Below are positions 1 through 41,541 of a stretch of DNA of 41,541 nucleotides, piece by piece (the stretch's first letter is position 1; each line of letters opens with the position of its first letter). The stretch is taken from assembly GCA_009918005.1 (NCBI GenBank), contig RGDC01000003.1:1-41541 (forward strand), in the 5' to 3' direction. The position numbers and the translations under genes were made by a program. This DNA comes from Actinomycetota bacterium. GTDB lineage: Bacteria; Actinomycetota; Actinomycetes; S36-B12; UBA5976. Under the pieces are notes generated by a model. It did not search any database and was not told where the DNA came from. It saw only the letters and a list, made by a program, of their open reading frames with translations.

Positions 1-822
1 GATCTGGCCGAGATGATGGTTGGAAATGAATTGCCAACCCCAGAAGCTGTGGGTGACACGATTCAAGATGAAGTCGTGCTAAAAGTTGAAAACCTTTCTG
101 TTTTTGCAAAAGGTGGCAAAGCTATTGTTGATGACATCTCATTTCAGATTCATGCTGGAGAGATTGTTGGAATTGCAGGCGTGGAAGGAAATGGTCAGGC
201 TGAAATTCTTGACGCCCTGATGGGAATCGAAGCAGCAACCGGACGAGTGCAGTTCAAAACCGAGGACATCACAAACAAATCCACTCGTCATCGTCGAGAA
301 CTTGGAATTGGATTCATCCCCGAAGACCGCCATCGCCAGGCCTTGATGTTGGAAGCTCCCCTTTGGGAGAACCGAATGCTAGGGCATCAAACCAGATCTC
401 CGAATGCCAATGGCATTTGGCTGACTCCACGAAGTGCCAAGGCAGATACTAAGCGAATTGTTGAAGAGTATGACGTGCGCACACCAAGCATTGATGTACT
501 GGCAAGTGCGCTTTCTGGAGGAAATCAACAGAAACTTATCGTTGGTCGAGAAATGTCTGGTGAGCCTAAGTTACTTATTGCTGCTCATCCAACTCGCGGT
601 GTTGACGTTGGCGCGCAAGCGGCAATTTGGGATCACATTCGTAATGCTCGCCAGGCCGGGTTAGCAGTTTTATTGGTATCAGCGGATCTTGATGAATTAA
701 TCGGATTGAGTGACAGCATTAAGGTTTTGCTCCGAGGCAAGTTCGTCGCTGATGCGGATCCAGCCACAGTTACACCACAAGAGCTAGGTACCGCGATGAC
801 CGGTGCTGGAGAGGCTGCCTAA
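1..822 (+). CDS. Nucleoside/sugar (CUT2-type) ABC transporter ATP-binding protein, C-terminal half; 5' part lies outside the window
   Basis: Frame open from base 1 (DLAEMMVG). Second degenerate ABC domain GIAGVEGNGQ, IPEDRH, LSGGNQQK signature, PTRGVDVGA, SADLDEL. Followed by two permeases and nucleoside catabolic genes. Confidence 0.93.
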   Translation, partial: DLAEMMVGNELPTPEAVGDTIQDEVVLKVENLSVFAKGGKAIVDDISFQIHAGEIVGIAGVEGNGQAEILDALMGIEAATGRVQFKTEDITNKSTRHRRELGIGFIPEDRHRQALMLEAPLWENRMLGHQTRSPNANGIWLTPRSAKADTKRIVEEYDVRTPSIDVLASALSGGNQQKLIVGREMSGEPKLLIAAHPTRGVDVGAQAAIWDHIRNARQAGLAVLLVSADLDELIGLSDSIKVLLRGKFVADADPATVTPQELGTAMTGAGEAA

Positions 823-1854
823 TGAATCTTCGACGAATCGGAACCAGCCTGATTGCTCCTGCGATTGGACTATTTATCTCGCTGGCAGTTACTGCCGTCA
901 TCCTGGTAGCAATTGGTGCCAGTGTCACAACCGTTTTCGCTTCCATGTGGAATTACGGAACTTCACCAAGAGCAATGTCTTTGATGTTGAACTTAGCAAC
1001 TATCTATTTCTTAAGTGCGTTGGCAGTTTCAATCGGGTTCAAGATGAACCTATTCAACATTGGCGTAAACGGTCAATACGTACTTGGCGCTCTCGCAGTC
1101 AATTCTTGCTGCAATGATTGTCGGTGCACTCTGGGCAGGAATTTCTGCTTGGTTGAAAGTTGCCCGTGGCGTGAGCGAAGTCATTTCTACAATCATGTTG
1201 AATTTCATTGCAATTGGAATTATCAGTTACATAATTGTTCGCACTAGCATCGGCACGGAAACGAGTTTGAATGTCCGCGGTACCAAGCCAATTCCAGAGT
1301 CTGGAATGTTGCGAGGAATTGCATTCCTTGATCCTGGTACTCCGATTTATGGCTTTTTCTTCATTTCAATAATTATTGGAATTGGATACTGGTTCCTGCT
1401 AAATCGAACTCGCTTTGGGTTTGACTTGCGCGCAACGGGTAAGTCAGCTTCAGCAGCGCGCACAAGCGGCGTGCAATCTAATCGCATGATTTATGTAACG
1501 ATGTTGCTGTCTGGAGCGGTTGCTGGGCTGGTTGGACTGCCTTATCTATTGGGAGATACGGGCACATACTCATTGCAGTTCCCCACTGACTGGGGATTCA
1601 CTGGAATTGCAATTGCCCTACTTGGTAGAAATAACCCGATTGGCATTGCGTTAGGTGCAATTCTTTGGGCTTTCTTAGACATCTCGAGTGGCCAATTAAT
1701 TCTGGAGGGCGTACCGCGAGAAATCTCCACAATCATGCAGGGATTGATTGTGATCGTAGTTGTGATCTCGTATGAAGTAGTACGGAGATACCAAGTCAAG
1801 AGTGAGCAGACAAATGTTGCTAAGGCATTGGCAAAGCAGGAGGCATCAGTATGA
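822..1854 (+). pseudogene. Nucleoside ABC transporter permease 1, broken by a frameshift and apparent deletion at ~1095-1099 (real pseudogene or assembly error)
   Basis: Frame from 822 gives ...LFNIGVNGQYVLGALA. The conserved continuation SILAAMIVGALWAG...RGVSEVISTIMLN...ALLGRNNP is in another frame (ORF 1084..1854). Roughly 17-18 residues expected between GQY and AM are absent. Confidence 0.85.
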
Positions 1855-3065
1855 CGTACCTAAAATCTCGCAGATTTATTGGTGCTGCTTTCACGGCAAT
1901 CACCATGCTTTCAATTACTCGAACTATTACCGGAAATGGGGATCTCACTAGCACGGTCACAATTGCCCAGGCTTTGGTGTTTGCATCGCCAATTGCATTA
2001 GCTGGTCTCGCTGGAATTTGGGCGGAGCGTGCTGGCGTTATCAACATCGGCCTTGAAGGCATGATGATCCTGGGAACTTTTGGCGCAGGTTGGGCTGGCT
2101 GGCAATGGGGTGTTTGGGCTGGCGTAGTAGCTGGTGTGATCTTTGGTGCTATCGGTGGTCTGTTACTTGCAGTTGCTGCAGTTACTTTTGGTGTCGATCA
2201 AATCATTGCTGGAACAGCTATCAATTTGTTGGCGCTTGGGCTAACTAAGTTCCTGGCTATCGTGTTGTTCACCAATGCTCCCGGTGGTGGTCAAGCACAG
2301 TCTCCACCTATCAAGGGTGAGATTCCAACTTTCACTTTTGAATCAATTGTTGAACCACTAACCTCACTTCATGAAAAAGGAATCTTCTTCATCAGTGATC
2401 TCGCCGGAGTTTTTGCTGGGTTGTTTTATCACTTGTCACTTCTCACCATCATCACATTTTTGCTATTTGCAATGACAAGCTACCTACTGTGGAAAACTGC
2501 ATTCGGTCTACGTCTTCGCAGCGCTGGTGAAAATCCTTGGGCAGCTGATTCACTCGGCGTGAAAGTTGTGCAGTTCAAGTACGCAGCTGTTGTGTTCTCG
2601 GGCATGCTTGCCGGACTTGGCGGTGCCTATCTTTCGATTGCCTCGACTATCTATCGAAATGGAAATACCGCAGGTCGAGGATTCATTGGCTTAGCAACCA
2701 TGATCTTTGGTGACTGGCGACCGGGTGGAACTGCCGCAGGTGCATTGATGTTCGGCTATATCGACACTTTGCGATTAATTGACACTGGGAACCAAAACGT
2801 TAAAGGTTTAATTTTGCTCGGCGCGATTATTCTTTTCGCAATCGGTGGCATCATGCTCCGACGGGCACGTCGCAATTCTGCGATTGGTTTCTTGCTTTTG
2901 GGATCGGTAATGACTGGTGCTTACTTCTCGGCATCCTCATTTCCACCCGAAGTGGCTCAAGTTGCGCCCTACATAACAACGCTCTTGGTGCTTGCAACTG
3001 CCTCACAAAATTTGCGTCCGCCAGCTGCTGATGGCGTCCCCTACCGAAAGGGTGATCATCACTAA
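1851..3065 (+). CDS. Nucleoside ABC transporter permease 2
   Basis: AERAGVINIGLEG, LRLRSAGENP, GRGFIGLA motifs; hydrophobic; ATGA overlap with the previous gene. Confidence 0.92.
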   Translation: MTYLKSRRFIGAAFTAITMLSITRTITGNGDLTSTVTIAQALVFASPIALAGLAGIWAERAGVINIGLEGMMILGTFGAGWAGWQWGVWAGVVAGVIFGAIGGLLLAVAAVTFGVDQIIAGTAINLLALGLTKFLAIVLFTNAPGGGQAQSPPIKGEIPTFTFESIVEPLTSLHEKGIFFISDLAGVFAGLFYHLSLLTIITFLLFAMTSYLLWKTAFGLRLRSAGENPWAADSLGVKVVQFKYAAVVFSGMLAGLGGAYLSIASTIYRNGNTAGRGFIGLATMIFGDWRPGGTAAGALMFGYIDTLRLIDTGNQNVKGLILLGAIILFAIGGIMLRRARRNSAIGFLLLGSVMTGAYFSASSFPPEVAQVAPYITTLLVLATASQNLRPPAADGVPYRKGDHH

Positions 3066-3460
3066 TGGAAATCAATTGGGATGAATTGCGTGCTGCTGCT
3101 AGCAACGCAATGTCCAAGGCTTACGCCCCATATTCAAATTTTCCAGTTGGTGTTGCTGGCTTAGTTGATGACGGACGTATTGTTACGGGATGCAATGTTG
3201 AAAATGCCGCTTACGGTGTTGCTTTATGTGCGGAATGTGGCTTGATCTCAAGTTTGATCAGCACTGGTGGTGGGAAGTTGGTCGCAGTTGCCTGTGTGGA
3301 TCGACATGGAAATGCCTTAATGCCATGCGGTCGCTGTCGTCAACTGCTCTGGGAACATGGTGGTCCGAATTGTCTACTTGATTCAGTTTCAGGAATTAAG
3401 TCAATGACAGAGATACTTCCTGATGCTTTTGGTGCTCATGATTTAACGGATCGACTTTAG
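3065..3460 (+). CDS. cdd: Cytidine deaminase (homotetrameric type)
   Basis: AYAPYSNFPVG, GCNVENA, CAE and PCGRCRQ zinc motifs; 131 aa. Confidence 0.96.
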   Translation: MEINWDELRAAASNAMSKAYAPYSNFPVGVAGLVDDGRIVTGCNVENAAYGVALCAECGLISSLISTGGGKLVAVACVDRHGNALMPCGRCRQLLWEHGGPNCLLDSVSGIKSMTEILPDAFGAHDLTDRL

Positions 3461-3479
3461 ACGCATTAGCCTTACAGGT

Positions 3480-3515
3480 ATGACGCTTCCCCGAGTGAAA
3501 TTCAAAATAACATGA
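3480..3515 (+). CDS. Putative leaderless 11-aa upstream ORF (MTLPRVKFKIT) coupled to deoA
   Basis: TAGCCT -10-like hexamer (3467-3472), 7 nt, then ATG at 3480. Stop TGA (3513-3515) overlaps the deoA ATG (3512-3514). No SD in front of deoA. Confidence 0.4.
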   Translation: MTLPRVKFKIT

Positions 3516-4807
3516 GCACCGAACCATTTGCCGCAGTCGATCTCATTGCCGCTAAGCGAGATAAACGCGAGTTATCAGATGCCCAGATCGATTGGTTTGT
3601 CGATGCGTACGTTCGTAATGTAATTGCCGAAGAACAAATGTCTGCCATGGCAATGGCGATTTTGCTAAATGGCATGAACCGTCAAGAAATCGTGCGCTGG
3701 ACCAAGGCCTACATTGACTCTGGTGAAACCATGGATTGGTCAACTCTTGGAAGACCAACTGCAGATAAACATTCAACTGGTGGTGTCGGTGACAAAATTA
3801 CGTTGCCACTTGCACCGCTAGTTGCAGCGTGTGGCGTAAGTGTGCCACAACTATCTGGTCGCGGACTTGGTCACACCGGTGGCACATTAGACAAACTTGA
3901 AGCAATTAAAGGTTGGCAAGCCAATTTAACTAACGACGAAATGTTTAAAGTCCTTAACTCAACTGGCGCAGTTATTTGTGCTGCAAGTCAAACTCTGGCT
4001 CCAGCTGATCGCAGAATCTACGCGCTTCGAGATGTTACTGGCACGGTCGAATCTATTCCACTTATCTCAGCATCCATCATGAGTAAAAAGATTGCTGAAG
4101 GAACCGGCGCGTTAGTTCTAGATGTAAAAGTTGGCTCTGGTGCATTTATGAAAACTGTCGAACAGGCTCGCGAACTTGCAACAACCATGGTTGGGATTGG
4201 AAATGACGCTGGAGTAACTACGCGCGCATTGTTAACCGCAATGGATGTGCCACTTGGTCGAACTGCTGGTAACGCGCTCGAAGTTCAAGAGTCAATTGAT
4301 GTGCTCGCTGGTGGTGGGCCTGCAGATGTCATTGAACTCACAGTGACTTTGGCTCGGGAAATGTTGGAAGCGAGCGGAGCTAGTGGATTGAAAGATCCAG
4401 CTACTGCCCTATTAGATGGCTCAGCCATGGATGTCTGGCGTGCCATGATTTCAGCACAAGGTGGTGACCTATCTGTCCCACTTCCGGTTGCTCGAGAAAC
4501 TCAAGAAGTTGTTGCAACGACCTCTGGTCACTTGACCAAACTTGATGCACTTGCCGTTGGTATGGCGAGTTGGAGGCTGGGAGCTGGTCGAGCCAGAAAA
4601 GAAGATTCCGTCCAGTTTGGCGCCGGTATTGAGTGGCATGTTGGTCATGGTGAGAAGGTTGAAAAGGGGCAAAAGATCTTCACTTTGCATACCGACGAGC
4701 CTGCCCGATTTGAATCAGCCTTAGAAGTCTTAACGCAAGGTTACGAAATTGGTGCGGATTCAGAAATTTCGCAGCGTCTTCCATTAATCATTGATCGTGT
4801 TGTCTGA
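3512..4807 (+). CDS. deoA: Thymidine/pyrimidine-nucleoside phosphorylase
   Basis: DKHSTGGVGDK, SGRGLGHTGGTLDKLE, YALRDVTGTV, ASIMSKK, DVKVGSGAFMK motifs. Confidence 0.96.
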   Translation: MSTEPFAAVDLIAAKRDKRELSDAQIDWFVDAYVRNVIAEEQMSAMAMAILLNGMNRQEIVRWTKAYIDSGETMDWSTLGRPTADKHSTGGVGDKITLPLAPLVAACGVSVPQLSGRGLGHTGGTLDKLEAIKGWQANLTNDEMFKVLNSTGAVICAASQTLAPADRRIYALRDVTGTVESIPLISASIMSKKIAEGTGALVLDVKVGSGAFMKTVEQARELATTMVGIGNDAGVTTRALLTAMDVPLGRTAGNALEVQESIDVLAGGGPADVIELTVTLAREMLEASGASGLKDPATALLDGSAMDVWRAMISAQGGDLSVPLPVARETQEVVATTSGHLTKLDALAVGMASWRLGAGRARKEDSVQFGAGIEWHVGHGEKVEKGQKIFTLHTDEPARFESALEVLTQGYEIGADSEISQRLPLIIDRVV

Positions 4808-4844
4808 AACTTGTTTGTGAAACTTTCCGAAGTATTCTGATTAC

Positions 4845-5201
4845 ATGCCTGAATTAATTAGCGAACCGACCATGATTCCAGTTCCTGGTGGAAAATCGAT
4901 TGCAGAATATATCGGTCGAGTTAAGACTGGAGATAGTGAAGTTTCTGTTGCGGTCATGCATGCTCCAGCTGGCTGGTCAGAACCTGCCCAAGCGCCAGCT
5001 TTTGACGAGTTCACAATCGTAATTACAGGTTCTATAGATGTTGAATGTGAAGGCAAGACAACAACAGTGGGTGCCGGTCAAGCACTTATAACTCGCGCTG
5101 GTGAAAAGGTTCGTTACCTTACTCGCGAAGATGCACATTATGTCGCAATTTGCGTGCCCGCCTTCGCACCTGAACTTGCAAATCGAGATGACGAAGCATG
5201 A
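4845..5201 (+). CDS. Cupin-domain protein (EutQ-like), function unknown
   Basis: 118 aa with [14 protein letters not shown] and GQA...AGEKVRY cupin-type motifs. Leaderless start: TATTCT, 6 nt, ATG. Confidence 0.8.
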
Positions 5202-6286
5202 TTTCATCCGCAGTAATTAAGGCTGTTCCAAAAGTTGTTTTACACGATCACTTAGATGGTGGCTTACGAGTTAAAACAATTCTGGAACTTGCGCAGAAGC
5301 ACAACTACACCGTGCTGCCATATGACAATGAAGATCAATTAAGTAATTGGTTCCACACTGCAGTTCAAGGATCCCTTGAAATTTACTTAGAGACATTTGC
5401 TCACACTGTAGGTGTAATGCAGACTCCTGATGCACTACAACGTGTGGCAAGTGAATGCGCGCAAGATCTAGCCGAAGATGGTGTGGTTTATGCCGAAATT
5501 AGGTTTGCCCCAGAGCTACACACTGCAAAAGGCTTGACCTACCGCGAAGTTATTGACAATGTCTTGATCGGTTTTGCCCATGGCGAAGCTGCTGCAAAAG
5601 CTGCTGGGAAAACAATTCGTGTTGTTGCCTTGCTAACTGCAATGCGGATGGCTGACGTTTCACTTGAAATTGCAAAGCTAGTGGTTGAGTATCGCGACCG
5701 TGGTGTTGTTGGTTTCGACATTGCAGGTAAGGAAGCGGGATATCCTCCTACGGAACACATCGAAGCGTTTCAGTACTTACAGCGCAACAATGCACATTTC
5801 ACAATTCATGCCGGAGAAGCGTTTGGCTTGAAGAGTATTTGGGAAGCAATTCAATTTTGTGGCACTGAACGCTTAGGGCACGGAGTTCGAATCATCGACG
5901 ATGTAACAACAAATTCAGACGGCACAGTCACACTAGGCGATTTAGCCGCATATGTTCGTGACCGTCGGATCCCACTTGAACTTTGTCCCAAATCCAATGT
6001 TGATACTGGTGCTGCTGCAAGTATTGCCGAGCATCCAATCGGATTGCTTCGCAAATTAAATTTCCGCGTTACTTTAAATACTGATAACCGTTTAATGTCA
6101 GATACTTCTATGTCAGCTGAAATGACATCCTTAGTTGAAGCGTTTGATTATTCATTGCGCGATCTCGAATGGCTAACTGTCAACGGAATGAAGAGTTCAT
6201 TCCTACCATTTGATCAGCGCTTGGACATCATCAACCACATCATTAAGCCTGGATATGCCAGACTTCGCGAACAAGTTGGCTCTTAG
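5198..6286 (+). CDS. add: Adenosine deaminase
   Basis: [35 protein letters not shown] motifs of the actinobacterial Add family. Confidence 0.95.
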
Positions 6287-6954
6287 TAACTTCCAGTTGC
6301 AGTAACGCCATCGAGGATTGCGCGCGAACTGGAAAGTCCAAGACGAGTAGCGCCAGCATTAATTAGTTCGGTCGCAAACTCAATGTTTCGAATTCCCCCG
6401 GAAGCCTTAATACCCAATCGACCACCGACGCTTTCTTGCATGATCTTGATGGCTCGAACATCGGCGCCACCAGCTGGATGAAAACCGGTAGAAGTCTTAA
6501 CAAAATCAGCGCCAGAGCTTTCGCAACGCTGGCAGGCCTTAGCGATCTGCTCATCGGTGAGCGCTGCAGTCTCCAAAATCACTTTTAATAATGTGCCAGA
6601 TGTGGCATTGCGAACTGCTGAAACTTCAGCCTCTAAATAATCCCAATCCCCCATGATTGCCCGACCGACGTCGATCACCATGTCGATTTCATGCGCACCT
6701 TGAGAAACTGAAAGTTTAGCTTCGGCCGCCTTTATCTCGGCTTCATGTTTCCCACTTGGAAAACCGCAAACTGTAGCGACCTTAACTCCATTGGAAACAT
6801 TCGCTGCGGCCAGCGAAACAAAGGTTGGCGATACACAAACTGAAAAGGTTCCAAGTTCAGCGGCTTCAGCACACAGCGCAATAACGTCTGCGTTAGTGGC
6901 CTCTGGCTTTAGCAAAGTGTGGTCGATCATCCGCGCTAATTCATGTCGATCCAT
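6283..6954 (-). CDS. deoC: Deoxyribose-phosphate aldolase
   Basis: [29 protein letters not shown] motifs. ATG at 6954 overlaps the mutase stop (TGATG) with GGAGG upstream. 3' end overlaps the add stop by 4 nt. Confidence 0.96.
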
Positions 6955-8654
6955 CAATTGCCTCCACTTAGTAAGGGTCCGGCATCATTAGCCAGCCGCT
7001 TCAATTCATTATCGGCGGTTTGTTTTGCAATTCCTAGGTCTTCGCTACGAACTACGACTTCTAAATAACATTTTATTTTTGGTTCCGTACCACTTGGGCG
7101 GATGATTACCCTGGCTTTTTCAATCTCGCCTTGGCCCGCCAGATGAATGATTACTGCATCCGTAATTGGCAAACCATCAAGTCCAGCTGCTAGATCTTCA
7201 ACATTGCTAACTTGCAGCCCACCTAATTCCGTTGGTGGATTGTTTCGAATTCCAGCCATAGTTATTGAGACCTGCTCACTACTAGTGACCCGAACTGAGA
7301 TTTGGTCCGTGGCGTGCAGACCGTGTTCAAGTGACAACTCGTCGAGAACTTGCCAGATTGAGATATTTTGAGTCTTAAGATGAGCGATCATTTCCATAAA
7401 TACTGCGGCGGCGGATATTCCATCCTTGTCGCTTACATTATGAGGATCAATGCAATAACCCAATGCTTCCTCGTAGCCAAAAGTTAAGTTATGAACTCTT
7501 GAAACCCACTTGAATCCTGTCAATGTGGATTCATATTTGAGTCCTGCTGCTTTTGCAATTGACTCCAGCATCATTGAAGAAACAATGGAGTTTGCAAAGG
7601 TACCGGTTAAATTTCTCCCGTTTAGTTTTGCTCGCTCGATCATCCACCAGCCAATCAGACTTCCAATTTGATCGCCACGAAGAATTATCCAGGTGCCATC
7701 GGCATTAGGAGCTGCTGCCGCGAAACGGTCGGCATCAGGATCATTTGCTAATAGGACATCCACGGAATGTGCCTTTGCCAATGCAATTGCAATATCAAGT
7801 GCGCCCTTTTCCTCCGGATTCGGAAACGCCACAGTAGGGAATGCTGGGTCAGGATCTCGTTGTTCTAGTGCAGCGATTGGCTCAGTAAATCCCGAGTCAT
7901 TAAATACAGTTTGTAAAGTTCTCCACCCAACACCATGCATCGCGGTATAAACCGAAGTTACAGATTTGCGTTGTGACTCTGAAGTTGGACCAGAAGTAAT
8001 GAGTTGTGATGTTAGTGATACGTATGAATTCACTACCCCTTCACTAACGTTGCTCCCGTTAACTCCTTGGCTAATTTCTCTAACGTCAGATACGGATTTG
8101 ATTAAAGTTGAAATCTGCTCATCGACCGGAGAAACTATCTGTCGACCATCACTTAAATAAACCTTGTAACCGTTGTCCTGAGGTGGGTTGTGACTGGCAG
8201 TAACCATAACTCCAGCGCACGCGTTTTGATTTCGAATTGCAAAAGCTAGTACCGGAGTTGGAACTACGTGCGGAAAAATAATTGGCTCAAGGCCAGCGCC
8301 TGACATTACAAGCGCGGTGTCCTTTGCAAACACGTCGCTGTTGTAGCGAGCATCGAATCCAATAACAACTTTTTGTCCAATAAATCCTTGCTGAATCAAA
8401 TACTGTGCAAGACCCGATGCCGCCTGCAAAACCGTTACCCGATTCATTCGATTCGGTCCCGCACCCAATGCACCACGTAAACCTGCTGTCCCAAATTCAA
8501 GCGGAGCTGAAAATGCATCCTGTAATTCAGAAAGTGCTGACTGGTCAGTTTGGGCCAAATTCAAAAGATCCGAAAGTTGGGCTTTAGTTACCGGATCTGG
8601 GTCTTGTTCAATCCACGATTGAACGCGCGCAACTAGGTTGCTCTCGATGCTCAC
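6954..8654 (-). CDS. Alpha-D-phosphohexomutase family protein (PmmB/Pgm-like; probable phosphopentomutase role)
   Basis: FGTAGLRG, TASHNP phosphoserine loop, DPDADR metal loop, GYEEALG, RPSGTEPKIK. Leaderless start: TAGGGT, 6 nt, GTG. Confidence 0.92.
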   Translation of the reverse strand: MSIESNLVARVQSWIEQDPDPVTKAQLSDLLNLAQTDQSALSELQDAFSAPLEFGTAGLRGALGAGPNRMNRVTVLQAASGLAQYLIQQGFIGQKVVIGFDARYNSDVFAKDTALVMSGAGLEPIIFPHVVPTPVLAFAIRNQNACAGVMVTASHNPPQDNGYKVYLSDGRQIVSPVDEQISTLIKSVSDVREISQGVNGSNVSEGVVNSYVSLTSQLITSGPTSESQRKSVTSVYTAMHGVGWRTLQTVFNDSGFTEPIAALEQRDPDPAFPTVAFPNPEEKGALDIAIALAKAHSVDVLLANDPDADRFAAAAPNADGTWIILRGDQIGSLIGWWMIERAKLNGRNLTGTFANSIVSSMMLESIAKAAGLKYESTLTGFKWVSRVHNLTFGYEEALGYCIDPHNVSDKDGISAAAVFMEMIAHLKTQNISIWQVLDELSLEHGLHATDQISVRVTSSEQVSITMAGIRNNPPTELGGLQVSNVEDLAAGLDGLPITDAVIIHLAGQGEIEKARVIIRPSGTEPKIKCYLEVVVRSEDLGIAKQTADNELKRLANDAGPLLSGGN

Positions 8655-8674
8655 TGAACTACCCTAAAGCCGAG

Positions 8675-9169
8675 TTACTTGTTTGGTAACAATGCCTCAA
8701 TGTCTGAACGAATGTCTTCAGGCACAGTATTTGGTGCATAGCGCTTGATTGACTCACCGTCAGGTGCAATCAAAAATTTTGTAAAGTTCCATTTAATCGC
8801 TCCACCAAGCAAACCTTTCGACTTACTCTTCAGAAACTGAAAAATTGGATGAGCATCTTTTCCGTTTACATTTACTTTTTGTGAGAGTTGAAAATCTACC
8901 CCATAGTTAACTTTGCAAAATTCATCAATCTGAGCATCATCGCCAGGCTCTTGGTGTGCGAATTGATCGCAAGGAAATCCTAGAACTATAAGTCCCTGTT
9001 CTCTGAAATCTTCTTGAAGTTTCTGCAGGCCTTCATATTGAGGTGTGAAACCGCACTTGCTTGCGGTGTTTACTACCAGGATTGGCTTACCTGAATAGTC
9101 AGAGAGTGAAACGGATTCACCACGGTTATTTATAAAGGACAAGTCATAAAGGTTTGATGTAGTAGCCAT
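8675..9169 (-). CDS. Glutathione peroxidase family (Cys-type, likely thioredoxin-dependent)
   Basis: VNTASKCGFTPQY, LGFPCDQF, resolving-Cys EFC and IKWNFTKFL motifs. Start moved to ATG 9169 (MATTSN) to match family length. Confidence 0.93.
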   Translation of the reverse strand: MATTSNLYDLSFINNRGESVSLSDYSGKPILVVNTASKCGFTPQYEGLQKLQEDFREQGLIVLGFPCDQFAHQEPGDDAQIDEFCKVNYGVDFQLSQKVNVNGKDAHPIFQFLKSKSKGLLGGAIKWNFTKFLIAPDGESIKRYAPNTVPEDIRSDIEALLPNK

Positions 9170-9259
9170 AGCCCAATAATTGCCTGCTTCGGCTGATCTA
9201 GCAACTGTTGTTTGGGTGTTCGAGCAAAAGTGCATACCCTTCGCCGATACGGTTAGTGA

Positions 9260-9496
9260 GTGGAAACAATAATTTTGAATATGCGCTGGGCCGGTTACCT
9301 ACTATTCGCACTTGGCATGATCAATTGGCGATACCAAAACTCATTTATCAAGGGTGCGCCGCTTTGGATGCTTGGCCTTGTCCTGATCATTTCAACTTAC
9401 ATACCAGCAGTATCAAAATTGCTAGTAACAAAAGTTGGAGTAGCGATAACTGCAGTAATCGTAGCTCTGCTTCTCGTATTGGCATTTACTGCTTAA
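9260..9496 (+). CDS. Small hypothetical membrane protein (about 3 hydrophobic segments)
   Basis: 78-aa hydrophobic ORF filling the gap between gpx and fhaA. TACGGT, 6 nt, GTG gives a leaderless start. Confidence 0.7.
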   Translation: METIILNMRWAGYLLFALGMINWRYQNSFIKGAPLWMLGLVLIISTYIPAVSKLLVTKVGVAITAVIVALLLVLAFTA

Positions 9497-9542
9497 AAGT
9501 CGCACTTTTATACGGACTTTCAAGAAAATCACGGAAAACCTC

Positions 9543-9562
9543 GCTTCAAGTAGAATTGAAGC
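9543..9562 (+). promoter_or_regulatory. Putative -10 (TAGAAT, 9551-9556) of the fhaA-pknB operon inside a 7-6-7 palindrome
   Basis: GCTTCAA-gtagaa-TTGAAGC, about 55 nt upstream of the fhaA ATG. Confidence 0.45.
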
Positions 9563-9611
9563 CTGCAAGCGACTGTGAAATTTGTGGGTCGCACCTAGCC
9601 AAGGAGTTCAG

Positions 9612-10334
9612 ATGGGTTTACTCGACAATCTGGAACAGCGCCTTGATCGAATCGTAAATGGCTCATTTTCCAAGGCCTTCAAATCTGAAGTCCAGCCGGT
9701 TGAACTTGGTGCGGCACTCCAGCAAGAGATAGATAACCGTGCTGACACCATAACTGGGCAAACTGTCGCACCAAATATCTTCATAATCGAACTTGGTCCC
9801 CAAGACCACGATCGCCTGGCAACCTATTTTGAAACTCTCAGCGTCGAACTAGGAACTTTGGCAGATTCCTACATAAGTGAGCAGCGATACACCACGGTTG
9901 ATTCCGCCCAAATCACTTTTGACCTTGATCAAGCTTTAGAAACTGGCGTTTTTCGAATTCGCAGCACAGCCGCTAAACGAACATTAAGCACACTGGAAAC
10001 ATCATCGATAGTCCAAGATTCAACGCCACAAGTTCCATTGACTGTATTTACGCCTGAGGCAACTCCTTACCTAACCTCTGTCACTGGTGAGGAATTTAAG
10101 ATCGCTAAATCAATCACAAGTATCGGACGTGGTGCTGAGGCTGATATCCAAATTGACGACACTAGTGTGAGCCGCTTACATTGTGAAATTGTTTTAGGTT
10201 CCGATGTCTTAATTCGGGATCTTGATTCAACCAACGGCACCGTCGTTGATGGAGCCCGGAATAAAGAGTCGGTACTTCGGAATGGGTCAATTATCAAAAT
10301 TGGAAATATTACTCTGACCTATATGAGTAAGTGA
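9612..10334 (+). CDS. fhaA: FhaA (DUF3662 + FHA domain)
   Basis: SD AAGGAG then ATG 9612 (MGLLDNLEQRL...FSKAFKSEVQPVE). C-terminal FHA: IGRG, VSRLH, DLDSTNGT. First gene of the pknB operon. Confidence 0.93.
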   Translation: MGLLDNLEQRLDRIVNGSFSKAFKSEVQPVELGAALQQEIDNRADTITGQTVAPNIFIIELGPQDHDRLATYFETLSVELGTLADSYISEQRYTTVDSAQITFDLDQALETGVFRIRSTAAKRTLSTLETSSIVQDSTPQVPLTVFTPEATPYLTSVTGEEFKIAKSITSIGRGAEADIQIDDTSVSRLHCEIVLGSDVLIRDLDSTNGTVVDGARNKESVLRNGSIIKIGNITLTYMSK

Positions 10335-10340
10335 AATATT

Positions 10341-10811
10341 ATGTCTGAGTTATTGCTTAGCATTTTGCGAATCGGTTTTCTGATTGCGCTCTGGTGGTTT
10401 GTGCTCACGGTAGTTTCTGTTTTGCGCCGCGACTTGCAAGCACCTCGAGATGCCAAATCACTCACGCCCGAGCGGAGCACTAAACGCCCAAGTCCAAGGC
10501 CAACTCTTCGGGCTCGCAAAACTTCCACCCAACTTGTCATTGTTGAAGGTGCCCTTACTGGAACTGCTGTGCCTTTGGGTTCTTCACCGATCCTCATTGG
10601 GCGAGCACCAGATGCCACGATCGTTCTAGATGATGATTTTGTGAGTACACATCACGCACGCTTAACACCAAATGGAAATCATTGGATCGTTGAGGATCTT
10701 GGTTCAACAAATGGCACGTGGATTGATCGAACTCGGGTCTCAACTCCTACGGTATTTCGTCCTGGAACTCAACTAAGAATTGGTAGAACCAGCATGGAAT
10801 TGAGCTCATGA
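10341..10811 (+). CDS. fhaB: FhaB/FipA membrane-anchored FHA protein
   Basis: N-terminal TM (LRIGFLIALWWFV); FHA motifs IGRA, DDFVSTHHARL, DLGSTNGTW. Confidence 0.93.
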   Translation: MSELLLSILRIGFLIALWWFVLTVVSVLRRDLQAPRDAKSLTPERSTKRPSPRPTLRARKTSTQLVIVEGALTGTAVPLGSSPILIGRAPDATIVLDDDFVSTHHARLTPNGNHWIVEDLGSTNGTWIDRTRVSTPTVFRPGTQLRIGRTSMELSS

Positions 10812-12007
10812 GTGGTTTGAGTCTTCGCTTTGCTGCCCGCTCCGAAATTGGCCGGGTGCGTCGTAACAACGAAGATGCTGGGTATGCCGCCAACAATTTA
10901 CTCGTGGTTGCTGACGGAATGGGTGGCCATGAAGCCGGTGAATTAGCTAGTGCTGCCACAGTTGCAGCCGTAGTTACAGCTGCTTCGACTTCGATGGCTG
11001 CTGACGAAGTACTTAATCAACTTGCTGAAGCGGTCATTACATCTGGTGAGTACATTGCTGACGTAGTTGCTGGGAACCGCGATCTTGCAGGTATGGGAAC
11101 AACTATGACGGTTGTCGCATTACGCGAAGATCGCATTGCGATGGCACATGTTGGTGATTCTCGCGCATACGTTTATCGCGATTCTGAATTACAGCAAATG
11201 ACAAAAGATCACACATTTGTTCAGACCTTGGTTGACTCAGGGGAAATCACACCAGAAGAAGCGGCGGTTCACCCTAGACGCAACCTGATGATGCGGGCAA
11301 TTGACGGTATTCATGCAGTAGAAGTTGATTTGTCGGTTCGGGAAACTCGTGAGGGTGATCGATTTTTGCTTTGCAGCGATGGTCTCTGTGGCGTGATTGA
11401 TGCAAACCAGATTGCTGAATGTCTCTCACATGAAGACTTAACTCAAGCTGTAACACTTCTTATCGATGCAGCGATGAGTGCTGGTGCGCCTGACAACATA
11501 ACGGTTGTAGTTGCAGATGTCGTTAGTGACAGTATCGAAGTTGATCCAGTTCTGATCGGTTCAGCTGCCGATTCCGTAAATCAATCCCGATTGCCCGCTG
11601 TTGACTTTCCTGATGAAGGCGAAGCATCTATTCCAATCCTTGATCGCGTTCTTTTAGAAACTAAAAAAGGTTGGCTAGTACCAGTGCTTTCAACTATTGG
11701 GGTTATCGCAGTAGGCATCGTTGCCACACTTTGGTGGTTAGGTAATCAATGGTTTGTCGGCGTTTACGCCCAAGAAGATGTGGTTGCAATCTTTCAAGGA
11801 GTACCTGCTGGTGGAATGTACCGCCTAGTCGAGATCACTGACGTCGAAGCTGGAAAGTTACCTGAGTTCGAACGTGGTCAGGTCTATCAAACATTTGAAT
11901 CTGGAAATTTTGAAAACGCTAAAGCCGCAGTGGATCGCTTAAAACTAAGTGCTGACTTATGCGTACTAACTCCTGCGACACCTGGTTGTCCGGAGATCGC
12001 TCCGTGA
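10808..12007 (+). CDS. pstP: PP2C-family Ser/Thr phosphatase, membrane-anchored
   Basis: RRNNED, VADGMGGH, GMGTT, HVGDSRAY, LCSDGL, APDNIT motifs; TM near the C-terminus. Confidence 0.95.
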   Translation: MSGLSLRFAARSEIGRVRRNNEDAGYAANNLLVVADGMGGHEAGELASAATVAAVVTAASTSMAADEVLNQLAEAVITSGEYIADVVAGNRDLAGMGTTMTVVALREDRIAMAHVGDSRAYVYRDSELQQMTKDHTFVQTLVDSGEITPEEAAVHPRRNLMMRAIDGIHAVEVDLSVRETREGDRFLLCSDGLCGVIDANQIAECLSHEDLTQAVTLLIDAAMSAGAPDNITVVVADVVSDSIEVDPVLIGSAADSVNQSRLPAVDFPDEGEASIPILDRVLLETKKGWLVPVLSTIGVIAVGIVATLWWLGNQWFVGVYAQEDVVAIFQGVPAGGMYRLVEITDVEAGKLPEFERGQVYQTFESGNFENAKAAVDRLKLSADLCVLTPATPGCPEIAP

Positions 12008-13392
12008 GCGAGACACTTAACCGTTATCGAGTGTCGACTCGGCGCTCAGCCGAGTTAGCGCTACTTATCGGAGCCTGGCTCATCGGAGTTTTCGCTTGGA
12101 TTCTCGTAGATTCTGCAACAGGTGACTCGTCTTTGGGTGGCTGGACTTCATTACTAAGCGCTGGAGTTTTGTTGCTTTTGACTCATGCTGTGGTGCGTTG
12201 GCAGGCACCTTACGCTGACCCTCTGTTGCTGCCGAGTGTAGCTGCGTTAAACATGCTTGGACTAGCAATGATTCATCGGTTAGACATTGCTGCTACCGAA
12301 CGCGCCGTCAGTAATGGAAGTCCTATGCCAACGCCAGATGTGTATTTGCAACTCACATGGATGGTTGTGGGACTAGTTGCTTTCATGTTGGTTTTGGCAT
12401 TTGTGCGAGATCATCGTAGGTTGCAAAGATTTACCTTTACTGCTGGATTTGCTGGGATCGCATTGCTCTTCTTCCCACTACTTCCATTCATTGGTAGCCA
12501 AATAAATGGTGCCCGACTTTGGATTAGTGTTCTCGGTTTTACATTTCAACCTGGAGAACTCGCCAAAGTGGCATTAACTATTTTCTTCTCTGGCTTTCTT
12601 GTTTCACGCCGGCATTCACTTGCACTCGTACATAACAAGATTCTGGGTGTAGGCATTCCCCGCGGTAAGGATGTTGGCCCGCTATTACTAGTTTGGTTTG
12701 CTGCCCTCTTAGTTCTGATTTTGGAACGAGATCTAGGGACTTCGTTACTTTTGTTTGGACTCTTCATCGTGATGCTTTATGTGGCCACTGGTAGACGTTC
12801 TTGGGTACTGATTGGTGCCTTGTTGTTAAGTGTTGGCGGCGCACTGGCTTATCGCGCATTTGGACATGTGCGAGTTCGATTTGATGTTTGGTTAGATCCC
12901 TTTGCGGATGCAAACGGGGCTGGCTTTCAGATTGTGCAATCTCTTTATGGCTTTGCTAATGGTGGTCTCTTTGGAACTGGATGGGGGAAGGGCTATCCGC
13001 AGCTTGTTCCATTCGCAAAAACCGATTTCATAACTTCTGCTCTGGGGGAAGAGTTGGGATTAATGGGGTTAATCGCAATCTTGCTGTTATTTGTAATCAT
13101 TGTTGAACGAGGTGCCCGTGCCGCAGTTGCAACTCGTGATCCGTTTGGCAACTTATTAGCAATTGGTCTAACGACAGTTATAGGTCTTCAGACATTCATT
13201 GTGATTGGGGGCGTAACCAGACTGGTTCCACTTACTGGTCTAACAACACCATTTTTGTCATATGGCGGATCATCATTAGTGGCGAACTACATAATCATTG
13301 CGCTTTTGATTCGAATATCTAATGCTGCTCGCGCACCTGAAGTAAGTGATGCTGATCTAGTTTTGCGTCAGGATGGCAGTAGCCATGATTAG
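12004..13392 (+). CDS. rodA: SEDS family peptidoglycan glycosyltransferase RodA
   Basis: FQPGELAK, ERDLGT, KTDFI, GEELG, PLTGLTTPFLSYGGSS motifs. GTG 12004 overlaps the pstP stop (GTGA). Confidence 0.94.
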   Translation: MSETLNRYRVSTRRSAELALLIGAWLIGVFAWILVDSATGDSSLGGWTSLLSAGVLLLLTHAVVRWQAPYADPLLLPSVAALNMLGLAMIHRLDIAATERAVSNGSPMPTPDVYLQLTWMVVGLVAFMLVLAFVRDHRRLQRFTFTAGFAGIALLFFPLLPFIGSQINGARLWISVLGFTFQPGELAKVALTIFFSGFLVSRRHSLALVHNKILGVGIPRGKDVGPLLLVWFAALLVLILERDLGTSLLLFGLFIVMLYVATGRRSWVLIGALLLSVGGALAYRAFGHVRVRFDVWLDPFADANGAGFQIVQSLYGFANGGLFGTGWGKGYPQLVPFAKTDFITSALGEELGLMGLIAILLLFVIIVERGARAAVATRDPFGNLLAIGLTTVIGLQTFIVIGGVTRLVPLTGLTTPFLSYGGSSLVANYIIIALLIRISNAARAPEVSDADLVLRQDGSSHD

Positions 13393-14833
13393 ACAAATCA
13401 ATCGAGTTACTTCGGTCATTGTTTTACTTTTGCTTGCATTAATTATCAATCTTTCTTACATTCAGGTTTTTAAGGCTGGTGACTTGCGAAGTCAGGCAAG
13501 TAATCAACGCGTTACATTAACTGAATATTCTCGCGAACGCGGACCGATCTTGCTGGGATCTTCAGCAATTGTGGAATCTACGCCAACGACGGATGCACTG
13601 AAGTACTTGCGCGAATATGCGGATGGCTCAACGTATGCCTCGATCACTGGGTTCTATTCGGTGGTTTATGGCGCAACTGGAATCGAATCTGAAGCCAATG
13701 ATGTACTGGCAGGTAACGACAGTCGATTCTTTGTCGATCGCCTTCAACAATTGTTTGCTAACCGTGAACCTAAAGGTGGAGCAATTCGATTAACGATTGA
13801 TCCTGATACGCAAGCTGCTGCGATGAAATCATTAAATGGTAGAACTGGCGCTGTAGTTGCTATCGATCCAACGACTGGTGCGATCTTGGCTTTAGCAAGT
13901 TCTCCCTCATTCGATCCAAATTTGCTCTCAAGTCATGATGCTCAAGATATTCAAAACACTTACGAAGAATTGAATGCTGATCCTAAACAACCCATGCTTA
14001 ACCGCCCACTTGCGATGACTCTTCCACCTGGTTCAACTTTTAAGTTGGTGACCGCAGCAGCAGCGTTAGAGTCTGGAAATTACACTGCTGGTTCAGAGCT
14101 GCCAGGTCCAGCGCAGATAAATTTGCCGGGCACTGATGTCCAACTAGGTAACTGGACTGGCAAAGCATGTGGGGCTGGAAATACCACAACGTTGCAAGGG
14201 GCTCTGGAGATTTCATGCAACACTGCATTTGCATGGTTGGGTATGGAACTAGGAGCTAATGCTATTAGCGAACAGGCTAAAAAATTTGGATTCGAATCCG
14301 AGTTTGATGTACCCATGACTGCTGCTATCAGTAGATTTCCAGCAGATTTGAACAAACCTCAAACTGCAATGAGCGCTATTGGGCAATTTGATGTCCGCGC
14401 AACTGCGTTACAGATGGCAATGGTGGCAGCTGGTATTGCAAATGATGGTGTCGTGATGAAGCCATATTTGATTAGCCAGGTGCTGGGCCCAGATTTAACG
14501 GTGTTGCAAAATACCAACCCATCTGCCTTTGGGCGCGCAATGTCAGTCGAGAACTCCAAGATCTTGAGAGACATGATGGTGGGGGTAGTTGCGAAGGGAA
14601 CTGCATCAAATGCGAAGATTTCTGGGATTTCCGTCGGTGGTAAAACTGGAACTGCCGAGAACACCCCAGGTGAACCGGCGCATGCTTGGTTTGTTGGGTT
14701 AGCCCCGAGCGAACAGTCAAAAGTGGCGGTGGCTGTCGTGTTACAAAATGGTGGCGGCGCTGCCGAAGTTAGTGGCAACGCGCTAGCCGCACCAATTGCC
14801 GCCGCAGTAATGCGAGCGGCTCTAAAGAAATAG
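13385..14833 (+). CDS. pbpA: Class B penicillin-binding protein PbpA
   Basis: N-terminal TM; SxxK (STFK), SxN (SCN) and KTG (GKTGTAE) motifs; follows rodA. Confidence 0.94.
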   Translation: MIRQINRVTSVIVLLLLALIINLSYIQVFKAGDLRSQASNQRVTLTEYSRERGPILLGSSAIVESTPTTDALKYLREYADGSTYASITGFYSVVYGATGIESEANDVLAGNDSRFFVDRLQQLFANREPKGGAIRLTIDPDTQAAAMKSLNGRTGAVVAIDPTTGAILALASSPSFDPNLLSSHDAQDIQNTYEELNADPKQPMLNRPLAMTLPPGSTFKLVTAAAALESGNYTAGSELPGPAQINLPGTDVQLGNWTGKACGAGNTTTLQGALEISCNTAFAWLGMELGANAISEQAKKFGFESEFDVPMTAAISRFPADLNKPQTAMSAIGQFDVRATALQMAMVAAGIANDGVVMKPYLISQVLGPDLTVLQNTNPSAFGRAMSVENSKILRDMMVGVVAKGTASNAKISGISVGGKTGTAENTPGEPAHAWFVGLAPSEQSKVAVAVVLQNGGGAAEVSGNALAAPIAAAVMRAALKK

Positions 14834-14881
14834 GTAAGAATAGAGTAAGTAATGCATATTGCGAAGTAATGAGGAGATCTA

Positions 14882-16630
14882 GTGAGTACCTTCACCCATC
14901 TTGGTGATAGATATGACGTCGGGCAAGTAATTGGCCATGGCGGCATGGCAGAAGTATATGAAGGTACAGATAGACGATTGAATCGCCGAGTCGCTATAAA
15001 GGTTTTACGTCCCGATCTAGCTCGCGATCCTATGTTCCAAGAGAGATTTCGCCGCGAGGCTCAATCAGCCGCGGGACTTAATCATCCGAACATTGTTGCG
15101 ATTTATGACACCGGTGAAGATTTAATTTCTGATGGCGTGAACCAGGTAAGCATTCCGTACATTGTTATGGAATACGTAGATGGCGTTACCTTGCGCCAGA
15201 TGTTAAACAACGGCCCAAGAATTTTGCCTGAGCGAGCACTCGAAGTTATTGCTGGTGTTCTTGCTGCACTTGATTACGCACATCGACATGGAATTGTGCA
15301 TCGTGATATTAAGCCCGCGAACATAATGATCAACTCTCACGGTGATGCCAAGGTCATGGATTTTGGTATTGCAAGGGCAATGAGTGATGCAGCAACATCA
15401 GTTACCGCAACCAGTGCAGTGATGGGCACTGCGCAATATTTATCTCCAGAGCAAGCTCGAGGCGAATCAGTTGATGCCCGCAGTGACATCTACTCGACAG
15501 GCTGTGTACTTTATGAACTTTTGACAAGTGGTCCCCCATTCAACGGTGAATCGCCAGTTTCCATTGCTTATCAGCATGTAAATGAAACTCCAAAACTTCC
15601 GTCATCGGTGGATCCCTCGATTCCTACAACATTAGATGCAATCACATTGACGGCATTAGCAAAGTCTCCTGGCAGCAGATATCAAACTGCAGCTGAAATG
15701 CGATTTGATATTGAAAGAGCAATTGCGGGCTTACCAATTTCTAGCCGGCCAAATAGTTTTCCAGTTGCTGATGACTTGGGTTCTACGACAGTATTGCCGA
15801 TTTCAAATACCACACCTGTAACAACCACAAACGTAGCTACAGCAACCAAGCCAAGCAGTCGGAAGAAGTGGGTGACAGTCACCATTGCGACTGTCGTATC
15901 TGCAGCGTTACTTATTTTTGTGGGAAGTCAACTACTTGCACCGGGCCAAACTTTAGTAACGACACCAAATCTAAAATCTAAAACAGTAGATGAAGCCAAA
16001 TTAGCCCTTACTGAAATTGGCCTAAATGTTGGAACTGAAACCCCCCAAGCTGATGACAATGTGCCTAAGGGAGAAATTATTGGGCAGGATCCAGCCGCTG
16101 GAGAATTGATCGAAGCGGGCCAGGCCGTTAATTTAATTGTTTCCGCAGGTAAAGACCAAGTACCAGTACCTGATTTAGTGAATCTTCCATCAATAGATGA
16201 CGCTCGCCTAGTTCTCACTGAAGCAAAACTGCTTTTGGGGCGGGTAACACCTATTGATAGCGATAAACCAGAAGGCACTATTTTGGAACAGGATCCAGTT
16301 ACCAACTTTGTTGTAGACATTGGAACTCTTATTAACGTCACTGTTTCGAATGGCAAGATTCCAGTACCAGATGTTGTTGGTAAGAATGAAACACAGGCTA
16401 AAAATACCCTGGTAAATGCGGGCTTCTTAGTAGACATTGTTAAGCAAGCAGATGCCACGGTGGCAGTAGGTACCGTATTGTCACAGTCACCAAATGCCAA
16501 AGATTTAGCGCTTAAGGGATCTATCGTGACCCTAACCGTAGCTTCAGCTCCGATTACAGTCTTGTGTCCAGACGGATCTCCTGTTCCAGTTAGTGGATTG
16601 TGTCCTACTACAACCCCTACTACGCCTTAA
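14882..16630 (+). CDS. pknB: PASTA-domain Ser/Thr protein kinase PknB (three PASTA repeats)
   Basis: GHGGMAEVY, VAIK, HRDIKPAN, DFGIAR, GTAQYLSPEQ; TM; three PASTA repeats; SD GAGGAG. Confidence 0.96.
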   Translation: MSTFTHLGDRYDVGQVIGHGGMAEVYEGTDRRLNRRVAIKVLRPDLARDPMFQERFRREAQSAAGLNHPNIVAIYDTGEDLISDGVNQVSIPYIVMEYVDGVTLRQMLNNGPRILPERALEVIAGVLAALDYAHRHGIVHRDIKPANIMINSHGDAKVMDFGIARAMSDAATSVTATSAVMGTAQYLSPEQARGESVDARSDIYSTGCVLYELLTSGPPFNGESPVSIAYQHVNETPKLPSSVDPSIPTTLDAITLTALAKSPGSRYQTAAEMRFDIERAIAGLPISSRPNSFPVADDLGSTTVLPISNTTPVTTTNVATATKPSSRKKWVTVTIATVVSAALLIFVGSQLLAPGQTLVTTPNLKSKTVDEAKLALTEIGLNVGTETPQADDNVPKGEIIGQDPAAGELIEAGQAVNLIVSAGKDQVPVPDLVNLPSIDDARLVLTEAKLLLGRVTPIDSDKPEGTILEQDPVTNFVVDIGTLINVTVSNGKIPVPDVVGKNETQAKNTLVNAGFLVDIVKQADATVAVGTVLSQSPNAKDLALKGSIVTLTVASAPITVLCPDGSPVPVSGLCPTTTPTTP

Positions 16631-16649
16631 CGCTTTTAGACTTACTGTC

Positions 16650-17270
16650 GTGACTCGTATTTTAGTGATCGATAACTACGACAGCTTTGTCTTTAACATT
16701 GTTCAGTACTTGGCTCAGCTAGGTGCCAAAGTCGATGTGAAGCGCAATGACGAAGTCACAGTTGATGAAGCTCGTGAGTACGATGGTGTGTTGCTCTCTC
16801 CTGGTCCAGGTACTCCGACTGATGCTGGTGTGTGCATCGACATTGTTAAAGAGTTGGGTGGCCAAGTTCCAATTTTTGGAGTTTGCCTTGGCCATCAAGC
16901 TATATCTGAAGCATTCGGCGCAACTGTTTCTCGAGCTCCAGAATTGCTTCATGGCAAAACTTCGCAAGTGTTTCACCATAAGCAAGGTGTGCTTGCAGAT
17001 TTGCCTTCGCCATTCACTGCAACTCGTTACCACTCGTTAGCCGTCGAGCGCGATACCGTGCCAGCAGAATTAGAAATCACTAGCGAGACTGAAGATGGAG
17101 TGATTATGTCACTACGTCATAGAAATTTTGATATCGAAGGTGTGCAATTTCATCCTGAGTCGGTTTTAACTGAAGGCGGTCACAAAATGTTAGCCGAATG
17201 GTTAGTTCGGTGTGGCGATCTAGATGCGCGTAACTTGGCGCAAGGTTTGCAACCAGTAATTCCAAATTAG
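16650..17270 (+). CDS. trpG: Anthranilate/aminodeoxychorismate synthase component II (glutamine amidotransferase)
   Basis: IDNYDSF, SPGPG, GVCLGHQ, TRYHSL, QFHPES motifs. Likely start GTG 16650, leaderless (TAGACT, 7 nt). Confidence 0.93.
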   Translation: MTRILVIDNYDSFVFNIVQYLAQLGAKVDVKRNDEVTVDEAREYDGVLLSPGPGTPTDAGVCIDIVKELGGQVPIFGVCLGHQAISEAFGATVSRAPELLHGKTSQVFHHKQGVLADLPSPFTATRYHSLAVERDTVPAELEITSETEDGVIMSLRHRNFDIEGVQFHPESVLTEGGHKMLAEWLVRCGDLDARNLAQGLQPVIPN

Positions 17271-17288
17271 TTTTACGATTTTATAGAA

Positions 17289-17993
17289 TTACGGTTGCTC
17301 AATCGATCCTTGCCAAGCTGGAATAGTCGTTTGATTCAATATAGAAACGTCCCAACCAAGATTTAGCCGCTTTACATATTCTCGGTAAAGCGAAACTCCA
17401 GGCTCATTATTCAGTGCTTGTTGAAGTTCCGAGGTATTTCCAACCGCGGTCACAATAAATGGTGGCGAATAGACCCGGCCTTGTAAAAGGAGTGTGTTTC
17501 CAACACAACGGATTGCGGTCGTACTGATGACGCGTTGGTCCATGACTTGAACTGCAGTTGCACCACCGCGCCACATTGCGTTTACCACGGACTGGACATC
17601 TTGTTGATGTACAACCAAATCATCCGGAACGACTCCGCTCGGAAGTGGTGATCCAGGTTCGCGCGGGGCATCATCAAGTGAAATTCGCAGCGCCGATCCT
17701 GAAACAGGTGTGAGTCCTGTTGCTTGTTCAAGTTGGTTGATTTGCAAACTTAACGCGGGGTCAACTTTGGTAATCGAAAGGTTGTTTACTTCGGTAGTTA
17801 GGGTATCCACTTCGGATTGCAAAACCCCAACTTTGTTAGCTCTATCCAGAACTAGGCTACGAAGATCCTCTAAGCCACCGGTTCGCAAATTAGTTCCATC
17901 GGCCGTGATCCCACTTGCTATGAAGAGAAATCCGGCAAGCGCAGCTGATCCAGTAACCAAAGTGGTCTTAGTTCGCTTGGAAAGGCTGCTCAT
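17289..17993 (-). CDS. DUF881 family membrane protein (Rv0012-like)
   Basis: N-terminal TM, coiled coil, GLTPVSG, LVVHQQDVQSVVNAMWRGGA, IRCVGNTLLL motifs. Confidence 0.9.
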   Translation of the reverse strand: MSSLSKRTKTTLVTGSAALAGFLFIASGITADGTNLRTGGLEDLRSLVLDRANKVGVLQSEVDTLTTEVNNLSITKVDPALSLQINQLEQATGLTPVSGSALRISLDDAPREPGSPLPSGVVPDDLVVHQQDVQSVVNAMWRGGATAVQVMDQRVISTTAIRCVGNTLLLQGRVYSPPFIVTAVGNTSELQQALNNEPGVSLYREYVKRLNLGWDVSILNQTTIPAWQGSIEQP

Positions 17994-17997
17994 TTAT

Positions 17998-18018
17998 TTA
18001 TCCACAGGGTTATCCACC
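17998..18018. promoter_or_regulatory. Tandem DnaA boxes (TTATCCACA 17998-18006; TTATCCACC 18010-18018)
   Basis: One perfect and one 8/9 DnaA box, 3 nt apart, in the 53-bp crgA-DUF881 intergenic region. Confidence 0.8.
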
Positions 18019-18046
18019 GCTGGGGAGGAAATTACACCCATGTCAT

Positions 18047-18313
18047 TTACTTCCAGCGCGTGGCTAGAGCAAATCCAACGCCGATCAAGGCAAATCCAAT
18101 AAGAACATTGGCTAGGTTGCCTAAATCGGACATCAGCGGCACTTGGCTACCTACAAGATAGAACACCACAATCCACAACAGTCCCAAGATGAACATGGTC
18201 ACCATAGTTGGAACTAACCAAACCGGATTTCCAATTTTGAAGGACTCCGGCGCCTTGGCTGGTGGTGGTGTGTAGGCGGGTTCTTTTGATTTACGAGACT
18301 TTGACTTAGGCAT
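18047..18313 (-). CDS. crgA: Cell division protein CrgA
   Basis: MPKSKSRK start, P.WLVP.M, GLLWIVVFY, terminal ATRWK; two TMs. Leaderless start: TAAGGT, 6 nt, ATG. Confidence 0.93.
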   Translation of the reverse strand: MPKSKSRKSKEPAYTPPPAKAPESFKIGNPVWLVPTMVTMFILGLLWIVVFYLVGSQVPLMSDLGNLANVLIGFALIGVGFALATRWK

Positions 18314-18386
18314 GTTTAAACCTTACCTGTATTTTTCAAGGGAGCCTCAATTTCAGTTGCCTATATGTGGTGGGTGCGATCTTGAG

Positions 18387-19196
18387 TTAAAGGCCAATCA
18401 GCGCAGAAACTTGGGCATTTCTAGCCAAGGTAGCCAGGACTAAAACTACAAAAATTCCAGACAAGCCGATGCGATGAAGTCGATCTCGATTTAGTCTGGT
18501 GCCCTTGGTGTAGATGAATGCAACCACAGCGCCAGTTACCGCTCCGCCAAAATGCGCACGCCAATCGATGCCAGGCTGCAAGAAACCGATAACCACGTTT
18601 AGCCCCAAGAGGACAACAAGCTGGGAAACGTCAGTTCGCATCTGTCGACCTATAACAATGGTTGCGGTAATCAAGCCAAAGATTGCGCCACTGGCTCCAA
18701 CTGAGACGGTTCGTAGATCAGAGAACCAATACGAAGCAACCGAACCACCGAGTGCTGAAAATACATACAGTGCTGCGAAGCGCAGATGTCCGAGCAATCT
18801 TTCAAGTTGAGGTCCGAGCCAATAAAGCGCATACATGTTGAACAGCAAATGCAGGATGCTCCCATGAAGCAATGTGGAAGTTAGTAACCGCCACCATTCA
18901 CCTTGCGCAATAGCGGCTGGAATCATGCCAAACTTTAAAGCAAAACTTCCTAGTACTAATGACAGTGCGAAAATGCCGACGCAAGTAATCAGAATTGCTC
19001 GGGTCACTTGTGGAACTGTATTGAATGATCCACCGAACTTAGTTTTTGGTAAAGCTACCTGGGCACCAGCAACACATTCCGGGCATTGAAATCCGACCGG
19101 AGCATTGATCATGCAATCGGGACATATCTTGCGATCACAACGACCGCAAGATACATATGCCTCGCTATCGGTGTGGCGGAAACAGATGTTGTCCAC
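18387..19196 (-). CDS. Rhomboid family intramembrane serine protease with N-terminal zinc-finger (B-box-like)
   Basis: CFRH...CGRC...CPDC...CPEC; WWRL, HLLFNM, GASG catalytic Ser, AHFGG catalytic His. Confidence 0.94.
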   Translation of the reverse strand: MDNICFRHTDSEAYVSCGRCDRKICPDCMINAPVGFQCPECVAGAQVALPKTKFGGSFNTVPQVTRAILITCVGIFALSLVLGSFALKFGMIPAAIAQGEWWRLLTSTLLHGSILHLLFNMYALYWLGPQLERLLGHLRFAALYVFSALGGSVASYWFSDLRTVSVGASGAIFGLITATIVIGRQMRTDVSQLVVLLGLNVVIGFLQPGIDWRAHFGGAVTGAVVAFIYTKGTRLNRDRLHRIGLSGIFVVLVLATLARNAQVSALIGL

Positions 19197-19198
19197 GC

Positions 19199-19717
19199 TT
19201 AACCTCGAGAAACAGTAACGCTTTCGATTACTACATCATTAACTGGACGATCCATTTGTCCAGTTGGCACGTTTGCAATGGCATCGACAACATCGCGACC
19301 AGCTTGATCTGCAACTTCACCAAAGATGGTGTGTTTGAAGTTCAACCAGGTGGTGGCCGCAACTGTGATGAAGAATTGCGAGCCATTTGTATTTGGTCCA
19401 GCGTTTGCCATCGCAAGTAAGTAAGGGCGATCAAAAACTAATTCTGGGTGTGGTTCATCTTCAAATTTGAATCCTGGGCCGCCAGTTCCTTGACCAAGTG
19501 GATCGCCAGCCTGAATCATGAAGCCTGGGATGATGCGATGGAAAATAGTTCCGTCATAAATTGGGGCAGTAGATTTTTCGCCAGTTGCCGGATGGGTCCA
19601 TTCGACTGAACCATCGGCTAAGCCCAGGATGTTTTTCACAGTCTTTGGTGCGTGATTATCAAAAATGTTGATGTTGATATCACCGTGGTTTGTATGCAAA
19701 GTCATTGTTGAAGTCAT
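19199..19717 (-). CDS. ppiA: Cyclophilin-type peptidyl-prolyl cis-trans isomerase
   Basis: FHRIIPGFMIQAGDP, LAMANAGPNTNGSQFFIT, KHTIFG motifs. Leaderless start: TGC-GAGAAT, 6 nt, ATG. Confidence 0.95.
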   Translation of the reverse strand: MTSTMTLHTNHGDININIFDNHAPKTVKNILGLADGSVEWTHPATGEKSTAPIYDGTIFHRIIPGFMIQAGDPLGQGTGGPGFKFEDEPHPELVFDRPYLLAMANAGPNTNGSQFFITVAATTWLNFKHTIFGEVADQAGRDVVDAIANVPTGQMDRPVNDVVIESVTVSRG

Positions 19718-19760
19718 GACCTAATTCTCGCACACCTTTAGACATCCAGCGAATACAAAG

Positions 19761-19786
19761 CTTGATCGACAATCTTGATCAACAAT
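19761..19786. repeat. Tandem 13-bp direct repeat (12/13 identical)
   Basis: CTTGATCGACAAT followed directly by CTTGATCAACAAT, upstream of the ppiA promoter. Confidence 0.7.
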
Positions 19787-19806
19787 AGAAATAGAGATAT
19801 TCATGG

Positions 19807-19846
19807 CAAAAAGAATGCCCACGATTTCTCGTGGGCATTCTTTTTG
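19807..19846 (-). terminator. Rho-independent terminator of the rpsF-ssb-rpsR-rplI operon (symmetrical)
   Basis: Perfect 18-bp inverted repeat CAAAAAGAATGCCCACGA-TTTC-TCGTGGGCATTCTTTTTG. GAAA tetraloop and U-tract on the minus strand, just after the rplI stop. Confidence 0.92.
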
Positions 19847-19854
19847 TAGATTTG

Positions 19855-20298
19855 TTACTTCTTGCTACCTCGGACATCGAGCACAACAGTTGCCAAAACA
19901 TCTGCATGCAGGCGAACTGTTATTTCATGACGACCTGACGTTTTGATTGGAGCGGCAAGAACAATCTTGCGCTTATCAACGTCTACGACGCGGATGGCAG
20001 AAGCGATATCTCCAACAGTGATGGAGCCGAACAGGCGTCCTTCGCTGCCAGCACGAGCTGAAATCACGATTGGAGCGGCTTCAAGAGCTGCTTTGATTTC
20101 CAATGCATGATCTAGATCGCGCACTGAACGCTTATTACGGGCGCGCTTAATCTGGGTAACTTGCTTTTCGCCGCCACGAGTCCATGCTGTTGCGAGACCC
20201 TGAGGGACTAAGAAGTTGCGTCCAAATCCTGGCTTTACATCCACAACATCGCCTGCACTACCAAGGCCGGTGACTTCTTGAGTCAAAATTAGTTTCAT
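19855..20298 (-). CDS. rplI: 50S ribosomal protein L9
   Basis: [27 protein letters not shown] and GRLFGSIT motifs. Confidence 0.97.
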
Positions 20299-20311
20299 AA
20301 GTCATCTCTCC

Positions 20312-20548
20312 TTATCGCGCTGTTGATGTGTATGGAAGTAATGCGATCTCGCGGGCATTCTTTACTGCGTTTGCAATATCGCGCTGGTGCTGAGTGCAGT
20401 TACCTGTTACTCGACGAGCGCGAATCTTGCCGCGATCAGAAATGAACTTGCGCAAGGTTGGAATGTCTTTGTAGTCAATTGCTGCAGCGTTTTTGCCGCA
20501 GAATGCACAAACCTTTGGCTTGAATTTCTTAATTGGTGGCTTAGCCAT
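20312..20548 (-). CDS. rpsR: 30S ribosomal protein S18 (zinc-binding C+ form)
   Basis: [37 protein letters not shown] motifs. Confidence 0.97.
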
Positions 20549-20623
20549 TGTGGTGCTCCTCTGGAAGCCCGGTTCTATCCGGAATGGTTGTTCAACAAAT
20601 GTTGAGGTGGATGGGATCGTTCG

Positions 20624-21082
20624 TTAGAACGGAGGTTCGTCTCCTGCAGGCGCTGGTGCGGCCCAAGGATCTTCAGATGGTGCTGCTGATCCGCCGTTGT
20701 ATCCGCTGTCGGTACGTGCAACCCGACTAACTTTTGCAGTGGCGTTACGTAGCGCTGGACCGACGTCATCGACATCCATTTCAACTACGGTGCGCTTTTC
20801 GCCTTCCTTAGTTTCGTATGAACGTTGCTTCAAGCGGCCGGTAACTAGAACGCGAGTTCCCTTTGTTAAGGATTCCGCTACATTCTCGGCATATTGACGC
20901 CAGACGCTGCAACGCAAGAAAAGCGTGTCACCGTCTTTCCATTCGTTGGTCGCTTTGTCGAGCATTCGAGTTGTTGAAGCAACTGTAAATGATGCGACAG
21001 CCTGGCCGTTTGGAGTAAAGCGCAGTTCTGGGTCACCGGTTAGGTTTCCAATAACTGTTACTACTACATCGCCTTGTGCCAT
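20624..21082 (-). CDS. ssb: Single-stranded DNA-binding protein
   Basis: [23 protein letters not shown] motifs; acidic DEPPF C-terminal tip. Confidence 0.97.
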
Positions 21083-21091
21083 GACAGACCT

Positions 21092-21382
21092 CTACTTCAC
21101 GTCGAGACGCATGACTTTAGTGCGAAGCACTGATTCATTTAGTCCCAACTGACGATCGAGTTCAGCAACTGCTGCTGGTGAGCAATTGATGTCTAGTAGG
21201 GCGTAGATTGCTTCACCCTTTTTATTGATTTCGTAAGCCAAACGGCGACGACCCCAGATATCGACTTTGCCAACTGTGCCGCCGTCGGTCTTGACTACGT
21301 TAAGAAACGCATCAAGTGATGGTGCAACTGTTCGCTCTTCGAGCTCGGGATCGAGAATTACTACAACTTCGTAGTGACGCAT
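21092..21382 (-). CDS. rpsF: 30S ribosomal protein S6
   Basis: [28 protein letters not shown] motifs. True start ATG 21382 after SD AGGAGG. Confidence 0.97.
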
Positions 21383-21444
21383 ACTGATACCCACCTCCTG
21401 TGGACTAATCGGCCACGGTCTTTCCGTGGCAGGAGGGATCAAGA
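21383..21444 (-). ncRNA. S6:S18 ribosomal protein leader (autoregulatory 5' UTR)
   Basis: Minus strand CCCUCCUGCCACGG-AAAGA-CCGUGGCCG...CAGGAGG: a hairpin followed by CCG, with anti-SD CCUCCUG able to pair with the SD. -10 TAGACT at 21451-21456. Matches the known S6:S18 leader architecture. Confidence 0.8.
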
Positions 21445-21482
21445 ACCTTTAGTCTAGAGCATTTTTTCTAGGGCGAAAAACC

Positions 21483-21491
21483 TTATGCACA
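21483..21491. promoter_or_regulatory. Single DnaA box (TTATGCACA)
   Basis: Fits TTWTNCACA; lies in the divergent rpsF/nfo promoter region. Confidence 0.4.
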
Positions 21492-21565
21492 GCACTTACT
21501 TGGCTCAAACTTAGTTTTGAACGGGCGGAAAACATCGGATCAATCCGCCCAAGTACCCTTAATTC

Positions 21566-22351
21566 ATGGGAAATTTCGCAATTGGGTCACATGTTGGTGG
21601 CGATGATCCAATCACCCAGGCCAAGGAGTTGGGGTTAGATCACATCCAGATCTTCCTGGCTGACCCACAAGGCTGGAAAGGCTCAGTTTTCCCGCACCCG
21701 GACGGTGCAGAAGGACTTAAAGCTAGCTCCGAGGCAGCAAACATTGGAATTTACGTGCATGCCAGATACATAATCAACGTCGCTACTACTAATAACAAAG
21801 TAAGAATCCCAAGTCGCAAACTGCTCCAAACCGATGTCGACGCAGCTGCATCCGTTGGCGCGAAGGCGGTAATTGTTCATGGTGGACACGTAACAGATAA
21901 CGACGACCCGCAAGCTGGAATTGATAACTGGGTTAAAGCGTTGACGCAACTGGATATGAAAGTTCCCGTACTTATTGAAAACACTGCAGGTGGGAAAAAC
22001 TCAATGGCTCGCAGGCTGGAATCCATTAAGGCGCTTTGGGGAGCAGTCGGTGATACCGGTGTTGGATTTTGTTTGGATACTTGTCACGCACATGCTGGCG
22101 GTATCGATATGGCAGAACTTGCAGACACAATTCTTGGGATCACTGGTCGGATTGATCTGATTCACTGCAATGACAGTCGAGACTCATTTGATTCGGGTGC
22201 AGATCGACACGCAAATCTCGGCGCTGGTTCAATTGGTATGGACAACATAATCAATTGTTTAAGAACTGCAAATGCCCCAGTTGTTTTAGAAACTCCATTT
22301 GAAGGTGTAGTAGCAGACTTACAAATTTTGCGCCAGTCGCTGAAAATCTAA
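21566..22351 (+). CDS. nfo: Endonuclease IV (AP endonuclease family 2)
   Basis: QIF, VHARY, VHGGH, ENTAG, DTCHAH, HCNDS, DRH, ETP zinc-site motifs. Leaderless start: TACCCT, 6 nt, ATG. Confidence 0.92.
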   Translation: MGNFAIGSHVGGDDPITQAKELGLDHIQIFLADPQGWKGSVFPHPDGAEGLKASSEAANIGIYVHARYIINVATTNNKVRIPSRKLLQTDVDAAASVGAKAVIVHGGHVTDNDDPQAGIDNWVKALTQLDMKVPVLIENTAGGKNSMARRLESIKALWGAVGDTGVGFCLDTCHAHAGGIDMAELADTILGITGRIDLIHCNDSRDSFDSGADRHANLGAGSIGMDNIINCLRTANAPVVLETPFEGVVADLQILRQSLKI

Positions 22352-22390
22352 ATCCCGTTAGACACCCATAACTCTAGGTAGATTGAGTAC

Positions 22391-23512
22391 GTGCAGGTTC
22401 GCCAAATAAGTTCAGAGAAGCACCTGTCTTACATTGCAGGTCGCTCATCAGTGTCGTTTTTGCAAACACCTGCCTGGGGTAAAACTAAAGCTGGTTGGAC
22501 TTCGCAGTCTCTGGGTTGGTTTGTTGGTGACGAACTTGTTGGCGCTGGATTAATTCTGTTGCGAAAAGTTCCAAGAGTGGAAAAGTATCTCGCTTACCTA
22601 CCCGAAGGACCTGATTTAAATTGGGAAAACAGTAACGATGTTGAAGGCGCCTTGAATGCCTTAATAGTTTTTGCCAAAGAGCGCGGAGTATTTCAAATCA
22701 AAATGGGTCCACATACCTGGGTTAGACGTTGGTATGCAGAAACCTTGAAGTCCGCAATTGCCGCAGAATCTGCCAAAGTAATCAGTGAAGTTGCACCGGA
22801 TGAAGTGAATCAATCAGGCATTGCATTACTTAGCCAGTTAAAAACTATGGGCTGGAAGCAACGTAAAGCAGAAGCGTCTGGATTTGGTGACTACCAACCA
22901 AGATATGTTTTTCAAATTGATCTTGCTGGAAAAACTGAAGAGCAAATTTTTGAGGGATTTAACCAACAGTGGAGACGGAATATTCGCAAAGCTGAAAAGG
23001 AAGGTGTCACAGTTCGCCAAGGCACCCTTTCAGATTTAGAAATGTTTCACACTTGCTATGTAGAGACTGCTAAGCGTGATCACTTTACGCCTCGCTCGCT
23101 TTCGTATTTCCAAACTATGTGGACTGCAATGCGCGAGGAAGCAATTGAGCGAATTGCGTTAATCATTGCGTCACACCCCGATCATGAAGGTGCTATTGCA
23201 GCTACGACGATGACACGAGTGGGGAATCATTCGTGGTATTCATACGGCGCATCAACTACTGCTGCTCGGGACTTGCGTCCTAGTAACGCGGTGCAATGGG
23301 AAATGATCAAGATTGCACTAAACGAAGGTGCTTACGTCTATGACATGCGTGGCATTTCTGACACGCTGGATTCCACCAATCATTTGTTCGGATTAATTCA
23401 ATTCAAGCTTGGAACTGGCGGTTACGCGCAAGAATATGTGGGTGAATGGGATTATGTACTTTCGCCAATTTGGGCCAGAGCCTTTGATGTCTACATGTCG
23501 CGGCGGCGATAG
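22391..23512 (+). CDS. femX: FemABX family lipid II:aminoacyl-tRNA transferase (FemX-like)
   Basis: SFLQTPAWG, QPRY, WRRNIRKAEK.GV, WYSYGAS, YDMRG, GLIQFKLG.GG...EYVGEWD motifs. Leaderless start: TAGATT, 6 nt, GTG. Confidence 0.9.
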   Translation: MQVRQISSEKHLSYIAGRSSVSFLQTPAWGKTKAGWTSQSLGWFVGDELVGAGLILLRKVPRVEKYLAYLPEGPDLNWENSNDVEGALNALIVFAKERGVFQIKMGPHTWVRRWYAETLKSAIAAESAKVISEVAPDEVNQSGIALLSQLKTMGWKQRKAEASGFGDYQPRYVFQIDLAGKTEEQIFEGFNQQWRRNIRKAEKEGVTVRQGTLSDLEMFHTCYVETAKRDHFTPRSLSYFQTMWTAMREEAIERIALIIASHPDHEGAIAATTMTRVGNHSWYSYGASTTAARDLRPSNAVQWEMIKIALNEGAYVYDMRGISDTLDSTNHLFGLIQFKLGTGGYAQEYVGEWDYVLSPIWARAFDVYMSRRR

Positions 23513-23515
23513 CTG

Positions 23516-24658
23516 ATGACATTCTCGCTGAAAGTTGATGCCGAAAAATTCCGCAGCCATCTGGTTTCCGTAATGAACGGTTATGCGTCGGCTGGTGCCG
23601 AACTAGTCCCAGTAATTAAAGGAAACGGCTACGGTTTTGGCCGCGATCGCTTAGCAGCAGAAGCATCTCGACTTGGATGTAATCGAATTGCGATTGGCAC
23701 AGTTTGGGAACTCGAACAGTCACTGGCAGATTTTGCAGGTGAGATTTTGGTTCTAGAGCCATTTAACTCCAGTGACAAATCTGCAGTTAATCAATGGCGG
23801 AAACATTTAGAACATAACTCTGAGCGAATCATTGTCACGGCAAGTGACTTGGACTTAGCTTCTGTTAGATCTGCTGGAGCCAAGAACATCTACTTGGAAG
23901 GCAAGACTTCACTTTCCCGATTTGGTCTGTTGCATTTTGACATGCAGTCTATTCCCAACTTCAATGACTTGAAAGTTATGGGCCTTTCACTTCACTTACC
24001 AATCGCTCAACCCGCTATAAAGGTTGATCCAACTACTGAAATCTCTTCCGCTTTCAACGGAGCCAATCTTTCACAAAGTATGACTGAAGTTTGGAACTGG
24101 ATTGTTTTATACGAAGAGCTATCCAGTAAATTCTCGCTACCAAAGTGCATAAGCATCTCTCATATTTCGGAGAAACAGATTCAGGCACTTAAAAACATGC
24201 TGCAAAGCTATAACTTTGATTTAGAAATTGAAGTGCGCATTGGAACTAAGTTGTGGCTCGGTGAGCCAAATGCCTTACAGGCAACCGGAACGGTTCTACA
24301 GATTCATGAAGTTGAGCATCGCCAGACTGTTGGATATCAACAAACTGACACCGGTAATAACAAACGCTTGCTTGTTGTTAGTGGTGGCACAGCGCACGGA
24401 GTGGCAATGGCTGCGCCAAGTAATGCGAGTTCGCTCCGTAAAAGGGGTATTGCAATTGCCGAAGGAATCTCCCAGGCCATTGGAAAAGTACGTTCGCCGT
24501 TTAGTTATCACGGTAAGAATCTTGATTTTGTAGAACCACCGCACATGCATGTCTCAATGCTTTGGAGTGATGACCCAACGCTTTGCGTCGGTGCCACTTT
24601 AGATTGCAATGTTAGAAACACTACGACCAGCTTCGATTGTGTAACTGGGCTCGACTAA
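23516..24658 (+). CDS. Alanine racemase-fold (type III PLP) enzyme, atypical; substrate uncertain
   Basis: PVIKGNGYGFG PLP-lysine motif, SRFG, LHLP, VRIGT.LW, VGY. The C-terminal motifs differ from canonical Alr. Starts 3 nt after femX. Confidence 0.8.
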   Translation: MTFSLKVDAEKFRSHLVSVMNGYASAGAELVPVIKGNGYGFGRDRLAAEASRLGCNRIAIGTVWELEQSLADFAGEILVLEPFNSSDKSAVNQWRKHLEHNSERIIVTASDLDLASVRSAGAKNIYLEGKTSLSRFGLLHFDMQSIPNFNDLKVMGLSLHLPIAQPAIKVDPTTEISSAFNGANLSQSMTEVWNWIVLYEELSSKFSLPKCISISHISEKQIQALKNMLQSYNFDLEIEVRIGTKLWLGEPNALQATGTVLQIHEVEHRQTVGYQQTDTGNNKRLLVVSGGTAHGVAMAAPSNASSLRKRGIAIAEGISQAIGKVRSPFSYHGKNLDFVEPPHMHVSMLWSDDPTLCVGATLDCNVRNTTTSFDCVTGLD

Positions 24659-24665
24659 ATCCCAA

Positions 24666-26831
24666 TCAAGGTGTGGCGTTTACGACCTTCAAGGTGACAT
24701 TCGTTCCCGGTAATGTCAATGTTCCAACTGCAACTGATTGCTCCAGAACAAACAGTGGCAATGTTGCATTCGAACCTTGTTGTAACTCCAGAATTGGATT
24801 TAGCCCTAACTCTTGCAGAATTGAAATTGCCTGATCAGATGGCACTCCCATTAAGTTAGGGATGCTGACTGGCGCATTGGGATCAACTGGTGCAAGTGAT
24901 GGGGCAGCCGATGGTGATGGGCTTTCTGTTGGATTTGCTCCGTTTGGTTGTCCTTTAGGAAGGTCAGGGAATTTTTGAATCGGCACACCTTCGAGAGCAC
25001 CCTTCATGTAGGCAGTAAAAATCCGAGCTGGGTAGGAACCACCAGTAACGGATGACATGCCACCTGTTCCCGAAAGCGAAACCGGTTGGCCATCTGGTCC
25101 GTCCTTAACGAACATCACCGCAGTTGCCAGCTCAGGAGTGTAACCTGCGAAAAGAGCAGACTTATTGTCATTAGTTGTTCCAGTTTTGCCTGCAACTGGC
25201 CTACCTAATGCTCTGGCTGCTGTACCAGTTCCAACCTGGACTACCTTTTGAAGCGCATACGTAACAATGTCGGCCACATCAGTACTGAAAGCCTGCACTG
25301 GTTTTGGACTCAATTTGAAAAGAGTTTCACCCGACCCTGTGGTAATCGACTTTATGTAAGAGGGCGAAACCTGCAGACCACGAGACGCAAACGTTGCATA
25401 TGCAGCAGCGATGTCCACGACATGTGGACTAGCAGTTCCGAGGGTGAATGCAAGGTTTGGTTCCATTCCCACAGCATCAGCAGGAATGCCAGCTCGAATC
25501 GCAGACTTAAGGACAACTTCACGTCCCACAGATTCGGCTAATTCAACGAATGCTGAGTTGATGGAATTTTCAGTTGCTTTAAGTAAAGTAACTCGATCAC
25601 CATACGAATGGCCACCGTAATTTACAACGACGTAATTATCGACCTTAGTTTTATTCTTTCCACTAAACGCCGTGGAAAGTGATGCTCCGCTTTCTATTCC
25701 GGCAGCTAATGTGAAGGGTTTAAAGGTGGAACCAGCTTGACCAATCATCTGCGTTGCATTGTTAAGTTGATTCTCTAGATAGTCAGCGCCGCCATACATG
25801 GCAACTACCTCGCCAGTCTCTGGACGTACCGAAGCCACTCCAATTCTCAGACCGTCAATTTTTTCTTTTGGACCTTGTTCCGCCACGGCGAGGATCATTG
25901 CATCCTGTGCTTGTTTGTTAAAAGTGGTAACTACTCGAAGTCCACCTAAATTGATTTGGTCTTCAGTTACACCACTTGCATACATGGTCTGTCTAGCCTG
26001 TTCAATAAGGTATCCCTGCGGACCGGAAAAAGTTTGCGCTGGTGGTTCAGTGAGATACATAGGAAACATTGCAGAAGAACGTTCCTCTTGACTTAACCAG
26101 CCTTTTGTAACCATTCCATCCAAGACATAGTTCCATCTCAGTTGCAAGCCATCAAGATTCTTTTCTGGTGCCAGACCACTTGGTGCCTGAACGATTGCAG
26201 CAAGAAAAGCTGACTCCGAATAATTTAAATCTTTTGCGCTCTTGCCAAAATATGACGTTGCTGCACTTTCAATTCCATATGCATGTCTACCGAAATAAAT
26301 GGTGTTCATGTAGTCAGCAAGGATTTGATCTTTGCTAATCAATGTCTCAAGTTTGATGGAAAGCACTAATTCCTTCGCTTTACGCGTAACTGTGCGTTCT
26401 TGTGTTAAGAATGCATTCTTTGCATATTGCTGAGTGATCGTGGATCCACCACCTGCTCCTGCTGCACCCATCAGGTTTGTATAAATTGCGCGAGAAATTC
26501 CGCGGATAGAAAAGCCGCCATGACTATAAAACTCGCGATCTTCGGCAGCTAGCATTGCATGTTGGGTGACAACTGGGATCTGCGTAAAATCCACCGATAC
26601 TCGGTTAGCATCACCCAATCGAGCCAGCTCTGTAACGCCATCGTCGTAGTACAAAATTGTGGTTTGCGCAGTTGCAATTTCACTGGCTTGTGGAATGGCT
26701 ACAACTTTGACCGCAATGGCAATCGCAAGCAATCCTGCGGCAATTCCAAATCCGGCAAGCAGAACTAATTGCTTTAAAGAAGGAATGAAGCGCATAATGC
26801 CACGCTTGTTTTTGCGGGGATAGTTGACCAT
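24666..26831 (-). CDS. ponA: Class A (bifunctional) penicillin-binding protein with C-terminal PASTA domain
   Basis: AAEDREFYSH, GGSTITQQYAKN, YMNTIYFG glycosyltransferase motifs; STFK, SIN, KTG transpeptidase motifs; Pro/Ser linker then a PASTA-like repeat (IPNLMG...VTLKV). Confidence 0.94.
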   Translation of the reverse strand: MVNYPRKNKRGIMRFIPSLKQLVLLAGFGIAAGLLAIAIAVKVVAIPQASEIATAQTTILYYDDGVTELARLGDANRVSVDFTQIPVVTQHAMLAAEDREFYSHGGFSIRGISRAIYTNLMGAAGAGGGSTITQQYAKNAFLTQERTVTRKAKELVLSIKLETLISKDQILADYMNTIYFGRHAYGIESAATSYFGKSAKDLNYSESAFLAAIVQAPSGLAPEKNLDGLQLRWNYVLDGMVTKGWLSQEERSSAMFPMYLTEPPAQTFSGPQGYLIEQARQTMYASGVTEDQINLGGLRVVTTFNKQAQDAMILAVAEQGPKEKIDGLRIGVASVRPETGEVVAMYGGADYLENQLNNATQMIGQAGSTFKPFTLAAGIESGASLSTAFSGKNKTKVDNYVVVNYGGHSYGDRVTLLKATENSINSAFVELAESVGREVVLKSAIRAGIPADAVGMEPNLAFTLGTASPHVVDIAAAYATFASRGLQVSPSYIKSITTGSGETLFKLSPKPVQAFSTDVADIVTYALQKVVQVGTGTAARALGRPVAGKTGTTNDNKSALFAGYTPELATAVMFVKDGPDGQPVSLSGTGGMSSVTGGSYPARIFTAYMKGALEGVPIQKFPDLPKGQPNGANPTESPSPSAAPSLAPVDPNAPVSIPNLMGVPSDQAISILQELGLNPILELQQGSNATLPLFVLEQSVAVGTLTLPGTNVTLKVVNATP

Positions 26832-26835
26832 TCCT

Positions 26836-27345
26836 CTATTTCAACACATCTCGAGGCTCACGAGGTGGAGTGCGAGGCGCGCCATCGCCTAATACATACG
26901 ACATGTGGAGATGATTCCAGCCACATGACTTACAAACTTCGACAACATAGACCCGAAAATGTCCGAACTCATGCGCCAAAACCTTTAGTTCACTTGATGT
27001 TTTTACTCTTCCCGATAAGTATCCAAGATCATCGCCAAAGATATAGGTCACATGAACGAGTTCGCTCTTAGCGCACATTGGACACATTCGTTCAGTCTCT
27101 TCGCCATGATGTTTAGCTGCTCGCAATAGATATGGATCAGCATCACAAACTTGTTCTCGCAACAAGGCATCATGCTTGATTTGTTCTAGGACCGCCCGGC
27201 GAGCCAAAACGTAGTCCAAAACGTGGCGCGGGCGAACCGGATCTGCGACATCCTCCGCTGGGTATGGAATTGGACGAGGCGGTTCGGAACTAATGCCGCC
27301 CGCTCGAATACCCGTAATACTCTGATGCGATCCGGGCCTGCTCAC
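26836..27345 (-). CDS. DUF5318 family protein (Rv0049-like, Cys-rich)
   Basis: DY.LARRA.L, CDADPYLLRAAK.HGE, CPMC, VYVVEVC..C.WNHL; conserved position upstream of ponA. Leaderless start: TAAGGT, 6 nt, GTG. Confidence 0.88.
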   Translation of the reverse strand: MSRPGSHQSITGIRAGGISSEPPRPIPYPAEDVADPVRPRHVLDYVLARRAVLEQIKHDALLREQVCDADPYLLRAAKHHGEETERMCPMCAKSELVHVTYIFGDDLGYLSGRVKTSSELKVLAHEFGHFRVYVVEVCKSCGWNHLHMSYVLGDGAPRTPPREPRDVLK

Positions 27346-27478
27346 CTGACAACCTTAAGGGTGGTGGGACACACTAGCTGGAACTAGATCTAGCGAGAAA
27401 TCCAAATATCCCCGGTTTTAGTACAAAAATATTGGGTTCCTCGTAGGCACAATTTGCTTGAGCTGAGCTGCACTGTAT

Positions 27479-27511
27479 TATTTAGATGTATCGATTTGAT
27501 ACATCTAAATA
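27479..27511. promoter_or_regulatory. Perfect 14-5-14 palindrome, probable PadR-family operator
   Basis: TATTTAGATGTATC-gattt-GATACATCTAAATA, ending 26 nt before the padR start. AT-rich and not placed after a gene end, so an operator fits better than a terminator. Confidence 0.8.
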
Positions 27512-27537
27512 TCCTATTTTTAAGGGTTGGACTCGCC

Positions 27538-28128
27538 GTGGCCAAAAGATCTGAAGCTCTAGAGCTTGCGATCCTTGGCGTACTCGCCCAAACCCCGCAA
27601 CATGGCTACGAACTTCGTAAGCGATTAATTTCAGTGCTTGGTCTGTTCAGCACAATTTCATATGGTGCTTTGTACCCAGCACTTAAGTCATTAGTCGAGC
27701 GTGGACTTCTGGTTGAACAAGATGAAGTTGGAACTGGAAAATACCCTAAGCGAGCTCGCATTACTTATGCCTTAACCGACGCTGGCTTAGCTCACTTCAA
27801 TGCAATGGTCGCCGATAGTGGGCCAGGCGCTTGGGACGATGACAACTTTGCAGTGCGGATGTCACTGTTCGGTCAAACCGAAGTAAATACTCGAATTCAT
27901 ATTTTGCAGGGTCGTCGCAGTCGAGTTGAAGAGCGCTTAGCAAACCTGCAAACAAACTTGTCTAAAGGCAGAGAGCGCTTGGACTCATACACTTTAGAGC
28001 TGCAACAACATGGCCTAGATGCACTTGAACGCGAAGTGCGTTGGCTAAACGAACTTATCTCGCGAGAGCAATCGCAGGGTGCCGCAAACAGCGGTAACTC
28101 CCAAGTCTCGCAAGTTAACAAAAAGTAA
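27538..28128 (+). CDS. PadR family transcriptional regulator (Rv0047c-like)
   Basis: LELAILGVL, HGYELRKRL, SYGALYPAL, Y.LT..G, EREVRWL.ELI motifs. Start GTG 27538; upstream of ino1. Confidence 0.92.
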   Translation: MAKRSEALELAILGVLAQTPQHGYELRKRLISVLGLFSTISYGALYPALKSLVERGLLVEQDEVGTGKYPKRARITYALTDAGLAHFNAMVADSGPGAWDDDNFAVRMSLFGQTEVNTRIHILQGRRSRVEERLANLQTNLSKGRERLDSYTLELQQHGLDALEREVRWLNELISREQSQGAANSGNSQVSQVNKK

Positions 28129-28167
28129 GACCGTAAGAAAAATTCACTGACAACTAGGAGGCTTACA

Positions 28168-29238
28168 GTGAGTGAAGTTAGAGTAGCGATCGTTGGTGTA
28201 GGAAACTGCGCATCATCGCTGGTACAGGGCGTTGAGTATTACAAAGACGCTGATCCAAAGGCACAAGTCCCCGGGCTTATGCATGTGCAGTTCGGTGACT
28301 ATCACATTAAAGATGTGAACTTTGTTGCTGCATTTGATGTTGATGCGAAGAAAGTTGGCCAGGATCTTTCCGACGCAATCTTTGCTAGTGAGAACAATAC
28401 GATTAAGTTTTCCGATGTCCCGCCGACAGGTATCACAGTTCTTCGTGGACATACCTATGACGGACTTGGTAAGTACTACCGTGACATGGTTGTTGAATCC
28501 GATGATTCACCAGTTGATGTTGTTAAGGCACTTAAGGATGCAAAAGTTGATGTATTAGTTTGCTATCTTCCGGTTGGATCCGAAGAAGCTGCAAAGTTTT
28601 ACGCACAGTGTGCAATTGATGCTGGTGTCGGATTCGTTAATGCGCTTCCAGTATTCATCGCTGGTACAAAAGAATGGGCCGACAAGTTCACTGCAGCTGG
28701 AGTTCCAATCGTTGGAGATGACATCAAGAGCCAAGTAGGTGCCACAATCACCCACCGGGTTCTTGCCAAGCTATTTGAAGATCGTGGCGTAACTGTTGAT
28801 CGCACTTATCAACTAAATGTTGGCGGCAACATGGACTTCATGAACATGTTGGAGCGCGATCGCTTGGAATCGAAGAAAATTTCCAAAACCCAGTCAGTGA
28901 CATCTCAGCTACGCGACAAGATCGATCCTCGCAATGTTCACATTGGCCCAAGCGATTACGTTGCTTGGCTTGATGATCGCAAATGGGCTTTCGTTCGCCT
29001 TGAGGGACGTGCGTTCGGCGATGTGCCATTGAGCCTTGAATACAAGTTGGAAGTTTGGGATTCACCAAACTCAGCTGGTGTCATCATCGATGCAATTCGT
29101 GCTTGCAAGATTGCAAAAGATCGTGGCATTGGTGGCCCTATCCTGAGTGCTTCAAGCTACTTCATGAAGAGTCCACCGGTTCAATACGACGACACTAAGT
29201 GCCGTCAAGAAGTTGAAGACTTCATTGCTGGTAAGTAG
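28168..29238 (+). CDS. ino1: Myo-inositol-1-phosphate synthase
   Basis: [55 protein letters not shown] motifs; SD AGGAGG. Confidence 0.97.
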
Positions 29239-29260
29239 CTGCTAGTAAGTAATTTATAGA

Positions 29261-29345
29261 ACCGTTGCGCTTCGGGTGTAGTAGACACATAAGCGGCCTC
29301 CTTTACTAAGGGTCCCTAGTTCGACTAGGGGCCCTTAGTTGTTTA
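29261..29345 (+). ncRNA. Candidate small RNA with exposed anti-SD (CCUCCUUU) between a 5' stem and a terminator
   Basis: TAATTT -10-like at 29250-29255; CCGUU/AGCGG closing stem; CCTCCTTT at 29297-29304; 16-bp hairpin then UGUUU. Confidence 0.5.
29305..29344 (+). terminator. Intrinsic terminator after ino1 and the candidate sRNA
   Basis: ACTAAGGGTCCCTAGT-tcg-ACTAGGGGCCCTTAGT-TGTTT. The single imperfection is a U.G wobble on the + strand. Confidence 0.85.
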
Positions 29346-29404
29346 TCTCGGTAATTTTCTTCCCAAAACGACAATTTCATAAAACTAGGGGTAGCGTGAA
29401 TTAA

Positions 29405-30748
29405 GTGAATCGCCCAAGTGCTAGATCGTTTTCGTTCTTGCGACATGCCAATGCGCGAGAACTTCTTGGCGCGCGCATCTTTGGCCAAGCGGGAGATGGT
29501 TTACTGCAAACCGCATTAGCGACCTTCGTATTATTCTCCCCACAGCGAGAATCAGATCCACGCAAAATTGCATTGGCATTTGGCATACTACTTTTGCCGT
29601 ATTCAATTGTGGCTCCCTTTGTTGGAGTCTTTATTGATCGCTGGTCTCGCCGCACGATTTTGATTCGTGCAAATTTGCTTCGTGTGGTGACAATGATTGC
29701 AATTGCGGTGGTGATTGCTAACAGTTCAGCGAGCGTAATCCTTGCAGTTCTTGTCCTCATCAGTCTTGGCGTCAATAGATTCGTGCAAGCTGCGCTGTCT
29801 GCCTCACTTCCCCATGTAGTCGATGAGGGTGATCTCGTCCCAGCTAATGCACTTTTTCCTACCTTAGGAACCACTGCTGCCTCGTTAGCAGCCGCGCTTG
29901 GTATTGCTACCCAAAACATTTTAGAAAATTCAGATGCAATTAATGCCGGCTTAGTTATTGCGGGTTCGGTTCTTGCTGGAATAGCTTCATTGATTGCACT
30001 TCGCATCACTCCAAAAGATATTCTTGGTCCTTACCTGGTTGAGTCCGCAATGCGCGATGAATTTAAAAATGCTTTATCGGGACTCGCTGCTGGATTCAAA
30101 TACATGATTCGTTCTGGCAGAACTTTAAGTAGCATGTCAGCCGTAGCGTTACAAAGATGGGCCTTTGGAGCTTTGACGGTGCATACCCTGTTGCTTTCGC
30201 GAAATTCCTGGCATACCGCTTCTACCGCCGACCAGGCAGTGCTGGATTTTGGGCTTTGTGCAGGCGCTGCTGCTACTGGTGCATTTACCGCTGCGATCTT
30301 GAGTACCTTCTTACTGAGTGATCGCGCCGATAAAACCAAATCTGGATCTGACGGTTCACCTCATCGCCAGGTTCACCTGATCGCAGCAATGACAGTCGCT
30401 ACTGGTTTGAGTGCCGTGGTGTGTTTTGTTGGTTACCAAATAGGAACACTGCCAGCAATCTGTGCCACTGCTGCTTCGCTGGGTTTTGCCGGACAGTTGC
30501 TAAAGATCAATGCTGATACAACTATTCAACGAACTATCGATGATGCGCATCGCGGTCGGGTGTTTTCAATTTTTGACATGATGATAAACATTTCTCTGGT
30601 GCTAGGTATCACCACTTATGCGTTAATTGGTGGCATCAGAGAAAACATAAATGTGGGCGCAGCATATTCCGTTGTATTGCTCAGTTGCAGTACCGGATTG
30701 GCTATCTTTTTACTTCGTAAATATCGCGCAAATCAGAGGTCGCTCTAG
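29405..30748 (+). CDS. MFS transporter (Rv0037c-like)
   Basis: R..GQ.GDG, PF.GVFIDRWSRR motif A, RGRVFSIFD; about 12 hydrophobic segments. Leaderless start: TAGCGT, 7 nt, GTG. Confidence 0.9.
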   Translation: MNRPSARSFSFLRHANARELLGARIFGQAGDGLLQTALATFVLFSPQRESDPRKIALAFGILLLPYSIVAPFVGVFIDRWSRRTILIRANLLRVVTMIAIAVVIANSSASVILAVLVLISLGVNRFVQAALSASLPHVVDEGDLVPANALFPTLGTTAASLAAALGIATQNILENSDAINAGLVIAGSVLAGIASLIALRITPKDILGPYLVESAMRDEFKNALSGLAAGFKYMIRSGRTLSSMSAVALQRWAFGALTVHTLLLSRNSWHTASTADQAVLDFGLCAGAAATGAFTAAILSTFLLSDRADKTKSGSDGSPHRQVHLIAAMTVATGLSAVVCFVGYQIGTLPAICATAASLGFAGQLLKINADTTIQRTIDDAHRGRVFSIFDMMINISLVLGITTYALIGGIRENINVGAAYSVVLLSCSTGLAIFLLRKYRANQRSL

Positions 30749-32184
30749 GTTTGCGAATTCCACCAAGTGGTTAGGCGTTCAATCGCTTGCTCCCTACTCA
30801 GCGGTCCTTCATCCAACCGAACATTTAGCAAGTAGTTGTAGGCCTTTCCGATCATCGGACCTGATGTAACATTCAAGATGGACATAATGTCGTTTCCATC
30901 TAAGTCCGGCCTAATCGAATTCAATTCCTCTTGTTGTTCCAAAGTTTTGATTCGATCTTCCAGGTCGTCATATGTTGCTGCCAAAATTGCAGCCCGTCGT
31001 GGATTTCTTGTTGTGCAATCTGCTCGCGTCAATTTGTGAAGTCGAACCAACTCTTCTCCGGCATCTCTGACATACCTGCGAACTGCTGAATCAGTCCATT
31101 GACCTTGTCCGTATCCGTGAAAACGTAAATGGAGTTCCGTTAGTTTGCAGACCGAATCAACCAAGTCACTCGGATATCGCATAGCCGTTAATCGTTTCCG
31201 GGCAATCTTTGCGCCAACTACTTCATGATGATGGAAGCTGACACCACCACCTGATTCGAATCTGCGTGTTTTTGGTTTACCGATATCGTGCAAGAGTGCA
31301 GCCAAGCGCAACACTAAATCAGGCTCGCATTTTGGGGCATGTGTAGTTTCTAAATCGATTGCTTGCTGTAGAACTATCAAACTATGTTCATAAACATCTT
31401 TATGTTTATGGTGTTCATCAATTTCAAGTTGGAGCGCGGGTAGTTCGGGAATTACATGCTCGGCAAGGTTAGTTCCCTCTAGAATTTCAAGACCAAGAGC
31501 CGGATTATCACCCATGATCAATTTTGTGAATTCGTCTCTAACTCTTTCTGCGGAAACAATCTTTATTCGATCCGACATTTCTGTGGCAGCCAACAAAACA
31601 TCGACAACTGGCGTGAAACCTAATTGACTTGCGAATCTCGCAGCTCGCATCATGCGCAATGGGTCATCTGAAAAAGATAATTCTGGTTCTCGTGGCGTGC
31701 GGATAACTCGCTTACTCAAGTCATCTACACCTCCAAATGGATCTACGAAAACAAGTTCGGGAAGTCTTACCGCCATCGCGTTTATAGTGAAATCGCGCCG
31801 AACTAGATCCGCTTCCAGCGAAGTACCAAAACTAACTTCGGGCTTTCGACTTTCATCGCTATAAATTTCCGTGCGGTAAGTCGTTATCTCTACTTGAAAA
31901 TCTTTTCGGCGAGCGCCAACAGTGCCAAATGCAATTCCAATGTCCCAAACTGAATCGGCCCAAGGCGTAACCAAACTTAGAATCTGATCCGGGTTAGCGT
32001 TGGTTGTGAAATCGAGGTCTGTGATTTCGCGATTTAGAATTAGGTCCCGAACCGGGCCACCGACGATAGCGAACTCAAAGCCAGCAACACTAAACAGTTG
32101 TGCAAGCTTCATCACATCGGGCATTTGTTCCAGAGCAGATGTTACGGTTCTCGTTGCTATTGCCTGTGGCGATGTGTTGTCCAT
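30745..32184 (-). CDS. cca: CCA tRNA nucleotidyltransferase with HD domain
   Basis: VGGPVRD, DLDF, EITTYR, DL.RRDFTINAMA, DDPLRMMRAARF, LLHDIGK motifs. Start set at ATG 32184 (MDNTSPQ); the longer ORF runs into the divergent promoter. Confidence 0.94.
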   Translation of the reverse strand: MDNTSPQAIATRTVTSALEQMPDVMKLAQLFSVAGFEFAIVGGPVRDLILNREITDLDFTTNANPDQILSLVTPWADSVWDIGIAFGTVGARRKDFQVEITTYRTEIYSDESRKPEVSFGTSLEADLVRRDFTINAMAVRLPELVFVDPFGGVDDLSKRVIRTPREPELSFSDDPLRMMRAARFASQLGFTPVVDVLLAATEMSDRIKIVSAERVRDEFTKLIMGDNPALGLEILEGTNLAEHVIPELPALQLEIDEHHKHKDVYEHSLIVLQQAIDLETTHAPKCEPDLVLRLAALLHDIGKPKTRRFESGGGVSFHHHEVVGAKIARKRLTAMRYPSDLVDSVCKLTELHLRFHGYGQGQWTDSAVRRYVRDAGEELVRLHKLTRADCTTRNPRRAAILAATYDDLEDRIKTLEQQEELNSIRPDLDGNDIMSILNVTSGPMIGKAYNYLLNVRLDEGPLSREQAIERLTTWWNSQT

Positions 32185-32244
32185 AACATGACCTAGCCTA
32201 GATGCAATTGCAAAAAGTCCAATATTTGCAGGTATTCTTACAAA

Positions 32245-34248
32245 GTGAGCCGTCAACGTGAGTCCCGATACTCACCGCGCAATTCGCGATCTGAATCGGC
32301 TAAATTCCTTGGCGCAATGAGGTCGTTCGTAATTGGATTCTTGAGTCTGTTGCTCTGCCTTCAAGTTTCCGCATCGAGTGCTGCTGAAGGTGGCTCGGTG
32401 CAAATTACCGGTCTTAACATCTCGGTGCTAGCTGACTCAATTGACTCGTTAAGCACAAATCACCGGGTGATTTTGTCCGGAACCTTCACCAATACCTCAG
32501 AATCCGTTATTGACAACCTTGAACTAAATCTGGTTTCAACACCTGCCATCAAATCGCGCACCGAACTTGGTGAACTTTTGGCAGACCCTACAAGTGCCCG
32601 CAACATCAAAGCAAGCGATAAGTCCGCAGTACTGCGCAACATTGCTCCAGGCATTACGAAGAACTGGCAGATTGCTTTCCGTGGTGAAGAGGTACTAGGA
32701 ATTGATGCTGCTGGGGTATACGGACTTGGTGTCAAACCTAGTTTGAATGTGAGCGATGTAGCTACTGTTGTTACAACTCCTTGGTTCTTCAATGCAGACA
32801 TAAAGCCAACAAATGTTGCATTTGTTATTCCGTTAACCACGCTCAATGATCATTTAGCCGGCGGCGAAGTAGGCAGCCCAAAGAACGATCTCAATGAAGC
32901 ACAGCGATTGTTGAATTTAATTTTGAATCAACCGATATCGAAGATTTCCTGGTTGCAAGATTCCGCTTTGCGAACTTGGGTGAGTCAGTTAGCCGCCAGT
33001 TCTGCTTCTCAAATCCCGCTAGCGCTAAATACTGCACTGGATGGGTTAGCTCCTACTGTTGGTTACTTACCATACGGACACACGGACTTAACAGCATTGT
33101 CGTTAGCAAATCAGCAACGTGACCTGTTAGACGCAATAAATCTCTCGCGTTCATTGGCCTCGGGCAAGCAAATTTTTTATGCACCTGTGCAAGCGGTCTC
33201 GGATCGCAAAACTGTAGCGATGTTAAATGAGCAGGGCATCCGAACCATAGTTTCCAATGAGTTCTTGCGCGGCAATGAACGGGAAACCACAAGTGCCGTT
33301 GCAAAATCTGCTTCGAATCCAGTTTTAGTTAATGATCTTGCTGCTTCGAGATGCTTATCAGGAGCTGACGAAAATGATGCAGCGTTTTTTAAAACTGTAA
33401 CGTGTATTAAGAGTGAGCTTGGCATGATGACTGCGGAGTCTCCACAGAGTCCACGTTCAATAATTGTGTTGGCTCCACCTGACTGGAAAATTTCTTCCGA
33501 AAGACTTACTTCGCTCATTTCTATGTTGAGCGATCATAATTGGATGCAGCTTGCCAGCTTAGATTTAGTAGCGGCTTCAGAGCCAAAGCAAAATTTTGTT
33601 CCGCTCGCTGATGATTTTCAAAATCAGTTGACCCGGCAGACTATTCGAATCGCAAATAAACTGCGAAGTGAAACCGAAATTTTATCTTCCCTATTTGTCG
33701 ATAAGCAATTAGCAACTGGTTTTGATACCTCGCGCATCTTGGGATTTTCTGATCTATGGGGATCTGAAGTTGATGCCGCCCGTTATTTGTCTAGAAATCT
33801 TGAAATCCTCGATACATATCTTGGCGCTGTGAGTCTGCAGGCCTCATCACGAATCACTACGCCTGAGGAAAGCTCTGAAATTCCAATCACAATCGTCAAC
33901 GAAAGTGATCGCGAAGTATCTGTAAGTATCGATCTAACCAGTACTGCTACTTCTCGCTTCTCTGCTACTCCTAGTGAGTTAATCCAAGTTGGTAGCGGGC
34001 AACGCATTACAGTTCCGGTAGCTATTACATTGCGTGGCGCTGGCGTTGTCGATGTGAAGGCACAGTTGATTGCACCTAATGGTGAGCGCTTCGGTGAAGT
34101 AGAAAATATGCAAATCTCTTCAGCCGCTTATAGTCAGTTCGCCCGTACTCTGGTGTGGGGAGCCTTTGGACTGTTAGTTCTATTGGCTCTGAGTAATTTT
34201 GTTAAACGGCGAAAAGACAAGCGTTCGATTAAACATCCGGAAAGTTAG
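32245..34248 (+). CDS. DUF6049 family membrane-anchored extracytoplasmic protein (Rv3909-like)
   Basis: N-terminal hydrophobic segment, GVYGLGV, LPYG..D, IP.TI.N, C-terminal TM plus basic tail; conserved position between cca and murJ. Leaderless start: TATTCT, 6 nt, GTG. Confidence 0.8.
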   Translation: MSRQRESRYSPRNSRSESAKFLGAMRSFVIGFLSLLLCLQVSASSAAEGGSVQITGLNISVLADSIDSLSTNHRVILSGTFTNTSESVIDNLELNLVSTPAIKSRTELGELLADPTSARNIKASDKSAVLRNIAPGITKNWQIAFRGEEVLGIDAAGVYGLGVKPSLNVSDVATVVTTPWFFNADIKPTNVAFVIPLTTLNDHLAGGEVGSPKNDLNEAQRLLNLILNQPISKISWLQDSALRTWVSQLAASSASQIPLALNTALDGLAPTVGYLPYGHTDLTALSLANQQRDLLDAINLSRSLASGKQIFYAPVQAVSDRKTVAMLNEQGIRTIVSNEFLRGNERETTSAVAKSASNPVLVNDLAASRCLSGADENDAAFFKTVTCIKSELGMMTAESPQSPRSIIVLAPPDWKISSERLTSLISMLSDHNWMQLASLDLVAASEPKQNFVPLADDFQNQLTRQTIRIANKLRSETEILSSLFVDKQLATGFDTSRILGFSDLWGSEVDAARYLSRNLEILDTYLGAVSLQASSRITTPEESSEIPITIVNESDREVSVSIDLTSTATSRFSATPSELIQVGSGQRITVPVAITLRGAGVVDVKAQLIAPNGERFGEVENMQISSAAYSQFARTLVWGAFGLLVLLALSNFVKRRKDKRSIKHPES

Positions 34249-34275
34249 TTCACGGGTAGGCGGTTAGAAAAGACA

Positions 34276-35892
34276 GTGTCATCATTCATCGGACAAACGT
34301 CAGGGATGGCGGCGGGCACCCTTGCCAGTCGCATCACTGGGGTTTTTCGAGATATTGCTTTAGTCGCCGCAATTGGTACTGGGATATTTTCCGACACTTA
34401 CTCTGTTGCAAACAGCATTCCAAACATTATTTACATTCTTATTGCTGGTGGCGCAATTAATGCGGTTTTCATCCCTGCGCTAGTCAGACACATGGAAGAT
34501 GATGCCGATCAAGGAAAGCAATTCACTGATCAGTTATTGACTCTTGTTGGATTAGTTTTGCTTGGGATTGTAATCATTACAGTATTAGTTGCTGGATTGA
34601 TTGTGCATCTTTATGCAACCAAGCTTTGGACTCCGGAAGAATTTGATGTTGCAACTATGTTTGCGCGTTGGTGCTTGCCGCAAATATTCTTCTACGGACT
34701 TTACACACTTGCATCCCAAATTCTAAATTCGCGTAACTCGTTTGCCTTACCAATGTATGCGCCAATCGTTAATAACGTGATCGTGATCGTAACTGCTGTA
34801 ATTTTTGTTTCGTTTATGTCTGCGGCACCAACTGCTGAGTCGGTAACAGCGGCACAGATAAATCTGCTTGGCTTTGGCACAACTCTGGGAGTTATGGCTC
34901 AAGCCTTAATTTTGATCCCAGCACTAAAAAAATCTGGGTATGGATTTAAACCAAACTTTCAATTTAGAAATGTAGGAAACGGCAAAGTTGGAAACTTAGC
35001 AAAGTGGACGATCGGCTTTGTCTTGGTAAATCAAATTACTTTTTTGATGGTCTCAAATTTAACTACTTTGGCAAACGTCCTGGTGTCAGGTGATCCCAAT
35101 ACTGTTGCGGTTGGATTTACGTCTTATCAAAAAGGCCAACTCATGATGATGTTGCCACATTCCATAATTACAGTCTCGATCATTACTGCGCTACTGCCTC
35201 GCTTGAGTAGACAAGCGCATGACAAGGATCTAACTGCATTTGGTGGGGAGTTATCCGCATCATTGAGATTGGTCTCAGCGCTGATTATTCCTAGTGCAGT
35301 CCTTTTATTAGCTGCTGGTCCATGGATTGGTGCGTTGCTTTATGGCTACGGCGCATCTTCCACGACTCAAGGCGCTGCTCTTGGTGGCGTCGCTTCGATG
35401 TTTGCAATCGGGCTTCCGGCCTTTTCATTGTTTTATGTACTGCTTCGAAGCTATTACGCCCAAGAAAACACCAGGACTCCATTTATGATCAATCTGGGCT
35501 TTAACGGCCTGCACATCCTGATTGGTTTTACGCTGTTTTCTGTTATGCCCCAAGGGTTGCAGGTCGCTGGATTGGCTCTTGGTTATTCGATCTCGTATGT
35601 GATCACCTGCGCTCTGACCTGGATGCGGGTTGGCAAACGAGTGCCTGAGATTCGTAATAATGGCCATTTACGCCTGATTATCCGAGTGAGTGCAGCCAGT
35701 ATCTTTGCGGCATTTGTGTCCTACCTGTTGGTTCGCCTCACAATTACCAATCAAGCTGACATGTCTGCACTGCGAGTTGGGTTGGCAATTGGAATATTTA
35801 CGATTTCGTTCTCACTGATTTACCTGGGGTTGGCAAAACTGTTGCGCATCGCTGAGGTTGCCGCCGTACTGGCGTTAGTCCGACGCAAATAG
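34276..35892 (+). CDS. murJ: Lipid II flippase MurJ (MviN), stand-alone
   Basis: GTLASRITGVFRD, ANSIPN, GGAINAVFIP, LPQIFFYG, AP..NN, TALLPRLS, YYAQENTRTPF motifs. Confidence 0.95.
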   Translation: MSSFIGQTSGMAAGTLASRITGVFRDIALVAAIGTGIFSDTYSVANSIPNIIYILIAGGAINAVFIPALVRHMEDDADQGKQFTDQLLTLVGLVLLGIVIITVLVAGLIVHLYATKLWTPEEFDVATMFARWCLPQIFFYGLYTLASQILNSRNSFALPMYAPIVNNVIVIVTAVIFVSFMSAAPTAESVTAAQINLLGFGTTLGVMAQALILIPALKKSGYGFKPNFQFRNVGNGKVGNLAKWTIGFVLVNQITFLMVSNLTTLANVLVSGDPNTVAVGFTSYQKGQLMMMLPHSIITVSIITALLPRLSRQAHDKDLTAFGGELSASLRLVSALIIPSAVLLLAAGPWIGALLYGYGASSTTQGAALGGVASMFAIGLPAFSLFYVLLRSYYAQENTRTPFMINLGFNGLHILIGFTLFSVMPQGLQVAGLALGYSISYVITCALTWMRVGKRVPEIRNNGHLRLIIRVSAASIFAAFVSYLLVRLTITNQADMSALRVGLAIGIFTISFSLIYLGLAKLLRIAEVAAVLALVRRK

Positions 35893-35909
35893 GCAACTAA
35901 ACTGCAAAC

Positions 35910-37361
35910 ATGGGTGTTGCTAATGATCGTATCTTTGATGGTCGTTATGCATTAGATGTGCAAGTTGCAAGTTCTTTAAGTTCACCAATCTGGCGCGCAA
36001 TGGATCTATCTCTTAAGCGTTGGGTTAACTTGATTTTGCTGCCCACTTCCGATCTTCGAAGTGTAAAACTATTACAGGAATGTCAGCTTGCGGCAGTAAA
36101 TGATCGTCGCGATGTAGTTTCGATTCTGGATGTCATTTCCGATGGAAAGATAACAACTGCTGGAGATTCGAATTCGCAAGATCGTTATGTAGGTATCGTC
36201 ACTGAATGGTTAGAAGGTGAAACCTTAGATCGGCTAATTATTCGTCGTGGCGAAGTTTTTCCAATTGAACAAGCTCTCAAGCAACTTGGAACCGTTGCCA
36301 ATACTTTGAAGCATTCTCACTCGTTGAATGTATTTCATAGACGGCTCCGACCGCACAATGTAATTTTTTCTCCTGGTCAAGAAGTGCGACTTGCTGGCTT
36401 CGGTGTTGATTCTGCACTTTTAGGACCTGACCCCGGCGACGGTATCTCCCAGGACATCAAGGGTGTCGGACAATTGCTTTTTGTGATGGTGACTGGAATG
36501 TGGCCGCTTGGTAGCGTCGATTCTCTACCTGCAGCGATAAGTGATGCGGCTAATGGTTTGGTTTTGCCAAGCCAAGTCCATGTTGGCGTAAAGCCTTACA
36601 TTGATCGGATTTATCAACGGACTCAAGATGGCACCTTCACCTCAATGCGCCAAGTTATCGATGCATTGACCGTTGGCGAAGTTGAGGAATCCGAAAGTCT
36701 GCAAAACCGAGTCTCTCGGTTGACTGCAACCTCAGTAACTTGGACGCCGCCGCAATCTGCGAAATCAAATCGGGTTCGAAGCACCTTGATTGCAGCGCTA
36801 TCCGTTTTAGTATTTGGCTGGGTTGGTTGGCAGTTGTTAACAAGTAATTTCCATAGATCTGATTCTGCAATTGATCTCCTGGCTTCCCCGTTACCAAGTG
36901 CGTCCGTATCTCAGGCAACTGGTGCAATCGCAAAGGTCGTTAATGTAACAAGTTATGACCCTTTGGGCGATAACGCTGAAAATGATGATCAGGCTTTACT
37001 TGTAGTCGATGGAGACAAAGAAACGGCTTGGACCACTGTTAATTATCGTAAAGCTGATATGTCAGGCAAGGCAGGTGTTGGCTTACTGCTCGATTTGGGT
37101 TCCACACAAGATGTCTATGGGATCGACATTGACTTTGTCAGCGGACAAACGGCCGAAGTTTATGTTCTAAACACACCTCAGCCGGATTTGGCAACGGCAG
37201 CTAAGTTTGCTGACTTCGACCCAAATGAGATTTCCAGTTCGATGTCGACAACTACGGCGGTTTCGGGCAGATATGTTTTGGTTTGGCTGACTCCTGACTT
37301 ACCTAAGGCGGATTCGGGTGAGTTCCAAGGTGGAATTTATGAAATCAGAGTCCGTCTCTAG
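35910..37361 (+). CDS. Membrane pseudokinase (kinase-homology domain, TM, extracellular beta-sandwich); split-off equivalent of the mycobacterial MviN C-terminus
   Basis: GRY.L, W.A.D..L.R.V, VTEWLEG.TL; HRRLRPHNV lacks the catalytic Asp and AGFG replaces DFG; one TM; DGD..TAW.T..Y, GVGLLLDLG, GRYVLVWLT. Leaderless start: TAAACT, 6 nt, ATG. Confidence 0.85.
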   Translation: MGVANDRIFDGRYALDVQVASSLSSPIWRAMDLSLKRWVNLILLPTSDLRSVKLLQECQLAAVNDRRDVVSILDVISDGKITTAGDSNSQDRYVGIVTEWLEGETLDRLIIRRGEVFPIEQALKQLGTVANTLKHSHSLNVFHRRLRPHNVIFSPGQEVRLAGFGVDSALLGPDPGDGISQDIKGVGQLLFVMVTGMWPLGSVDSLPAAISDAANGLVLPSQVHVGVKPYIDRIYQRTQDGTFTSMRQVIDALTVGEVEESESLQNRVSRLTATSVTWTPPQSAKSNRVRSTLIAALSVLVFGWVGWQLLTSNFHRSDSAIDLLASPLPSASVSQATGAIAKVVNVTSYDPLGDNAENDDQALLVVDGDKETAWTTVNYRKADMSGKAGVGLLLDLGSTQDVYGIDIDFVSGQTAEVYVLNTPQPDLATAAKFADFDPNEISSSMSTTTAVSGRYVLVWLTPDLPKADSGEFQGGIYEIRVRL

Positions 37362-37462
37362 TTTTCCAAAATAAGTACGCCAAGAGCCGATACCACTTGG
37401 TTGGGTCTGACTATTAAGTATTGGCTCAGTAAACTTGAATTACTTCAATTTAAGGAAATTTA

Positions 37463-38404
37463 ATGTCTCAAGACATCAATGACGTAATCATCATCGGCTC
37501 CGGCCCAGCTGGATACACCGCTGCAATTTACGCTGCTCGCGCTCAACTTAAGCCAATTGTTTTTGAAGGCGCTGTTACCGCCGGTGGGGCACTCATGAAT
37601 ACCACTGAGGTTGAAAATTTTCCTGGCTTCCAGGACGGAATCATGGGCCCTGCTCTCATGGAAAACATGCGGGCCCAAGCCGTGAAGTTTGGCGCAAATT
37701 TAATTACTGATGATGTGACATCGGCTAACTTAACTGGAGACATCAAAACGGTTGTTGATGGTGAAGGCCGGGAATACAAAGCCCATTCGATAATTTTGGC
37801 AACGGGTTCTAGCTATCGCGAACTTGGAATTGATAATGAAAAGCGACTTTCGGGTCACGGTGTTTCCTGGTGTGCAACTTGCGATGGGTTTTTCTTTCGA
37901 GATCAAGACATCGCCGTTGTCGGTGGTGGAGATTCAGCTGTCGAAGAGGCAACTTTCTTAACGAGATTTGCGAAAAGTGTCACCATGATTCATCGCCGAG
38001 ACGAGCTGCGCGCCAGCAAAATTATGGCTGAGCGAGCGCATAATGATCCTAAAATTAAATTCGCTTGGAACAGTGAAGTCACTGAATTGCATGGCGACGC
38101 CAAACTTTCTGGCGTTACTATCCGCGATATCAACACAGGTGACACTCGTGAGCTTTCAGTAACAGGCTTGTTTGTGGCAATTGGTCACGACCCGCGTTCC
38201 GAACTATTAAAGGGACAGGTAGATCTTGACCCTGCGGGTTACGTGCTAACTGGCGCGGGAACTACTGCTACGAATCTTTCTGGGGTTTTTGCCTGCGGTG
38301 ACTTAGTTGATCACACTTACCGCCAAGCAATTACAGCTGCTGGAACGGGTTGTAGTGCAGCGCTTGATGCAGAACGCTTCCTATCTGGCCTGCATAGTAA
38401 GTAA
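37463..38404 (+). CDS. trxB: Thioredoxin reductase
   Basis: [37 protein letters not shown] motifs. Confidence 0.97.
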
Positions 38405-38426
38405 TTCACCACAAATTCAATAAACC

Positions 38427-38449
38427 AAGTGGTTAATCGCTAACCACTT
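38427..38449. other. 9-5-9 inverted repeat between trxB and trxA
   Basis: AAGTGGTTA-atcgc-TAACCACTT, immediately followed by TATGCT (-10-like, 38449-38454). Confidence 0.5.
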
Positions 38450-38482
38450 ATGCTTAATGAACTAGCAACAATAGGAGTAAAA

Positions 38483-38806
38483 ATGGGCGCAACTGCAGCC
38501 GTAACAGATGCATCGTTTGCTAACGATGTATTGATGAGTGATAAACCAGTACTAGTTGATTTTTGGGCTGAATGGTGTGGCCCATGCAAAATGATTGGTC
38601 CAATTCTGGAAGAGATTGCTGCCGCACATGGCGACAAGCTAACTATCTTGAAACTAAATGTTGACGAGAACCCAGCCACCGCTTCTAACTACGGTGTGAC
38701 CTCAATCCCAACAATGAACGTTTATCAAAATGGTGAGATCGTCAAGCAGATCATTGGTGCAAAGCCAAAGGCTGCATTGCTTTCAGATCTTGCTGAGTTC
38801 ATTTAA
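38483..38806 (+). CDS. trxA: Thioredoxin
   Basis: VDFWAEWCGPCK; start ATG 38483 after SD AGGAG; 107 aa. Confidence 0.97.
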   Translation: MGATAAVTDASFANDVLMSDKPVLVDFWAEWCGPCKMIGPILEEIAAAHGDKLTILKLNVDENPATASNYGVTSIPTMNVYQNGEIVKQIIGAKPKAALLSDLAEFI

Positions 38807-38813
38807 GTAACTA

Positions 38814-39899
38814 ATGACAGTAACGATCCTGCGACGCGGCGATCAAGGACCGGCCGTAACCGAGGTTCGTGATCGATTAGTTCGTCTTGGGCTCTTAAGT
38901 CCAAACGCCAGCGCAGCTGCAGATGTTTTCGATGACATCTTGCTAGCTGCGCTGCGTTATTTTCAGCAAACTCGTGGCCTAACAGTTGACGGATTGGTCG
39001 GTCCACAAACGTTTCGAAGGCTTGATGAAGCGCGTTGGAAAATTGGTGATCGGGTTTTAAGTTTTTCGCCTGGGCATGTAATCCATGGTGAAGATGTTGC
39101 GCAATTACAACAACGATTGATTGAGTTGGGTTTTGCGCTTGATCGAGTGGATGGAATCTTTGCAAAAAGCACGGACTCTGCAGTGCGCGAATTCCAACGA
39201 AATGTTGGTTTAGATGTCGATGGAATTTGTGGCCCGGCTTTTTTCCGAGCCTTTCAAAGATTAGCTCGCACTATCGCTGGTGGTAGCCAAGAGCATTTAC
39301 GTGAGCTTTCAACGGTTGCAAATTTTGGTAGCACTCGAACTGTTGAAACCTGCTCGATTTTGCTCGACCCTAGTGATCTTGCTGAGCAACTTGTTGGCAG
39401 CGAATTTTCAGAAGCAGATATTTGTTGGGATATCGCTTCCCGACTTGAAGGTCGCTTGGGTGCAATGGGCACATTAGTTCTGATGTCTCGGCCACAAACA
39501 GGTCGGGTAGATGGCGAACGAACTCGAGCTAACCTGGCAAATGAGAGCAAAGTTGATTTAATTATTGGCTTGGCCCTCGATCGCCACGACAATCCACTCG
39601 CCCAGGGCGTTGCTTCTTATTACTTCGGGCATCAGTACTCTCGCTCTGCCACAGGTATGCGGTTGGCAGAAATAGTCCAGGAAGAAATCAGTTGCCGGAC
39701 CAAGCTAACCGATTCAAGGTTTCATGCCAAAACTTGGGATTTGTTGCGCCTAACTCGAATGCCAAGTATCAAAGTCGAGTTGGGTTACGCCACTAGTCCG
39801 CATGACAGTGCTTTGCTATCTCAGGCCCAAACTCGTGATGACATTGCCGCTGGACTAAGTTCAGCAATCACCCGAATTTTGGCTCCCAGAATAGGTTGA
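38814..39899 (+). CDS. cwlM: CwlM-like protein (two PG-binding domains + degenerate Amidase_3 domain)
   Basis: LRRGDQG, FQQTRGL.VDG.VGP.T, GEDVAQLQ, FQRNVGL..DGICGP, WDLLRLTRMP motifs; conserved position after trxA. Confidence 0.9.
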   Translation: MTVTILRRGDQGPAVTEVRDRLVRLGLLSPNASAAADVFDDILLAALRYFQQTRGLTVDGLVGPQTFRRLDEARWKIGDRVLSFSPGHVIHGEDVAQLQQRLIELGFALDRVDGIFAKSTDSAVREFQRNVGLDVDGICGPAFFRAFQRLARTIAGGSQEHLRELSTVANFGSTRTVETCSILLDPSDLAEQLVGSEFSEADICWDIASRLEGRLGAMGTLVLMSRPQTGRVDGERTRANLANESKVDLIIGLALDRHDNPLAQGVASYYFGHQYSRSATGMRLAEIVQEEISCRTKLTDSRFHAKTWDLLRLTRMPSIKVELGYATSPHDSALLSQAQTRDDIAAGLSSAITRILAPRIG

Positions 39900-39931
39900 G
39901 AATAAATGTGATCTGCGTCACATTTATTCTC
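39898..39931. promoter_or_regulatory. 14-6-14 palindrome containing a CRP/GlxR-consensus site, between convergent cwlM and parB
   Basis: GAGAATAAATGTGA-tctgcg-TCACATTTATTCTC. The core AAATGTGATCTGCGTCACATTT (39904-39925) matches the CRP consensus at 19/22. Confidence 0.6.
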
Positions 39932-39963
39932 CTACACAGGTTGTGCACATGTGTGTATGTGAA

Positions 39964-41031
39964 TTATTTAAGCGGTTCACCAAACATCCCACGTTGTTTG
40001 GGATCAATGACTTCAACGATTCTTTGTAAATCTTCCAAAGTTGCGAACTCAATGATTACTTTGCCCCGGGACTTTCCGACCTGAACTGTGACTCTGGTGT
40101 CCAAGCGATCAGACAGTCGCTCTCCTATAGATTTCAGGCCTGGTGCACTGATCTTGCCCGTTGACTTCTTCGTAGTTGGTTTAGCTTGTTTCTCTTCTTG
40201 TCCCAAGGAAACAATTTCTTCCACAGTTCGAACCGAAAGGCCTTCAGCAACAATTCGACTCGCTAGCCGTTCTATTGCGCCTTGATCTTTAAGTCCAAGT
40301 AGCGCTCTGGCGTGTCCGGCTGAGATAACGCCCGCAGCTACCCGACGTTGCACTGCCAGTGGCAAATTCAGTAGGCGAAGTGTGTTGGAGATTTGTGGTC
40401 GGGAACGACCTAGTCGAGTCGCAAGCTCATCTTGAGTTCCACCAAAATCTTCTAATAGCTGCTTGTATGCTGCAGCTTCTTCAAGGGGGGTTAGCGCAGC
40501 GCGATGAAGGTTTTCCAGCAATGCATCTCGAAGCATTTGATCATCGGCGGTTTCCCGAATCAGCGCTGGAATCGTTTTGAATCCTGCTTTTTTGCTGGCA
40601 CGCAATCGCCTCTCGCCTGCTACCAGTTCGTATCCCCCACCATTTGCTGGACGCACCACAATTGGTTGCAGTAAGCCAACTTCTTGGATCGAATGAACTA
40701 ACTCAGCTAAGGCCTCGTCATCAAATACCTGGCGTGGTTGTTGCGCATTTGGCACTATGGAACGAATCGCAAGTTCGGCAAAAGTTAGGCCTGCGATAGC
40801 TGTTGGCGCTTGGCTGTTGCCTTGGGCCGCGGGAGCTACCGCCGATTTGGCAGGCGCCTTTGCGGCTGGCTTTGCAGCGGATTTACTTACTGGCACTGTT
40901 TTTTTGGGTGCTGCGGCTTTCTTTCCTGGTTTGCCACCAGTTCCAGCCTTTGGGCTTGAGCTGGCTGTTTCACGTGAAACATCTGGGATCAGGGCTCCTA
41001 AGCCACGGCCTAAGCTTTGTCGTTTTGCCAT
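39964..41031 (-). CDS. parB: Chromosome partitioning protein ParB
   Basis: LGRGLGALI ParA-interacting peptide, PN..QPR..F, GLLQPIVVR, VAGERRLRA, ENLHR, HTH GRSRPQISNTLRLL, GHARALL. Confidence 0.96.
   Translation of the reverse strand: MAKRQSLGRGLGALIPDVSRETASSSPKAGTGGKPGKKAAAPKKTVPVSKSAAKPAAKAPAKSAVAPAAQGNSQAPTAIAGLTFAELAIRSIVPNAQQPRQVFDDEALAELVHSIQEVGLLQPIVVRPANGGGYELVAGERRLRASKKAGFKTIPALIRETADDQMLRDALLENLHRAALTPLEEAAAYKQLLEDFGGTQDELATRLGRSRPQISNTLRLLNLPLAVQRRVAAGVISAGHARALLGLKDQGAIERLASRIVAEGLSVRTVEEIVSLGQEEKQAKPTTKKSTGKISAPGLKSIGERLSDRLDTRVTVQVGKSRGKVIIEFATLEDLQRIVEVIDPKQRGMFGEPLK
40966..40981. promoter_or_regulatory. parS site (perfect consensus) within the 5' end of parB
   Basis: TGTTTCACGTGAAACA, a 16-bp palindrome encoding DVSRET in ParB. 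Confidence 0.95.
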
Positions 41032-41035
41032 TACA

Positions 41036-41541
41036 TTAACCCTTCTGCTTACGTTCGGTGATTTCTCGTGCTGCTGCTAAATAAGCCACTGCCCCGGTTG
41101 ACCCCGGGTCATAAGTCATTACAGATTGTCCAAATGAGGGAGCCTCGGCCACATAAATCGAGCGTGGGATTACGGTTTCTAGAACCTTTTTTCCAAAGTA
41201 TCCCCGAACCTCTTCTACATAGTGCTTACTTCAAGCTCGGGATTAAGGCGCTCTTTCGCAAACTCGATTGTCCGCAAAAGTTGTTGGACACCCTCAAGTG
41301 CATAAAATTCACATTGGATAGGGATCAATACTTCCTTTACCGCAGCTAAGGCATTAATTGTCAACATTCCTAAGCTTGGCGGGCAATCAATAAACACGTA
41401 GTCCATTTCGTGTTCAGCCAGGAAATCTGCCAAGGCTGCCTTTAGTAAAAAGGGGCGCTCGGCTTCAGCCACTGTGGAAATTAGTTCGATGTCTGCGCCG
41501 GCTAAATCCAACGTGGCCGGCAGAACCCATAGGGAGTCAAA
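41036..41541 (-). pseudogene. parA: ParA/Soj ATPase, 3' part (5' end outside window), broken by a frameshift and apparent deletion at ~41218-41220 (real or assembly error)
   Basis: DLAGADIEL, YVFIDCPPSLG, IPIQCEFYALEG...EVST then a premature TAG (41215-41217). The conserved tail VEEVRGYFG..VL.TVIPRS..VAEAPSFGQSV.TYDPGS.GA.AY..AA.EI is in another frame, 41218..41036. Confidence 0.88.

Follow-up and report, generated by a model that had tools for sequence, protein, structure and literature searches.

The short interval between the inositol-3-phosphate synthase gene ino1 and its terminator raises the question of whether it holds a small RNA gene or is simply the tail of the ino1 message. A sequence-only reading had proposed an independently transcribed RNA of ~85 nt, with its own -10 element, a 5' stem, an exposed CU-rich seed and a terminator, that would broadly repress Shine-Dalgarno (SD)-led mRNAs, and had given the ino1 3' UTR as an alternative. 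That alternative was rightly named: the interval appears best read as the ino1 3' UTR plus terminator rather than as a separate RNA gene.

The ino1 locus and the proposed small RNA gene

The window, by which we mean the whole 41,541-nt stretch of DNA analysed, lies in a genome (G000) of 1.5 Mb with 48% GC that is 84% complete; individual gene loci that were compared, mostly ino1, carry L-numbers. The relevant features are as follows.

27454..28128, + strand: PadR-family regulator gene, ending 39 nt upstream of ino1
28143..28149, + strand: TTCACTG, 5' strand of a predicted start-codon hairpin; pairs with 28166-28172 around a loop that holds the SD; weak covariation
28156..28163, + strand: ino1 SD region AGGAGGCT, 5' partner in the predicted long-range helix
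28168..29238, + strand: ino1, inositol-3-phosphate synthase, GTG start (TIGR03450, 685 bits against a cut-off of 638; PF01658)
29250..29255, + strand: TAATTT, proposed as a -10 element; in 1/36 genus loci, rejected as a promoter
29268..29295, + strand: lineage-restricted 3' UTR hairpin with a CGCTT/AAGCG outer and a GTGT/ACAC inner stem
29295..29302, + strand: anti-RBS tract GGCCTCCT; seven Watson-Crick pairs and one G-U with the ino1 SD; in 33/36 loci
29305..29344, + strand: ino1 intrinsic terminator, with a 16-bp stem (hairpin 29305-29339) and a T-rich tail
29392..29397, + strand: TAGCGT, conserved hexamer resembling a -10 element, 7 nt ahead of the MFS gene's GTG start
29405..30748, + strand: MFS transporter gene (PF07690), downstream neighbour of ino1

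The ino1 open reading frame encodes a 356-aa Ino1, and its closest named relatives (L051-L054, from Candidatus Nanopelagicales or an uncultured actinobacterium) are 98-99% identical. The padR and ino1 genes are likely to be co-transcribed, and TAGCGT is likely to be the leaderless promoter of the MFS gene. Where the PadR-family ORF begins there is an AT-rich inverted repeat of 15 bp (27479-27511), possibly an operator, or a hint that the true start is further downstream. In M. smegmatis, deletion of the PadR-family NapM raises ino1 (PMC13340245). The intergenic region downstream of ino1 is single-copy, with no other copies in G000 by blastn-short, and a terminator scan of the window called no terminator-like site from the ino1 stop up to the tract; the terminator hairpin itself starts 66 nt past the stop codon (29238).

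The motifs on which the proposed small RNA was built are all present: TAATTT, CCGTT (29262-29266) and AGCGG (29292-29296), GTGT (29276-29279) and ACAC (29285-29288), the CU-rich tract CCTCCTTT (29297-29304), the terminator, and AGGAGGCTTA in the ino1 initiation region (28156-28165). The tract matches what we take to be the 3' end of 16S rRNA (the anti-SD), a segment not found in this assembly of an 84% complete genome. The 29250-29350 segment folds with -36.3 kcal/mol (z -3.63; 0/200 shuffles as good), largely because of the 16-bp terminator, and the CTCC of the tract is predicted to be unpaired (P 0.75-0.96). A T-G wobble in the terminator works on the + strand only, in agreement with the strand assignment made earlier. 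The outer stem is drawn differently, since both minimum free energy folding and a consensus drawn from 11 close relatives pair CGCT(T) at 29268-29272 with (A)AGCG at 29291-29295, not CCGUU with AGCGG. The inner stem has one two-sided change among these 11 relatives. The seed is conserved, in 33/36 loci; the 5' hairpin is found in part of the genus only. Short tandem duplications lengthen the ino1 3' UTR in L016 and L019 (stop-codon region) and in L013 (inner-hairpin region), and the tract still lies beside the terminator in each.

Comparison across the genus bears directly on whether this is a gene. Of 41 genus genomes, 39 yielded ino1 loci (one had no match and one a fragment only), and three of these are cut by contig ends, leaving 36 scorable. 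The hexamer TAATTT occurs 733 times in the genome but in only one of the 36 genus 3' UTRs, and a promoter scan calls none here. Neither the UTRs nor the final 60 nt of the ino1 coding sequences of these 36 loci share a TAnnnT, whereas a TAnnnT 5-8 nt before the start codon downstream of the terminator, which served as a positive control, is kept in 33/36. The distance from stop to CTCC ranges from 2 to 110 nt, so that the RNA body has no defined length, and in L034 and L035 the pairing tract begins immediately past the stop codon, so that the intergenic stretch could hold neither a promoter nor a 5' domain. With no conserved -10, a variable stop-to-CTCC distance and a lineage-limited 5' hairpin, a stand-alone gene of ~85 nt is not supported. 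No described RNA family matches the window: Rfam 15 gave no hits at or above gathering score, nor any under E-value thresholds, and the best local matches (BjrC68, 15.6 of 39 bits; suhB, 14.4 of 41) are to the terminator only.

Covariation of the tract with the ino1 ribosome binding site

A CTCC-containing tract lies just ahead of the ino1 terminator in 33 of the 36 genus loci, in most of them 0-3 nt from the called hairpin, and is complementary to the RBS of ino1 in the same genome, 1.1 kb upstream. We anchored a table of base pairs on GGAG in the RBS and CTCC in the tract for these 33 loci; the four anchor pairs are invariant and uninformative by themselves. At offset +4, the base after GGAG against the base before CTCC, all 33 loci are paired, with G:C in 26, A:U in three, C:G in two and U:A in two. 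Pairing extends to offset -1 (the base 5' of GGAG; 30/33), +5 (29/33) and +6 (24/33; U-G in 14 and U-A in 10), and beyond these offsets drops to 4-11 of 33. An exchange of U-G and U-A, as at +6, is tolerated by RNA only and points to RNA rather than DNA. The sequence-only reading had paired UAAG and the tract with the ino1 initiation region across a 3-nt bulge; the comparative data favour instead a contiguous helix, AGGAGGC(T) with (G)GCCTCCT.

In a tree built from the ino1 coding sequences (47 rows, UTRs excluded) the A:U type forms one clade and the U:A type another, each with support of 100/100, and the two C:G rows fall within a single 100/99 clade together with a truncated locus. Each non-G pair type is thus confined to one clade, which implies at least three two-sided changes; the independent events that carry the covariation number only about three. 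The base following GGAG in the RBSs of G000 is A in 70, T in 69, G in 66 and C in 41, from which three chance matches would be expected about 1 time in 64 by our own arithmetic. The mean longest match is 7.67 with the own partner, against 6.74 with a partner from another genome (200 permutations, highest 7.33) and 3.94 for shuffled UTRs; because kin are not independent, the clade count rather than the permutation test carries the weight. Five metagenome loci show pair types already seen and add no further independent event.

Perfect matches reach 12 nt in L029, L032 and L033, where the RBS AAGTTAAGGAGA is matched by the tail TCTCCTTAACTT, 11 nt in L031, and 9 nt in L023-25, L037, L039 and L040, and in L034 and L035 the RBS AAGGAGTC is matched by GACTCCTT directly past the stop. 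L022, L027 and L028 have no free tract and form one clade (87/71). In all three CTCC directly follows the SD, and the terminator stem of L022 itself pairs GTCTCC with GGAGGC, which copies the RBS core. Complementarity, conservation, matched changes and a fixed place beside the terminator are established at the level of sequence, and by these marks the pairing of tract and RBS is a real, evolutionarily selected RNA-RNA element. The core of the earlier proposal is to this extent borne out, the CU-rich tract being a conserved, exposed + strand anti-SD element able to pair with the ino1 start region.

A match of this kind might also reflect an inverted repeat acting at the level of DNA, a minus-strand small ORF to which it supplies the SD, or chance, and we regard this group of explanations as quite improbable. 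In the window GGAGG is followed by ATG or GTG on the minus strand, opening ORFs of 22 and 27 codons, but across the genus such ORFs vary in length between 1 and 66 codons, 7/33 loci lack a start, and a minus-strand small ORF was rejected on these grounds. A protein or recombinase site in DNA would not be expected to vary in four matched ways, nor does the exchange at +6 suit one. In favour of chance, 5 of 82 hairpin-ended G000 genes carry CTCC shortly before the hairpin, but control genes fail to keep their matches. We also considered and rejected a type I toxin-antitoxin mRNA, as the ORF is that of the 356-aa Ino1 and no minus-strand ORF is conserved.

The controls were the four best look-alike genes of G000, in which gene, start and hairpin-end calls are heuristic. 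Matches of at least 7 nt within the genus were found in 0/28 loci for HU, 0/28 for livF, 0/12 for ahcY and 2/19 for the rutA-like gene, against 29/35 for ino1 under the same filter, and all four look-alikes were discarded as real cases since the match is lost in relatives. The two rutA-like monooxygenase loci, L132 (G000:C196) and L187, have a 7-nt complement of their own SD before the terminator, which we treat as chance. A genome-wide habit of 5'/3' pairing was not found among the 82 hairpin-ended genes of G000, which behave as permuted pairings do (longest match of at least 7 in three, against 1.3 plus or minus 1.0 permuted). When neighbouring genes are ranked as partners of the tract, ino1 comes first in all six genomes (40, 30, 30, 30, 9 and 20 genes), which cover all four pair types.

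These comparisons also bear on the broad repressor that had been proposed. An independently transcribed ~85-nt RNA acting on SD-led mRNAs at large would have in its favour the hairpin-seed-terminator layout and the character of the seed in the clade of the window, where AGGAGGC occurs in 11 of 1,195 predicted RBSs; the ino1 start ranks only 57th of 1,195 predicted G000 start regions as a seed partner, with 56 pairing better, so that the seed of this clade is a near-generic anti-SD. Incidental trans pairing of this seed with other mRNAs may occur. The seed nevertheless varies with the RBS of ino1, and its changes are not mirrored in those of rpsF, rpsR, rplI, ssb, pknB, trxA and trxB; a seed held fixed by many targets could hardly change three times. 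Taken with the -10 conserved in only 1/36 loci and the absence of space for a gene in L034 and L035, this makes such an RNA very improbable.

Conservation of the tract across the phylum was not found, and outside the genus it is sporadic. Excluding the genus and the Streptomycetaceae, 6 of 88 distinct loci have matches of at least 7 nt against 1.2 permuted (0/200 permutations), a small excess, where the 88 are those with a called hairpin and the control genes come from the genus only; one of the six, that in L301, is an artefact of a self-complementary word. The other five (L046, L135, L209, L318 and L320), from other genera or families, have a 7-9-nt complement of their own SD shortly before the ino1 terminator and are candidates for convergence. 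Of 45 Streptomycetaceae loci, 28 have matches of at least 5 nt against 15.8 shuffled, and none reaches 7 nt. A Streptomyces lineage (L091, L092, L096, L098, L107, L108, L109, L111, L115, L119, L126 and L127) keeps GCTCC ~16-20 nt before the ino1 terminator, complementing the SD GGAGC, a 5-nt match shared by descent.

Predicted fold-back and its alternatives

We consider it probable, from the pattern of conservation and covariation, that the tract dampens ino1 translation by a 5'/3' fold-back like that of icaR. The finished ino1 mRNA would fold back on itself so that the tract covers the SD region, and would thereby limit ribosome loading and lower both initiation and mRNA stability. The helix is 8 bp in the window and spans about 1,130 nt. 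Whole-mRNA folds close it with P 0.75-1.0 in 12/12 loci, and yet folding discriminates poorly, as foreign 3' UTRs swapped in give P 0.0-1.0 (mean 0.46, 12 swaps). In PMC12697547, anti-SD 8-mers act over hundreds of nucleotides, including from the 3' UTR, with an effect that falls with distance (44% protein loss beyond 500 nt, for a 12-mer), but anti-RBS 8-mers between two hairpins had no effect in one 3' UTR library. The tract in the window has this same two-hairpin-flanked layout, which is the main point against a fold-back.

The covariation of tract and RBS fits action in cis and in trans alike. A tail comprising tract and terminator, cut by RNase E or RNase J, could repress other ino1 mRNAs in trans as negative feedback resembling that of CarZ and OppZ, which we think an unlikely though credible account. 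The seed is exposed right before a strong terminator, an AU-rich spacer and a protective hairpin lie 5' of it in part of the genus, and there is a precedent (PMC7398697). G000 encodes RNase E/G and RNase J, as well as RNase III. As in the CarZ/OppZ type, the tract is complementary to its own operon's start region. CarZ, however, needs Hfq, and no Hfq match (PF17209) was found in the 84% complete G000; 6-8 bp is moreover short for unaided intermolecular pairing, and both the UTR length (2-110 nt) and the 5' structure vary.

Ten freshwater metatranscriptomes gave small word shares (0.05-0.15), and six were compared, as assembled contigs only. No contig from four RNA runs covers 29256-29600, although assembled contigs could not in any case reveal a discrete RNA. 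Two contigs of relatives do cross the ino1 stop, one (X2) running from the coding sequence through the stop to GCTCC and the other (X5) crossing the stop codon; both are unstranded, too short for bridging and possibly not RNA.

The initiation region of ino1 has a second feature. Each of the 38 genus loci that include a 5' end begins with GTG and has TCAC 24-28 nt before the start; beyond the genus, 198 of 210 loci begin with ATG. A comparable upstream complement is present in 5/210 loci outside the genus, and the background in G000 is 56/1,194. In local folds the GTG lies within a stem, with P unpaired at most 0.32 in 43/43, and the SD falls mostly within the loop; 84% of cells in the alignment pair against 25-42% when slid. 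Three core pairs are invariant, two vary on one side only, via G-U, and the covariation score is reached by 72/500 shuffles. These data lend weak support to a predicted second hairpin that would bury the GTG start; the TCAC word could instead be protein-binding. Translational coupling to padR through a fixed distance from stop to hairpin was discarded, as the distances vary and the upstream-stop call is unreliable in several loci.

This hairpin figures in a further alternative, in which the long-range pairing is real but does not repress: closed ends might shield the leader from nucleases, or the tract might compete with the start-codon hairpin and so tune or help initiation. We think this improbable. 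A whole-mRNA fold of L001 does swap the local hairpin for the long-range helix and free the GTG, and in hbs a 5'/3' helix modulates RNase Y cleavage (PMC5737220). The helix at ino1, however, covers the GGAG core in 33/33 loci, so that the 30S subunit should be excluded, and SD-covering tracts lowered expression in PMC12697547 and PMC3868564.

More tentatively, fold-back and hairpin may be joined in a two-stage, protein-free RNA lock, in which the start has switched to a GTG, a hairpin that buries this GTG holds the SD in its loop and the tail abutting the terminator docks on that loop from 1.1 kb away. Ino1 would then be made mainly during transcription, and the lock, re-keyed at least three times, might be a recurrent means of controlling inositol supply by RNA alone in place of transcription factors. 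So read, the lock would have been built on a core biosynthetic mRNA by one genus of small-genome freshwater Actinobacteria, with similar tails sporadic in other families.

Relation to known systems

The sequence-only reading regarded the element as an undescribed kind of system, and here we differ, because the class of mechanism is known from icaR and from CarZ and OppZ. A search of open-licence PMC and bioRxiv found no description of such an element for ino1 or for Actinobacteria. Closest to the fold-back that we favour is icaR of S. aureus (PMC3868564), in which, as predicted here, the SD region of a gene is paired by a CU-rich motif in the 3' UTR of that gene; at ino1 this motif is conserved in 33/36 loci with four pair types. 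The icaR pairing is predicted to block initiation and promote decay, with cis versus trans action left open, as it is here; it is Hfq-independent, and Hfq was not found here. The two differ in that icaR has a long 3' UTR and ~40 nt of complementarity, whereas ino1 has a short UTR, a 6-12-bp helix and a tract abutting the terminator; icaR encodes a regulator in Firmicutes and ino1 a biosynthetic enzyme in Actinobacteria; and the ino1 element is backed by four-way covariation rather than by experiment.

Reporters in B. subtilis (PMC12697547) show that the RBS is paired by short anti-SD tracts lying far downstream, with losses in both translation and half-life. Those tracts are synthetic insertions, whereas the tract of ino1 is natural, and kept and re-tuned by evolution. 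The same source describes natural genes as depleted of anti-SD tracts and few natural long-range 3' UTR-RBS cases as known, citing three reports. CarZ and OppZ of Vibrio cholerae (PMC7398697) resemble ino1 in that a pre-terminator 3' UTR sequence is directed at its own operon's start region, and in belonging to biosynthetic or transport genes; they are Hfq-bound, trans-acting RNase E products, whereas processing at ino1 is hypothetical and Hfq was not found.

The aapA3 and hok mRNAs (PMC6733600) offer a likeness to the two stages suggested above, as a local hairpin hides the start during transcription and a distant 3' anti-SD assumes this role once the mRNA is full-length. They are type I toxins with antisense RNA, and there is no toxin at ino1; simple 3' trimming would also not remove the ino1 tract, because it lies inside a terminator-protected end. 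In hbs of Bacillus subtilis (PMC5737220) a long-range helix joins the two UTRs of a single housekeeping mRNA, as predicted here, although that helix is of 14 bp, covers an RNase Y site of the leader and modulates cleavage, whereas that of ino1 lies over the SD.

A helix column in which all four base pairs occur in step is unusually clean evolutionary evidence for a selected pairing, and here the selection acts on an ordinary metabolic gene, over a range of 1.1 kb and with Hfq not found. Anti-SD tracts before terminators, often taken as sRNA seeds, may target their own gene, and the natural variants provide ready matched and mismatched pairs for distinguishing cis from trans action. Among icaR, hbs, hok/aapA and CarZ/OppZ, which define a known class of mechanism, ino1 is a further case of a rare class.
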